DNA of 64,000 bases, from contig OY771506.1 in assembly GCA_963674705.1 (NCBI GenBank), positions 2,688,001 through 2,752,000 of the forward strand, given 5' to 3'. Shown piece after piece: positions 1-64,000 of the stretch. The position numbers were made by a program, and so were the translations under genes. The notes beneath the pieces are model-generated. The model made no database searches and had not been told where the DNA came from. It worked only from the letters and a program-made list of their open reading frames with translations. Positions within the stretch are counted from its first letter, which is position 1, and each line of letters begins with the position of its first letter. Origin of the DNA: Phycisphaeraceae bacterium (GTDB lineage Bacteria; Planctomycetota; Phycisphaerae; Phycisphaerales; Phycisphaeraceae).

Positions 1-309
1 TCGATCACCGAGTGAACCGGCACCTTGGTCTATAACTGTAGTGTTTTCAGGGATATCCAGTGAAAGTGCCGGGTCATCGTGGGAGAACGGGGCCTCATGG
101 TCATTTACAGCTATAAATAGTTGTCCCAAAGAGGCTTGGGTTAACCTCTGGACCGTGCATCGCAGCAGATCGGTATGGATGATGGCGGCTTGATAGGCGT
201 TGAACTGGCCGATCAAGCGGGTTTTTACCTGTCCCGGCACGGGTCGTTTAGCCATGACCACACAGCTCAATACGTCCTTGCGCAAATCTGTTGGACGGGT
301 GTTAGGCAT
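1..309 (-). CDS. DUF2064/TIGR04282-like glycosyltransferase (CofC-like fold), 5' part, truncated by window edge
   Basis: Manual minus-strand translation from ATG at 309: MPNTRPTDLRKDVLSCVVMAKRPVPGQVKTRL...DQGAGSLGDR. The MAKxPxPGxVKTRL and QGxGxLGxR motifs are typical of this family. Not in the ORF track. Confidence 0.75.
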   Translation of the reverse strand, partial: MPNTRPTDLRKDVLSCVVMAKRPVPGQVKTRLIGQFNAYQAAIIHTDLLRCTVQRLTQASLGQLFIAVNDHEAPFSHDDPALSLDIPENTTVIDQGAGSLGDR

Positions 310-486
310 TGTAATTACTGAATTTATGGCTATTATTGCGGGAACAGTGTTTGCGGGAACAGTGAATAATGGCTATGATGCGGGGCTACGCCATTATCCG
401 CAAATATTAATAAACGCGAATCAGATCGGCACTTGTGCGTTGGGCAATGCGTATGGGCGGCCTAAGATTTTCGGGCAATACAGAGA

Positions 487-984
487 ATGACAGCTATGGC
501 AAAAATTGAGGAATATAAAGTCAAGAGCCCGTGGGAAGACCGTTGGGTCCAGCCGGAGCTGGCGCAGTTGCTGAATCCCCTGGATGAGCAGCGTCGTAAG
601 ATTGTGGACATCCTGATCGAGAAGATCAACGAGTTTCCGGGTGTCCACCAGGGCCTGATCTGGCACGGTGCGGCGTGGCGCTGGACGCTGGAATTCTCGC
701 TTTATGACGAAGATGGCAAGCTGCTTGAAACATTGGCGTATCTGGTGCCGAATCCCGAGACGCCGGTGTTGTGTGTGCCGATGAAGTCGCAGATGGTTGA
801 GAAGCTGCCGATCAAGCGGCTGAACCGGTACATCCGTGACGGGATCCGTGTTGCCAAGCGTGCGATGGATACCCATTGGGCGGTATGGACACCGACGGCC
901 GTGACGGAGACCGAACACCTGATGGATTTGATCAAACGTCGCCACAAGATCCTGCTCGCTGAGCGGACTGAGGATGCGGCGTGA
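487..984 (+). CDS. conserved hypothetical protein, possibly DUF3788-like
   Basis: 165-aa ORF with genome-like codon usage; WHGAAWRW segment and terminal DLIKRRH resemble DUF3788 proteins (weak recall). Confidence 0.55.
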   Translation: MTAMAKIEEYKVKSPWEDRWVQPELAQLLNPLDEQRRKIVDILIEKINEFPGVHQGLIWHGAAWRWTLEFSLYDEDGKLLETLAYLVPNPETPVLCVPMKSQMVEKLPIKRLNRYIRDGIRVAKRAMDTHWAVWTPTAVTETEHLMDLIKRRHKILLAERTEDAA

Positions 985-1136
985 CAGATATCAGTTGTGC
1001 GCTATAACGGGCATCTGATTGTTACATTTTTCGGACCTTGTCCAATCCAATTACCTGTTCATGTAGATAAACGGATGCAGGTCATCTCGGTGGGTTAACT
1101 TGTGCGCGAAAGTGTCAGAAAAAAGTTAGAAAATGA

Positions 1137-1164
1137 TTGACCTGGCGGGGGTGTAGACGATAAT
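1137..1164 (+). promoter_or_regulatory. sigma70-type promoter for the downstream structured RNA
   Basis: TTGACC (1137-1142), 16 nt, GATAAT (1159-1164); same geometry as the TTGACA-N16-GATACT promoter at 52439-52466. Confidence 0.55.
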
Positions 1165-1167
1165 TAG

Positions 1168-1520
1168 GTTGTCGACCGAGCCTGCTGATAGTAAGCGAGA
1201 AAACCTCTCTGAATGTCAGTATGAGCGGAGTCGACCGAGCATCGGATCGTAGACCCCTGCGGCCGATGAGCGCGGTGCCCCGGTAAGACGTTACGGGGCG
1301 GAAAGACTCCGGCGGCCACGGGTCGTTCGCATACGGCAACGACACGAGATGGTGACGGCTGGGATTGGCTCTTTTCAGAATGGAGGTGATCCTTGGATAA
1401 CGACTGTATGAGCGTCTGGAGTGGGCTGCGTTAGGCAGCTCGACGGGGCTGTAGAGCAGCTCCCACTACCAGACCATCAAGCTATGCCCGCCCCGATGCG
1501 TTGGGGCGGGCTTATTTTTT
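1168..1520 (+). ncRNA. candidate structured non-coding RNA (~350 nt), family not identified
   Basis: Lies between a promoter and a terminator with no ORF of 60 aa or more on this strand. Nested helices: GGAGTC/GACTCC, CATCGG/CCGATG, GCCCCG/CGGGGC, GTCGTT/AACGAC, ACCTC-TCTGAA/TTCAGA-GAGGT, GTCTGG/CCAGAC, GCTGC/GCAGC, GGGGCTG/CAGCTCC. Confidence 0.6.
1486..1520 (+). terminator. intrinsic terminator
   Basis: GCCCGCCCCGA-TGCG-TTGGGGCGGGC hairpin followed by TTATTTTTT. Confidence 0.85.
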
Positions 1521-1578
1521 GGGGGTAGCGATTTTTAATCGCTAATTTCGAATCGTTAATCGCTAATGTTTCTAACCC

Positions 1579-1611
1579 AACGCCGGTTCTGAGCGCAGCG
1601 AAGGGCCGGGT
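1579..1611. repeat. 33-nt dispersed repeat; second copy inverted at 47482-47514
   Basis: AACGCCGGTTCTGAGCGCAGCGAAGGGCCGGGT; its reverse complement matches 47482-47514 at 29/33 positions. Confidence 0.75.
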
Positions 1612-1701
1612 ATCTTTCTGTGATTCGGTGAATTTCATTTTCTGCATTTTCTGCTTTTTTAATTTCCAGTTTTCCTATTCCCCCTCCGCCCGATTACACT
1701 C

Positions 1702-2859
1702 TTGTCCATGTCATCCCGGGAACATGATGCACTTCTGGCTCTAACACTTTCCGAGGGTTTCGGACAAGCCACGATTCAACGTTGTGTCGAAACGTTCGGC
1801 AGCGCTGCGGGCTCGCTCGATGCTTCGGCTGAGCAATTTGCACGTCTCGATCAAGTGGGAATGCAGCGTGCACGCAAGTTGCGGGCGGCGCTCGATCGAA
1901 CTTTACAAAGCGGGTTGGTAGAAGCTGAGCGGGAATTGATCGCATCGCATGATGTGCATCTGATTGCGTTTGGTGATGAAGAATACCCGCAGCTACTGAA
2001 GCACATCCCCGATCCGCCAACACTGCTTTGGGTGCGTGGGCGGATGGTTGAAGAAGATGCGCTGGCGCTTGGGATAGTGGGTTCTAGACGTTGTTCTCAC
2101 TATGGCAGAGAGCAGGCGGATCGGTTTGCGAGTTTGTGTGCACAGAGTGGGTTGTGCATCGTCAGTGGTGGGGCACGCGGGATCGATGGAGCGGCGCATC
2201 GCGCGGCTCTGCGCATGGGTGGGCGGACGATCGCTGTGATCGGTTCGGGGTTGGCGCAGCCTTACCCGCATGACCATAAAGACCTGTTCGATGAAATCGT
2301 GGCCTCAGATGGCGAGCACGGCGCGGTGATCAGTGAGTTTCCGATGTCAACGCCGCCCAGCGCACAGAACTTCCCGCGGCGGAACCGGATCATCTCGGGT
2401 TTATCATTAGGCGTGCTGGTTGTCGAAGCGGCGCAGCGGAGCGGGGCGCTCATCACGGCGAGGGTGGCGGTCGAGGAACATCATCGGGAGTTGATGGCGA
2501 TCCCGGGGCGTGTTGATTCGCAGGGTTCGGCCGGCTGCCACAAGATCATCCGCGAGGGCTGGGCGACGCTCGTGACGAGCCCGGCGGACGTATTGGATGC
2601 GCTGGGTGAAGCGGGACAAATGCTGAAGGTCGGGCTGACGAAAGAAGAACCGAAAGAGGATCAGAGCCTGTTTACGGATATCGGGTTGACTGAGAAGCAG
2701 AAGCAAATCCTGGAAGCAATGAACGGGACCTGCAGCCTGGATCAGATCGTGGCGCACAGCGGATTGCCGATCGAGAAGGTGCAGGCGGAGCTGACGATGC
2801 TGGAGCTGCGGGGGCTTGTGAAGCGGCGGGGCGGGTTGTTTACGCGGAAAAAAGGGTAA
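1702..2859 (+). CDS. dprA: DNA-processing protein DprA
   Basis: YPQLLKHIPDPP, IVGSRRCS, VSGGARGID, FPRRNRIISGLS, VVEAAQRSGALITA and C-terminal wHTH LTMLELRG; start may be ATG 1708. Confidence 0.95.
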   Translation: MSMSSREHDALLALTLSEGFGQATIQRCVETFGSAAGSLDASAEQFARLDQVGMQRARKLRAALDRTLQSGLVEAERELIASHDVHLIAFGDEEYPQLLKHIPDPPTLLWVRGRMVEEDALALGIVGSRRCSHYGREQADRFASLCAQSGLCIVSGGARGIDGAAHRAALRMGGRTIAVIGSGLAQPYPHDHKDLFDEIVASDGEHGAVISEFPMSTPPSAQNFPRRNRIISGLSLGVLVVEAAQRSGALITARVAVEEHHRELMAIPGRVDSQGSAGCHKIIREGWATLVTSPADVLDALGEAGQMLKVGLTKEEPKEDQSLFTDIGLTEKQKQILEAMNGTCSLDQIVAHSGLPIEKVQAELTMLELRGLVKRRGGLFTRKKG

Positions 2860-2978
2860 GAATCAGGCGAAGAACGCGAGTAAACTCGCTCGCTAAACGG
2901 GGGTGGGGTTTTGCTACAATACGCGGCTCGACTGCGCCGAGTGTGGCGTGGTTTGTTTAAGCAGACGGAAGGTGCAAC

Positions 2979-4301
2979 ATGTTCCCGGTTTATGATCTTG
3001 GTACACCCGACGGCAACGCGGGGCTCGACGCTTGCCTTGAACGTTTACGCGCTACGACCAGTGCCGGCGGCGACGCTGCGAAGGTCGTGACAGATATCCT
3101 CGCGGACGTGCACGAGCATGGCGACGAGGCGCTGGTGCGCTACGTTCAGCGGTTCAGCGATCCGGGATTTACGATGGACCGTCTGCGCGTCAGCAGCGAA
3201 GACCTCGCCGGTGCTGCGGCTAAGGTTGAGCCTGCGCTGCTCGATGCGATCAAGACGGCGATTCAGCAGGTGCGTGAATATCAGCAGCACGTGATGCCTG
3301 AGCCGACGCAGCCGATCACGATCGGCGGGGCGGAGTTGGGCTTGCGTTTCTCGCCGGTCGATAGTGTGGGATTGCACGTGCCGGGCGGGACGGCGGTGTT
3401 GTTCTCAACGTTAATCATGCTCGCGGTGCCTGCGATCGTGGCGGGTGTTGACCCGAAGAAGATCAGCGTGGCGCACCCCTTACCGACACGGCGAGGTGAT
3501 GCAGAAGGCGCAAGCGACATTTCGCCGATCGTGCTGGCTGCGGCTCACATGCTGGGGATCGACAAGGTGTACCGCGTCGGTGGGGCGGAGGGTGTGTCCG
3601 CGCTTGCCTACGGCACAAAAACGATCGAGCCTGTCGACTTCATCGCGGGGCCGGGCAATGTTTACAGCCAACTCGCCAAGGCACAGCTCAACGGGAAGGT
3701 CGGCATCGACGGGTTCTATGGCCCAAGTGAAATCGTCACGATTGCAGACGAAACCGCGGATCCGGTGCGCATTGCCGCGGACCTGATCGCACAGGCGGAG
3801 CACGACCCGGGCAAGTGTTTCCTTTTAGTCTGGTCGCGCGATGTGTTAGAGAAGATCACAGCAGAAGTTGCCAAGCAGATCGAGCAACGTAAGCGCAAGG
3901 ATGCGATCGTGCGTGCGTTTGAAAATGAATCCTGCGCTGTGATCGTGAAGGATATCGATGAAGCTGCGGAGATCGCGAACCGATTTGCCGCTGAGCACGT
4001 GAACTTGGCGGTTGCCGATGTTGATGCATTGCTTGAGAAGGTGCGTCACGCCGGTGAGGTGTTCCTGGGCGACACGACCCCCGTCGCGTCGGGCGATTAT
4101 TACGCGGGACCGAGTCACTGTTTGCCGACCGGCACGACAGCCCGCTTCACCAGCGGCATCAGCGTCTACACGTTCCTGAAACGCACCGGCACCGTTGCCT
4201 ACCGCAATGCCATGCCCGCCATCGCCATCGACCACATCGCAAAGATGGCCGAGGCCGAGGGATTGGATGGGCACGCACATTCGGTAAGGGTGAGGGGTTG
4301 A
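2979..4301 (+). CDS. hisD: histidinol dehydrogenase
   Basis: VPGG, AGPGNVY, GPSE, AQAEHD, AAEH, GDYYAGPSHCLPT motifs. Confidence 0.95.
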   Translation: MFPVYDLGTPDGNAGLDACLERLRATTSAGGDAAKVVTDILADVHEHGDEALVRYVQRFSDPGFTMDRLRVSSEDLAGAAAKVEPALLDAIKTAIQQVREYQQHVMPEPTQPITIGGAELGLRFSPVDSVGLHVPGGTAVLFSTLIMLAVPAIVAGVDPKKISVAHPLPTRRGDAEGASDISPIVLAAAHMLGIDKVYRVGGAEGVSALAYGTKTIEPVDFIAGPGNVYSQLAKAQLNGKVGIDGFYGPSEIVTIADETADPVRIAADLIAQAEHDPGKCFLLVWSRDVLEKITAEVAKQIEQRKRKDAIVRAFENESCAVIVKDIDEAAEIANRFAAEHVNLAVADVDALLEKVRHAGEVFLGDTTPVASGDYYAGPSHCLPTGTTARFTSGISVYTFLKRTGTVAYRNAMPAIAIDHIAKMAEAEGLDGHAHSVRVRG

Positions 4302-4330
4302 CAAGTATGTATATCGTGGGCTATACTTGT
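4298..4330 (+). promoter_or_regulatory. hicAB promoter with overlapping inverted-repeat operator
   Basis: TTGACA (4298-4303), 18 nt, TATACT (4322-4327); inverted repeat ACAAGTAT (4301-4308) / ATACTTGT (4323-4330) overlaps both boxes. Confidence 0.7.
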
Positions 4331-4484
4331 GTTGTTCCAATAGAAAGGAGCGACAGCGGTCACGCCCTAGATAGTTTGCATACTCAAACTCTTACTGCAC
4401 GAAAACCTCATTTTCAGGCGTGGCTGTGTTAATATATTTTCCGGGGTGATTCGTGGAAGGTTTTCGTGTGGTCGGAGTTTATCC

Positions 4485-4694
4485 ATGCCCAGCGATGTTC
4501 CCTTTTCACAGGTCAGAAAACTACTTGAATCACACGGATGGACATGTAGTCGGGTTCGCGGCTCGCATCATGTTTTCACCAAGGAAGGCGAAACGCCGAT
4601 TATTATTCCGGTCCATCGTCGAAAGGTGAAGTTTGGATATGTCCACCGGATCAAAAAACAACTCGAAGAAGAAGGCAAAGGGCAAGGCGATTGA
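4485..4694 (+). CDS. hicA: type II toxin, HicA family mRNA interferase
   Basis: 69 aa from ATG 4485: LLESHGW..RVRGSHHVF..IIPVH. Confidence 0.9.
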   Translation: MPSDVPFSQVRKLLESHGWTCSRVRGSHHVFTKEGETPIIIPVHRRKVKFGYVHRIKKQLEEEGKGQGD

Positions 4695-5067
4695 TGCGCC
4701 GTTTGACCCCAAGCTCTGGAAGCAGGCGGCCGAGATCGCTTCGACCTATCGTTTGATTATTGAGAAGGAGCCGGAGGTAGGGGGGTACCTGGGGCGTTCG
4801 GTGGAGATGCCGATGGTGATGTCGGATGGGCCGACGATCGCCAAGTGTGCGACCGAGACGCTTGAGGCGATGACGCTGGCAGTGGCGACGATGCTTGAAG
4901 ACGGGGAACGTCCGCCGATGTCCAGCAAAACTGAAAAACGCACGGCCCAGGTCAACGTGCGGTTGACCGAGGAAGAAAAACTTCGGTTGGAAGAGGCTGC
5001 CAAGCGGCAGGGGTTTCGGGGTATTTCGGATTACATCCGGTCGGCGGCGCTTAAAGAAGCAAGCTAA
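4639..5067 (+). CDS. hicB: HicB family antitoxin with C-terminal ribbon-helix-helix domain
   Basis: HicB-like GYLGRSVEMP..SDGPT..LEDGERPP, then QVNVRLTEEEK..SDYIR; overlaps hicA. Confidence 0.85.
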   Translation: MSTGSKNNSKKKAKGKAIDAPFDPKLWKQAAEIASTYRLIIEKEPEVGGYLGRSVEMPMVMSDGPTIAKCATETLEAMTLAVATMLEDGERPPMSSKTEKRTAQVNVRLTEEEKLRLEEAAKRQGFRGISDYIRSAALKEAS

Positions 5068-5084
5068 ACCTGAAAGTGAACGCT

Positions 5085-5100
5085 CTAAGCCGCAAGCGGC
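5085..5100. repeat. REP-like palindrome family A (GCCGC-ttg-CGGCTTAGCG); other copies at 7564-7606 (inverted pair), 28617-28636, 34253-34274, 44233-44251, 48828-48849
   Basis: Near-identical 16-22-nt imperfect palindromes, essentially all at intergenic positions or gene ends. Confidence 0.8.
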
Positions 5101-5106
5101 TTTGGG

Positions 5107-5973
5107 CTAGCTTTGGAAGTCGAGGCCCAGGGCTTTGGCGGCTTTTTCGCATGCGCCAAAGTCGTCGCAGACGAGGAAGTAGATGATGTCGCCGCTGCGC
5201 CAGATGAGCATGGGGTGGTCGGCGTCGGGGCCGGCGGCGATGGCGTGGTGGCCGTCTTCGAGGTCGATCTTCCAGGGGGGCAACTGAGAGAAGAGGCTGA
5301 TGAAGTCGCCTGTTTCGGTGGACTCGTAGAGCAGGTGCAGGGTCTGGCCGCCGGGGACGTGGCATGGGCCTGCGCCGGCGAATTCGTAGCCGATGGATGA
5401 CAGGTCGGGGGTCAACACCGGTTGCGACATGAACTTTTCCGCAGCCGGGCCGAGGTCGGAGATGGAGCGAGGGAAGTCCGGGTCGATGAAGTGGTCTTCG
5501 AGCGTGGAGCATGCCAGGTGCTTATTGGTGACCGACTCGGCGAGTTGGGCGAGGGTGTAGGTTTTCTTTTCCTGGATCGGGCCGAGGTTTGTGTTTGAGT
5601 TCAAGCTCATGACATAGAGCGATGCGCCGACAACGATCAACAGCATGGCTGCGACAGCAGAAAGAGTGGTCCACCACGGCCAGGCTTTGTGCCGCGTCGC
5701 GCTATCATTGATCGGTTTGGCCTCATCATTGAATGGTATGGGCTCTGAATCGATGTCAAGATTGGCGATCATTTGACGGAGGCTGTCGGGCGCTTTGGGG
5801 GTGGCGCTGTGGATGGCTTGCCGGGAGGCTTTGCGGAGTTGGGTAAGTTCGTCGAGCCTGGTCGCGAGGTTCGGGTGCTCGGCGAGTGCGCGCTGAACCG
5901 CCGCACGGCGATCTTCGTTTAATTCGCCGTCGACGTATGCCAGCAGTTCTTGATCGTGGATAGGGTCACTCAT
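5107..5973 (-). CDS. membrane-anchored anti-sigma factor
   Basis: LLAYVDGEL N-terminal anti-sigma domain and one TM helix; ATG at 5973 overlaps the sigma stop codon (ATGAGTGA). Confidence 0.8.
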   Translation of the reverse strand: MSDPIHDQELLAYVDGELNEDRRAAVQRALAEHPNLATRLDELTQLRKASRQAIHSATPKAPDSLRQMIANLDIDSEPIPFNDEAKPINDSATRHKAWPWWTTLSAVAAMLLIVVGASLYVMSLNSNTNLGPIQEKKTYTLAQLAESVTNKHLACSTLEDHFIDPDFPRSISDLGPAAEKFMSQPVLTPDLSSIGYEFAGAGPCHVPGGQTLHLLYESTETGDFISLFSQLPPWKIDLEDGHHAIAAGPDADHPMLIWRSGDIIYFLVCDDFGACEKAAKALGLDFQS

Positions 5974-6592
5974 TTTTTTTCGAGCCTGTTTCGCCCCTGT
6001 GAACAATGCGCAAGCCGGGTTCTTTGTTCACATCCTCGGAAGGTATTTTTAGTGTATCGATCAGTTTTTTTCTGGCCCGGGACAGCCTGCTCATGACGGT
6101 GCCGATCGGGACTTCAAGTACATCCGCGATCTGGCGATACTTCATGTCTTCGGCGGCGAACAAGAGGAAGGTCGCACGCAGATCGTCGGGCAGATTGTGG
6201 ATGGCATCTTTCAATTGATCGTCCACCTGCTCCCAGTCTATGCTCGAGCCTTGCTCGTGTGTTGGTTCATCCCATATCTCGGTTTCGGTCTCCGGTGCGA
6301 TGACCTGCTGCATGATCCGGCATTCGACGGAAGAGCGTCTAAGCCGGGCGAGAAAGAGATTGTGGAGTATTTTAAACAGCCACGGCCGGATCGAGCTGGT
6401 GTCATTACTGAATGTATCTGCTGATCGGAATGCCCGCAGATAGGTTTCCTGCACCAGGTCTTCCGCTTCCAGGCCGTTGCGACACAGATGCAGCGCGAAG
6501 CGGTAGACGGCATCGAGTTCCGTCATCGCTAGTTCTCGGAATCGCTCCTGATCAAGCGGCTTTACTGGTTGGTGTGTGTGCGGCATTCGCAA
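5966..6592 (-). CDS. ECF sigma-70 family RNA polymerase sigma factor
   Basis: AEDLVQETYLRAF (region 2); YRQIADVLEVPIGTVMSRLSRAR (region 4). Confidence 0.92.
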   Translation of the reverse strand: MRMPHTHQPVKPLDQERFRELAMTELDAVYRFALHLCRNGLEAEDLVQETYLRAFRSADTFSNDTSSIRPWLFKILHNLFLARLRRSSVECRIMQQVIAPETETEIWDEPTHEQGSSIDWEQVDDQLKDAIHNLPDDLRATFLLFAAEDMKYRQIADVLEVPIGTVMSRLSRARKKLIDTLKIPSEDVNKEPGLRIVHRGETGSKKNE

Positions 6593-6747
6593 GTGCGTTT
6601 TATTTGTTATTCAAAAATCACGATCTCCAAGTGAATAACCATCAACGGCTGCGCATATTCCAACTAAACGCACGAGTTGAAAAACTTTTAGAGGTAACGG
6701 CCTGCCTCGTGCGCGATCCCATTCCCTACTTTTAGAAGGAGAGACGT

Positions 6748-7542
6748 ATGAAGTATCAAACAATCCTAGGTTCGGCGGCGGCATGTGTGACATTATTAGC
6801 CGGTAGCGCTGTACAGGCTGCCCCGGTGCAGGTGAAGGTCACGATCGAAAATCTTGGGCCTTCGGACAGCATCGCCTTTTCCCCGTTCTTTGTCGCGGCG
6901 CATGACGGCACCTTTGATGCGTTCGATGCAGGATCGGCTGCGAGCACGGGTGTGCAGAACATTGCCGAGGCGGGCAACGGCGCTGATTTGGCTACCGCGT
7001 TTGCAAGTTCCAATCCATCCGGTGTATCCGGCACAGTGGTCGCGACTTCCGGCGGCTTCGGCCCGGGCATCTTCCCCTCCGGTGCAAGTGGTTCACTTAT
7101 CCTGAACCTCGATTCAGATCAGCATCGTTACTTCAGCTTCGGTTCTATGGCGGTTCCCAGTAACGATTACTTCGTCGGCAACGAATCCGGTACGCAGATC
7201 GAGTTGTTCGATGCCGGGGGCAACTTTGTCGGTTCAACCGTGACGCTGACCGGCGCTGATATCTGGGATGCCGGCACGGAAGTCAACGGCCTATTCGGCG
7301 CTGCCTATGTGGTTGGACAAAGCGGCGGCGACCACATTGATGAAAACGGCGTGGTGACACTCGGTGCCGACTTCAGCACCTTCTTTGGTCAATCGACACC
7401 GACCGGTGCGACGTTCAACTTCAATCCCGGTTCGGGTGACCAGATTGCACGGATCTCGTTCAGCGTCGTGCCGGAGCCGGCTTCGGCAGCGTTGATGGTC
7501 GGCGCATTGGGATTGGGGCTGGTGCGTCGTCGCGTGGCCTGA
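6748..7542 (+). CDS. spondin_N-domain PEP-CTERM surface protein
   Basis: Signal peptide; FSPFFVAAHDG, MAVPSNDYF, WDAGTE spondin motifs; VPEP-TM-RRR tail; SD AGGAG. Confidence 0.88.
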   Translation: MKYQTILGSAAACVTLLAGSAVQAAPVQVKVTIENLGPSDSIAFSPFFVAAHDGTFDAFDAGSAASTGVQNIAEAGNGADLATAFASSNPSGVSGTVVATSGGFGPGIFPSGASGSLILNLDSDQHRYFSFGSMAVPSNDYFVGNESGTQIELFDAGGNFVGSTVTLTGADIWDAGTEVNGLFGAAYVVGQSGGDHIDENGVVTLGADFSTFFGQSTPTGATFNFNPGSGDQIARISFSVVPEPASAALMVGALGLGLVRRRVA

Positions 7543-7609
7543 AAACGTAGCTAATTTTCTGATCGCTAAGCCGCAGGCGGCATGATTATGTTCGCTTGCG
7601 GCTTGGTTT

Positions 7610-8236
7610 TCAGTGTCGGTAGCGGTGCAGCGTCTGGACGATTTTCTGATGGACTTCCATGGGGTGGTTGAGCATCAGCCAGAAGGTTTCGCTGATCGCT
7701 GAGCCGGCGGTGGCGAAGCTGATCGTGCCCAGGCTGAACACGCTTTCGCGTAAGGTGATGATGGTGTTGGTGTGCTGGATGTTTTTCAGTGTCGTTTCAA
7801 ATACGACCACACGCAGGACACCGGAGACGGTGATGATCCGTCGATCGGTAAGTACATAGACCCGTGAAAGCCATTCAAGGAATTGCCAGAACAGCCGCAC
7901 AAGCATCAGTGCCAATCCAATCATGACGATGTTCTGGCTGTGGTAACCGAGACCTGCCCGGGTGTTGATGCCGTAAGCTACGACGGTGAAGATGAGGATC
8001 AGCGAGAGTGTTCGCAGAGGCGCCAGGAGGATGAACCAGACGCTGGGTTTAAGTAGCAGGATGATGATCTCACCGGGTTGAAGCAGTTCGGCCGGGAGCA
8101 TCCCCGCCGCCTGTGCGGTGATATCACCGGCGCCGGCATCTCCCGTCAGGTCCTCGGCGAGGTACCGGTCCTTGAGCTGCTTATGCTCGGGCAGCGCGCG
8201 CTTGGTCGGGGGTGGTTCGACGGTGATTGGTGTCAT
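7610..8236 (-). CDS. membrane protein with bacterial PH (bPH_2) domain
   Basis: Two TM helices, then YVLTDRRII..GVL..LGTISFATAG. Confidence 0.75.
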   Translation of the reverse strand: MTPITVEPPPTKRALPEHKQLKDRYLAEDLTGDAGAGDITAQAAGMLPAELLQPGEIIILLLKPSVWFILLAPLRTLSLILIFTVVAYGINTRAGLGYHSQNIVMIGLALMLVRLFWQFLEWLSRVYVLTDRRIITVSGVLRVVVFETTLKNIQHTNTIITLRESVFSLGTISFATAGSAISETFWLMLNHPMEVHQKIVQTLHRYRH

Positions 8237-8251
8237 ATCGAAGTACTATCG

Positions 8252-8845
8252 TCAAGCCTGTTCATAGACGTGCTGTTTGAGTGTAACGATGTCGGGCAGG
8301 TTGCGGTAGTAGTCGTTGAAGTCCAGGCCGTAGCCCACGACAAATTCATCGGGGATGTCGAAGGCGACATAATCCACATCGAAGCTCATGGCCGACGGGA
8401 TCTTTTTACGCAATAAGACGCAGGTCCGGAGGCTGATCGGATTACGTTGTTCGATGGTCTGCTTGACCAAACGCAGGGTATTCCCGGAATCCAGAATGTC
8501 ATCGACGATCAGCACGTGGTTGGAGCTGAGGTCCTCTGGCAGCTTGGTCAGGGCGGCCTCGATACTGGCGCCTTTGCTGCTGGTGGCAGTGCCGGGGTAG
8601 CTGGTGACGCTCATCACGCGGATCTGCATGGGCAGCGGCAGCCTGCGGATCAGGTCGGCCAGGAAGATGATGCTGCCGGTGAGGATGGGTACGAGGGTGA
8701 TCTCGCCGGGGCTTCCCGAGCTGTTTTTACCCGATTCTGACTCGGTTTCGGCCTGAAGATCGGCGGCGACCTTCTTGGCAAGCTCGTCCAGCCGGCGGCT
8801 GATGGTATCTCGGTCGATCAGGATGTGGTCGATGTCGTCTTGCAT
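8252..8845 (-). CDS. hpt: hypoxanthine phosphoribosyltransferase
   Basis: LIVDDILDSGNTL PRPP motif; FVVGYGLD..YRNLP. Confidence 0.93.
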   Translation of the reverse strand: MQDDIDHILIDRDTISRRLDELAKKVAADLQAETESESGKNSSGSPGEITLVPILTGSIIFLADLIRRLPLPMQIRVMSVTSYPGTATSSKGASIEAALTKLPEDLSSNHVLIVDDILDSGNTLRLVKQTIEQRNPISLRTCVLLRKKIPSAMSFDVDYVAFDIPDEFVVGYGLDFNDYYRNLPDIVTLKQHVYEQA

Positions 8846-8936
8846 GGGCCTAGTGTAACAGGACAGCCCATTTCAGGTTAACGCTTGACCCGGGCCGGAG
8901 CTGGGGCGACAATAACCTTTTACCTGACCCGTATGT

Positions 8937-10928
8937 ATGACCGGCAGGAGTAATATGAAGCATCATCAACGTAACGGCGTCCGACCGTCCCGATCAGGCG
9001 GCCGGCGATGGGTTGTTCGATGGCGTGGGGCGGTTTATAGCGCTCTAGCCTTGGCTGTGTTATCGCTGGCGCTGATGCCGGGGATGGTGGGCTGCGATAC
9101 GAACAAGCCGCGCACCCGCGCGCCCGGTGTCGCCCCGATGCCGACCTACACGGGCCCGGCCTACCTGCGGGGAACGATCGGGTCGCTGACACGGCTGCGC
9201 CCGGGTACCGAGCAGCCCATGCTGGTCAACGGCTACGGGATCGTGGTCAACCTCAACGGCACGGGATCAACGACCGCACCCCCGGCCCTGCGGCAGGCCT
9301 TGATCAACCAGATGAAGAAGTACGGCCTGGGCAGTGCTAATCTCAAGACATTAGATATGACACCCGAGCGTGTGCTGGCCGATCCGAATACAGCGGTCGT
9401 CCGCATTGATGGGTTGGTTCGGCCCGGAGCTTTGCCGGGACAGCGTTTTGATGTGCTGGTCAGCGCGATCGATTCGCAGACGACCAGCCTCGATGGCGGC
9501 ACGCTCTGGACATCCACGCTCGCGGTCGGCGGGGCGCAGCAGGCATTTAAGTATTTGCGGGAGCAGGCCACGGCGTATGGCCCGATCTATGACAACCCAT
9601 ATCGCGATGAGACGAACTCCGATGGGTCGCAGGAATTCGGCCGGGAACAGGCGATTGTCGTGGCGGGCGGCACGGTAACTGCTGCCCGTGACCTGGAACT
9701 GGTGTTGAATCAGTCCAGTTACACACGCTGCCGAGCCATCGCGGACCGTATCAACGAGCGTTTCGGCAAGACGACGGACGCCAAACCCTTGGCGCATCCA
9801 GTAACTGACCAGCTCATCGAGATCAATGTTCCGCCGCGATACGCTGATGATCCGGGCCAACTGATAGAGTTGATTATGCACCTCTATTTGCAGACCGGGC
9901 CGGGGTTTGAGGAACAGCAGGCGACCCGTCTAGCGGAGATATTGCGTACTGATCCGGAAACAGAGCGATCGGTTCGTCTGGCGTGGCAATCGCTTGGCAG
10001 GCCGACCGTGCAGGTGCTTCGGCAGTATTACAACGATCCTGATATGCACGTCCGATTAGCGGCTTTAGAGGCCGGGGCGTGGCTGGATGATGAACGTGCC
10101 AGCGAGTCGCTATCTGAGCTGGCGGAGAATCCTGATCCTGCTTTGCGCATCCGAGCAGCCAGGGCGTTGGTGAGTCTGCCTCGGTCCATCAAGGGATCCC
10201 GGGCGCTCAAGTCGCTTCTGGATGATGAAGAAACTGCTGTACGCATCGCGGCTTATGAGTCATTATCAAGCATCAACGACGGGGTTATCAGCGAGGGGCG
10301 GGTTTTTGTGACGGATGAGCTGGGTAATGACCTGAAGTACATCATTGACGCGGTGCCCTCGGAACGGCCGCTGGTTTATATCACGCAGGTCGGTGTGCCG
10401 CGTATCGTGATCTTCAAACCCGATCTGGGGTTCAAGACGCCGCTACTTACGCATATGTGGGATCACCGGCTGATGCTGACAATGGACCCGGGCCAGAACT
10501 ATTTGAATCTCTTCTACCAGCCGGCATTCAAGACGAACCCGGATGCACCGTCATCGATCAAGCTCAAGACCATGCCGGACCTGAAAACCCTGGTCTACGT
10601 GCTGGGTCACAAGCCTACGATCGAGCAGCCCAATGAAGGGCTGGACCTGACCTACAGCCAGGTGGTGAATGTGGTTTACCAGCTATGTCAGCAGGGGGAT
10701 GTCGAAGCCCCGATCGAGGTGGTGGTCAGCCCGTTGGCGAAGCAGGTCACTGATTTTGAAAAGGCCGATACCGTGCCTGATCGCCTAGAAACACGGCCGG
10801 AAACGTCGGGACCTGATGATGTGAGTCAGACAGACCCCGGGGCGTCCCCCGGAGTGGCTCCGGTGCCGACATCCCGGCCTGACACAACTTATCCATCCAC
10901 CGATACACAAACGACTTCCAGTCGCTAA
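8937..10928 (+). CDS. FlgI (flagellar P-ring)-like lipoprotein fused to HEAT repeats
   Basis: Lipobox MVGC; GYGIVVNLNGTG, NTAVVRI, GQRFDVLVSA, TSLDGGTL FlgI motifs; HEAT-like VRLAAL / VRIAAY repeats; start uncertain. Confidence 0.75.
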   Translation: MTGRSNMKHHQRNGVRPSRSGGRRWVVRWRGAVYSALALAVLSLALMPGMVGCDTNKPRTRAPGVAPMPTYTGPAYLRGTIGSLTRLRPGTEQPMLVNGYGIVVNLNGTGSTTAPPALRQALINQMKKYGLGSANLKTLDMTPERVLADPNTAVVRIDGLVRPGALPGQRFDVLVSAIDSQTTSLDGGTLWTSTLAVGGAQQAFKYLREQATAYGPIYDNPYRDETNSDGSQEFGREQAIVVAGGTVTAARDLELVLNQSSYTRCRAIADRINERFGKTTDAKPLAHPVTDQLIEINVPPRYADDPGQLIELIMHLYLQTGPGFEEQQATRLAEILRTDPETERSVRLAWQSLGRPTVQVLRQYYNDPDMHVRLAALEAGAWLDDERASESLSELAENPDPALRIRAARALVSLPRSIKGSRALKSLLDDEETAVRIAAYESLSSINDGVISEGRVFVTDELGNDLKYIIDAVPSERPLVYITQVGVPRIVIFKPDLGFKTPLLTHMWDHRLMLTMDPGQNYLNLFYQPAFKTNPDAPSSIKLKTMPDLKTLVYVLGHKPTIEQPNEGLDLTYSQVVNVVYQLCQQGDVEAPIEVVVSPLAKQVTDFEKADTVPDRLETRPETSGPDDVSQTDPGASPGVAPVPTSRPDTTYPSTDTQTTSSR

Positions 10929-11071
10929 ACTAGAGGACCCCGTTTCATGGTGTTGACGAAGGGGAGCAACATTGCCCGTGCTAGTTTGGGCGGGCCCACG
11001 GAGTCCGAGCCTTTTGGAGTAGGGCGGGTCCGGTGGTCGATGTATTTAGAGTCGACATGGAGGTCGATCGT

Positions 11072-14000
11072 ATGCGCTTAGCTAAGGTAACCCTGGCGGG
11101 TTTCAAATCTTTCGCCGACAAGACCGAGATCAAGTTCGATGCCCCTGTGGTGGGGATCGTCGGACCGAACGGTTGCGGTAAATCCAATATCGTTGATGCG
11201 ATCAAGTGGGTGCTCGGTGAGCAGTCCGCCAAGAGCCTGCGCGGTGGGGCGATGATGGACGTGATCTTCAACGGTTCGTCCAACCGTAAGCCTTCCGGCA
11301 TGGCGTCGGTTACCCTCAGTTTTGAGAATAAAATCCGCGAAGACGGCACGCGGCACCTGGCGATGGACCAGGACGATGTGTCCGTCACCCGCCAGCTTTA
11401 TCGCGACGGCACCAGTGAGTATCTGGTCAACGGTCAGCGTGTCCGGCTCAGGGACATCCGCGAACTGTTCATGGATACCGGCGTCGGCACCGATGCGTAC
11501 TCGGTGATCGAGCAGGGCAAGGTCGATGTGCTGCTGCAGTCCAATCCGGTGGAACGCCGGGCTATCTTCGAGGAGGCCGCCGGGATCAGCCGGTTCAAGG
11601 CCCGGAAGAAAGAAGCGATCCGCAAACTCGAACGCACCGAGCGGAACCTGGAACTGGTCCGCCAGCGTTTGGAAGATACCGAACGGCGTTTGCGCAGCGT
11701 GAAGATGCAGGCGGCCCGTGCACGTTCTTACCAGGAACACACGGCACGGCTGCGTGAATTGCAGTTGAGCTATGCACTTGCTGAGTACCACAAGCTGCGG
11801 ACGGAGCTGCAAGGGTTAGCCGATCTGCTGGAGCAGGCCGAGGCCGATCGGGCGCAGACCGCGCGTCACTTACATGAACGCGAGCAGGGCGTAGCCGATG
11901 CGGAACTGGAACTGCAATCCATCCAGGGCCGGCTCAAGCACCTTGATCACGATCGGCTCGAACAGCAATCGCTCAAGGATCAGGCGCAGCAGCGTATCAA
12001 CTACGCCCGCAGCAGTCTGGAAGAAGCACAACGACAGGCGAAGCGCGACACCGATCGTCTGGCTGAGCTTACCGAAAACCGTCAGCAGCTTGAAAACGAT
12101 CTGCATGAGCAGAACGAACTGGCGGAGAGTCTCGAACAACAGCAGGGCGATTGCCAAAGACGCCTGGAAGAAACGCAGCGTGCACACCGCGAACTGCAGC
12201 ACGAACTGAACGAGAAGCGTTCCCGGCTGGAAGACGACAAGGCGGGCATCATCAACCTGATGCGCCGCACCTCGCAGCTTCACAACGAAATCAACGCGCT
12301 GGATGCGTTTGAAAACAGCCTTGTTTCGACACGTGACAAGCTCAATCAGCGGGCGGACAGCGTTGCGGAGCAACTGGAAGAATTGCTCAGCTCTCGCGAC
12401 AAAGCCTCTGCCAAGCACGAAGAGGTCAAAGAGCTGCTCGCTGCTGAAACTGCCCAGCTTGATCAGCAGAAACAGCTTGCTGAAAAGTTCGATACCGAGC
12501 AACGCGACCTGACCCGGCGTCTGGGCGATGCCAAGGAAAAACGATCCGGTCTTGAATCACGCCGCTCACTCTTGCAGGAAATGCAGGATAAGCAGGAAGG
12601 CGTTGCAGACCCGGTCAAGGCAGTGCTCGCCCGAGCCGCTTCTCACGATGGTGAAGAACACAATACCTTCGGCTTTGTCCGTGGTTTGTTGGCCGAGCTA
12701 CTTGATACCGATGTCGAACAGGCGGCGATTATCGAAGCGGCGTTGGGTGACTATCAGCAAGCCCTGGTGGTCAACAAGCTTTCGGATGTCTGCTCGGACA
12801 ACGGCGGGAAAACCGCGATCGAATCACTCGCGGGCCGCGTGACGTTTGTCGCACTCGATAAGCCGCCGCTACCGGCTAACGTGGGCAGTGAATTGCGAAA
12901 GGTCGGCGATGGCAAGTTCGTCAAGCTGACTGCCGCGATCGATCTGGTGCGCTATCCCGACTGGGTGGGGCCGGTTGTCTGGCGTCTGCTGGGTCGGACC
13001 TACGTGGTGGGCAACCTGACTGAAGCGCATTCCCTGCGATCGCAGATGCCTGATGGATGCCGGTTTGTCACGGAGAACGGCGAACTGCTGGAAGACGACG
13101 GCCGCGTGCTGGCGGGCCCGCTTAATGGTGCTGCCGGCGGTCTTATCAGCCGACGTAGCGAGTTGGCGATGCTGCAGGTGCAAATCGCTGAACTCGATAA
13201 GACGATTCATTCGGATTCACAGATGCTCTCGGAGTTGTGCGACCAGGCAGCCCACGCCGAGCGTGTGTGTGATGAACTGCGTCAGTCGATCCTGGAAGCC
13301 AAGTCGATGTCTGCCGAGCTTGGCAGTAAGGTGGAATCGCTCGGTTCGCAGATCGCGAACCTTGAGCGTGAACAACCCGTGCTCGCTGCGGAAACCGAAC
13401 AGGTCCATCGTCAGCTCAAGGAAGCGGACGAGAAGCGCAGTGGGCATCAGAGTGAAGCCGATCGGCTTGAGCAGGATTCGGCCGAGCGTCAGCAGCGAGT
13501 GGAAGATGCGCAGGTCGAGATCGATGAGCTTGCCGGGCGTGTTGAGAACGCCAGTGAAGCAGTGACCGCCGCGCGTATCGATTCGAGCAAGCTCGCAGAG
13601 CAGTTGTCCGCAGCACAGCGGCAGGTCCGACAGATCGAGATCGCCTCGGCGGACGTTGAGCGTCAACGCACGCTGCTGGAGGATCAACTCGCAGGTTACC
13701 GCGAGCGTATCGCCGGCTTCGAGGCCACCCAGGCCGAAGCCGAGCAGCAGGCCAAGGATGCGGACCACAAGCTCAACGAACTGATCACACAATGCGAACT
13801 GGCGCAGCGTAAGGCCGACCAGGCCGAGACGGCGCTTGGTGAATTGAAGAAGTCGGTGCAAGCGTATCGGGCCGAGGTCGAGCAGGCGGACAATGCCTTG
13901 CATAAGTTGCAGGTCCATCAGCGTGAACTCGAAGTCAAGATGGACAGTGTGCGTCAGCGAGGCCACGAACAACTCGATCTGGACGTGACCGAAGCATACG

Positions 14001-15133
14001 AACGAGCGCTACAGGGCATTTCTGTTGACGAGGAAGAACCGACCGATGCGAATGCCGGCGGTGATGAAGAAGATCAAGCCGACCTGCGAGCGCTGGATGG
14101 CGATGAAACCGTAGCGGAAACGGATGAACAGGCGGAAGAGGAAACCGCCGACCCGTTCGACATCGACTGGCCGGCGGTTGAATCCGAGATCACTGATCTG
14201 CGTGGCAAGATCGCACGCCTGGGTACGGTGAACATCGACGCCATCGCCGAGCAGGATCAACTGGAAGGCCGTCAGGACCAGCTTGCCGACGAGGTCAACG
14301 ACATCGCGCAGGCCAAGCACGATCTGGAGCAACTGATCCAGCAGATCAACGAGGATTCACGTAAGCGTTTCGAGTTGACCTTCGAGACAATCAAGAAAAA
14401 CTTTGCCGGGCAAGACGGCCTGTTCCGCAAGCTTTTCGGCGGCGGACGTGCCGACTTGTTCCTGCAGCCGGATGAAGAAGGTAACGTGGATGTGCTTGAA
14501 TCCGGTATCGAAATCCGTGCCAAGCCCCCCGGCAAGGAGCCGTGCTCGATCAGTCAGCTTTCCGGTGGTGAAAAGACGATGACCGCGGTCGCGCTATTGA
14601 TGGCGATCTTCAAGACGCGGCCCTCGCCGTACTGTCTGCTGGACGAAGTCGATGCGGCGCTGGACGAGGCGAACGTCGAACGCTTCACGCAGGTGATCCT
14701 AAGCTTCCTGGACCTATCGCACTTCATCGTGATCACGCACCACAAGCGCACGATGCAGGTCTGCGACATCCTCTACGGCGTCACGCAACAGGAACGCGGC
14801 GTGTCCAAGCGCGTGGCGGTCCGGTTCGATCAGGTCGCCTCCGACGGCCGGATCTCCGATGATGCGGTGCGCGAGCAGGAAGAGCAAGACCAACTGCAAG
14901 CCGAGATCGAACCCGAACCTGAGCCGGAAGTGGATGAGGCGCAGCCACAGATCATCGAGCCGGTTGAAGAAGCAATGGAAGAGCTTGAGCCGGTTGGTGT
15001 GGCCGCTGAATCCGGATCGAACGGCAACGGTAACGGCAGCAACGGCAACGGGCATCTGGAAAAGATGACCAAGCGTGAGCAGCTTGCATCGATGCTCTCC
15101 GAGCGCGAGCCCGTTGAGGTAGAAGCTAATTGA
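11072..15133 (+). CDS. smc: chromosome segregation protein SMC
   Basis: GFKSF, Walker [10 protein letters not shown], coiled coils, hinge, LSGGEK signature, [17 protein letters not shown] before ATG 11072. Confidence 0.96.
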
Positions 15134-15140
15134 TACGCCA

Positions 15141-15935
15141 TTGAACGTCATCCACGTAGCCGATGTTGATGATCCACAGTTGCGGCCATACACCGCGCTG
15201 AAAGATCGGCAACTGGCTTCGGAGATGGGGCTATTCATTTGCGAAGGCGAGCATAATGTCCGTCGCCTGCTTGCGTCGACTATGCAAACACATTCGATCT
15301 TGATCGCAGAGCACAGGCTAGCCGAACTGGCGGATGCGATACCTTGTGATGGCCCGGTTTATGTCGTGGATAACCCGATGTTGTCGAGCATCGTCGGGTT
15401 CGAGTTTCACATGGGCGTGTTAGCCTGCGGCGTCCGGCCGGTTGATCGACCCCTGGCATCTTTGTTGCCGGCACAAATGTTGATTGTGTTGCCTGAGGTA
15501 AGGATTGCTGAGAATCTTGGATTGTTGATCCGGGCGGCGCATGCATTGGGTGTTGATGGCATGCTGTTGAGTGATGTCGGTTGTGATCCATTTACACGAC
15601 GGGTGATACGTGTGTCGATGGGCTCCGTGTTCAGCCTGCCGATCGTTCGGTCTGATAAGCTCGAAGATGATCTGCAATGCCTGCGGGAGTCACATGGTTT
15701 TTCGCTTCTGGCCTCGGTTTCGGATGCAGACGCGATTGCTATTCATGACTATGCAAGGCCAAGCGGTGGGGTGGCTGTATTATTCGGAAACGAGCCGGAG
15801 GGTCTGGATAACCGTTGGGTGAAGCTGTGCGATCAGCGCGTGACGATCCCGATGGTTGAGGGTGTTGATTCCTTGAATCTGGCCATCGCGGCGGGGATCG
15901 TGATGCATCGATTGGTGAGTCAGAACGACCGGTAA
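15141..15935 (+). CDS. TrmH/SpoU family RNA methyltransferase
   Basis: ENLGLLIRAAHALG, RVSMGS, FGNEPEGL, IPM..DSLNLAIA. Confidence 0.9.
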   Translation: MNVIHVADVDDPQLRPYTALKDRQLASEMGLFICEGEHNVRRLLASTMQTHSILIAEHRLAELADAIPCDGPVYVVDNPMLSSIVGFEFHMGVLACGVRPVDRPLASLLPAQMLIVLPEVRIAENLGLLIRAAHALGVDGMLLSDVGCDPFTRRVIRVSMGSVFSLPIVRSDKLEDDLQCLRESHGFSLLASVSDADAIAIHDYARPSGGVAVLFGNEPEGLDNRWVKLCDQRVTIPMVEGVDSLNLAIAAGIVMHRLVSQNDR

Positions 15936-16011
15936 TCTTTGCTTATTTAACTGGCCCTTGAATTATGTCGATCCTGCGGGTTGTAAGGGTTACTAACACA
16001 AGGGGCCGGTT

Positions 16012-16353
16012 ATGGAAACGCAACCCAGGTGGAACGGGGAAGAACGACGGGCCACACCGCGTGTCGCCGGTCAAGGTGAACTGAAAGCGGCGGTGCTTGA
16101 TGCACATGGTCAGGCACGCAAGGTGCTTGAACAGGCTCAGGTCGTCAACGTCAGCGGCGGCGGTATCGCCTTTACCTCGACCGAAGCTTGCGAGATCGGT
16201 GATCAGGTCAACATCACCACCATGAGTAATAAGTACGCCAAGCCTTTCAGTGTCCGCATCGTCGGCGCGAACCGTCGCGGCGACGGCCGCAGCGAACTGC
16301 GTGGGCAATTGGTTGAAGGTTCCGTCCCGGCGTGCCTGATGTACGGGTGGTAA
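16012..16353 (+). CDS. PilZ-domain protein (putative c-di-GMP receptor)
   Basis: ERRATPR (RxxxR) and NVSGGG (D/NxSxxG) motifs. Confidence 0.8.
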   Translation: METQPRWNGEERRATPRVAGQGELKAAVLDAHGQARKVLEQAQVVNVSGGGIAFTSTEACEIGDQVNITTMSNKYAKPFSVRIVGANRRGDGRSELRGQLVEGSVPACLMYGW

Positions 16354-16403
16354 TCGCTCGTAATCTTGCGTACAGATTCAGAACGAAGAAGACGCGCACT
16401 GTA

Positions 16404-17552
16404 TCAGTGCGCGTTTTTTACGTCGTATTCGTTGATGCGATCGATCATCATGCGCAACCGGCCGTAGGCTCGCTTGGCGAAGACGAAACGCAACCGTGGT
16501 AAATCACGGTACCGACGTTCCTGTTCTAACGGGCCGGACTGTTCGATGCGGCCTTCCTTGACTAGATCAGCAAATTCTTCGTTCAACGCTTCGACTTGTT
16601 CATCACGCAGGGGCCTGCGCATGCGGAAGACGAGGATGTCGTTGACGAACCGCTGGGAGTGGTAGTTGCGGTAGAAGTCCAGCACGTGTTGAACCGCCTG
16701 CAGGGGATCGTCATACACGCGGTATAGTGAAAGGTCTTCTTCGCTGATGAGACCTGAAGCAAGCAGCTCCTCACGGACGTATTGGTCCCAACGCTTCCAG
16801 TAGGTTCTACCGGGTGCATCGACCATCACGATCGGGATCGTGGGGGCTTTGCCTGTCTGGACCAGGGTCAAGGCTTCGAAGCCTTCATCTTGTGTGCCGA
16901 AGCCGCCTGCGAAGAGAGCGATGGCCTTGGACTGCCACATGAACATCAGCTTGCGCGTAAAGAAGTAGCGGAAGTTGATGAGTTTGGGGTCGCCGACGAT
17001 GTGCTCGTTGGCGTTGGTTTCAAAGGGCAGTCGGATGGAAACGCCGAAAGACGCCTCGCGGCCTGCGCCGCCGTTGCCTGCCGCCATGATCCCGCCACCG
17101 GCGCCGGTGATGACCATCCAGCCGCTTTCAGCCATCAGCTTGCCGAAGGTAAGACAGGCTTTGTAAGTCGGGTCGTGTTCGGGTGTGCGAGCGGAGCCGA
17201 AGATCGCGATCTTGGGGATTTCCTGGTACTCTCGGAATACCTTCATCGCGTAGCGCATCTCTTTGAGGCTGCGACTTACCAGTTTAAGTTCGCCACCATC
17301 CGCGCCATCATTCATCAGTTTGGTGGCGGTGTGGATCATTTCACCGATGCGTTTGCCTTCCCAGGAATCGGGATCGCCCCCGGCCTCCCTGATCACATTC
17401 TGCATCGCCTGCACCAGGCCCGGATTGGCGGGTTGTATGTTAGTTCTTCCATTTCCCCGATCGTTGGTATTCAATGTGTCCGTCTGTCTATCCGTGTCGT
17501 TCGTCTGCTTCATCATCCTCTTTCTGTCTGTCAGTTCATCGTTTTTCATCAA
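16404..17552 (-). CDS. LOG family (TIGR00730-like) nucleotide phosphoribohydrolase
   Basis: IFGSART, ITGAGGGIM, FRYFFTRK, GGFGTQDE; start may lie downstream. Confidence 0.88.
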   Translation of the reverse strand: MMKNDELTDRKRMMKQTNDTDRQTDTLNTNDRGNGRTNIQPANPGLVQAMQNVIREAGGDPDSWEGKRIGEMIHTATKLMNDGADGGELKLVSRSLKEMRYAMKVFREYQEIPKIAIFGSARTPEHDPTYKACLTFGKLMAESGWMVITGAGGGIMAAGNGGAGREASFGVSIRLPFETNANEHIVGDPKLINFRYFFTRKLMFMWQSKAIALFAGGFGTQDEGFEALTLVQTGKAPTIPIVMVDAPGRTYWKRWDQYVREELLASGLISEEDLSLYRVYDDPLQAVQHVLDFYRNYHSQRFVNDILVFRMRRPLRDEQVEALNEEFADLVKEGRIEQSGPLEQERRYRDLPRLRFVFAKRAYGRLRMMIDRINEYDVKNAH

Positions 17553-17717
17553 ATATTGTCAGCCCCGTATTGTAACATGCCCGGCGTTATCACCAAGCAG
17601 AATCCGCAGATTTGCTTGACCACCGATTGGAGCGGCGCAGATAGCAGCAGCGTGCGAAAATACAGCAAACTTCTTGTGCAGAAGTGACTTACCCGCTTTG
17701 CTGGTGTACGAAATAAA

Positions 17718-18224
17718 CTAGAAGTTGCCCGCAACGATCGCTAAAACGATGAAACCGATAAACAGCAGGGCAAGCAGCAGTCCGACGATACCGCAGACCA
17801 TGCCGGCCGTGGCCATGCCGGTGGAGGCACCGCCGGCTTCGCCGCGTTCAACTTGTTTTTTGGCCATGATCGAAAAGACGATCGCCAGCGGGCTGCAGAT
17901 CAATGTGGGGAGCCCATAAAACATACACATGGCAATGGAACAAATACCCAGCACCATCGAAGCCACGGCTTTACCCGAGGTCGGTAGTGTCGGGCTGTGA
18001 AAAGATGGCGCAACCATTCGTCCACACTCAGGACAATGTGATCCGATCGCGACGCCGGTCAGGTTGTAACCACACTGGATGCAAAAGACCGAGGTCGGGC
18101 TGACGCGCGAGGACGTATGTGATGGATGCGGAGCTGGAATCGGTTCTGCCTGGGGTTCATTTGCCAGATCGTATTGCTCATCCGGCATGTCATGGCCTTG
18201 CGGTTCGCGATCAAAGTCATCCAT
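17718..18224 (-). CDS. DUF4190-like membrane protein with double zinc ribbon
   Basis: CIQCGYNLTG..CPECG, then AVASMVLGI..MATAGMVCGIVG. Confidence 0.75.
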   Translation of the reverse strand: MDDFDREPQGHDMPDEQYDLANEPQAEPIPAPHPSHTSSRVSPTSVFCIQCGYNLTGVAIGSHCPECGRMVAPSFHSPTLPTSGKAVASMVLGICSIAMCMFYGLPTLICSPLAIVFSIMAKKQVERGEAGGASTGMATAGMVCGIVGLLLALLFIGFIVLAIVAGNF

Positions 18225-18264
18225 GTCAATTATCCTTCAGCCAAGTCTTGCCGGCATTAAATTC

Positions 18265-18735
18265 CTAGGAGACGGGTTCAAAGCTGATGCCTTGCGATGT
18301 GACGACGGCACAATAGCAATCGATATTGTCGAGGCCGGTCGCTTTTTTGACTGCTTCAGCGGCACGGATGACGTCGGCATCCTGCAAGGGACGCAATTCA
18401 TGGGTTTTGATACCGAGCTTGTGCTGATAGAAGCCGCAATCGTCATGCTGGATCAGGATCACTCGCTCAAGCTGGTGCGCCTGTACCAGGAAGGTTAATT
18501 CATCCAGAACCGCGTTATCGGCAAATGCAGGGTCGTCGTATCCCGCGAGGCGGGCGGGGCCGCCGGGGACAACGATCAGGTCGCAACGGTCGATCCCCAG
18601 GCCGTGACGCAGGAAGTCCGCGCACTGAGCCTCGAAACGCCCATCGCTGCAATAAACCGCCGCGACGCGGACGCCGTGATCCTGATACCTGATAGATGAC
18701 TGAAATGCCGACTGAGATCCATTGAATGTGTCCAT
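18265..18735 (-). CDS. beta-carbonic-anhydrase-like protein
   Basis: CSDGR and HDDCG zinc-ligand motifs. Confidence 0.7.
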   Translation of the reverse strand: MDTFNGSQSAFQSSIRYQDHGVRVAAVYCSDGRFEAQCADFLRHGLGIDRCDLIVVPGGPARLAGYDDPAFADNAVLDELTFLVQAHQLERVILIQHDDCGFYQHKLGIKTHELRPLQDADVIRAAEAVKKATGLDNIDCYCAVVTSQGISFEPVS

Positions 18736-18811
18736 GGCTTTGATTGTAGCGAATGTTTTACGCCGGTAATAGTGGGTTGCTGGGCTTCATAGACACGATT
18801 GATACAGGTAA

Positions 18812-21016
18812 TCAATCGCAATTCAGTTGGCCCGTGAGGCTGCTACGGCACCTTGTCCAGGCGATCGCCATCGCGACATCGGTCTGCCACTTCCACGTGG
18901 TGTAGGCTTTGAAAGAAAATTCCAGGTTCTGCTTGAGTTCCGGCCGGTTCTCGGTTGAACGTATGGAGGCCTGCTTCGCCAGGGCGACAAGATCAACTTC
19001 CTTCGCTGAGAGCAGCAGCGTGGCAAGATAAGCATTAGGCAGCAATCTTGACCAGTCGAGGATGAAGTGTTCAGCCATCAGCATGCCCGGTTCATCGAAC
19101 TCATCAACTCGGCGGGATGTCGTGAGTAAGCCCGGCAGCATGTAAGGATTATCCGGCAAGGCCTCTGCCACCTCGGGCCAATGCATATTCACCGCCAGAT
19201 CAAGATCGATCCGGTTGGGAGGCGAGAAGTGGTGCTCTGTTCTGGCTTGCTCGATAAGTTTGCGGCGGACCTTTTCCTGTCTTTCGGCCGGCCATGTGCG
19301 TAACACCTGATACTCTGGGACGTCGTCATCCGATTCGGTATTTTGAACCTGGCCGCGTTGGAAACAGGACTCGTACCGGATCGCGGTGGGGTCTCCCAGC
19401 TTTGCTCGCTGCTCGGTGTTTGCAATCCCACCATACGAATCGACGAACACATACTTCGCGACTTCGGGGAACTTATGCCGGTAACGCCATACGATACCCA
19501 CGAGTGCGTCATCGATATTTTCGTAGCCTTCGACTTGCGACATCAGTTGTTGAACCGCTTTGTCCGCGCCCGGATCATTTGCATCGAGAAGGATGGTCAC
19601 CGCGGTAGGTGAGGTATAGGATTCCTTCATTTCCTGTTTGGCAAGGCCAACCCATTCGTCTTGCGAACACCAGGAATCGATAGCGGGATCGTAGTATCTC
19701 GGTTGGTGGTAGTACTGGAGTGTGCTGGTACTATTCTTGAGTGTCGCAAGTACATCAGACACAAACTGATCCATGGTTTGGATGCGTTCAGGTGTCGGGT
19801 CCACCAATAGCGATGTACTTCGTGTAGCATCCGGTGGGTAGGGGCGCAGCGATACTTCTGCTGGGGCGGTGGCGGGAGTAAGGTCTTCGCTCAGTCGACT
19901 CACACAGGATTCGGCGAAGTCCGGGTGGTCGGTAAAGATGGCTCGCAGCGCCTGGTCCGGCGTGTTTTTCTTCAAGGCATCGGTGAGTGTCCTGCCGGGA
20001 TCAAATGCTACTTCTTGATAGACATCACCTAGCCATGTTGTTTTTGCATCATGGGAGAACGGCAATCCTTTGAAGTTGTCGCATGACCAGTTGCGGTCGA
20101 TCGCCGCGGTCCAGATGGCGTTCAGAACGCGCGTGCGTGCGTCATCAAGCCGTTGGTATTGTTCGGCGAGACTATCTGCGGCCTGATCGATGCCGTGCTC
20201 TGATATCTGTTTCGCAACTTCGCGCGACTTTGCAGCAACCGCAAAGCTATCGTATCTATCCGTGAAGTTGATCTGTAACTCCCCCGGCTTAACCATATCG
20301 ATCCATGCGTCGTGTCCGGGCAGTAACTGATCGAGCTTGAGCAGTACCTGCTCAATTCGGCCTTGTTTTTTGGGTCTATTCCTGAATGTCTCGAGATCAT
20401 CAGCTTCGGCCAGCAGGTCAAGTTCTCTGCATGCAACAAGGGCTCTCGCTGCCTGGGCGATGCTTTGTGTTTCGTCGTCACATTCATCGGACGCTGCATC
20501 GTTTCTTGTTTGGAGGTCAACATCCAGGGGCCGTTCGTTCTCGGGTGGTAACGGCATGCCGAGGTAACGATTCATGCGCTTTACGGATGGGCCCTTACCC
20601 ACGAAGTGATACTTCATCAATTCGATCAGGCTTTCCCGTACATCACTTTTTTGTTGAACGATCCTTGTGAGTGCCATGCCGACTTGGATCGTTGAGCTTA
20701 AGCCGCCTTTTGCTTCCCAGTGCCAGTCGCCGCTGGGGCATCGGTTCACGCGGATATTCTTTTCCGCCAAGTGATGGCGTACAGCATGGATGACCTGGCC
20801 GCGTACGCGATCGATGGTTTCGAATTCAGCGATCAGATCGCACTGCGGTTCAGGGCCTTCGGGGCCGCACACAATAGTCGAGAACACCTCGCCGGGTAAG
20901 ACCCAGAAAACGTCGCAGCCGTCAGAAAAGCCTATACCAACGCCCATTTGCGTGTCATGTACTTCCAATCCATGGGTTTTTGCATAGCCAAGCAGTTCTG
21001 TTTTCCAATCGTTCAT
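18812..21016 (-). CDS. large hypothetical protein (~734 aa)
   Basis: Long open frame; GGAGGA SD before ATG 21016 (MNDWKTELL); no recognised domain. Confidence 0.65.
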   Translation of the reverse strand: MNDWKTELLGYAKTHGLEVHDTQMGVGIGFSDGCDVFWVLPGEVFSTIVCGPEGPEPQCDLIAEFETIDRVRGQVIHAVRHHLAEKNIRVNRCPSGDWHWEAKGGLSSTIQVGMALTRIVQQKSDVRESLIELMKYHFVGKGPSVKRMNRYLGMPLPPENERPLDVDLQTRNDAASDECDDETQSIAQAARALVACRELDLLAEADDLETFRNRPKKQGRIEQVLLKLDQLLPGHDAWIDMVKPGELQINFTDRYDSFAVAAKSREVAKQISEHGIDQAADSLAEQYQRLDDARTRVLNAIWTAAIDRNWSCDNFKGLPFSHDAKTTWLGDVYQEVAFDPGRTLTDALKKNTPDQALRAIFTDHPDFAESCVSRLSEDLTPATAPAEVSLRPYPPDATRSTSLLVDPTPERIQTMDQFVSDVLATLKNSTSTLQYYHQPRYYDPAIDSWCSQDEWVGLAKQEMKESYTSPTAVTILLDANDPGADKAVQQLMSQVEGYENIDDALVGIVWRYRHKFPEVAKYVFVDSYGGIANTEQRAKLGDPTAIRYESCFQRGQVQNTESDDDVPEYQVLRTWPAERQEKVRRKLIEQARTEHHFSPPNRIDLDLAVNMHWPEVAEALPDNPYMLPGLLTTSRRVDEFDEPGMLMAEHFILDWSRLLPNAYLATLLLSAKEVDLVALAKQASIRSTENRPELKQNLEFSFKAYTTWKWQTDVAMAIAWTRCRSSLTGQLNCD

Positions 21017-21189
21017 GTGATCCTCCGGATAGTCAATCTGATGTGCAGGCATCCAGTAATACTTGCTAATTGCTGCTGCACGAAGAGTGCGGCATCGTAA
21101 CGAGCCCGAATGATGTACGCCAGTTAAGTGCAGCAATCGACATCTAACTGCTTATTTTACAGATTTGGATTGACAGGAAGCGATTGTTG

Positions 21190-22119
21190 TCACTCAGTGC
21201 CGAGGTGATAAAGGTTCGGCACGTATCGCTGGGCGGACTTGGGTGGTCGGCGATAGTCTTCGTCCTGCTGTCGCTCAGGCAGCTTGATCGACTTCGGTGG
21301 GGCAACCTCATAAGGGATCAAACTCAGCAGGTGCCTGATGGTATTCAATCGTGCCTTGCGTTTGTCATCGGCGTCGACCACGTACCAGGGCGCGATGCTC
21401 GTGTCGGTGTACTTGAACATCTCGTCCTTGGCTTTGGAATATTCCACCCACTTGGTGCGTGACTTCAAATCCATCGGGCTGAGCTTCCAGCTCTTGGTTG
21501 GATCGTGGATACGTGCCTGGAAGCGTTTTTCCTGCTCTTCATCGCTGACCGAGAACCAGTACTTGATCAGTTGTATGCCGGACAACACGAGCATACGCTC
21601 GAACTGTGGGCAAGCGCGCAGGAATTCCTGGTATTCTTCTTCGGTGCAGAAGTTCATGACGTGTTCGACGCCGGCGCGGTTGTACCAGCTGCGGTCGAAC
21701 AACACGATCTCGCCGGCGGCGGGTAGGTTGGCGACATAGCGTTGGAAGTACCATTGTGTCTTTTCGCGTTCGGTCGGCGTGCCGAGCGCAACGACCCGGA
21801 ACGTACGCGGGCTAACCCTCTCGGTGATCCGCTTGATCACACCGCCCTTACCGGCGGCGTCACGGCCCTCAAAAAGCACGACGATTTTCAAACCCTGATC
21901 ACGTACCCATTCCTGAAGGTGGACCAGTTCTACGTGCAGTTTTTCAATTTCCTGTTCGTAGTAGTCTCGCTTAAGTTTGCCGTTGGCCTTGAGTTGCGGT
22001 GAATGGGGCTTGGGCAGATCAGCAACTACCGCCTTGCCCGCGTTTTTATTATCAGTCTTATGCTTCTTGGAGGATTTATTCTTAGACATGGTGCGTGGCC
22101 TCGATAGGGTCATCGACAC
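21190..22119 (-). CDS. ppk2: polyphosphate kinase 2
   Basis: FEGRDAAGKGG, FDRSWYNRAG, WKLSPMD; start may be ATG 22089 or 22113. Confidence 0.95.
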   Translation of the reverse strand: MSMTLSRPRTMSKNKSSKKHKTDNKNAGKAVVADLPKPHSPQLKANGKLKRDYYEQEIEKLHVELVHLQEWVRDQGLKIVVLFEGRDAAGKGGVIKRITERVSPRTFRVVALGTPTEREKTQWYFQRYVANLPAAGEIVLFDRSWYNRAGVEHVMNFCTEEEYQEFLRACPQFERMLVLSGIQLIKYWFSVSDEEQEKRFQARIHDPTKSWKLSPMDLKSRTKWVEYSKAKDEMFKYTDTSIAPWYVVDADDKRKARLNTIRHLLSLIPYEVAPPKSIKLPERQQDEDYRRPPKSAQRYVPNLYHLGTE

Positions 22120-22133
22120 AAGCCCGTGTCAGC

Positions 22134-23828
22134 TTAATCCAGGTCGCGGATGTGTTTGGCGATCCGTCGGGAGACATAATACACCCGCTTGATCTGACCG
22201 CGAACCTCGGATTCCATGCGGTAGAGTTGTGCACGTCCCGGGGCATCTGCGCCGAGACGGTTGGCGAGATGGTGGTTCAGCTCTTCCGCTTGGCTGTAAA
22301 TGTCCGCTTTCATCTGGATCACCTGCTCCGCCAACCCGACATCACAGGCCTGCAACGCATCAACTGTCTGATCCACCGCGGATTGTGTCACATCATGCAA
22401 CGACCAGAGCAGCGACTTGGTTTGCTCGGATACCACCACATTCTGTTTGTTCATGCCCGCGACCGCGGCGGCTAGATCGTCGGCTATGATCTCGGCCAGG
22501 CTGCTGAAGTGGCTGGCGATCGCGAGTAAGGCTTCACTTCTTAATCGCAATTCTTCCGGCAACTCTTTGCGGGATACTTTTGATAGGTAAGCCAACACAT
22601 GGTCATAGAGCGTGTCGACTTCCGCTCGGTTTCGGGTCAATGCTTTGGATGCTTCTACCGCGTGGCTACCGATCAGTTGCGGGGCCGCACGGAACATACG
22701 GGCGATGCGTTCGCCAAGGCGTGACAGTTCCAGGCGAGCATAGTCCAAGGCTAGTGATGGCGTATCCAACGCATCCCTATTCAAATACTTCGGTACAGCA
22801 ATCGGCGTCTCGATGCTTGGACGATCCGGGATGATCCTGGTTACCAACCACGCAAGCGGCGTGATCAGCGGGAGCACGAGCAGGGCATTGATGATGTTGA
22901 ATAACGTATGTGCGTTAGCGATCTGGCGCGGGGCTTCAGCGGCAAACCTGGCAGCGCCTTGCAGGTCCGGCTTGGTTGGTGATATGTCTCTGACGATCTC
23001 AGCAAACTGCGGGATAAACGCGATCCAGATCAACACGCCAAATACGTTGAAGAGGACATGAACAATTGCGACTTGTTTGGCGACGCGTGGTTTGCCAAAC
23101 GACGCCAGCAATGCGGTAAGGCATGTGCCGATGTTCGCCCCAAAGGCGAGTGCGATGCCCGCTTCCAACGTGATAGCGCCTTGGCCGGCAAGCACGATAA
23201 CCATCGCGGTGGTTGCGGCAGAACTCTGGATGATGGCTGTCACCATGGCGCCAATCAGTACGCCCCAGACCGGATTATCCATCCCGCTCATCAGATGGAT
23301 AAACGTCGGATGACCCCGCAGGGGATGCGTCGCCTCGGACATGAACATCATCCCCAGGAAGACAAGCCCTAATCCCAGCATCATGGTCCCGAGGCTGCGT
23401 ATCCTTACGTGGCGAGAGAGCATTTGTGTGAAGAAGCCGACCGCGATCATCATGGGCACATAACGATCGATATTGAAAGCGATAATCTGTGCGGTAAACG
23501 TCGAGCCGATGTTGGAGCCGAGGATCACTCCTATGGATTGAGACATCGATATCAGCCCGGCCGAGGCAAACCCGACCAGCAGCACGGTTGTGACGGTTGA
23601 TGATTGCGTGAGTCCGGTGATCACGACGCCTGAAACGGTGCCCATGAACCGGTTCGTCGTGAGTTTGGCCAGCATTTTTCGCAGCCCGTCACCCGCAGCG
23701 GACTTCAGGCCGTCGGTCATCACCCCCATACCGAGCAGGAATATCGCCAGCCCGCCGGCAAGGTTAATGATGATCTTGAACCAGTCCAGGCTCTGAAGCG
23801 AAGTATCAGCAAGCAGGATCGTCGGCAC
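22134..23828 (-). CDS. Na+/Pi cotransporter family protein with PhoU-like C-terminus
   Basis: Repeated QSS and G(S/A)NIG(S/T)T motifs, QIANAHTLFN, helical C-terminus. Confidence 0.9.
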   Translation of the reverse strand: MPTILLADTSLQSLDWFKIIINLAGGLAIFLLGMGVMTDGLKSAAGDGLRKMLAKLTTNRFMGTVSGVVITGLTQSSTVTTVLLVGFASAGLISMSQSIGVILGSNIGSTFTAQIIAFNIDRYVPMMIAVGFFTQMLSRHVRIRSLGTMMLGLGLVFLGMMFMSEATHPLRGHPTFIHLMSGMDNPVWGVLIGAMVTAIIQSSAATTAMVIVLAGQGAITLEAGIALAFGANIGTCLTALLASFGKPRVAKQVAIVHVLFNVFGVLIWIAFIPQFAEIVRDISPTKPDLQGAARFAAEAPRQIANAHTLFNIINALLVLPLITPLAWLVTRIIPDRPSIETPIAVPKYLNRDALDTPSLALDYARLELSRLGERIARMFRAAPQLIGSHAVEASKALTRNRAEVDTLYDHVLAYLSKVSRKELPEELRLRSEALLAIASHFSSLAEIIADDLAAAVAGMNKQNVVVSEQTKSLLWSLHDVTQSAVDQTVDALQACDVGLAEQVIQMKADIYSQAEELNHHLANRLGADAPGRAQLYRMESEVRGQIKRVYYVSRRIAKHIRDLD

Positions 23829-23942
23829 GTGCGGTCTCCATCGAAAGTGTCATATACCATTATCGGCTTGCCAAGCCGATCGCGACAGGTTTAGATATGC
23901 CCCACACTTCCGTCCAGGGCGGGCGGCACAAGGAGGTTTGGC

Positions 23943-24431
23943 ATGTCGATCCCAAGGATCGCGCCGGTTTTTACGTTTGACGTTAAAGGCCCGGCCGACG
24001 AAGTCTGTAAGCGGTTGCGCACATTAATGAATCAGGAGACAGGGGCCTATGAGGGCAGCGTGGCCGGGAACCATATCACGTTGACGATCCGCGAGGGCGA
24101 ACGCCACTTCTGGTCACCCTGGTTGCACATCGAGCTGACCGAACTGGACGATATGACGCATATCCGTGGCCGATTCACACCACACCCGAACATCTGGACA
24201 GGTTTCGCTTTCAGTTATTTTTCACTGATTACCATTGCCGTATTCGCGTTGATCTGGGGCATGAGCCAATGGATGCTGCAGCAGAGCCCGACAGCGCTGT
24301 GGGTGGGGTTGATGTGTGCCGCACTGGTAGGTTTACTTTGGTGGATGGCTCAGGTCGGGCAAAAGTTGGCGCGGGAGCAGATGCATGCGCTAAAAGACGC
24401 AGTCAGTGCGATAAATATCAGTGTTTCATAG
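23943..24431 (+). CDS. hypothetical membrane protein
   Basis: AAGGAGG SD; 162 aa with HFWSPWL segment and two C-terminal TM helices. Confidence 0.7.
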   Translation: MSIPRIAPVFTFDVKGPADEVCKRLRTLMNQETGAYEGSVAGNHITLTIREGERHFWSPWLHIELTELDDMTHIRGRFTPHPNIWTGFAFSYFSLITIAVFALIWGMSQWMLQQSPTALWVGLMCAALVGLLWWMAQVGQKLAREQMHALKDAVSAINISVS

Positions 24432-24441
24432 TTACTACGGT

Positions 24442-25148
24442 AGCGACGCGACTTGTCGCGCTACTCATCATACGGAACAGTCATCTTCCAGTACTGTCTT
24501 TTGAATCCAGCTTTGATGGGGTTCTGATCAACATAACGGATGGCGGCACGCATATGTTCTTTACCACGAATATAGGGTGCCCAGTAATTTCTTGCCCACG
24601 GCGAAGGGAATGTGCCATTGGTGCGTGGATAGTCGGCCAGTGGGTGCAGGTTCTCGCTGTTTTGTTTAGCGGTGGCTCTGGCTTTGAATTGAGCTGATAT
24701 CCGGTCAATGTCTGTCTTATCCCAACACATCAACAGGTGCACATGATCCGGCAGGATAGCCAGTGCATGGATAGCGTAGTTTTGGTTGCGTGCAACAGTA
24801 GCGGAACCATTGGCGATAGCTCTTGCCTGTTGTCCGTTGAACTTCACGGGCGGATAATGCAGTGCCTTTTTTGCTTCGCGGCGTTTTATGGAATCGTGGG
24901 GTGTGGCGGCAACAGATCGAGTTGTTTCGATCTTGGTCGCGGGGCCATATTTGAGTAAGTCGAATTGACGGATGGTGGTGGACCATAAACCGCGTGGATC
25001 GTTGGGAAGCCAGAAACCGTAGGCGCTGAAGATGAAGTGGAACCCCAGGGTCATGATCGAAGTATATGTAAATCTTCGATAACGCGACAAGTCGCGTCGC
25101 TTCGTTGGGAAGTTGAGGGGATTCCGCGAAGCTTCGCGACTTGTCGTG
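24442..25148. mobile_element. REPtron-like unit: RAYT gene flanked by inverted REPs
   Basis: AGCGACGCGACTTGTCGCG at 24442-24460 (its first two bases complete GTAG at 24440-24443), exact reverse complement at 25083-25101, variant at 25130-25148. Confidence 0.8.
24461..25054 (-). CDS. Y1 HUH transposase, REP-associated (RAYT/TnpA-REP-like)
   Basis: From ATG 25054: FSAYGFWLPNDPRG, ILPDHVHLL (HUH), W..Y..IRYVDQNP (catalytic Tyr); 197 aa. Confidence 0.85.
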   Translation of the reverse strand: MTLGFHFIFSAYGFWLPNDPRGLWSTTIRQFDLLKYGPATKIETTRSVAATPHDSIKRREAKKALHYPPVKFNGQQARAIANGSATVARNQNYAIHALAILPDHVHLLMCWDKTDIDRISAQFKARATAKQNSENLHPLADYPRTNGTFPSPWARNYWAPYIRGKEHMRAAIRYVDQNPIKAGFKRQYWKMTVPYDE

Positions 25149-25169
25149 TGTGTCGGTTTTTTTAAAAAA

Positions 25170-26408
25170 TCAATCCATATGCTTGATAATAGCATCCCCG
25201 AACTCACTGCACTTCAGCAGGGTTGCGCCTTCCATCAGGCGTTCAAAGTCATACGTCACGGTCTTGGCGCCGATCGCGCCGTCGATGCCTTTGATCACGA
25301 GGTCCGCGGCTTCGGTCCAGCCGATGTGGCGTAGCATCATTTCGCCGGAGAGGATGACGCTACCGGGATTGACCTTGTCCTGGCCAGCGTACTTAGGTGC
25401 GGTGCCGTGGGTGGCTTCGAAGATGGCGTGGCCCGAATCGTAGTTGATATTGGCGCCGGGCGCGATGCCGATACCACCGACACATGCGGCCAGTGCGTCT
25501 GAGATGTAGTCGCCGTTGAGGTTCAGTGTCGCGATCACGTCGTACTCAGCAGGGCGCGTGAGGATCTGCTGAAGCATGGCGTCGGCGATGACGTCCTTGA
25601 TCGTGATCGTCTTACCATTCTTTGGGTTCTTGAATGTACACCACGGCCCGCCATCCAGTTCCGTTGCACCAAAGTACTGCTTGGCACATTCATAGCCCCA
25701 GTCACGGAACGCGCCTTCGGTGAACTTCATGATGTTGCCTTTGTGTACGAGCGTGACCGAGTCGCGTTCGTTGTCGATGGCATACTGGATCGCGGCTTTG
25801 ACCAGGCGTGTCGTACCTTCCTTGGACACCGGCTTGATACCGAAGCCGGTCGTGTCGGGGAAGCGCACCTTCTTATAAGGCTCGGGGAACGCATCGGCGA
25901 AGAGCTTGCGGAACTTCTCGCAGTCTTCACTGCCTTGCTCGAACTCGATGCCGGCGTAGATGTCTTCGCTGTTTTCACGGAAGATGACCATGTCGGTCAG
26001 GTCAGGCCGTTTGACGGGGGAGGGCACACCCTGGAACCAGCGCACGGGACGCAGGCAGGTATACAGATCGAGGATCTGGCGCAGGGCGACGTTCAGCGAA
26101 CGGATGCCGCCACCGACGGGCGTGGTCAGAGGGCCCTTGATGCCGACGCGGTAGGTCTTGAAGGCTTCGAGCGTTTCTTCAGGCAACCAGCTACCGGTCT
26201 GGTTGAACGCTTTTTCACCGGCAAGCACTTCCATCCAGGCGATGGATTTTTCACCGCCATAAGCCTTTTCCACCGCGGCGTCGAAGACCTTCTGGCTGCC
26301 CGCCCAGATGTCCGGCCCGGTGCCGTCACCTTCGATGAAAGGGATGATCGGGTGGCTCGGAATGCTGAATTTGCCGTTGGTGAATTCAATAGGCTGGCCC
26401 TGACTCAT
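25170..26408 (-). CDS. icd: isocitrate dehydrogenase (NADP-type)
   Basis: [59 protein letters not shown] before ATG 26408. Confidence 0.96.
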
Positions 26409-26592
26409 GCTGATTTGCTCCAATATTTGTTGTCTACTGCCCTGATCCTGCGATCCCAGTGTCAAACTGGGGTATTTTGGCATGCCTGATAAAAATCCAG
26501 GCATCAAAGGGCCGCGTAGTATAATCAATCAGGTTGATCTATTCTCGATGTGGGGTTTATTTACACTGGCCCCGGGCCGTGCGGAGAGGTGA

Positions 26593-28344
26593 ATGAAAAA
26601 GATACAACGGGCTGTTTATGGCGCGGTGGTGTTGTCTTTGACACTAGGCGGTCGTTCCGCGCTGGCGGTTCAGGAGTCCGTCGAGGTGGTCCGGGCTCTG
26701 CCAAGTCAACTCTTGGACTACCAGATCGACGGCAACGCCCTCGACGGCTCCGGCATCATCATCGCGGATCTCGATACCCAGATCGATGCGGAACATCCGG
26801 CGCTGGCTGGCAAGATCATTTCACAGGCTGATTACTCCGGGGAAGGTCTACTTGATCCGGACACATCGTTTTATGCCTATCGCAGCACAAACGGCGAACG
26901 GGTATGGCTGAATGATTTACACGCCACGGCTGTTGCCGGCGTCATGGTCAGCAACGGTTTGGATAGTAATGGCACGCAGACCGGTCACGTCGGCATCTCT
27001 CCCGGCGCATCAGTAGCGGTCGGGAAGTTTTGGGAGAGTAATCTGGATAAGAGTACTGATGGGGCGATTGAAGCGGCGTTTGATCTGACAAACGCGACCG
27101 CGAGTATCCTGTTGATCGAGGATCAGGGGATTGATACATACGCACGGGGTGATTCAAGATTCACGTTGGCGGTTGATTACCTGACTGAAACGCGAGATGT
27201 GTTGGTGGTAATTCCTACCGGGAACACCGGGCCGAACAATATCGCATTTACCATCCCGGCTGATGCGTACAACGGCCTGACCGTCGGCGCGACCGATCCG
27301 AGGACAAACCGTGTCGCTTCATTCAGTACGACAGGTCCGACCGATGATATCGGGACCGGCCGATCCAAGCCGGACCTGGTTGCCCCGGGTGTGGGGATGG
27401 TCGTGCCGTTCGGCGGTTGGGAAGACGATGACGGCCGGGATTCGAGCAGCGCCATCAATTACAAACATGCAAGCCTCCCGGCGGATGTGACGCAGTTCAT
27501 GTCACCCAACATCAGTACTGAAGATGATCTGGACCCGGATTGGGCTACGGTTTCCGGCACCAGTTTTTCCGCGCCTGTTGCTGCTGGGGCGGCGGCGTTA
27601 CTTCAGCAGTGGGGCAACTATCGGGGCATGGATACTTCCAGTCAGACGATGCGAGCGGTGATGGTGAACTCGGTGAACAAGGTGGACGGCCTGCTGGGGA
27701 TGAGTCTGACGATTGAAGATCGTGAAGGATTGAACTGGCTTTCCAGCGAGGCGTACACCGATCAGACAGTACCTCTCGATAACCAGATGGGCGCGGGGCA
27801 ACTGGACGTCTCACGGGCGTTGACGCAATACGATGCTGGAGAGCAAGGCCCCGGTGTGGTTGAAAACATCGGTTGGGATAGTCATTTTGCTTTGACCGAG
27901 GGCGATTACTTCGATTACGAATTTGAGGATTCATTGTCAGCCGGTGACTTCATAAGTGCGACGCTGGTCTGGGATCGCTCGGTGTATTTTTTAGACAACG
28001 GCATCCTTGGTTCTTATGAGTCGGAAACGGATTCCTTCTTTGGACTTCCTCTTGATAACATGGACCTTTACCTGATGCACAGCGATGACACGCTGACGGA
28101 GCAAGCGGTCTGGAGTTCGATCAGTGAGGTAGATAATCTCGAGCATATCTTCTGGCAGATCGAGCAGTCCGGGGTATACAAACTAAGAGTTGTTTTCACT
28201 GAGGACACGACCTTCTATCCCGGATTCGAAACGCTGCCGGACTTCACCTTGGCCTGGTGGGCGGGGGTACCGGAGCCGGCCAGTGGGGCGATACTGCTGT
28301 TCATGGGTCTTGGTTTGGGACGACGTGTTGGTCGAAATGAATAG
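26593..28344 (+). CDS. S8 (subtilase) serine peptidase with PEP-CTERM tail
   Basis: Signal peptide; Asp (ADLDTQID), His (HATAVAG), oxyanion Asn (PTGN), KPDLVAPG, Ser (SGTSFSAP); VPEP-TM-RR. Confidence 0.88.
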   Translation: MKKIQRAVYGAVVLSLTLGGRSALAVQESVEVVRALPSQLLDYQIDGNALDGSGIIIADLDTQIDAEHPALAGKIISQADYSGEGLLDPDTSFYAYRSTNGERVWLNDLHATAVAGVMVSNGLDSNGTQTGHVGISPGASVAVGKFWESNLDKSTDGAIEAAFDLTNATASILLIEDQGIDTYARGDSRFTLAVDYLTETRDVLVVIPTGNTGPNNIAFTIPADAYNGLTVGATDPRTNRVASFSTTGPTDDIGTGRSKPDLVAPGVGMVVPFGGWEDDDGRDSSSAINYKHASLPADVTQFMSPNISTEDDLDPDWATVSGTSFSAPVAAGAAALLQQWGNYRGMDTSSQTMRAVMVNSVNKVDGLLGMSLTIEDREGLNWLSSEAYTDQTVPLDNQMGAGQLDVSRALTQYDAGEQGPGVVENIGWDSHFALTEGDYFDYEFEDSLSAGDFISATLVWDRSVYFLDNGILGSYESETDSFFGLPLDNMDLYLMHSDDTLTEQAVWSSISEVDNLEHIFWQIEQSGVYKLRVVFTEDTTFYPGFETLPDFTLAWWAGVPEPASGAILLFMGLGLGRRVGRNE

Positions 28345-28382
28345 AAACTCATGAGATTCTGCTGGATGGCCGATCCAAAGGG

Positions 28383-28412
28383 TTGACAAGACCGCTGGGA
28401 ACCACTTACGAT
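28383..28412 (+). promoter_or_regulatory. sigma70-type promoter of the leu leader
   Basis: TTGACA (28383-28388), 18 nt, TACGAT (28407-28412). Confidence 0.6.
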
Positions 28413-28421
28413 ACGTTGCTC

Positions 28422-28505
28422 ATGAACCACCGCAATTCGCCTATTACCGCTTCCAAGTTTGTAGGGCTGCTTCTTAGCCTCAAGCTTATGGAGTGCGCCG
28501 GATAG
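28422..28505 (+). CDS. leucine attenuator leader peptide (27 aa)
   Basis: MNHRNSPITASKFVGLLLSLKLMECAG*: five Leu codons in seven positions, upstream of leuA and of a terminator/antiterminator pair. Confidence 0.85.
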   Translation: MNHRNSPITASKFVGLLLSLKLMECAG

Positions 28506-28569
28506 GGTCCTGCGAAGGTTTCAACAGACACCAACAGCCCTGTCCGGCCAACGCCGACAGGGTTTTTTT
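28497..28569 (+). terminator. attenuator: antiterminator plus intrinsic terminator
   Basis: Terminator CCCTGTC(C)GGC-CAAC-GCCGACAGGG-TTTTTTT (28538-28569); GCCGGATAGGGT (28497-28508) can pair 12/12 (two G-U) with GCCCTGTCCGGC (28537-28548). Confidence 0.88.
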
Positions 28570-28648
28570 GTTTAGAAAGCCACTAACCATTAACCACTAG
28601 CCTTTAGATTATTCACAGCCGCTTGCGGCTTAGCGACGGAGCACAACC

Positions 28649-30265
28649 ATGAGCCAGTCCACTGAGAACGATTCATCCTCACGCACCCCGATCCGTATCT
28701 TCGATACGACACTGCGCGACGGCGAGCAGTCCCCGGGTGCGAGCCTGAACCATCACGAGAAGATGGAGATCGCTCGTCAGCTTGAGGCGCTGGGTGTGGA
28801 TGTGATCGAGGCGGGCTTCCCGATCACCAGCCAGGGTGATTTTGATGCCGTGCATGCGATCGGCCGTGAGTTAAAGCGGGCGACAGTGGCGGGTTTATCA
28901 CGCTGCGTGCCGCGTGATATCGACCGGGCCGGTGAAGCATTGAAAGGCGCGAACAATCCACGTATCCACGTGTTCTGCGCGACAAGCAAGATCCACCGTG
29001 AGCACAAGCTCAAGAAGGCATTCGAAGAGATCATCAACTTGTCCGTGGATTCGGTCAAACGTGCCCGGCAGTTTGTAGACGATATCGAGTTCAGCCCGGA
29101 AGACGGATCGCGTACCGAGTTGGATTATCTGGTCGACATTACCGGCGCGGTCATCGAAGCCGGGGCGACGACTGTCAATATCCCGGATACGGTCGGCTAT
29201 GCTGTGCCGGAGGAATACGGGCACATCTTTGCTTATGTCCGCGAGAAGCTACCGCAGATCGACAGAGATGGCATCATCCTCTCATCGCACTGCCATAACG
29301 ACTTGGGCTTGGCGGTCGCCAACTCATTGGCTGCTGTTGCCGGCGGTGCGCGCCAGGTTGAGTGCACGATCAACGGGATCGGCGAACGTGCCGGTAACGC
29401 ATCGCTGGAAGAAATCGTGATGGCGTTGGCTACACGCGCAGACTATTACAGTAAATATCAGACCAACATCGTGACCAGGAAGATTTATCCCACCAGCCGA
29501 ATGGTCTCGAACCTGACCGGCTTGCAGGTTCAGCGGAATAAGGCGGTGGTCGGTGAGAACGCCTTTGCACATGAGGCCGGTATCCATCAGGATGGGATGC
29601 TCAAGAACCGCAATACTTACGAAATCATGGACCCGGTCTCGATTGGTGTGCCTGAATCCAAGCTGGTATTGGGTAAGCACTCCGGTCGTCACGCCTTGAA
29701 CGACCGCGTAGTCGAGTTGGGCTATTCGCTGGACAACGAAACGCTCGACAAGGTCTACGAAGCATTCAAGAAGCTGGCTGACAAGAAAAAAGATGTTTAC
29801 GACGAGGACATCGAAGCGATCCTGGATCAGGAACTCGAATCGGGTCGCCAGCTGTGGGAGTTGGTCGGTTTCCAGGTCACCAGCGGTACGGGCATCATTG
29901 CTACCGCGACCGTGACGTTGCGAGATTCTTCGGGCGAAGAGCAGACCGACGCTTCAACCGGTGACGGCCCGATCGATGCCTGCTATTCCACCATCCAACG
30001 CATTACCGGTGTGCGCGTCACGCTGGAAGATTACTCGACCCGCGCAATCACCGGCGGTAAGGATGCACAGGGCGAAGTCTCCGTCCGTATCCGTCACCGT
30101 GACCGCAAGGTACGTGGGCGCGGCCTGAGCACGGACGTGATCGAAGCCGCTGTCAAGGCATACTTGGCTGCGATCAACCGCATCAAGACCACGGATGAAA
30201 AAGAAGTTAAAGCAACCACGATGAATGGAGACGATGACTCCGGCGGGAAGGCGGCACAGCCATGA
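28649..30265 (+). CDS. leuA: 2-isopropylmalate synthase
   Basis: [44 protein letters not shown] and C-terminal regulatory domain. Confidence 0.96.
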
Positions 30266-30837
30266 GCCTCTTTCCTCCAAAGACGGTGACGCTCCGCGAT
30301 GGAGCGCAAGTATTGCTACGCAGCCCAGAGGTTGAAGAAGCCAAGCAGTTAATCGATTACCTCGATGTTGTCCGCCACGACACTGACTTTCTGATGTGGG
30401 GCCCTGATGACGAACTACCGAGCCTGGAAAGCGAACGTGAATGGGTCAAAGCACGTCGCGATGAAGCAGCAGGCGTCACGATTCTCAGTGAAGCCGATGG
30501 GCAGGTGGTATCCATCTGCGGCGTGGATAGTCACGGCCCGTTTTCTCGAGTGCGCCATTGTGCAGAGTTGGGTATTTCCATCCGCAAAGACTGGTGCGAT
30601 CGTGGGCTGGGCTCGATCCTGCTGGGCGAGTTAGTCGATTGGGCCGAAGTGTGTGAGAGCCTGGATGTTGTCTCGCTCAGTGTGATTGATGGTAATGATC
30701 GGGCTGCGCATCTGTACAAGAAACACGGCTTCGAACCTACCGGCCGAAAACGCTGGCACATCAAACGCGGCAATGAATACGTGGACGAGATCATCATGAG
30801 CCGATGGGTCGGTGATCCGAAAGCGGTGCCGTCATGA
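30262..30837 (+). CDS. GNAT family N-acetyltransferase
   Basis: ELGISIRKDWCDRGLGS, NDRAAHLYKKHGF; ATGA overlap with leuA. Confidence 0.9.
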   Translation: MSLFPPKTVTLRDGAQVLLRSPEVEEAKQLIDYLDVVRHDTDFLMWGPDDELPSLESEREWVKARRDEAAGVTILSEADGQVVSICGVDSHGPFSRVRHCAELGISIRKDWCDRGLGSILLGELVDWAEVCESLDVVSLSVIDGNDRAAHLYKKHGFEPTGRKRWHIKRGNEYVDEIIMSRWVGDPKAVPS

Positions 30838-31406
30838 ATATGCCCGCTCAAAAGCTTGTTTGTTTACGTGACGGCCGTGAAGTGTTGATACGTCCAGCGA
30901 CGCCTGATGATGCCGACGGCTTGGTCCAATACATGCAAGAGGGGCTGCCTGAATTTACGGATTATGTCTTTACCGCCATAGGTGAATTCACAAATACCGT
31001 CGAGCAGGAGAGAGAAAGGATCGCATCGCTCGATCATGCCAGCGGCAGCATGCGATTGATTGCGGTGGCGGGTGATCGGGTTGTCGGCAGTCTCGGTTGC
31101 AGTGCGCCGAAACTCCGGCGGATCGCGCACGTGGGACATCTGGGGATGGCAACCAGGCAGGCATACTGGGGCACGGGCCTGGGATCAGCCATGATGGCGT
31201 ATGTGATCGCGTGGGCGATTACGCACCCTGTATTGGAACTGCTTGAACTCTCAGTCTACGCGGACAACACCCGTGCGGTCAGGTTGTACCAGAAGTTCGG
31301 CTTTGAGGAATCGGGGCGTGTGCCCAGGAGCACCAAGTTTGCGCCGGATGTCTACAAGGACAATATTCACATGTATCGCCGGGTTGATGTGGAGATGCAC
31401 GCATGA
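30834..31406 (+). CDS. GNAT family N-acetyltransferase
   Basis: LGMATRQAYWGTGLGS, NTRAVRLYQKFGF; ATGA overlap. Confidence 0.9.
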   Translation: MNMPAQKLVCLRDGREVLIRPATPDDADGLVQYMQEGLPEFTDYVFTAIGEFTNTVEQERERIASLDHASGSMRLIAVAGDRVVGSLGCSAPKLRRIAHVGHLGMATRQAYWGTGLGSAMMAYVIAWAITHPVLELLELSVYADNTRAVRLYQKFGFEESGRVPRSTKFAPDVYKDNIHMYRRVDVEMHA

Positions 31407-31957
31407 GTTGTTTTCACAAGATCGATGATGAACTGCATCTGAGGCAGATCGAGCTGGATGATGCCGAGCGGTTATTCGCTGTCATCGATACGAACCGCAA
31501 AGCGATCTCGCCCTGGATGCGCTGGACGTGCCAGGTGTTGGATGTCGATGCCATGCGCGACATGATCGGGCAGTGGCTCAAACAGACCGCAGAGACGGGC
31601 TGCATGAGCCTGGGGATCGAATTGGACGGCAAACTCGTCGGTGCGGTCTTCCACCTTCGGCCAGACATGGTCAACAGCCAGGTCGAGGTGGGCTATTGGC
31701 TTGCGGAGTCGGCTCGGGGCAGGGGTGTGGCGACGCGTGCGGTTCGCTCGCTTCTTGATATCACGTTTGATAAGCTCGGTTTCAACCGTGTGAACATCCG
31801 CATCGCACCGACCAACGAACCGAGCCTGGCATTGGCGGCAAGGCTTGGACTGGTACGGGAAGGTGTCACGCGGCAGGCATGGAAAGTAGGCGACCAGTAC
31901 ATCGATGCGATTGAGTTCGGTGTCCTTGCAGAGGAATGGAAGGGGGGTGCTTTATGA
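31403..31957 (+). CDS. RimJ/RimL-type GNAT acetyltransferase
   Basis: EVGYWLAESARGRGVAT, NEPSLALAARLG..EG; ATGA overlap. Confidence 0.9.
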   Translation: MSCFHKIDDELHLRQIELDDAERLFAVIDTNRKAISPWMRWTCQVLDVDAMRDMIGQWLKQTAETGCMSLGIELDGKLVGAVFHLRPDMVNSQVEVGYWLAESARGRGVATRAVRSLLDITFDKLGFNRVNIRIAPTNEPSLALAARLGLVREGVTRQAWKVGDQYIDAIEFGVLAEEWKGGAL

Positions 31958-32670
31958 CCGTGAAGTCTTCCGTAGAAGAAATCCGCGAACGTTTTGATCA
32001 CGATGTCGAACGGTTCAGCAATCTTGAAACCGGTCACCAGGCGATGCCCGGTTCGCCGCACATGCTGGAGTTGATCGCCGAAGCCGCATCGGTTGTGTCG
32101 CCGGATGCCAAAGATGTTCTGGATATCGGCTGTGGTGCGGGGAACTACAGCCTGAAGCTCCTAGAGCGATTGCCCGACCTGAACTTCACACTCATCGATC
32201 TGAGCCAGCCGATGCTTGAACGCGCTCAACAGCGAGTTGGCAGAAAGACAAGCGGCCGGGTCGAACTATTGCAGGGGGATATCCGCCAACTGGACCTTGG
32301 CGTCAATCAATACGACATCATTCTGGCCGCGGCGGTCTTACACCATCTGCGAACGGATGCTGAATGGGAAGTCGTATTTAAGAACATCTACCGTAGCCTT
32401 AAACCCGGCGGCTCTTTCTGGATCTCGGATATGGTTGAGCATTCTCATCCAGCGATACAAGCCATGGCCTGGCAGCATTTTGGTGACTACCTGGTTTCAA
32501 TGCGTGATGAAGCCTATCGTGACCACGTGTTCGACTATATCGAGAAAGAAGATACACCCCGGTCGTTGATGTATCAGCTTGAGCTGTTGCGCCGCGTCGG
32601 CTTCAAGGATGTCGACATCCTGCACAAGCACAGCATCGGGGCTGCTTTCGGCGGGATCAAGGACCGATAA
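31954..32670 (+). CDS. class I SAM-dependent methyltransferase
   Basis: VLDIGCGAG, IDLSQPML, LHHL, LKPGG; ATG 31954 overlaps the upstream TGA. Confidence 0.88.
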   Translation: MTVKSSVEEIRERFDHDVERFSNLETGHQAMPGSPHMLELIAEAASVVSPDAKDVLDIGCGAGNYSLKLLERLPDLNFTLIDLSQPMLERAQQRVGRKTSGRVELLQGDIRQLDLGVNQYDIILAAAVLHHLRTDAEWEVVFKNIYRSLKPGGSFWISDMVEHSHPAIQAMAWQHFGDYLVSMRDEAYRDHVFDYIEKEDTPRSLMYQLELLRRVGFKDVDILHKHSIGAAFGGIKDR

Positions 32671-32812
32671 CTGGTTTACGTGGATGAACACAAAGTTAAC
32701 ACGATGCGTATAAAAAGTGCTGGGCCAGAGGCTTGCAATCAACAGGCCAGAAAAGTAAGCCTGCTTTTAAATTAGCCCGATACATACCTTTAGAGGGGAC
32801 GGACCCAGATTC

Positions 32813-34255
32813 ATGAGTACAGCGACACGCCCGCCATCGGCCGGAGAATCCAAGGTGACCCAAAAAGAGCAGGACCGCGATAAGTCGGTCAAGCACTTCG
32901 TCCTGGATACGAACGTCCTGTTACATAATTCCGCTGCTTTGTACATGTTCGACGACAACGAGGTCGTGATCCCGTTCACGGTCCTGGAGGAGTTGGACAA
33001 ATTCAAAGCCCAGAATGATGACATCGGACGAAGCGCCCGTGAGGTGATCCGTCAGCTTGACAGGCTGCGCGGTAAGGGACAACTCAACAAAGGCGTGCAG
33101 TGGAACGGCCACGGCGGACGTATCCGCGTGGACTTCTCGACCGATGAGCGTCCGCCTTGGATCCGGGAAGACAAGCCCGACAACCGTATCATCGGTGTCG
33201 CCTGGGGCCTGAAAGAAAAAGGCCTGCCCACGATCCTGATCACAAAGGACATCAACGTTCGCCTTAAGTCCGATGCCATGGGTATTCAGACTGAGGACTT
33301 CGAAGCTCAGAAAGTCGACTCGGATAGGCTTTACAGCGGCTACCTCAACCTGACCGTACCTTCCTCTATCATCGACAGCCTGTATCAAGAGAAGCAGCTT
33401 GATACCGAAGAACTGGGACCGCACCTGGTCGAACACACCGAAGACGGTGATGAGATCAAGCTGGAGCTGTTTGCCAACCAGTTCCTCGTGCTTAAAGACG
33501 CGGTCGATGAATCGCATACCGGTATCGCCCGACGCCTGGCCGATACCGATCACGCCATCCCCATCCACGGGCCTCGCAAGCCTGTCTACGGGATTATGGC
33601 ACGCAACGTCCAGCAGACGATGGCGCTCGATTTGCTACTGGATGATGAGATCAAGCTCGTTACGCTGCTGGGTTCTGCAGGTACGGGTAAAACCCTACTT
33701 GCCATCGCGGCCGGCATGGCCAAGACATTCAGCGAACAGCGTTACGACAAGATGCTGGTTGCCCGCCCGATCATGCCCATGGGCAAAGACATCGGCTACC
33801 TGCCCGGCGATAAGGATGAGAAACTCAGCGCCTGGATGCAGCCGATTTTTGATAACCTCAGTTACCTGATGTCCACACGCGGCGCCGGTGCTCAGCATGC
33901 CGACTCCAAGCCGGCCGAACAACGCATCAACGCGCTGATGGAATCCGGCCAACTCGTGCTCGAACCATTGACCTACATCCGCGGCCGAAGCATCCCGCAC
34001 CAGTTCATGGTCGTTGACGAAGCTCAGAACCTGACGCCACACGAGGTCAAGACGATCGTCTCGCGTGTCGGCGAAGGTACGAAGATCGTTCTGACCGGCG
34101 ACATCGCCCAGATCGACAACCCGTACCTGGATGCTTCCAGTAACGGCCTGTCGTACATGGTCGAACGACTCAAGGGCCAGCACATGGTCGGCCACGTGAC
34201 GCTCGCCAAGAGCGAACGCAGCGAACTTGCAAGTGTTGCCGCCGAAAAACTATAA
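32813..34255 (+). CDS. PhoH2-type protein (PIN domain + PhoH ATPase)
   Basis: FVLDTNVLL, EELDKFK, GSAGTGKT, IGYLPG, YIRGRS, DEAQN, GDIAQID. Confidence 0.92.
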   Translation: MSTATRPPSAGESKVTQKEQDRDKSVKHFVLDTNVLLHNSAALYMFDDNEVVIPFTVLEELDKFKAQNDDIGRSAREVIRQLDRLRGKGQLNKGVQWNGHGGRIRVDFSTDERPPWIREDKPDNRIIGVAWGLKEKGLPTILITKDINVRLKSDAMGIQTEDFEAQKVDSDRLYSGYLNLTVPSSIIDSLYQEKQLDTEELGPHLVEHTEDGDEIKLELFANQFLVLKDAVDESHTGIARRLADTDHAIPIHGPRKPVYGIMARNVQQTMALDLLLDDEIKLVTLLGSAGTGKTLLAIAAGMAKTFSEQRYDKMLVARPIMPMGKDIGYLPGDKDEKLSAWMQPIFDNLSYLMSTRGAGAQHADSKPAEQRINALMESGQLVLEPLTYIRGRSIPHQFMVVDEAQNLTPHEVKTIVSRVGEGTKIVLTGDIAQIDNPYLDASSNGLSYMVERLKGQHMVGHVTLAKSERSELASVAAEKL

Positions 34256-34463
34256 GCCGCTCGCGGCTTAGCGATCCAATCCATTCCCCCAATCCATCGC
34301 CGCGGGCTGCTGGCCCGCGCGCAGACGGTGTACCTCACGCACCCGAAGCACGAACCCCCGCGCGACCCGGCGGGTCGCGGCTATGGGATTGTTATCAATT
34401 GGGCGTCATGCCGCCATCTGATCCATCCCTGAAACCCTTAGCCGCAGGCTGCCGGCCTGCGCG
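34253..34463. repeat. cluster of four REP-like palindromes
   Basis: 34253-34274 (family A), 34299-34321, 34359-34383 (inverted), 34439-34463; GCCGC-led GC-rich hairpins. Confidence 0.75.
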
Positions 34464-34515
34464 AATGGTTGCGGCGTAATACAGCGTCAGTAGGTCGGGC
34501 TGCTAGAATATATTC

Positions 34516-35349
34516 ATGCACCTCAAACGCACTTTCCTCCTGGGCGTGATCGGATCACTTTCGCTGGCGGCGTTACTGGGTATCTGGGCGTTTGTGTTTG
34601 GTAACTTCGGGCATACCGAAGTCAAGATCATCCTGACGACACTGACCGCTGCGCTGTTCAGCCTGACATCACTTGGTGCGGCCGTGGTGCTTGAGCGCGG
34701 TCGATGGCGTCTGGCCATGATCAGCACTTTCGTGCTTAGCGGCCTCAGCCTGATTGTCTACCTGATCGTGATCTGGTACGAACACATCTGGCGGGTCGTC
34801 GACGACGATACGTTGGCAAAAGTGATGGCCTGGCTGGCGACGTGGGCCATCGCGTTGCCACACATGGCCTTGCTGTCGCTCCCTTCATTTAGAGGTTTTT
34901 ATCTCTGGATCCGCAGGGCGGCGATCGGCATGGTCTTACTGCTTGCGTTGTCAATCACAATATTCGCTTTGCTTGAAGGCGAGCCGGATGATGACTTCTG
35001 GGTGCGCGAAATTGGTGTGTTCGGCATCCTGACCGCGCTGGGCACGATCACCGTGCCGATCCTGATGAAAGTCGCGGGCATCGAAAAAGAAGCCTCGGTT
35101 GAGTCCACCTCGTTAGATATCAAGATCACCTGCCCGAGGTGCTTGACAGAGCAGGTGGTAACCAGTGGCCATTCACGGTGTTCAGCGTGCAAATTGCGAT
35201 TCGAGATCAAGATCGAGGAACCCCGCTGTCCGCAGTGCGACTATTTATTACATAAGTTGGCCTCGCCGATCTGTCCCGAGTGTGGCTACTATCTTGGGAA
35301 GAGTGAAGTGGTTGAAAAAGCGGATGAACCTTCGGCCGGAGACGTGTGA
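34516..35349 (+). CDS. multi-TM membrane protein with C-terminal zinc ribbons
   Basis: About six TM helices, then CPRC, CSAC, CPQC, CPECG. Confidence 0.75.
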   Translation: MHLKRTFLLGVIGSLSLAALLGIWAFVFGNFGHTEVKIILTTLTAALFSLTSLGAAVVLERGRWRLAMISTFVLSGLSLIVYLIVIWYEHIWRVVDDDTLAKVMAWLATWAIALPHMALLSLPSFRGFYLWIRRAAIGMVLLLALSITIFALLEGEPDDDFWVREIGVFGILTALGTITVPILMKVAGIEKEASVESTSLDIKITCPRCLTEQVVTSGHSRCSACKLRFEIKIEEPRCPQCDYLLHKLASPICPECGYYLGKSEVVEKADEPSAGDV

Positions 35350-38300
35350 TGGCGGTTCAAACAAATAGTCAAACCGAAAAGAAACCTGAATCAGCCCCGG
35401 TGAAGCGTCGCTGGCTACGGCGTGTGGTGGTTGTTCTGTGTTTGCTATTGATCGTCGTGGTCGTTCTGGTCGCACTGCTGCCGACCTTACTTAGTACCTC
35501 AGCCGGCAAGCGGTTTGTGATGAGTACGGTCAGTGACCAGGTTGCCGGCGAGGTAGAAGCGGACAGCATGAGCCTGAGCTGGCGGGGGGGGCAGCGCGTG
35601 ACGGGGCTGCTCATCCGTGATCCTACCGGCAGTGAAGTGGTGAAGATCGGTTCAATCGATCTGCCCGATGTATCAATCCTGGGTTTGCTGCGAGGTGGTC
35701 TTGGGTTGGGGCAGATAAGTATCGAGCAGGTCCGTGGCGATGTGATTGGCTATGAGGACGGGACGACCAACCTTCAACAGGCACTGGCTTCCGCAACAGG
35801 CAAAAGTGCCAGTGCAAAAACAAGCGAGCCGGCTGCCGACCAAGGGCTCTGGCCCGAAGGTTTGTCTTTCGCATTTGACCTGCGTGATCTCGATGTGACT
35901 TACCGAGCGCAAGACGCCAAAGAGCCGATTCGTATGGTGGTTTCGCAAGCCCAGCTCACCGCGAATGATCCGACACAGCTGATCGCCAAGCTCAGCGCAA
36001 GCGTCTGTCACGGCGTTAACACCGGCTCTGTTTCGGCGGATGCGAAAATCGACCAGCTGTTTGACACCGACGGCAACCTGCAACTTGCCAAGGCCGTCGC
36101 ACACATCGATAGCCAACTGGTAGATCTGCCGATCGTCTCGCTCGATGCGTTTTTACAGGAAGACGGCAGGCTTGTGACACTACTCGGTTCGCGGCTCAAC
36201 GGCCAGGTCGTCGCAGATGTCACGACAGCAGGCGGCACGGCACACGTGAAGTCCGACACGGAACAATTGCACGTCAATACCAGGATCGCCTACGACGATG
36301 CCGGCCTTCGCCGTGAGGATGAATCGACTATCCGCTACACGCTGACACCGAATGCCTGGGTGGTCATCAATACGAAAGAAGGCGTTGCCACAAGCAAGCT
36401 CCAGCAGCCGGTTGATATCACGATTGCGCTTAACAGCCTGAACCTGCCATTTACCGAGCAGGGCGTGGACCTGTCGCGGTTGAGCATGGAACTGGCGCTT
36501 GCTATTTCAGATACGAAGCTGGATATCAACAACGTCGGTGAGGTCACGCTCGAATCCACAACCGGTTCATTGAAGACTTCACAGTTGAGTCAATCATTAA
36601 ATGCAAACTTCAACACCACCAGCGGTCTGAACAACAAGCCCGGACAGGTGGCGCTCGATATCCAGCTTAAGGACCTGATGAACGCGGAGGGTCAGTTTGA
36701 TGTTGCACACATTTCGGCCATGGTAAACGCGCAAATCACCAACGCGCCGCTTGCCGCGATCCTGGATGAGCTAATCCCCAATGTCACGAAAGGCCTGGCG
36801 ACACGTACTCTCGGCAAATCAATGGATACGACGGTTAGCCTGACTACCCAACCCGATAGGGCTACCAACGGCATGACGGGGCGATTTGAAGTTGATGCCT
36901 TGACCGAAGCAAGCGAGACCGACCTGAATACCACACTCATCGGTTCGTTCGCCTACAGCGACCAGGCTGTCCAGGCGACATTGGCTGATGGGTCTTACGC
37001 CAAGCTGACACTCAACCAGAACCTGCTTGATGACCTGATGCAAGCATACACAGAACCTGCTACGGCCGAGCAAGTGTCTGACGCGCCGCAAATCACACTC
37101 GGTGCGCCAGCAAAAATCAGGCTGGATGTCACACAATTCAAACTGGCGTTGAAGGCTTTGGCTGAAGGCGGTTACGCACTCGATCCTGATGCATGCTCCG
37201 CGGCCGTAAAACTCGTCAGCCCTGAAGTCCGTGTCATGCAGGATGGTGAGTATGTCGCCACCTTGAGCGACTTCCTGGTTGATCTTGTTAATCATGGCAT
37301 GTTCAGCGATACGCGCCTCGTTCTGAACTCAGCGATTACGTATCCCACGGGAGAAGATGAAGACTCGAAGAACGGCAGGATCAAATCCGATACCACCATC
37401 AAAGGCATCGCCCGAATCGATGAGAAGTTGTCGTTTGCCAATGCAACCTACATGACGGATACCGAAGTCCGCCAGGCCCCGATCGATCTGGTCGATGCCC
37501 TGTTCGACATGGGTGGAGAACTCATCGCCGCGGTTGGCGCCCGCGCTTACCTCACGCTCAATGGTGAATACAGCCCGGCTGAAGAGGGCACGACCGGTGG
37601 TTTGGATATGGTGATGAAAAACCGCTACTGCTCTGCCGACCTGAAGCTTCTGGTCGAAGATGATCGGTGGATACTCAAGAACGACGCACCGATGTCCTTC
37701 CGTGTAACACCCAGTTTATCCCAGGTCTTTTTGAAAAAAATCAACCCATTCCTGGGTAGCGCGATATCAGCCAAGTTGCCTGTCAGTGTGACCGTGAAGA
37801 AAGACGGCTTTTCGGTCCCGCTGCGCGATGTGACGCTTAAAGATGTCAACGCCAACGTGGCATTGGACCTCGGCGAACTGAACCTGAGGGGTGAGGGTGA
37901 TCTGGCAGAATTGCTTTCACAATTCGGTATCAGCAATCGAAACCTGTTGAACGTTGATTTTTCGCCGTTCACGTTCTCTCTGGATAATGGCAAGCTCTCC
38001 TACCAGGACCTTGTCATGAGTATCGATGAGGTCAAATTCGGATTCTCCGGCAAGGTCGATCTGAATAGCCGGGCGCTGGACCTTCAGATGACGATTCCGG
38101 GTTCAACCCTCTCTCAAATTTCATGGCTTAAGGGCAAGATCAATGCGGATCAGGTCATCGTGATCCCACTCACCGGCACGTTCGATGAACCCAAGCTGGA
38201 TATGAAACTGCTGACGGGCGAACTGGCTAAAGCCGCTCTTCAAGGCCAACTGGAAAACGAATTAGGCGGGACACTGCGTGACAAACTCGGAGAAGAAGCC

Positions 38301-38528
38301 GGCAGCGCGGTAGGGGGGCTGTTAAATGAGATACTAAAGACCGGGAAGTTGCCTGAAGCAGACCAGAACGACAATGATGACCAGGACCCCGAGGCAAAAA
38401 GTGATGAGGACCCAACTGGTCAGGAATTGACTGCCGAGGAGCGTGAAGCCCGAAAGGAACGCCGCCGCCTCCGTCGCGAACGTCTTGAGCAGGAAAAAGC
38501 TGAGCAGGAAGCCCAGCAGACCCAGTAG
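35349..38528 (+). CDS. AsmA/TamB-like envelope protein
   Basis: N-terminal TM anchor, long beta-rich body, C-terminal IPLTGTFDEPKLD motif. Confidence 0.65.
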   Translation: MAVQTNSQTEKKPESAPVKRRWLRRVVVVLCLLLIVVVVLVALLPTLLSTSAGKRFVMSTVSDQVAGEVEADSMSLSWRGGQRVTGLLIRDPTGSEVVKIGSIDLPDVSILGLLRGGLGLGQISIEQVRGDVIGYEDGTTNLQQALASATGKSASAKTSEPAADQGLWPEGLSFAFDLRDLDVTYRAQDAKEPIRMVVSQAQLTANDPTQLIAKLSASVCHGVNTGSVSADAKIDQLFDTDGNLQLAKAVAHIDSQLVDLPIVSLDAFLQEDGRLVTLLGSRLNGQVVADVTTAGGTAHVKSDTEQLHVNTRIAYDDAGLRREDESTIRYTLTPNAWVVINTKEGVATSKLQQPVDITIALNSLNLPFTEQGVDLSRLSMELALAISDTKLDINNVGEVTLESTTGSLKTSQLSQSLNANFNTTSGLNNKPGQVALDIQLKDLMNAEGQFDVAHISAMVNAQITNAPLAAILDELIPNVTKGLATRTLGKSMDTTVSLTTQPDRATNGMTGRFEVDALTEASETDLNTTLIGSFAYSDQAVQATLADGSYAKLTLNQNLLDDLMQAYTEPATAEQVSDAPQITLGAPAKIRLDVTQFKLALKALAEGGYALDPDACSAAVKLVSPEVRVMQDGEYVATLSDFLVDLVNHGMFSDTRLVLNSAITYPTGEDEDSKNGRIKSDTTIKGIARIDEKLSFANATYMTDTEVRQAPIDLVDALFDMGGELIAAVGARAYLTLNGEYSPAEEGTTGGLDMVMKNRYCSADLKLLVEDDRWILKNDAPMSFRVTPSLSQVFLKKINPFLGSAISAKLPVSVTVKKDGFSVPLRDVTLKDVNANVALDLGELNLRGEGDLAELLSQFGISNRNLLNVDFSPFTFSLDNGKLSYQDLVMSIDEVKFGFSGKVDLNSRALDLQMTIPGSTLSQISWLKGKINADQVIVIPLTGTFDEPKLDMKLLTGELAKAALQGQLENELGGTLRDKLGEEAGSAVGGLLNEILKTGKLPEADQNDNDDQDPEAKSDEDPTGQELTAEEREARKERRRLRRERLEQEKAEQEAQQTQ

Positions 38529-38661
38529 TCAGCGATGTAACAATCGTTTCATGTCTGGATTCACGGAATCGCAATCGTGGAAGGCTATACTGCTGTTGCT
38601 ATACTTCCATCAATGACATGTTGTATGTTGCTAACCACGATCTAACACATTCGATCAGACC

Positions 38662-39921
38662 ATGACTACCACAACGACCGGCACCGACTTCGATCCCACA
38701 ACCGTCAAGATGCAATACCGCCGATTTGGCCGAACCGAACTGCAAATACCTGTCCTGAGCTGCGGGGGCATGCGCTACCAGGAGGGCTGGAAAGACAAGC
38801 CGATAAATGAGATCGGCAAAGAAAACCAGGCCAACCTTGAAGCGACTATCCACCGCTCTGTTGAGCTGGGTATCAACCACATCGAAACCGCACGTGGGTA
38901 CGGCCCGAGCGAACGGCAACTCGGTCTTGTTCTGCCCAAACTCCCGCGAGATAAGATCATCGTGCAGACCAAGGTCGGACCCGAGGAAGATCCTGAGGAA
39001 TTCCGCAAGAACTTCGAGCAGTCACTCGAACGCCTGCAGTTGGATCACGTCGAGTTACTGGGCATTCACGGGATCAACGATCGCACACGCCTGGAGCGTG
39101 CCATCCGTCCCGGCGGCTGTTTCGATATCGCACAGGAATTCCGCAAGCAGGGCAAGGTCAAGTATGTCGGTTTTTCAACGCATGGATCGCTCGATGTCAT
39201 CCTCGACGCGATCCGTCACGGCGAACCGGAGGTCGGCAAGGGCTTCGACTACGTCAACCTGCACTGGTATTACATCTTCCAACGCAACTGGCCCGCCATC
39301 GAAGAGGCGATCAAACGCGACATGGGCGTATTCATCATCAGCCCGTCGGATAAGGGAGGTAAGCTCTACTCGCCTTCTGACAAACTCGTTGAACTATGCA
39401 ACCCGCTGCACCCGATCGTCTTCAATGACTTGTTCTGCCTGAGCCAGCCCAAGGTGCATACGATCAGTATCGGCGCCGCTCGACCGAGCGATTTCGACCT
39501 GCACATGCAAGCAGTATCCCTGCTTGATGAGGCGGAGCAACACACCGCTCCGATTATCCAACGGCTTACACAAGCCATGCGCGACGCGACGGGAGTGGAT
39601 CATCCGGAAGCGATGGGCAAAGACATGCCGCAGTACACCGAAATCCCCGGCGAATTGAACTACGAACTGATGCTCTGGCTGCGCAATCTGGCTGTCGGTT
39701 GGGACATGATCGAGTACGGCAAGATGCGTTTTAACCTGCTGGGCTCGGGCGATACATGGTTCCCCGGTGGCAAGCCCACGAACATGAACGACATCGATCC
39801 CGCTGATCTCATCAAGGCGGCAGGCAACTCACCCTATGCCGAAAAGGTGCCGGCGATGTTGCGCGAAGCGCTGGATATCCTCGGCGGTGAGGAAGTGAAA
39901 CGCCTCAGTGAAAGCGAATAA
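38662..39921 (+). CDS. aldo/keto reductase family protein
   Basis: YRRFGRTEL..LSCGGMR, GINHIETARGYG, SLERLQLD, VGFSTHG. Confidence 0.9.
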   Translation: MTTTTTGTDFDPTTVKMQYRRFGRTELQIPVLSCGGMRYQEGWKDKPINEIGKENQANLEATIHRSVELGINHIETARGYGPSERQLGLVLPKLPRDKIIVQTKVGPEEDPEEFRKNFEQSLERLQLDHVELLGIHGINDRTRLERAIRPGGCFDIAQEFRKQGKVKYVGFSTHGSLDVILDAIRHGEPEVGKGFDYVNLHWYYIFQRNWPAIEEAIKRDMGVFIISPSDKGGKLYSPSDKLVELCNPLHPIVFNDLFCLSQPKVHTISIGAARPSDFDLHMQAVSLLDEAEQHTAPIIQRLTQAMRDATGVDHPEAMGKDMPQYTEIPGELNYELMLWLRNLAVGWDMIEYGKMRFNLLGSGDTWFPGGKPTNMNDIDPADLIKAAGNSPYAEKVPAMLREALDILGGEEVKRLSESE

Positions 39922-39928
39922 CGCTCGC

Positions 39929-40912
39929 TTACGGGAACAGCGAAAAGAGGTAAGGCAAACAAAAAACGGTCAGCACAGCTCGCAACATGAAGTTCGTGAT
40001 AAACATGAGTGCGGTGGCGACGCTCGCTTCTGTCGGGTCAAGATCGAACAAGCCCGAAAAACCCCAGAAGTATAAGCCGAAGTAAATCGGCGCGACCAGG
40101 AAGATACCTGGGAAGTGCCACGCGAAGGGACCAAGCCAGAGCGTCATGAGGTCGCCGAATATCTCCGGCGCGACGATGATTGCTGCCAGTTTCAATAACG
40201 TCGTCAACAGCGTCCCAAACGTGGTTGACATGATCATCGCTATCAGGATCGTGCCGATAAACATGATAGGCAGCACAAACAAGGCTTCGATAGCTGTACG
40301 TGCGATCAGGTACCCGGTCCCATGGCCGTCCGCGAGGATATCGACGCCTACTCGCCACAGCAGGCCCACCGCCAGAAGGATGGCAGGGATAAGCACGTCC
40401 TGCCATTTATTGTCGGTGGCATCATCCTCTCCTTCTTCAAGCGCAAGTAAGACCGAGCTGCTCCCGATCCCCGGCATCCCTCCCCCCGGCAAGTTGCTGG
40501 TATCGACCGGCGCGTCAGGGTCGGTGACGGCGGTCTGCATCCGCTTACCTTTTTTCAGGTTGTAGCCACACTTGATGCAGATCACGGCCCCCGGCTTGAT
40601 CGACTGGTTGCAGGCTGGACACCGGCCGGTCTGGGCGGCGGCCTGTTGGGCGGGGGTCGGTGGGGGCTCGACGATCGTCTCATCGATGCCGGTCAGGTCC
40701 AGCTCGTAGGTGTTGGATTCGTCTTTGGCTTCGGGTTTGGGCTGCTCAGGCAGGGGATCGACAGCCTCGGCGACCCTTCCCGGGACGGTTGGAATACGAA
40801 TGCGCTTGTGACAGCTGGGACACTGGGCCTTGCGGTCCGCGATCTTCGTGGTCCACTGGAACCGCTTGCGGCAGTGTGGGCATGTGAAGGTTTGTCTGGC
40901 GCTATGGCTCAT
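39929..40912 (-). CDS. zinc-ribbon membrane protein
   Basis: CPHC, CPSC, CPAC, CIKCGYNL, then several TM helices; start 40912 or 40930. Confidence 0.72.
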   Translation of the reverse strand: MSHSARQTFTCPHCRKRFQWTTKIADRKAQCPSCHKRIRIPTVPGRVAEAVDPLPEQPKPEAKDESNTYELDLTGIDETIVEPPPTPAQQAAAQTGRCPACNQSIKPGAVICIKCGYNLKKGKRMQTAVTDPDAPVDTSNLPGGGMPGIGSSSVLLALEEGEDDATDNKWQDVLIPAILLAVGLLWRVGVDILADGHGTGYLIARTAIEALFVLPIMFIGTILIAMIMSTTFGTLLTTLLKLAAIIVAPEIFGDLMTLWLGPFAWHFPGIFLVAPIYFGLYFWGFSGLFDLDPTEASVATALMFITNFMLRAVLTVFCLPYLFSLFP

Positions 40913-41075
40913 CCGTACCCCGTTGTCCATGGTAGATAAGACTTTAGACTCTCGGGACGTCGCATTGTTGTCAAGTTTTGGTCTCCGGGGCCCAATTTTG
41001 CGGACCCGCCTTGGCTTCCAGACCACGGCAGACTATCCTCTGTGCCTTAGACACAAGGAAGTGCAGGATTTCCCT

Positions 41076-42191
41076 ATGACAGTACCTCTATTAGATCTCA
41101 ACCGTCAGCACGAAACCCTCATGCCCCAGATGCGGCAGGCCTTTGATGAAGTGACCCGTACCGGGCAGTTCATTCTCGGCGAATACGTCAAGCAATTCGA
41201 GCAGCAGTTCGCAGAGTACTGCGGCGTCAAGCATGCCTTGGGGGTCTCCTCAGGCACAGACGCGCTGGTCGTGGCCATGATGGCGATGGATATCGGCCCC
41301 GGTGACGAGGTCATCACCACGCCGTTCACCTTCTTCGCCACCGCCGGCAGCATCGCTCGACTCGGCGCCAAGCCGGTCTTCATCGACATCAACCCACGGA
41401 CCTACAACCTCCAGGCCAAGGATATCGAGGGCGCGATTACCGACAAGACCAAGGCGATCATCCCCGTCCATCTTTACGGGCTCAGCGCCAACATGGGCAC
41501 CATCATGGAGGTGGCAAAAGCCAACAACCTCAAAGTGATCGAGGATGCCGCCCAGGCCGCCGGTGCTCGCTACCAGGACAAACTGGTTGGCTCGATCGGC
41601 GACGTGGGTTGCTTCAGCTTCTACCCGACAAAGAACCTGGCGGGCCTGGGGGATGGTGGAGCGATCACGACCAACGATGACGAGTTGGCACAACGCATCA
41701 AGCAATTACGCAATCACGGCGCGGATGTGCCCGACCACTTCCCGAGTGTCGGTGGCAACTTCCGTCTGGATGGTATTCAGGCCGCGTGCCTTTCCATCAA
41801 GCTGCCGTTCCTGGATGAATGGTGTGAAAAACGCCGTCAACACGCCGACCACTACGGCCACGAACTGGAAGAACTGGCTATCACGACACCGTTCGAGGTG
41901 GAAAACCGGCGTCACGTGTACAACCAGTACACTGTTCGTGTTCGCGGTAAGGGCATGCGTGATGGGCTTAGTCACCACCTGACCGCCTGCGGGATCGGCA
42001 ACCGGATCTACTACTCCCAGCCGCTTCACTTACAGCCATGCTTTAAGCATCTGGGATATCAACCGGGCAGCCTGCCCTTCGCCGAAGAGGCATGCGAGCA
42101 GGTGTTGAGTTTGCCGGCGTTCCCGGAAATGACACGTCAGGAACAGGATGAAGTGATTGGTTGTATCCGTGAGTACTTCCTCGCCGAGTGA
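41076..42191 (+). CDS. DegT/DnrJ/EryC1/StrS family PLP aminotransferase
   Basis: SSGTDAL, PVHLYG, IEDAAQA, FSFYPTKNL; ATG 41076 (MTVPLLDL). Confidence 0.93.
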   Translation: MTVPLLDLNRQHETLMPQMRQAFDEVTRTGQFILGEYVKQFEQQFAEYCGVKHALGVSSGTDALVVAMMAMDIGPGDEVITTPFTFFATAGSIARLGAKPVFIDINPRTYNLQAKDIEGAITDKTKAIIPVHLYGLSANMGTIMEVAKANNLKVIEDAAQAAGARYQDKLVGSIGDVGCFSFYPTKNLAGLGDGGAITTNDDELAQRIKQLRNHGADVPDHFPSVGGNFRLDGIQAACLSIKLPFLDEWCEKRRQHADHYGHELEELAITTPFEVENRRHVYNQYTVRVRGKGMRDGLSHHLTACGIGNRIYYSQPLHLQPCFKHLGYQPGSLPFAEEACEQVLSLPAFPEMTRQEQDEVIGCIREYFLAE

Positions 42192-43147
42192 GACCGCACG
42201 TGACCGATCGGCCGGACAACACGACTCAGGGCACGGATGCTCAACAAAATGGGCATGACGAGCGTTTGGCCAGCGGCACCGGTTGGCGGCCATACCCGGC
42301 GACCATGCTCGGCCCCGATTCCGGTACTGCCCTCCGTGCACACCGTGCCGGCGGTGATACGCTGGTCCGGCTCGATAACGTCTACAAGAGCTTCGGGACA
42401 TTGCGTGTCCTTAACGGCGTCTCACTCGATATCAAACGCGGACAGACCACCGTCATCATCGGCCCGTCCGGTACCGGTAAAAGCGTTCTACTCAAACTCA
42501 TCGTCGGCCTGCTCACCCCCGACCGTGGCGAGGTCTACTTCGATGAAAAACGCATCGATACCATGCGGCCGTCCGACCTGGTCGAGGTCCGTAAGCAGAT
42601 CGGGTTCCTCTTCCAGATGAGCGCCTTGTTCGACTCCATGAACGTAGGCCAGAACGTCGAGTTCCCCCTGGTTGAGCACACCAAGATGTCCGCCGCAGAG
42701 CGTGACGAGCGGGTGGACCGCGTGCTGCGTATGGTCGGGCTCTCCGGCCTGCAGAATAAGTGGCCCTCCGCGATGTCCGGCGGGCAGAAGAAGCGTGTGG
42801 CCCTGGCCAGGGCGATCGTGCTGGAGCCCCGGCTGGTCATGTACGACGAGCCGACCACCGGACTCGACCCCATCCGGGCCGATCTGATCAATGAGCTGAT
42901 CATCGCCCTGAACACCAAATTCGGCATCACCAGCATCGTGGTGACCCATGACATGGCCAGTGCCGCAAAAATTGCAGACCGGATGCTGCTTCTTTACGAT
43001 GGAAATATCATCTGTGACGGTGACCCGGAAACGTTTTTACGGAGTGAAAACCCACTGGTTCAGCGATTTATTCAAGGCCAGGCCGACCAGATCGAACTGG
43101 AGTCGATCCAGGAGGGCCTGGATACCACGAGCCAGCATGGGGCGTAA
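42188..43147 (+). CDS. mlaF: ABC transporter ATP-binding protein, MlaF/Mkl-like
   Basis: GPSGTGKS, LFQMSALFDS, MSGGQKKRVALARA, YDEPTTGLDP; next to an MCE gene. Confidence 0.82.
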   Translation: MRPHVTDRPDNTTQGTDAQQNGHDERLASGTGWRPYPATMLGPDSGTALRAHRAGGDTLVRLDNVYKSFGTLRVLNGVSLDIKRGQTTVIIGPSGTGKSVLLKLIVGLLTPDRGEVYFDEKRIDTMRPSDLVEVRKQIGFLFQMSALFDSMNVGQNVEFPLVEHTKMSAAERDERVDRVLRMVGLSGLQNKWPSAMSGGQKKRVALARAIVLEPRLVMYDEPTTGLDPIRADLINELIIALNTKFGITSIVVTHDMASAAKIADRMLLLYDGNIICDGDPETFLRSENPLVQRFIQGQADQIELESIQEGLDTTSQHGA

Positions 43148-43214
43148 TCGGCCTATTAAGCCAGACCATCAGTGTGGCAGGCAGAAAGCCTGACTTCAGC
43201 AGGGAGGCGACGTA

Positions 43215-44213
43215 ATGAAGGAAAGCACACGAAGCACAATCGTTGGGGCAACCACGCTTGCCGGCATCCTGGGCTTGGCATTCCTGCTTTTCAAAGTAGG
43301 CGACCTCCAGGACATGATCGAGACCGGCTACAACGTCACGATCGAGCTGCCTACCGCCGGCGGTCTACACCCCGAGAGCCGGGTGATCTACAACGGCATC
43401 GACATCGGCAGGATCGAGACAATCAACTTTCAGACAGCACCCAAGGAAGGGGTCGTCGCGGTTGCGCTGATCACGAACCAGGTCGTGCAGTTGCCGGACG
43501 ATGTCGTTGTGACTTCTCGCTTCCCGTCGCTGCTGGGCGGTTCCGCGGTTGCGGATATCGGCAGAAAAGACGATCCAATCACCGGCTATCTGCCCAAAGA
43601 TGGCTCGGCCTTGATCAAGGGTGAACCCGCGGTCGACTTCACGCAGATCGCTGAGGAATTGCGCACGGCCGTTCGAGGCCCGATGCAGGAGTTTAAACGG
43701 ATCTCCGACAACGTCGATACGCTCAGTAAAGAATGGACCCTCGTCGGCCAGAATATCAACCAACTGGTCGAGATGCGTAGCACCGGTGATGTCGACAACG
43801 GCGACGCGATCGGCAACATGGCGACTGTGCTTGCTCGTACGGACCAGCGCTTGGCCGAACTCAAGGAAGCTGTCGCGGGTGTTAACCAATACGTCAACGA
43901 TGAAGAGCTTCGTGAAGATGTCCGCACCACCGCCGCCAATGCCCGTGCCCTCAGCCAGCGGTTCAACGACAGCCTCGATACGCTCCGCGCCCGGTACGTA
44001 GCCGTCGCCGATGACATGAGCGTCACCGTGCAATCGCTCCAGAAACTGGCGGATAAAACCCTCGAAGGCGGCGGTACCCTCGGCAAGGCCATCAGCGATC
44101 CGGCTCTGTACGACAACCTCAACGACGCCTCCGAACGCTTGAAGCTCGCGCTCGACGAGATGCGCCTGCTGGTCGAAAAATGGAAAGCCGAAGGCCTGCC
44201 TGTACAATTCTGA
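43215..44213 (+). CDS. MCE/MlaD family protein
   Basis: N-terminal TM, AGGL..VIYNGIDIGRI MCE domain, helical tail GTLGKAISDPALYDNL. Confidence 0.85.
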   Translation: MKESTRSTIVGATTLAGILGLAFLLFKVGDLQDMIETGYNVTIELPTAGGLHPESRVIYNGIDIGRIETINFQTAPKEGVVAVALITNQVVQLPDDVVVTSRFPSLLGGSAVADIGRKDDPITGYLPKDGSALIKGEPAVDFTQIAEELRTAVRGPMQEFKRISDNVDTLSKEWTLVGQNINQLVEMRSTGDVDNGDAIGNMATVLARTDQRLAELKEAVAGVNQYVNDEELREDVRTTAANARALSQRFNDSLDTLRARYVAVADDMSVTVQSLQKLADKTLEGGGTLGKAISDPALYDNLNDASERLKLALDEMRLLVEKWKAEGLPVQF

Positions 44214-44297
44214 TCTGACTTAAACGAAACCCAGCAGCTTGCGGCTTAGCGTTTCTAAGCTGAAGGCTAAGGGCTAATGGCTGACAGCTTAAAAAAC

Positions 44298-45503
44298 ATG
44301 AAGTACGTCATCATCATCCCCGACGGCGCTGCCGATCTGCCGGTTCCGGACCTCGAAGGCAAGACCCCGCTCGAAGCAGCCGAAACGCCGAATACCGATC
44401 GGCTCGCCAAGTCAGGCCGACTCGGCACCGCCGCCACGACGCCGCAAGGCATGCCCTGCGGCTCCGACGTCTGCACGATGTGTCTGCTGGGCTATGACCC
44501 GGTTAAGTACCACACGGGCCGCGCCCCCCTCGAAGCCGCCGCACTCGGGATCGAGCTGAACGACACCGACTGGATCTTCCGCGTCAACTTCGTCACCGTC
44601 ATTGATGGCAAGATGCAGGACCACTCCGCGGGCCACATCTCCGACAAAGAAGCCCGCCGCCTGCTGACCGACTTCGCCGAGCAGATCGAGCTGCCCGACG
44701 CCACGCTCTACCCCGGCGTCAGCTACCGAAACATCCTCGTCGATTCGTCAGGCCGCGACTGGTCCGAACTCGTCACCGTCCCGCCGCACGACATCCCCGG
44801 CGAACCAATCCTCAAACACCTGCCCATCGGCGGTGAATTCGCCCCCTTGCTGCATACCCTGATGGATCGCAGTGCCCAGCTTTTCGAGAAGCACGAAATC
44901 AACCTGACCCGCCACGAGATGGGTGAATCACCGGCAACGCACCTCTGGCCGTGGGGCCAGGGACGCAAGCCCGTCATGCCCAGCTTCGAGTCACGCTTCA
45001 ATCTCAAAGGCGCGATGATCACCGCCGTCGACCTGCTGGCGGGCATCTCGCAATTCATCGGCTGGGACCGTCTGGATGTGCCGGGCCAGACCAGCTACCA
45101 CGACAACGATTACGTTGCCACAGGCAAGTACGCTGTTGCCGCGATTGATAACTACGATGTCCTCTGCGTCCACGTCGAGGCCCCGGACGAAGCCAGCCAC
45201 GCCGCCGACGTCGGCACGAAAGTCGCCGCCATCGAAGCCATCGACAAGCACGTCGTCGGCCCGATCCACGAAGCGCTTCTCAAACGTGGCGAAGACTGGC
45301 GCATCCTCCTGCTGCCCGACCACTACACCCGCGTCGACAACCGCAAACACCATCCAACCCCCGTCCCGTTCCTCATGGCCGGCAAAAACGTTCGCGCCGT
45401 CCGCGAAGTCCCGTTCAGCGAAAAGAACGCCGATGAAGCCGACCTTCACATCGAGTTCGGCCACGAGTTGATGGAGTTCTTCCTCCAAAGCGGCCTGAAG
45501 TAA
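44298..45503 (+). CDS. apgM: cofactor-independent phosphoglycerate mutase (ApgM-type, alkaline phosphatase superfamily)
   Basis: IIPDGAAD, TPLEAA.TPN.D, GSDV, GRAPLEA, HVEAPDEASH, PDH. Confidence 0.85.
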   Translation: MKYVIIIPDGAADLPVPDLEGKTPLEAAETPNTDRLAKSGRLGTAATTPQGMPCGSDVCTMCLLGYDPVKYHTGRAPLEAAALGIELNDTDWIFRVNFVTVIDGKMQDHSAGHISDKEARRLLTDFAEQIELPDATLYPGVSYRNILVDSSGRDWSELVTVPPHDIPGEPILKHLPIGGEFAPLLHTLMDRSAQLFEKHEINLTRHEMGESPATHLWPWGQGRKPVMPSFESRFNLKGAMITAVDLLAGISQFIGWDRLDVPGQTSYHDNDYVATGKYAVAAIDNYDVLCVHVEAPDEASHAADVGTKVAAIEAIDKHVVGPIHEALLKRGEDWRILLLPDHYTRVDNRKHHPTPVPFLMAGKNVRAVREVPFSEKNADEADLHIEFGHELMEFFLQSGLK

Positions 45504-45554
45504 CACGCAATAAAAAGTAATTTATTAAAAACGATTCTACTCACCCCCAACGAA

Positions 45555-45925
45555 ACGCCGCGACTTGTCGCGGCTTTTTTCTTATACCCCAACCACATCC
45601 CCCCTGATAACCACCTTCATGCGCACCAACCCGTCGCCACCCCCTATAAGGGACGACGTATTTTTGTTGATAACGTCTCACGTGTCCGCCCCATGTCCGT
45701 CTTACGCCTCAGCGGACATTAAACAAAGGGGCGGACGTCCTACCCCACACAGGCGGACATCGCGCAATCCGTTCTTTGACAAGTAGATAACAGAAATACA
45801 GCCCCAACACACGGGGAGGGGGGCGGACACGGACATCCATGCGACAACTGCCGTTCAGCACGCGCAGGCTTTAAACACAAAAATCGATGTGTTATGGACC
45901 GTTTAGCGCCGCGACTTGTCGCGGC
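45555..45925. repeat. two family-B REPs (GCCGCGACTTGTCGCGGC) bracketing a CGGAC(A/G) repeat cluster
   Basis: REPs at 45555-45574 and 45904-45925 share the core of the RAYT-flanking REPs; seven CGGAC(A/G) hexamers in 45683-45835. Confidence 0.7.
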
Positions 45926-45959
45926 ATGATTCGCCATTGATATGGCGAATACTTCTCAT

Positions 45960-47318
45960 TCACCGTCCCCAACCGCCCTTGGATTCCTCATCATCCGCCT
46001 CTCCAACAATCACAGCACTACTGCCCATCGCGTATAACTGATCGAGTTGGCGTTTGCCGATGCGCACGCTGAGCGTGACGGTGTCGCCTTCGTAGTTGCG
46101 CTGCAGCACGTTGGCGCGGTTTTCGATGAAGTGGATCGCTTTACCGTCGGCGCTGGATAGTTGCAGGTTCAGATCAAGCGTGCCGCCGCGTGCTTCGTTG
46201 CGCACGGCTTCGATCACCTTATCCAAACCTTCCTGTGTGATCGCACTGAGCGGGATGCTGCCCGGGTGTTCCTTTTGAATCACCAGCAGGTCGGCGTTGT
46301 GCGTCAGTTTGTCGACCTTGTTCAGCAGAAGCAATCGCTTCGGCTCAGTCGCGCCGATGTCATCGAGCACATCCATGACGGTTCGCAATTGCTGCTCCGC
46401 CCGGGGGTGTGACACATCCAGGACGACCAGCAGCAAATCAGCGTGCACCGCTTCTTCAAGCGTTGCTTTGAAAGACGCGACCAGGTGGTGGGGGAGGTTA
46501 CGTACGAAGCCGACGGTGTCTGAGAGCATCACCGTGTCGCCACCGCCCAGGTCCCACTTGCGTGTGCGGGTTGAGAGCGTGGCAAACAGTTTGTCGTCCG
46601 CATACGCACCACCTTCCTGCCCGCTTGCGTTCTGGATCGCGGTGTTAAACAGCGTACTCTTGCCGGCATTGGTGTAGCCGACGAGACAGACGGTGTAAAA
46701 ATCCTTGTTACGGGCTTGCACCTCACGCGTCTTGCGCCCCTGCACATCAGCGATCTCACGCTTAAGCTGAGCTTTCTTACGCTGCACGATCCGGCGGTCG
46801 ATTTCGAGTTGTTGCTCACCCGGGCCGCGTGTACCGATACCGGTCGGTGCGCCGCCGGCGATACGTTCCAAGTGGCTCCACATCGCACGCAGACGCGGAT
46901 ATGTGTATTCCAGTTGGGCCAGTTCGACCTGCAGCCTCGCCTCATGCGTCCGCGCACGGGCGGCGAAGATATCCAGGATCAGCTCGCTGCGGTCCAGCAC
47001 CTTCCGCTCGATCACTTCCTCGATGTTGCCGATCTGCGACGGGCTCAGGTCATTGTCGAAGATCACGACCTCGGCCTTATGAGCGTCGCACATCATGCGA
47101 AGCTCCTCGACCTTCCCCTTGCCGATGAACGTCGCCGGATCGGGCTTGGCCCGCTTCTGCATCAGTTGATCGCAGCAGATCGCCCCGGCCGTATCCGCCA
47201 ACGACCGCAACTCCGCCAAAGGATCATGCGGATCCGATCCGTCATCCGGCAACAGCGCCGCGACCAGGATCGCCTTCTCCTGCTGCACCCCGAGTTGTTC
47301 ACGCTTCATCTGCTCCAT
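45960..47318 (-). CDS. hflX: ribosome-splitting GTPase HflX
   Basis: ILDIFAARA, RGPGEQQLEIDRR, GYTNAGKS, LFATL, DTVGF, NKVD. Confidence 0.96.
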   Translation of the reverse strand: MEQMKREQLGVQQEKAILVAALLPDDGSDPHDPLAELRSLADTAGAICCDQLMQKRAKPDPATFIGKGKVEELRMMCDAHKAEVVIFDNDLSPSQIGNIEEVIERKVLDRSELILDIFAARARTHEARLQVELAQLEYTYPRLRAMWSHLERIAGGAPTGIGTRGPGEQQLEIDRRIVQRKKAQLKREIADVQGRKTREVQARNKDFYTVCLVGYTNAGKSTLFNTAIQNASGQEGGAYADDKLFATLSTRTRKWDLGGGDTVMLSDTVGFVRNLPHHLVASFKATLEEAVHADLLLVVLDVSHPRAEQQLRTVMDVLDDIGATEPKRLLLLNKVDKLTHNADLLVIQKEHPGSIPLSAITQEGLDKVIEAVRNEARGGTLDLNLQLSSADGKAIHFIENRANVLQRNYEGDTVTLSVRIGKRQLDQLYAMGSSAVIVGEADDEESKGGWGR

Positions 47319-47607
47319 AGATCAGCCATTCTAGCGGGGATTGGGGGAAGTGGATGTTCAATGGGCGGTGTTCAATGTTCAATCGGGAAGCCATTAGCGA
47401 TTAGTTGTTAGCACGGAGAAGTACACTTTCACGTCCACGCCTTAGGCTACGCTTGCGGTTTAGCCCACAACCCCGAAAACCACCCGCCCCTTTGCTCCGC
47501 TCAGGACCGGCGTTCGGCTCATTCTTATTTCCTGCTTTCATTATTTCCTGTTTCCCTGCTTTTACACCTCTTGATTATCCAGTTTGTACGGTATATGTTA
47601 GGTATTT

Positions 47608-48822
47608 ATGGGTCCGCTCAAATACCTCTTCCTCGACATGAACAGCTTCTTCGCCTCGGTGGAGCAGCAGGACGATCCCAAGCTCAGGCACAAGCCGGTG
47701 GGGGTCGTGCCCACTCTCGTCGCGACGACTTGCTGTATCGCCGCCAGCTACGAGGCCAAGGCGTTCGGCGTCAAGACCGGGACCGGCGTCCACGAGGCCT
47801 CGCGTCTGTGTCCGCAGATCCAGCTCGTCGAGGCCAGGCCCAAACGCTATGTCGAGGTCCACCACCAGATCGTCGCCGCGGCCGAGAGCTGTCTGCACAT
47901 CGACCACGTCGCCTCGATCGACGAGATGTACGGCAGGCTCCTGGGAGACGAACGCACGCCCGAAAAGGCCGCAGCCATCGCCCATGCCGTCAAACAGGCC
48001 ATCCGCGACCGGGTTGGGCCTTACGTCCGTTGCTCCATCGGACTGGCGCCTAACACATGGCTCGCCAAGGTCGGCACCGACCTCGAGAAGCCGGACGGCA
48101 TGGTCATGATCCTGCCCGAACAGATGCCCGAGAAGATCGCCCACCTCAAACTCACCGACCTGCCCGGCATCGCACGCGGCATGCACATCCGCCTGCAACG
48201 CCACGGCGTCCACAGCGTCGCCCAGCTATGTCGGCTCAGTAAGGCAGACCTGTCGCTGATCTGGGAGAGCCAGGTGCTCGGCGATATCTGGTGGCATCAG
48301 CTCAACGGCCGCGACCTGCCGTTCCGTGCGACCCATCGCCGAACGGTAGGCCACTCGCACGTGCTGGCGCCTGAGTGGCGCACCGACGCCGGGGCACGGG
48401 CCGTGATGGTCCGCATGATACACAAGGCCGCCGCCCGCATGCGCCGCATCGACTACGTCGCCACCCACCTCACCGCCCACCTGCGCTACCTCGACGGCCC
48501 CAAGTGGAAGCGACGCACGCCCATCGGCCTTTGCGGCGACACACTCACTATGCTCCGCGCCTTTTCCAAAATCTGGCCCGAAAAACCCCTCGGCACCCCG
48601 CTGCAGGTCGCCGTCCACCTCGACGGGCTGATCCCCCTGCACGCCGCGCCGTTGCCGTTATTCGAAGAACCCCAACACCTCGCCGACCTCGCCAAGACCA
48701 TGGACAACATCGACGACAAGTACGGCAACCACACCGTCTACTTCGGCGCCATGTTCGGCGCACAAAAAACCGCCCCGACAAGGATCAGCTTCACCCAGGT
48801 CCCCGAAGACCAGGAGTTCTAA
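47608..48822 (+). CDS. Y-family DNA polymerase (DinB-like)
   Basis: FLDMNSFFASVEQ, AASYEAKAFGV, SIDE, SIGLAPN..LAK, LPGI; C-terminal MDNIDDKYG. Confidence 0.9.
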   Translation: MGPLKYLFLDMNSFFASVEQQDDPKLRHKPVGVVPTLVATTCCIAASYEAKAFGVKTGTGVHEASRLCPQIQLVEARPKRYVEVHHQIVAAAESCLHIDHVASIDEMYGRLLGDERTPEKAAAIAHAVKQAIRDRVGPYVRCSIGLAPNTWLAKVGTDLEKPDGMVMILPEQMPEKIAHLKLTDLPGIARGMHIRLQRHGVHSVAQLCRLSKADLSLIWESQVLGDIWWHQLNGRDLPFRATHRRTVGHSHVLAPEWRTDAGARAVMVRMIHKAAARMRRIDYVATHLTAHLRYLDGPKWKRRTPIGLCGDTLTMLRAFSKIWPEKPLGTPLQVAVHLDGLIPLHAAPLPLFEEPQHLADLAKTMDNIDDKYGNHTVYFGAMFGAQKTAPTRISFTQVPEDQEF

Positions 48823-48926
48823 TCCCACTAAGCCGCTTGCGGCTTAGCGCGCTTGTTTCTTTTTGTGTTTGAAAACTCCGACACTCCCGTCGACGCCCAC
48901 CGTGCGTGGCACGGCGGCTATGAAAA

Positions 48927-50624
48927 TCAACGACAACGCCGACGCAACATCAACCCCGCGCCTGTAACGAATAGAGCAACCGTTCCCGGTTCGGGGATCG
49001 TCGCAACGAAAATGCCTTCGCTGTCGTCGGTAAATCGCAGCCAGAACACAAGCTGTCCGACGTTGTTGAATACGATGGGCCGTCCGTCTTCTCCACCGGA
49101 TAGAACAGTAGTGTTAAATCCAAAACCACTTACAGTACGCAGGTCTTCGATCAACGGATCATTATTGACATCGATAACGTCACCCAGACGTACTATGAGC
49201 TGTAATACATCGTTTGTATCGGTCGCCCAGATCCCAGCGCTATTCGAAGAGTCCAAACCCGATCCGGTTAATCTAGCTGAGAATGCAACCTGCCCCGCTC
49301 CGTTGAGCGTGTATGTGTTAAAAGAAGGGCCAAACAGTACACCGGTCTCGGTGCCGGGTGCTTGATTACCTTCACGGGCGACTAAACGTAAAGAGCCAAC
49401 CTCACCAATCCATATACCTTGATCGTTAGATGTGTTTACGTTTGGGCCGGTCAGACTACCAACGAATACAACCTGCCCCTTGCTGTTCAGTACTGGTGAG
49501 CTGAATTGATAGTTCGTTATACGATTACCACCGAACACGTCGCCGGGAGTTGCGCCGGGTGCGGGATCTCCTTTACGGGCTATTAGATGTAGCGAACCAG
49601 AATCTTCCAACCAAACGCCGATATTATTTGTGCTGTCCACTAGCGGGCCCGTAAGGCTACTAACAAATGCTGTCTGGCCGGCATTATTAATTACCGGCTC
49701 TTTTACATCATCGCCAAAGCTACCAAAAACCGTGCCTTCCCCCGCGCCTGGAGCGGTACTGCCTCTTTGGGCAACTAGATGTAAGAATCCGCCACCTTCA
49801 GACCAGACACCCAAATTGTTGGAGGTGTCTATGCCCGGACCAGCGAGCACAGATATGAATGCGGTTTGTCCTGCATCATTTAGTGTGGGAGTACCAAAAG
49901 CAAAGTATCCATTTGAGCCAAAGACCACACCATCGGGTGTGCCTGGAGCGGTATCGCCCACACCTGCAATCAATTCTAATGTACCGGATCTATTGGACCA
50001 GATACCCGAGCTATTGGTGTATGGGATTATGGTCAGGCCTGAGACTTCTGCTTTGAATGCAGTGTGCCCCGAGTTATTGAACATCGGACCTGCGTAAGGA
50101 AGGCCCTCGAACAGCGCAAATACCACACCATCAGGGGTGCCGGGCGCTAAATCACCTTCTCTGGCTACGAGATTAATGGAATTCAAACCACCAGACCATA
50201 TACCCCAGTCTTTTGCGTTCGTTACAGTCGGACTCTCTGAGAGTATCCCTATGTACGAAACCTCTCCAGTATCATTAATCGCAAGAGCAGTAAACGCTCG
50301 GTAATATTCCTCTGGTGCAATACCAGGCGCAGCCCCACGAACGATTAAACTCAAATCTCCGGTTGATTCCGACCATATGCCGGATCTGTTTAAGTTATCC
50401 ACATCAGTATCTGTGACGATGCCGCTAAATGCGATTTGTCCAAGATCGTTTATCGCTGCATTCCCAAATGATTCGTATAGGAATGATGTGCCTGGGGCGA
50501 TTTCACCTGTTAAGGTGACCGTGCGCATCGATACATCTGCGCGACCGACATTAGTCAAAATCGATAAGGTTAATAAAACAAATGTAGGAATTCGGATATA
50601 CGTCTTAAATAACTTCCCGGGCAT
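48927..50624 (-). CDS. PEP-CTERM protein with tandem NxxGxxAF repeats
   Basis: Repeats INDLGQIAF, NNSGHTAF, NDAGQTAF, NNAGQTAF, NGAGQVAF; IPEP-TM-RRR; ATG 50624. Confidence 0.85.
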   Translation of the reverse strand: MPGKLFKTYIRIPTFVLLTLSILTNVGRADVSMRTVTLTGEIAPGTSFLYESFGNAAINDLGQIAFSGIVTDTDVDNLNRSGIWSESTGDLSLIVRGAAPGIAPEEYYRAFTALAINDTGEVSYIGILSESPTVTNAKDWGIWSGGLNSINLVAREGDLAPGTPDGVVFALFEGLPYAGPMFNNSGHTAFKAEVSGLTIIPYTNSSGIWSNRSGTLELIAGVGDTAPGTPDGVVFGSNGYFAFGTPTLNDAGQTAFISVLAGPGIDTSNNLGVWSEGGGFLHLVAQRGSTAPGAGEGTVFGSFGDDVKEPVINNAGQTAFVSSLTGPLVDSTNNIGVWLEDSGSLHLIARKGDPAPGATPGDVFGGNRITNYQFSSPVLNSKGQVVFVGSLTGPNVNTSNDQGIWIGEVGSLRLVAREGNQAPGTETGVLFGPSFNTYTLNGAGQVAFSARLTGSGLDSSNSAGIWATDTNDVLQLIVRLGDVIDVNNDPLIEDLRTVSGFGFNTTVLSGGEDGRPIVFNNVGQLVFWLRFTDDSEGIFVATIPEPGTVALFVTGAGLMLRRRCR

Positions 50625-50724
50625 TTGATTCTCTTTCTCAAATAGATTCTCAGTCCAGTTGCTACAGCGACCCACTGCTTTCTCCGCTCCTTACGGAATA
50701 CCTGGCTGATGATCGTTGCCGCAT

Positions 50725-52311
50725 TCAACATCGCTGCCGTCGCAACATCAACCCCGCGCCTGCAATCACTAATCCAATCGTCCCCGGCTCGGGGATGAAC
50801 AGTAGCTGGATGCCGTTGATGAAGCCGTCCGCGGGGGAATAGATGTCAAGCGTCAGGCCTGTTTCTCTGACGTATACCTGGTGGATCGAGTGGGTGATGC
50901 CTTGTTCCAGCTTGCCGTCATAGATGCCGGTGTTTATGGCAGTCAGTGTTTCCCAGCCGAACGGGGTGACGGTTGATTGATGGGGGTAATCCTGTCGGCC
51001 GGTTGTGTAGACGATGACGTAGTAGCCGCCGACGGGCAGGCCCTGGATGTTAAGTGTGAAGTTGTTTCGAACGCTCACGAGATAATCGCCGAGCAGGGGG
51101 GTCTCTTCCTGGCCGAAAGGTTGAGAATGGGGTGTGACGTCGAACAGGTTCTGCGTTGCGGAGAGTGTGATGCTGGTCAGGTTGCCTGATTCGTCTCGGA
51201 TACCGCCCCGTGGGGTGGAAGTAATCGCATCAATCACGTTCCAGTAGCCTGCCAGACCTGCGCCGGCATAACTGCTGTTGGGCCCGGCCCCAAGTGCGCC
51301 GAAGTCGATATTAACGGTACTGACGGCATCGGTGATTACTGGATCAGTCGATGAACTTGCCGGCATAATACTCGCGACGCGGAACCCGAGGTAATCGTTG
51401 GCAAATGATTCTTCCGGGCTTAGATAACGCGTTAATGCATGAAGCAAAGAACTGCTGTCGCCTGCTGAACCCCCACGGACGATGCGTCCACTTTGGAACC
51501 GCGTCTCGGTCCATTCCATTGCGTTGCCATTCTGATCGTATGTCCCGTACGGGCTGGCGGCTTCGGTATAAGCCCCCACGTTCGTGAAGGGGACCACACC
51601 CGAGGTGGAAGCTGTGCCTGATACGGCATACCCGTCATTGAAGCCGTTGGCGATACCGTCATCATAAAAAAAGTTGACGGCTGCCGGGTTATCCTCGGGG
51701 CGATCACTGATGGGTCTTTCGTTACTGCCGGTAGCGTATGAGAAGTAAGTGGGGTTTGTATTGGCGGCGTTATGGTATGCCGCTTTATACCACTCGTTCT
51801 CGGTCGGTATAAAGTAATCAGCGTCTGCATGGCGGGTAATTTGATCTGCCGGCAGGGACAGGTCATAAACACCCGATTCGGTGTTGGCATCGCCTTGTCC
51901 GTTTTGCAGCCAATTGATGAAACGCGCGGCGCTCAGCCACGAAACGGCCGTGACCGGGTGATTTTCCCTGCCTGATTTTGAAAGATATCGAGGGCCCGAA
52001 GTCGTTAATTCGGTTGCGAGCCCGCCTGTATTGTAATAAAGCATCTTTGGGTCGACCAAGCCCAAATCGTAAGCTTCTTGAAAACCCACGGCGTTGAGAA
52101 ACTCAACGTATTGAGCGTTGGTGACTTCGTATTTGCTTATGCTGAAGTCATAGTCAACCGCGCCAATACCACGGTAGTCGCCGGTGTTCCCGGCGTTGTC
52201 GACTTCGACCCAATTAAAGGTGACCTCGGCCAACGCAGCCTGATGGCCGGCGGCAACAGTTAAAATAAGAATGGCGCAGAAGGCATATGTTTTTAACAGC
52301 TTCCCGGTCAT
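50725..52311 (-). CDS. PEP-CTERM protein with SUMF1/FGE-sulfatase-like domain
   Basis: ISKYEVTNAQYVEFLN, PTENEWYKAAY, YDQNGNAMEW, GFRV; second beta domain; IPEP-TM-RRQR; ATG 52311. Confidence 0.85.
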   Translation of the reverse strand: MTGKLLKTYAFCAILILTVAAGHQAALAEVTFNWVEVDNAGNTGDYRGIGAVDYDFSISKYEVTNAQYVEFLNAVGFQEAYDLGLVDPKMLYYNTGGLATELTTSGPRYLSKSGRENHPVTAVSWLSAARFINWLQNGQGDANTESGVYDLSLPADQITRHADADYFIPTENEWYKAAYHNAANTNPTYFSYATGSNERPISDRPEDNPAAVNFFYDDGIANGFNDGYAVSGTASTSGVVPFTNVGAYTEAASPYGTYDQNGNAMEWTETRFQSGRIVRGGSAGDSSSLLHALTRYLSPEESFANDYLGFRVASIMPASSSTDPVITDAVSTVNIDFGALGAGPNSSYAGAGLAGYWNVIDAITSTPRGGIRDESGNLTSITLSATQNLFDVTPHSQPFGQEETPLLGDYLVSVRNNFTLNIQGLPVGGYYVIVYTTGRQDYPHQSTVTPFGWETLTAINTGIYDGKLEQGITHSIHQVYVRETGLTLDIYSPADGFINGIQLLFIPEPGTIGLVIAGAGLMLRRQRC

Positions 52312-52438
52312 TTTCAGTTTCCCCACTAATTAAGAATCTCAGTCCAGTTGCCACAGCGGCCCCACGGCTTTCTCCGCTCCCCGGATTGCCGGGGCGGGCT
52401 CGGCACAACCGGCCTGAATTAAGACAGGCAATGAGCCA

Positions 52439-52466
52439 AGTATCGTCGGATCAGCGCACCTGTCAA
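52439..52466 (-). promoter_or_regulatory. sigma70-type promoter for the PEP-CTERM pair
   Basis: Minus strand TTGACA, 16 nt, GATACT. Confidence 0.55.
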
Positions 52467-52656
52467 TCATTATTTGCGCAAATTTTGTGATAGAATGCAC
52501 TTAGCTTGCCTAGATTGACATTGATGGCTGGGGATTCGGGATTGGGGACTGGGGGGAGAAGGTGCTGGCTTGCATCCTGATTCGCCCCTCCATACACTAT
52601 TGGGCTCGATACGAATCGATTTAGATGCAATACCCCGCTTGAGAAGGGCTCATGCC

Positions 52657-52935
52657 ATGCCACGAGTTTGTTCATTAACCGGCCGCCGTACCTCCACCGG
52701 TCGAACCTACACCCTCCGCGGTAAAGCCAAATACCTCGGCGGCGTCGGTACCAAGGTCACCGGCAAGACCAAGCGTAAGTTCCGCCCGAACATCCAGACC
52801 GTCACCGCCCTGGTCGACGGCAGCCCCAAGCGGATCAAGGTCTCGACCAAGGCCATCAAGAGCGGCCTGGTCGTCAAGCCCCTGAAGCGGAAGTACGCCT
52901 ACAATCCTGAAGCACAGGCTGAAGGCAGCAAGTAA
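52657..52935 (+). CDS. rpmB: 50S ribosomal protein L28 (long form)
   Basis: MPRVCSLTG..RGKAKYLGGVG..TKRKFRPNIQ..IKVST. Confidence 0.92.
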   Translation: MPRVCSLTGRRTSTGRTYTLRGKAKYLGGVGTKVTGKTKRKFRPNIQTVTALVDGSPKRIKVSTKAIKSGLVVKPLKRKYAYNPEAQAEGSK

Positions 52936-53215
52936 TTCCATAGCTCGTACATTCCAGGCGCACGGCCCGGCCGTGCCGCCTGTATTTTAATAGCTCGAAT
53001 AGGTCAGTTTACCCTTGACCTGAACACACAAGACGCCAATCCTACTAGTAGATCAGGCATCGGATCCGGGGGGCAGATCACGCGGGAACGACAATCGACG
53101 AGGCCAGCGAACCACCCACCGGCCCGATTGAAACAGTTTTCCCAACGCCGGACGTTTACATCGCAAAGACACACGACCTGCCGACGATGCCCACCCGTCG
53201 GCCGGAATAACGCGC

Positions 53216-55165
53216 ATGGCCATCCGTGAGGACATCAAAGATCGCGTCCAGCAGGCGACGGATATCGTCCGCCTGATCGGCGAGCAGGTGGCGCTGCGTC
53301 CCAAGGGCAAGGAATTTGCCGGCCTATGCCCGTTCCACGACGATAAAAACCCGTCCATGCAGGTCTCGCCCGCCAAGCAGATCTACAAATGCTTCAGTTG
53401 CGGGGCAGGCGGCGATGTCTTCAGCTTCGTGATGAACTATCACAAGATGAGCTTCCCCGAGGCGATCAAACACCTGGCGGAGCGAGCGGGGATTGAAGTT
53501 GAAGATCGGGTATCGGGTTTCGGGGATCGGGATTCGGGCCCGAGCGAGCGGGATCAGTTACGGGAAGCAAACGGGCAGGCGATGGAGTTTTTCCGCATAC
53601 TGCTGAAACACCCCGAACACGGACAGGTCGCACGGGATTACATCGAACGTCGCGGGATCAGCCCCGAAATGGTTGCCGGTTTCCAGATCGGCTATGCCCC
53701 GGATCGCTGGGACGGGCTCGTGCAGATGATCCAATCCAAAGGCTGGGCAAACCGAGGTTTCGAACTTGCCGGCCTAGTCAGCCAACGTGACTCCGGCGGC
53801 TTTTACGATCGCATGCGCCACCGTCTGATCTTCCCGATCTTCGACGCGATCGGCAGACCCATCGCCTTCGGCGGTCGCAAGCTGCGTGAAGAAGATGAGC
53901 CCAAATACCTCAATAGCCCTGAAACCAAGCTCTTCAACAAGTCCACCACGCTCTACGGCCTGCACCTTGCCAAGAAACCCATCATCGATCAAAAAACCGC
54001 GGTCATCGTCGAGGGTTATACCGATGTGATCGCCTGCCACCAGGGCGGGGCATGTAATGTTGTAGCCACGCTCGGTACAGCCTTAACGGCCGGGCACGTC
54101 TCGGAGCTTCGCCGGTATGCGGAAAAGGTCGTGCTGATCTTCGATGGCGATGTGGCTGGGCAGAAGGCGGCGGACAGGGCGGTGGAACTGTTCCTGACCG
54201 GTGATCTGGATGTCTTTATCGCGATCCTGCCCGGCGGGCTTGATCCTGCGGACCTATTTGCCCAGGAGCATGGCCGCCAGCAGTGGGATGATGCGATCAG
54301 TAAGGCACAGGACGCCCTCAGCTACCAGTTTGCCCGTTTATCCGAGCAACTGGATGAAGCCGGCACACTGACAGGCCGGCAAAACCTTGCGGACGGTTAT
54401 ATGACTCGGCTGGCCCAACTCGGTCTGTCAAATACCGGCTCGATCCGGCGGGCCTTGGTAGTGCAGCGGTTGGCCCAGATGCTGCACATGAGCGAGCAGG
54501 CGGTCAGCGAACTTCTGACACAGAAGGCCCAGACGGTCCGGCGTACTCCGATACCGCACACACCGTCCGATAACGAACGTGAAGATAGGCAATTATCAAA
54601 TCATGGGATAACCGAGGAATCGGCCCTATTTGAAGTTGCCCCGGCCGATTCTCGGCGTAAACTTAAGGCGTTGGCACTGGCGGAACGGCAGGTGATCGGA
54701 TGCCTTATCCGAGATAACCAACGCTTTACAAACGTGTTAATCGACGGCCGACCGTTCGATGAAGCGGTCACGCTGGCCGATTTTGTTACGCCGGAGAACC
54801 GCAAACTGTTCGAAAGGATTTATAGCCGTCTCGCGGACGGCCAATCGATCACGATCGCGGGCATGCTCAGTGATCTGGCATCGAATAATGAACAGCCTTT
54901 GTCGAACGTGCTTACCCAGGCTGATGCCGAGGTCGAGGCTTGCTCCGGCGGGAAGAACAATCAGGAGGAGGAGTTGCTGATTACGGCCGCGCAGGCCTTG
55001 GTTCAGCATCAGAGGGAGGCGACCTATCAGCGGAACAGGCAGACCCTCAGCAATGACATCACTGTGGCGAGCGGCGAACAAGACGCGGCCCAGCTTTTAA
55101 GGCAGATGATTGAGCACCGAAGAGACAACCCCTCACCGGTGCGAATTGCCAGAACACGAAAGTGA
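53216..55165 (+). CDS. dnaG: DNA primase
   Basis: CPFHDDKNPS..CFSCG zinc finger, FGGR, KYLNSPET, VEGYTDV, FDGDVAG TOPRIM, DPAD. Confidence 0.96.
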   Translation: MAIREDIKDRVQQATDIVRLIGEQVALRPKGKEFAGLCPFHDDKNPSMQVSPAKQIYKCFSCGAGGDVFSFVMNYHKMSFPEAIKHLAERAGIEVEDRVSGFGDRDSGPSERDQLREANGQAMEFFRILLKHPEHGQVARDYIERRGISPEMVAGFQIGYAPDRWDGLVQMIQSKGWANRGFELAGLVSQRDSGGFYDRMRHRLIFPIFDAIGRPIAFGGRKLREEDEPKYLNSPETKLFNKSTTLYGLHLAKKPIIDQKTAVIVEGYTDVIACHQGGACNVVATLGTALTAGHVSELRRYAEKVVLIFDGDVAGQKAADRAVELFLTGDLDVFIAILPGGLDPADLFAQEHGRQQWDDAISKAQDALSYQFARLSEQLDEAGTLTGRQNLADGYMTRLAQLGLSNTGSIRRALVVQRLAQMLHMSEQAVSELLTQKAQTVRRTPIPHTPSDNEREDRQLSNHGITEESALFEVAPADSRRKLKALALAERQVIGCLIRDNQRFTNVLIDGRPFDEAVTLADFVTPENRKLFERIYSRLADGQSITIAGMLSDLASNNEQPLSNVLTQADAEVEACSGGKNNQEEELLITAAQALVQHQREATYQRNRQTLSNDITVASGEQDAAQLLRQMIEHRRDNPSPVRIARTRK

Positions 55166-55312
55166 TCGGGGATGGATTCAAGTGAGGGGAGACTGCGGTC
55201 ATCGAAGGCAAAGGAGGCCTGCGATGGACAAGACAAGGACGTGAAACCGAGCTAACAGCTTCGGCATCAAGAGACGCGGCCGGCATAGGGCCGGCACAAA
55301 GAGGCACAAGCT

Positions 55313-57070
55313 TTGATTAACGTATTACACCCAGCGGTTCTCGAACTCATCCAAGGCGGCCTTCAGCGTGGATTCATCACGTTTGATGAACTCAACGCGT
55401 TATTGCCTGACGAGTACGTCGATCCGGACAAGATCGATGAGTTGCTCGCGCAGTTCCTGCGTGAAGAGATCAGGTTGATCGACAATATCTCGGTTCCGCA
55501 GGAATACAAGCCCAAGATCATCCGCCCGGACATCGTCGAGCCGGACCCTGTTTCGGAAGAAGAAGCCGAAGTTCAAACCGACGATGAAGGCGAGACGCTG
55601 CTCACCCCCGAGCAGGCCAAGGCCGAGTTCGCCCAGGCATTGCAGGACGCGGTCAGCAAGCGTATCGACGACCCGGTCCGTATGTACCTGACGCAGATGG
55701 GCGAGATCAGCCTGCTTACCCGCGAAGAGGAAATCCGCCTCGCCAAGAAGATCGAAACGACCCGCATGATCTTCCGTCGACAGGTGCTGGAAAACGACTA
55801 CTCCATCAAGAGTTCCGTGGAAGTGCTCGAGCAGGTCCATGAAGGCGATCTGCCGTTCGACCGCACGATGAAGATCTCGACCGCGGAAGACGACGCCAAG
55901 GGCAAGATCGCCGCCCGTATCCCTGTGAACCTCAAGACCGTCAAGCGGCTGCTTGAACTGAACCGTCTGGATTGGGAAGAACTGGATTCAACCGGCCGAA
56001 TCTCCAAGACGCGTTCAGATGCCATCCAGCAACGCATCGCCACCCGCCGCCGTAAGATGGCGACGCTTATCGAAGAGTTGAGCCTGCGTACCAGCAAGGT
56101 TCAGCCGCTGCTCAAGAAGCTGCGTTCGATCGCCGCAAAGATGATCGAACTGCGTGACACGATCGAAAAGGCAGATCAGTATCCAGATCGCTACGATCCG
56201 GAAGACATCATGGTCATGCGTGAAGAGCTGGCCGGGATGCGCAGCCTCGTGCTATGTGAGCCCGATGAACTGATGCAGCGCGTCAGGATGATCGCCATGG
56301 TCTTCGATGAATACGAACAAGCCAAGCGCGATTTGTCCGGCGGCAACCTGCGTCTGGTCGTCTCCATCGCCAAGAAGTACCGCAACCGCGGCCTGTCGTT
56401 CCTCGACATCATTCAGGAAGGCAACACCGGCCTGATGCGTGCCGTCGACAAGTACGAATACAAGCGTGGTTACAAGTTCTCGACATACGCGACTTGGTGG
56501 ATCCGCCAGGCGATCACCCGCGCGATCGCCGACCACGCCCGTACGATCCGTATCCCCGTGCACATGATCGAGACGATGAGCAAGCTGCGCAACATCGCCA
56601 AGAACCTGCTTCAGGACCTTGGCCGCGAGCCAACCATCGAGGAGATCGCGGAAGCCGCGCAGATGCCGGTCAGTGAAGCACGCCGTGTGATGAAGATCAG
56701 CCGTCATCCAATCAGCCTCGACCGCCCGGTCGGCGAGAGCGAAGATTCCTACTTCGGCGACTTCATCGAAGACGAAGCGGCCGACAACCCCTCGGAAACC
56801 GCGACCAGCGACATGCTCCGCGGCCGGATCGAACAGGTCCTCAAGACACTGACCTACCGCGAACGCGAAATCATCAAGCTGCGTTACGGCATCGGTGACG
56901 GCTACACCTACACACTCGAAGAGGTCGGCCGAATCTTCAAGGTTACCCGCGAACGTGTGCGACAGGTCGAAGCCAAGGCCATCCGCAAACTCCAACACCC
57001 CGTCCGAGCCCGCAAACTCCAGGGCTTCGTCGACGGCACACTCGAAGAGGAAGAAGTCGTTCGCAACTGA
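55313..57070 (+). CDS. rpoD: primary sigma factor RpoD
   Basis: [51 protein letters not shown] start with AGAGG SD. Confidence 0.96.
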
Positions 57071-57108
57071 TCGGAACAAAACCGAACACGCAACCTTATT
57101 AAACAACA

Positions 57109-57135
57109 GCCCCACCCGGAAGGGTGGGGTTTTTT
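57109..57135 (+). terminator. intrinsic terminator after rpoD
   Basis: GCCCCACCC-GGAA-GGGTGGGGT followed by a T-tract. Confidence 0.85.
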
Positions 57136-57174
57136 CGTGTGATTTTTCAACAGATATTGTGTTTATAAACGACT

Positions 57175-57221
57175 GAGCCGTGGTGCCCTCACCGCGGACC
57201 GCGTCGGGGGCGACGCGGCTC
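57175..57221. repeat. inverted pair of REP-like palindromes
   Basis: GAGCCGTGGTGCCCTCACCGCGG and inverted GAGCCGCGTCGCCCCCGACGCGG between convergent genes. Confidence 0.55.
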
Positions 57222-57233
57222 GGATAAGTGAAA

Positions 57234-58163
57234 CTACTCTGCGAACATTGCGTCCACGAACTTCGCGGGATCGAATGGTTCGACGTCGTCCGGCGTCTCG
57301 CCCACGCCGATGAACTTCACGGGCAGGTTCAGTTCTTCACGGATGGCGATGACGATACCGCCGCGGGCGGTGCCGTCGAGTTTGGACAGGAAGATGCCCG
57401 TGACATCCGTTGCTTCGGCGAAGACCTTGGCCTGGTTAATGCCGTTCTGACCCGTCGTCGCGTCGATCACGAGGATGACTTCGTGCGGTGCACCTTCAAT
57501 TTGTTTGGCAACGACTGAGCGGATCTTGGTTAATTGCCGCATCAGGTGATCTTGCGTGTGCAGACGTCCTGCTGTGTCCAGCACGAGTACGTCTACGCCG
57601 CGCGATTTGGCTGCCTGAGCCGCGTCGAAAGCTACTGCCGCAGGGTCGCCGCCTTGCTGGCCCTTGATGACCTGCACGCCTAAGCGTTCGCTCCACACTT
57701 CAAGCTGCTCGACTGCCGCGGCGCGGAAGGTATCGCAGGCCGCGAGCATCACGCTCTTGCCTTCATCGCGCAGGCTCTTGGTGATCTTGGCGATACTTGT
57801 GGTTTTCCCCGCGCCGTTGATCCCGGCGACCAGAATTACCGTCGGCCCACTTCCGGGGGGTGCGAACTTCAGGCTGCGGTCGATCTGCGGGTAATACGCA
57901 CGCAACTGATCCTTGAGAAACTCAAGCGCCTGATCGCCCGACTCGATCTCGCCACGCTCGTAGCCGGCCTGGATGTCCTTGCGGATTTCGATCGCGGTCT
58001 TGATCCCTATATCTGCCTGGATCATCGCCCGCTCAAGCTCCTTGAGCAGATCCGGGCTCAGCTTTTTGCCGGTCAGGATTGTCCGCACCGTCGCCGCCGA
58101 CCCGCTGCGCGTCCGCGCCAGGCCTTGCTTGAGCTTGTTGAGTGCAGATTTGAAGATGCTCAT
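57234..58163 (-). CDS. ftsY: SRP receptor FtsY (NG domain only)
   Basis: GINGAGKTT, DTFRAAA, DTAGR, DATTGQN, KLDGTARGG; ATG 58163. Confidence 0.95.
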   Translation of the reverse strand: MSIFKSALNKLKQGLARTRSGSAATVRTILTGKKLSPDLLKELERAMIQADIGIKTAIEIRKDIQAGYERGEIESGDQALEFLKDQLRAYYPQIDRSLKFAPPGSGPTVILVAGINGAGKTTSIAKITKSLRDEGKSVMLAACDTFRAAAVEQLEVWSERLGVQVIKGQQGGDPAAVAFDAAQAAKSRGVDVLVLDTAGRLHTQDHLMRQLTKIRSVVAKQIEGAPHEVILVIDATTGQNGINQAKVFAEATDVTGIFLSKLDGTARGGIVIAIREELNLPVKFIGVGETPDDVEPFDPAKFVDAMFAE

Positions 58164-58276
58164 AGGGGTGGGTATCGGGTATCGGTGTTCGGGTATCGGG
58201 AAGAATGATAGAGGAATTTGCCAGCTCATGATGCAACACGATTCATCGCGTTACAAAAAGCTAATGGCTAAAGGCT

Positions 58277-58792
58277 TCAAATGCCCCCTCCGCCCAATGC
58301 GTCGTCTAACCAGACTTCGGCGCTGGGCTGAGTCGCATCGGCTGAGGCCGGCTGAATCTCGACCGGTTCGCCGGCCTGCATTTTTGCGAGCTTGTCGAGG
58401 ATACCATTAACGAACGACGGGCTCTGCTCGCTGGCGTACTGCTTGGCAAGCTCGACCGCCTCATTGATCGCGACCTTCGGCGGCGTGATTCCTGAAACAA
58501 TCTCGTGATACGCCAACCGCAATATCGCACGGTCCACCGGCGGCTGACGATGCGTCGGCCAGTCCGGCGACAACATCTCCACCTTCTTGTCCGCCTCTTG
58601 GTGATCCGTCCAGGCTTTCAGCGCCAAGTCCACGCCTTGCTCTCGCACTGCTTGCTTATCAAATTCGGTATCCAGCCCGTCCAGCAGCGTCTGCCGATCG
58701 GCTTCCCCGCTGACGTCCAATTGATACAACACCTGCATCGCCAAGCGACGCACGTCTCTTCGTTTTCCTGTTGTCGCGTCCTGTTCCGTCAT
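58277..58792 (-). CDS. nusB: transcription antitermination factor NusB
   Basis: RRLAMQVLYQ, VDRAILRLA, VAINEAVELAK, FVNGILD. Confidence 0.95.
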   Translation of the reverse strand: MTEQDATTGKRRDVRRLAMQVLYQLDVSGEADRQTLLDGLDTEFDKQAVREQGVDLALKAWTDHQEADKKVEMLSPDWPTHRQPPVDRAILRLAYHEIVSGITPPKVAINEAVELAKQYASEQSPSFVNGILDKLAKMQAGEPVEIQPASADATQPSAEVWLDDALGGGGI

Positions 58793-58870
58793 GTTTCCTG
58801 TCACTTCGTGAAGCCATTAGCTATTAGCCGTTAGCCATTAGCAATACAATTCATACTTCAAGCCTCAAGC

Positions 58871-59344
58871 CTATTTCCCCAGCTTCTTCATCAAATCCGC
58901 CATCTCGATCCCCGCCATCATCGCGCTGCGGCCGGCGTTGCCCATTTTAAGCCCCGCCCGGTTCACCGCCTGCTCGACGTTGTCGCAGGTCAACACGCCG
59001 AAGATGCAGGGGACGCCCGTCATCACGCCGACGTCCTTGATGCCCTTGGCCGTCTGTTCGACGACGTGGTCGTAATGGTCCGTCTCGCCACGGATCACAC
59101 AGCCCAGGCAGATTACAGTTTTGTACTTGCCCGATTCCGCCAGCTTCTTGGCCGTCACCGGCAGCTCAAAACTACCCGGCACCCAGATAGTGGTCAGTGC
59201 ATCCTCAGAGCCGCCCAGCCGGGTCCATGTATCCACCGCCCCGTCCAGCAGGTGCTTGGTGACAAACTCGTTGAACCGGGCCACCACGATGGCGATCTTC
59301 ATATTGTCATCAGCGACCAGGTCGCCTTGGATAGTCTCTGACAC
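58871..59344 (-). CDS. ribH: 6,7-dimethyl-8-ribityllumazine synthase
   Basis: VARFN, VPGSFELP, GCVIRGETDH, FGVLT. Confidence 0.96.
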   Translation of the reverse strand: MSETIQGDLVADDNMKIAIVVARFNEFVTKHLLDGAVDTWTRLGGSEDALTTIWVPGSFELPVTAKKLAESGKYKTVICLGCVIRGETDHYDHVVEQTAKGIKDVGVMTGVPCIFGVLTCDNVEQAVNRAGLKMGNAGRSAMMAGIEMADLMKKLGK

Positions 59345-59512
59345 GGGATTCTCTGGGTTTATATCTCGTCCGGGATGGACAACGCATTCTATCGGAGCTT
59401 GCGAGATGCTGCCAATGGACGGGCCTATGGTGATTTTTCTATATCAGTGATAAACATACCTTGTCCCGATCGCGTTTATGCTTATAGAGACGTCTTCCCG
59501 AGGGTCTGCTGA

Positions 59513-60034
59513 ATGGATATGTCTGACAACTACCAACGCCACATCGAGCCGATCGAGGACCAGATGATCGGCGTGATCTGGCGGCTGTTGCGAGACCCGG
59601 ACGATGCCGACGACGCCATGCAGGATGCGCTCGCCCGAATCTGGTCCAAACGCAAAAAAGTCTTCAAGCACCCGAATCCCAAGGCTTTGATCCTGCGGAT
59701 CTGCATCAATAGCGCCTACGACAAACTCAGGCAGCGAGCGAAACAGCATCGTGATCAGCAAAACTTGCGAGCCCAAGCCAAGGAAGGTGTAGAAGCGTCC
59801 AGCGACTCGGCCATCCAAAACCAAGAGCTGCGGTCGCAGGTTCTCAGGCAGATCGCATTGCTCCCCCGACAGCAGGGCGTCGCGGTCTTGATGCGTTTGG
59901 TGGAGCAGCAGCCATACCTTGAAATTGCTCAGTTACTGGGGTGTAGCGAAGCGACCGTCCGGGTCCATGTCACGCGAGGACGATCAAATCTGCAGGAACG
60001 ACTTAAACATCTGAATCCGAATAATGACAGGTGA
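59513..60034 (+). CDS. ECF sigma factor
   Basis: DADDAMQDAL, YLEIAQLLGCSEATVRVHVTRGR. Confidence 0.88.
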   Translation: MDMSDNYQRHIEPIEDQMIGVIWRLLRDPDDADDAMQDALARIWSKRKKVFKHPNPKALILRICINSAYDKLRQRAKQHRDQQNLRAQAKEGVEASSDSAIQNQELRSQVLRQIALLPRQQGVAVLMRLVEQQPYLEIAQLLGCSEATVRVHVTRGRSNLQERLKHLNPNNDR

Positions 60035-60040
60035 TACATA

Positions 60041-60898
60041 ATGAATCAGGACAATCGCAAATATACGAGAGTCGAAGAGGTATTGGGAGCAACAGAGGAC
60101 ACATTGTTGTCGCTTGAAGTTGAAGCGCGATTACGCACCCGATTAAACAAGCTTCGCCAAAAGATGGAAGCTGAATGCCATAACCCCTGCGTTTGGAAGC
60201 GGCAGTGGTACATCAGGGGCTCCTTCGGAATAGCCGCATTGGTTGCTCTGAGCCTGTTGCTTTTGCCTGTCTTTACCGGTAATGCGCAGCAGTCACTCTA
60301 TGCACAAGTTCGCGACGCTATGAGCAGACAGGATGTATTACACATCACTGTCCGGTTCGAGGCAGACAGTGAATCCGGAAGTAATGAACTGTGGTTCCAG
60401 AGGGGAACTGGCTTCTATTGGGAACAGCACCCTGCAAATGAGACTGAGATTGTAGTTGATAACGGTGTTAACTCATGGTGTTACTCATCGACAAGAATAC
60501 TCGATGGTAATTACCCAGCAGGTACGGTCATTAAAGGCCCCAGTGTGCTGGCGTCAATAGTTGAAGAACTTCTTTCGGAGATCACAGAGGTCCACGAATC
60601 TGTTTTGACAAATGAACAGTATGTAATTGAAGGCGAACAGGTCATCGATGGTGTCAAGTGTAGGCAGTTCCGAGATGTTATTGGTGAGAACTGGCGAGAA
60701 TCGGTCTGGCTTGATGATCAGAATCGCTATCGTCGGGTAGAGATACAAGTACGAAGAGACGGGCAATGGCAAACGCAGAGTCTGACCGAGTACCAGTATG
60801 ATGTTGCGGTTCCTCCGGATATATTTGTGCCCAACCTACCAGACAACGCACTTTGGCTGCTGAAGATTGAGCCCGATCAGAATCAGAGCAACAACTAG
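60041..60898 (+). CDS. putative anti-sigma factor: one TM helix plus LolA-like periplasmic domain
   Basis: Directly after the ECF gene; TM helix, LYAQVRDAM, GEQVIDGVKC, YDVAVPPDIF. Confidence 0.6.
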   Translation: MNQDNRKYTRVEEVLGATEDTLLSLEVEARLRTRLNKLRQKMEAECHNPCVWKRQWYIRGSFGIAALVALSLLLLPVFTGNAQQSLYAQVRDAMSRQDVLHITVRFEADSESGSNELWFQRGTGFYWEQHPANETEIVVDNGVNSWCYSSTRILDGNYPAGTVIKGPSVLASIVEELLSEITEVHESVLTNEQYVIEGEQVIDGVKCRQFRDVIGENWRESVWLDDQNRYRRVEIQVRRDGQWQTQSLTEYQYDVAVPPDIFVPNLPDNALWLLKIEPDQNQSNN

Positions 60899-60901
60899 TT
60901 C

Positions 60902-61141
60902 ATGTCAGCGGGTTTGCGTGAAGTTCTCGAAATCGATCAGTTGCCAAGCGGACATTGGTACGCTTCCAAGCATCGACTCACCACCTACGACGACCCCGAA
61001 TCCGTCACAACCGGTTACTCTGTCACCTGGAATGTCGATGTTCGGGTGCTTGATGAGGGAAGTTTCCCGGCTGATTTCTTTGACGGCCGAAATCTGCTGG
61101 AACAAGCTAAGGAGGCGGGGGCAGACATCGAAACGCAATAA
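60902..61141 (+). CDS. short ORF, possibly the detached C-terminus of the upstream gene
   Basis: Same reading frame as 60041-60898, separated only by TAG-TTC; no clear SD. Confidence 0.4.
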   Translation: MSAGLREVLEIDQLPSGHWYASKHRLTTYDDPESVTTGYSVTWNVDVRVLDEGSFPADFFDGRNLLEQAKEAGADIETQ

Positions 61142-61249
61142 CCCGCGGACAGCATTATCCCCTTGCTTGAGCGCCGCCGCAGCTTGGCTATCATGGCGGG
61201 TCTACCCAGAACAACCACCCCCTGAACCCTCAAATCAAGGACAAAAACC

Positions 61250-62203
61250 ATGCCTAAGCGTGCGAAAATCTCTGTTATCGGTGGCGGCAACGTCGGCGCT
61301 AGTTGTGCCCTCTGGGCCGCGAGCAAGGAACTGGGCGATATCGTCGTTCTCGATATCCCCGACGCGGAGGGCATGGTCAAGGGCAAGATGCTGGACCTGG
61401 CCCAGTGCGGCCCGATGGAGCGCTTCGACTGCAATATCACCGGCACCGCCGACTACGCGGACATCGCCGGCTCGGACGTCGTCGTCGTTACCGCCGGCAT
61501 CCCGCGCAAGCCCGGCATGAGCCGTGATGACCTGATCGCGACCAACGTCAAGATCGTCAAGAGCGTCAGCGAGAACATCAAGAAGTATGCCCCGGACTCG
61601 ATCGTCATCCTGGTCAGCAATCCGCTGGACGCGATGGTCTACACCGCCTGGAAGACCACGGGCTTCCCGACCAGCCGCATCATCGGCCAGGCCGGCTGCC
61701 TCGACGTCGCCCGCTTCAAGACATTCATCGCGATGGAAACCGGCTTCAGCGTCGAAGACATCAACGCACTATTGCTCGGTGGTCACGGCGACACCATGGT
61801 CCCGCTGCCGCGCTACACCAACATCGCCGGCATCCCCGTCACTCAATTCATCAGCGAAGAACGTCTGAATGAGATCGTCGAGCGAGCCAAGGTCGGCGGC
61901 GGCGAGATCGTCAAGCTCATGGGCACCAGCGCCTACTACGCCCCGGCGCTCGGCGTCATCGACATGGTCGAAGCCATCGTCAAGGACAAGAAGCGCATCC
62001 TCCCCTGCGCCGCCTATTGCGACAAGGAATACGGCGTGGGTGGTTTCTTCGTCGGTGTCCCGATCGTTCTTGGCGCTGCCGGTGTCGAGAAGGTACTCGA
62101 GATCGACCTCAACGCTGAGGAACAGAAGCTGATGGACGAATCCACCAAGCATGTGGCCGAGCTGGTCGAAGTCGTTCAGAAGACCTTCCCCGAACTGGCG
62201 TAA
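61250..62203 (+). CDS. mdh: malate dehydrogenase (LDH-like)
   Basis: IGGGNVG, TAGIPRKPGMSRDDL, SNPLD, GGHGD, SAYYAP. Confidence 0.95.
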   Translation: MPKRAKISVIGGGNVGASCALWAASKELGDIVVLDIPDAEGMVKGKMLDLAQCGPMERFDCNITGTADYADIAGSDVVVVTAGIPRKPGMSRDDLIATNVKIVKSVSENIKKYAPDSIVILVSNPLDAMVYTAWKTTGFPTSRIIGQAGCLDVARFKTFIAMETGFSVEDINALLLGGHGDTMVPLPRYTNIAGIPVTQFISEERLNEIVERAKVGGGEIVKLMGTSAYYAPALGVIDMVEAIVKDKKRILPCAAYCDKEYGVGGFFVGVPIVLGAAGVEKVLEIDLNAEEQKLMDESTKHVAELVEVVQKTFPELA

Positions 62204-62232
62204 CATTCTAGGTTTGGCCAAATTCGTATTGA

Positions 62233-62267
62233 ACAAGTGCTCGGACCCTTACGGTTCGAGCACTTGT
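62233..62267. terminator. 15-bp hairpin between convergent genes, probable terminator
   Basis: ACAAGTGCTCGGACC / GGTTCGAGCACTTGT; no clear U-tract. Confidence 0.55.
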
Positions 62268-62305
62268 CAATTAATTGCTGTAATAAACCGAGATGATGTT
62301 GCCAA

Positions 62306-63010
62306 TCAACGGGTTCGCCTGAGTGCGGCAATGCTGCCAACAATGAGAATTGTAAAGGATCCTGGTTCCGGCCCTGGTAAAATATTTAGATAGGTCTTTG
62401 CGGTCGTGTAGACATGAAAGCGATTTCCGCTGGTAGCAGACCAGATATCATCGTATGAATAAAACCAGTATTCTTCAGGGTTTTCATTCAAATAACGATA
62501 GTAGCCTATACTGAATTCTGCGGTTACTTGTTTTCCAGGAGTGAATAATTCATTGTAGATTGGATCATCGGGCAAGATTGTAAGTTGGACGGTGGATTCG
62601 CCTATTGGGACAAAGTCGTAGCGGGTATCTCCGAGGATTGACCACATACCACCAGCGACCGTACTCGCTACAGGTTCCCGTCCTAGTAAAAGATCAAAGG
62701 TACTTGGTAGTGGAGGTGGTATTGACTCGTCGTCAAAACTGGCGATGGGTTCGGGGATGGATGTGTAAGATAGCGGTAGGGAGCCAATCGAACTTGCATC
62801 ATAACTGGCGGTAATCTTCACCGGGTGGCCAAAGCGTATGTTATGTTCAGGCGAGATTGGTTCAATCGGATGAGTAGACTCGTAATACCAATCATTGGAA
62901 TAATTGTCGTCAACAATACTGAGGGTCGATTGTGCCGGTTGGATAACTGAAAGGCACATGAAGGTTGCCATTAACAATGGCAATAGGTGGAGATGTTTTC
63001 CCGGATACAT
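62306..63010 (-). CDS. secreted protein with PEP-CTERM-like tail
   Basis: Signal peptide from ATG 63010; C-terminal GPEPGSF-TM-RRTR; AT-rich DNA. Confidence 0.65.
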   Translation of the reverse strand: MYPGKHLHLLPLLMATFMCLSVIQPAQSTLSIVDDNYSNDWYYESTHPIEPISPEHNIRFGHPVKITASYDASSIGSLPLSYTSIPEPIASFDDESIPPPLPSTFDLLLGREPVASTVAGGMWSILGDTRYDFVPIGESTVQLTILPDDPIYNELFTPGKQVTAEFSIGYYRYLNENPEEYWFYSYDDIWSATSGNRFHVYTTAKTYLNILPGPEPGSFTILIVGSIAALRRTR

Positions 63011-63274
63011 GAAGATGCTACTCCAGTAAGCTGATTGTGTGGAAGGTGCTTTTTTTGTGAATAAAAAAAACGAAACACCATCATTGCTTGATCGACTTTG
63101 CCATATACAAACGGCGGCGGATGACAAGCAGTCCCTGATATATTAACTGGCAACCACTTATAACACAATGCCATCTTAATATTTGGCATATTTTATTCCT
63201 TCCCGGATAAATATCTGCTATTCGTCGTCTTGATAATGTAAGACGATTAAATACCCAGATACCCCGAGGGGTGT

Positions 63275-63769
63275 GTGTCAGACAGGCTTATTCGAAAACT
63301 TGACCAGCTATACCGGACGCACCGTGACCAGATGTACTTTTATGCGCTGGGGATCACTGGTTGTACCGAGCGGGCTGAGGACGCGGTGCATGATGCGTTT
63401 GTGAAGCTGTTCAAGCTGACAAAACAGCCACGGCAACTGCGGGCGTATGTATTCCAGGCGGTGCGTAACGCTGCGATAGATCAATTGAGAAAGGCCGGCA
63501 ACGAGAAGACGGTTGATGTGGATTGCACGGGTCTGTATGTGCTGCCGGAGAACCGGGGCGAACGGGCCGAGGTACAGCAGCAGATTATCCAAGCGATTGA
63601 AGGGCTGGACCCACAGCGCAGAGAGGTTGTTGTAATGCGTTTGAATATGGGATTACGTTTCCGTGAGATCGCCAAGGTGTTGAATATCCCATGCGGGACG
63701 GTCGCTTCGCGTTATCAGCGCGGCATCGAAGATATTCGCTGCAAGCTGAAGGAGAACGGATATGAGTAA
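63275..63769 (+). CDS. ECF sigma factor
   Basis: AEDAVHDAF, AVRNAAID, FREIAKVLNIPCGTVASRY. Confidence 0.9.
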   Translation: MSDRLIRKLDQLYRTHRDQMYFYALGITGCTERAEDAVHDAFVKLFKLTKQPRQLRAYVFQAVRNAAIDQLRKAGNEKTVDVDCTGLYVLPENRGERAEVQQQIIQAIEGLDPQRREVVVMRLNMGLRFREIAKVLNIPCGTVASRYQRGIEDIRCKLKENGYE

Positions 63770-64000
63770 ACGTGACATCACGCGCGATATTCATGAACTG
63801 AAAACCGTCACGCCCTCGGCAAAGTTGGATAGGCGTATCCAGCACGCCAGAGATGCGGCGATACATACACAAACTCCGTCACATCCCATTCGATTTGGTT
63901 GGGCCGCGATCTTTGGCATCGGCATGGGAGTAGCGGGTTTCGGGATCGGGTTTGTCGTGGCGTTGAACCTGGGCAAAGAACCTGTGCCGACCGAATCTGT
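63762..64000 (+). CDS. putative anti-sigma factor, truncated by window edge
   Basis: ATG overlaps the sigma 3' end; MSKRDITRDIHELK..TPSAKLDRRI, then TM helix WAAIFGIGMGVAGFGIGFVVAL. Confidence 0.6.
   Translation, partial: MSKRDITRDIHELKTVTPSAKLDRRIQHARDAAIHTQTPSHPIRFGWAAIFGIGMGVAGFGIGFVVALNLGKEPVPTES

Follow-up and report, generated by a model that had tools for sequence, protein, structure and literature searches.

A stand-alone RNA gene upstream of dprA

Near the start of the window, a 64,000-nucleotide stretch of a Phycisphaeraceae bacterium (contig OY771506.1, positions 2,688,001 to 2,752,000), a short transcription unit lies between two protein-coding genes (Table 1). Upstream is a conserved ORF of 165 amino acids (487-984, + strand), which lies ahead of the RNA at most loci within the same family and gave no match in Pfam or NCBIfam; the downstream neighbour is dprA. 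The unit opens with a sigma-70-type promoter and closes with an intrinsic terminator, and in both respects our results bear out the first-pass annotation. Because one such promoter was found where 1.2 would be expected by chance, its weight rests on conservation, and the boxes are the same in all aligned homologues of the genus and in several other genera. Conservation in the genus alignment sets in with the GTCG at 1171, and a terminator-like hairpin is present for 95 of 122 homologues. The RNA gene is single-copy in the source genome. Elsewhere in the window (4446-5067, + strand) lies an ordinary toxin-antitoxin pair, made up of a HicA-type toxin gene and a partner whose DNA-binding end is NikA-like.

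Table 1. Positions of the features of the RNA gene, counted from the first letter of the window.
Feature	Position	Strand	Details
Sigma-70-type promoter	1137-1164	+	-35 TTGACC 1137-1142, N16, -10 GATAAT 1159-1164
Predicted transcript, ~350 nt	1171-1520	+	5' end inferred 6 nt past the -10 box
P1, long variable 5' hairpin	1171-1235	+	Base helix 1171-76/1230-35; missing from compact homologues
P2, hairpin with 2x2 purine internal loop	1236-1272	+	RNAalifold; 64/64 and 32/32 cells paired
P3, hairpin with GACG loop 1287-1290	1277-1299	+	G-N-C-G loop in homologues
P4, helix with GACG bulge 1354-1357 and variable distal arm	1308-1363	+	100% and 99.5% of cells paired; genus 72/72
Extended Shine-Dalgarno sequence, SD1	1377-1392	+	15/16 nt complementary to the genome's 16S 3' tail
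13-codon ORF, UUG start, UAG stop	1393-1434	+	Reads MDNDCMSVWSGLR; frame kept in homologues
3' domain with P6	1414-1474	+	Last codons 1414-1429 paired with 1456-1474; covers SD2, encloses stop
Second SD-like tract, SD2	1417-1423	+	9-15 nt before the stop codon
P7, hairpin just past the stop, GACG loop 1442-1445	1436-1451	+	48/48 genus cells paired
Intrinsic terminator	1486-1520	+	

Seven of eight metatranscriptome runs, from six studies, held contigs of relatives (152-268 nt) that map to 1207-1487. We take these as a weak hint of expression, since the runs were picked for holding the stretch and the contigs show neither strand nor ends; none reaches a flanking gene, and this absence of flanking cover carries no weight as proof.

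The element matched none of the Rfam covariance models, and ARAGORN detected no tRNA or tmRNA in it. With the tmRNA, RNase P and SRP RNA genes all located elsewhere in the same genome, these searches agree with the first-pass annotation, which had seen no signature of RNase P, tmRNA, SRP RNA or tRNA. Its suggestion of a divergent 6S-like RNA fared less well: the 6S model (RF00013) gave no score here, a better if sub-cut-off candidate lies elsewhere in the genome (G000:C1:3994574-3994692, - strand, L270; 36 bits, E 2.3e-5), and the comparative fold does not have the long rod with central bubble. The element is stand-alone and structured, as 6S RNA is, but unlike 6S RNA it carries an extended Shine-Dalgarno (SD) sequence and a mini-ORF. 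The Rhodopirellula-1 motif, proposed as a comparison, is likewise structured and from Planctomycetes, but it is described as a hairpin motif of 87-112 nt (PMC2864571), and its conserved letters, compared by eye only, are unrelated to those of the element. Overall, the first-pass annotation was right to see a conserved RNA gene that stands alone, is structured and falls outside Rfam. Its wording, a possibly undescribed non-coding RNA, went too far in two respects: the RNA carries an ORF, and its kind has already been described as the rre small mRNAs.

Homologues and genomic context

By BLAST, nine of ten same-genus genomes contain the element (E 1e-45 or better), and fragments were found in other genera. 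A pattern scan of about a third of the genome_contigs collection yielded 120 loci; the 77 with a 9-42-codon ORF after the SD were kept and the 43 without such an ORF left out. The 77 were chosen by eye with the peptides in view, and the length rule yields an identical set. Of these, 75 are labelled planctomycete; the other two are labelled Chitinophagaceae, but their copies are planctomycete-like. Three weak matches (L040-L042) and L233 were left out for want of an SD. Viral contigs gave 11 pattern matches, none with an SD and mini-ORF, which we ascribe to chance, and a loose pattern run across 401 genomes of the phylum was set aside, its matches being mostly chance.

A covariance model built on the compact form located the element in at least 32 of 151 genomes of the phylum and at least 11 of 41 of the class. 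Both counts are floors, since the model scored just 16-62 candidates per genome; detection at this level counts against the explanation that we favour below. Nearly all newly inspected model loci (23/24) carry an SD and mini-ORF. The homologue search suggested at the outset thus ended with 130 loci and 122 distinct homologues, nearly all planctomycete. One genome (G008) holds two differing copies (L010 and L212), either a paralogue or a mixed bin. The literature searched, outside which most subscription journals lie, held no planctomycete case of such an RNA.

The position ahead of dprA recurs in seven loci of the genus and in two other genera. In a wider set of 48 loci, a rough frame heuristic gave a downstream ORF for 46, of which 21 are convergent; among downstream ORFs scanned, 31 of 45 had Pfam matches, spread over 27 kinds, and outside the genus dprA accounts for one of 45 downstream genes. 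As the genes that follow are varied and often convergent, the RNA is not a dprA leader, and the placement upstream of dprA emphasized in the first pass stands as local synteny but not as a general link. The same data bear on a leader-peptide attenuator acting on whichever gene follows, in this case dprA. A promoter, a short ORF and a terminator do precede dprA in the loci just named, and SD-like tracts are reported near the stops of attenuator leader peptides (PMC5737721), but the downstream genes are unrelated to one another and we found no conserved, functionally linked gene on the same strand. An attenuator is largely refuted and in our judgement very improbable. The specific case of a cysteine attenuator was rejected as well, the three PALP neighbours being serine/threonine dehydratase-like rather than cysteine synthases. 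In one family (L218:1896-3017 and L229:151-1584), the gene that immediately follows the RNA gene encodes a peptide release factor.

A conserved fold that includes codons

In folding energy the stretch beats all 100 shuffles, with z-scores of -5.42 with the terminator and -4.18 without. Across 49 compact homologues, the 34 named pairs are paired in 92.1% of cells versus 79.2% for shuffled and 36-53% for slid controls, and 26 of the 34 show double-sided changes. These statistics lean towards the structure, since the same alignments, and related ones, were used to draw it and related sequences do not count as independent. All eight pairs of P3 show double-sided changes, with 98.7% of cells paired (49 sequences), and no other helix is as conserved as P3 and P4. 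The P6 core, in which the Gly-Leu-Arg codons of the mini-ORF form a strand, has six of eight pairs with double-sided changes and 90.8% pairing. The base helix of P1 is paired in 46 of 48 genus cells, with nine double-sided changes. From these comparisons, the predicted core is P3, P4, P6 and P7, with P1 and P2 as additions in the source genus and some relatives.

Covarying helices, which the first-pass annotation had named as a check, were found, though in a fold that differs from its own. The window's minimum-energy fold (-161.2) is 6.6 kcal/mol lower than the comparative fold (-154.6) and includes one of the long-range helices listed in that annotation. Among eight same-genus homologues, however, its helix 1208-13/1374-79 is paired in 18 of 48 cells, 1203-07/1383-87 in 28 of 40, and the three-way-junction helix 1227-32/1305-10 in 28 of 48; all three can form on paper, but none is kept. 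For its closing helix 1168-73/1396-1401, the first three pairs fall upstream of the inferred start; the remaining three are paired in 23 of 24 same-genus cells but in 1 of 12 from other genera, with no double-sided changes. Helix 1414-19/1469-74 holds in the genus (44/48 cells) but not outside it (3/24), while the CATCGG/CCGATG and GCCCCG/CGGGGC helices are supported. The repeats that it listed are exact (1171/1230 and 1219/1406) but neither is kept in homologues, and the GTCGAC copy, also exact, is just the two arms of the palindromic P1 helix.

Three GACG-type loops recur in this fold. The G, C and G of the P3 loop are invariant in 49/49 homologues, and the P7 loop letters, which lie outside every search pattern, are kept in 48-49 of 49; the invariance of the P4 bulge reflects how the sequences were selected, as the search pattern included it. 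In retroviruses, GACG tetraloops are reported as part of RNA-RNA linkage (PMC516450). The terminator loop (1495-1502) has an AUGCGU that is kept across the genus and in two other loci and is complementary to the GACG loops; a latch of this loop onto the GACG loops was rejected as a general feature, since terminator loops vary widely elsewhere and CGT occurs in 22 of 95. A UGUA/UAYR helix closing the 3' domain is suggestive, with both halves in 43 of 95 sequences, the 5' half alone in 27, the 3' half alone in 4 and neither in 21. Just before the terminator, a CCUACGG recurs in L165 and similar compact homologues and also fits the complement of 16S helix 45. In these compact homologues, it may pair instead with CUGUA in the ORF.

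The conservation of P3 and P4 would suit a leader that senses a ligand or protein and gates SD1, with the mini-ORF and 3' domain as its output. The 3' strand of P4 resembles 16S rRNA beside the anti-SD, and it has the potential to base-pair with a UCCAG that precedes the start codon (ATCCAG in 28 and GTCCAG in 8 of 122 homologues), but this alternative pairing is missing in most homologues, the source genus included, and the element matches no Rfam riboswitch. A Downstream-peptide leader gating a short ORF provides a precedent (PMC2864571). With these points on either side, we rate such a switch as distinctly unlikely. The ligand of the Downstream-peptide leader is glutamine.

An extended Shine-Dalgarno sequence and a mini-ORF

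The first-pass annotation saw about 350 nt with no normal ORF; a 13-codon ORF nevertheless lies directly behind SD1. The tract comprises 11 contiguous complementary nucleotides at 1382-1392 (GGAGGTGATCC) and four more matches beyond one mismatch, and is partly within a weak hairpin. Among the genome's 6008 sites with an SD core and start codon, it has the second-strongest duplex energy when the tail is taken to be 18 nt long; the 11-nt match as such is at chance level, with three sites in the genome. Across homologues, the contiguous match has a median of 12 nt and reaches at least 16 in 17 of 122, as measured against the source genome's 16S tail.

The start codon lies 5-12 nt past the SD core throughout the homologues and is rarely AUG (GUG 83, UUG 25, AUG 14; non-AUG in 108/122), and in 112 of 122 the ORF spans 9-14 codons. 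A GAYTGTA motif is in frame 0 in 65/65, its distance to the start varying by whole codons, and the P6 motif is in frame 0 in 63/65. The cysteine codon is TGT in 88 homologues versus TGC in 2, despite a genome-wide TGC preference of 5312:3048, and cysteine is missing altogether from 32 of 122. Divergent homologues have the RNA layout in common, but not the peptide. Because of the TGT bias against genome preference, the cysteine-less copies and a layout kept without the peptide, the constraint inside the ORF acts on nucleotides, at the RNA level. In five loci (L016, L023, L036, L150 and L176), the mini-ORF has grown to 22-42 codons with cysteine clusters, and the long form of L016 is metallothionein-like.

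An mRNA under tight control that encodes a functional small peptide, perhaps a thiol- or metal-binding Asp-Cys peptide whose output the folds merely tune, could be read from the kept frame, from the cysteine 6-10 residues from the end in 90 of 122 homologues and from the five cysteine-rich long forms; RreB and RreR are also reported as conserved in their own clades (PMC5711450). The nearly exclusive TGT, the Gly-Leu-Arg codons that double as the P6 strand, and the divergent homologues that keep the layout without the peptide all point the other way, and we regard a working peptide as unlikely. The opposite extreme, a non-coding RNA (a 30S sponge, a 6S-like RNA or a scaffold) with an incidental ORF, would account for the strong covarying structure and for nucleotide-level conservation within the ORF. 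It does not sit with the start-codon spacing and whole-codon indels seen throughout, nor with the 6S result and the presence of the 6S candidate, tmRNA, RNase P and SRP RNA elsewhere in the genome, and we consider it improbable.

A second Shine-Dalgarno-like tract before the stop codon

In a segment ending 8-9 nt before the stop, SD2 passes -3.4 kcal/mol with the anti-SD in 113 of 122 homologues, compared with 14% of the genome's 3451 long ORFs and 58 (maximum 69) after synonymous codon resampling. Its peak offset from the A site (-8/-9) is the same as that of SD1. When homologues are clustered on sequence outside the ORF, SD2 is held in 47 of 51 and 19 of 21 clusters. The codons that make up the tract specify Gly, Arg, Lys, Glu, Trp or Ser, yet positions -14 to -11 are 93-98% purine. 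Nine of the 122 homologues have a weak SD2 or none, and SD2 falls below -6 in just 2 of 10 long-ORF forms. Since the tract overlaps the 5' strand of P6, the needs of the helix account for part of its G-richness; one flanking position is paired in 71% of 73 homologues. The 23 divergent copies came via a model that included the SD2 region.

A mini-mRNA that may dock on the 30S subunit at two sites

By analogy with rre RNAs, we favour, with a rough probability of 0.55, a folded stand-alone mini-mRNA of the rre kind: SD1 would dock the 30S subunit, the 13 codons would be weakly translated and SD2 would re-grip at the stop, with the RNA rather than the peptide as the likely working part. The observations behind this reading are the RNA's own promoter and terminator, the conserved helices, SD1, the frame-kept mini-ORF and an SD2 in the register of SD1.

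Extrapolating from rreB, SD1 would bind the 30S subunit tightly, and the long duplex and non-AUG start would slow initiation. An elongating ribosome would have to open P6, thereby freeing SD2, which could pair with the 16S tail once the stop codon is in the A site. When the subunits part, the RNA would then remain with the 30S subunit and might slide back to SD1; retention is expected because an SD 9-14 nt before the stop slowed mRNA release about 50-fold in an E. coli assay, an effect tied to subunit splitting (PMC5737721). Ribosome passage would toggle the 3' domain between closed and open and set RNA turnover, so that the RNA would gauge translation activity while resident on the ribosome. 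The three GACG-type loops would likely serve as tertiary or protein contacts that read out the 3' domain switch. If this holds, SD2 would be a natural SD tract kept before a stop codon without a downstream gene to couple or attenuate.

GACG tetraloops can kiss in a two-pair CG geometry. A bolder proposal, against which we place the odds, is a planctomycete-wide, ribosome-resident RNA machine in which the 5' leader and 3' domain would clasp, by CG-CG kissing of GACG loops, around a track of 9-14 codons with an SD anchor at each end and a single cycling 30S subunit. It would belong to the translation apparatus as a structured, regulatory RNA, forming a class apart from ordinary small-protein genes, with rre as a stripped-down cousin, and could act as a gauge or store of free 30S subunits or as a control on recycling.

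Comparison with rre small mRNAs and CC2171

The closest described counterparts of the mini-mRNA that we favour are rreB and rreR, two small alphaproteobacterial mRNAs reported in 2016, to which the available text of that report assigns no function (Hahn et al., RNA Biol 14:1353, PMC5711450). There, rreB binds 30S and is translated at a low level, and it decays faster when its start codon is present; trimming its match from 17 to 14 nt causes the RNA to leave the ribosome pellet, and overexpression leaves growth unaffected (PMC5711450). The planctomycete gene likewise has its own promoter and terminator in a gene context that varies across groups, a long 16S-tail match before a non-AUG start with the SD partly in a hairpin, and a small ORF directly after the SD, of 13 codons here compared with 14-18 in rre genes and about 14 in rreB (PMC5711450).

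In contrast to the 16-17 contiguous nucleotides to the 16S 3' end that typify rre, the window's SD1 has 11, or 15/16 with one mismatch, and the match ends at 1392 ahead of a UUG instead of running into the first base of GUG. It is weaker than that of rreB, with UGGAGG in place of AGGAGG (PMC5711450). Architecture differs as well: rreB is 165 nt long with 8 nt before its 17-nt match, whereas here the predicted transcript is ~350 nt, the start codon lies 228 nt past the -10 box, and a leader of about 205 nt that comprises P1-P4 (compact homologues: ~90 nt) takes the place of a very short one (PMC5711450). In the available text of the rre report, neither SD2, a codon-built P6 nor three GACG-type loops are described, and no Planctomycetes appear among the carriers (PMC5711450).

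Rfam family CC2171 (RF01867, a Caulobacter sRNA) has a consensus that opens with the same extended SD and GUG. Its model did not match the window at the gathering cut-off of 75 bits and scored 20-25 bits on compact homologues, via SD and terminator only. All 19 alphaproteobacterial CC2171 matches carry a short ORF of 21-32 codons after the extended SD, behind short leaders; SD2 passes in 7 of these 19 loci, which score at most 19 bits on the element's covariance model. The CC2171 matches L246-L263 and L243 are rre-type genes, in a family listed as a plain sRNA.

Overall, the planctomycete gene is best classed, by analogy, as an elaborated rre-type mini-mRNA, marked by its structured leader, a 3' domain built from codons and an SD at the stop, and presumably works in an rre-like manner. 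For rre-type RNAs, the element, itself absent from Rfam, supplies an alignment of 122 homologues, helices that covary and two SD tracts at precise positions.
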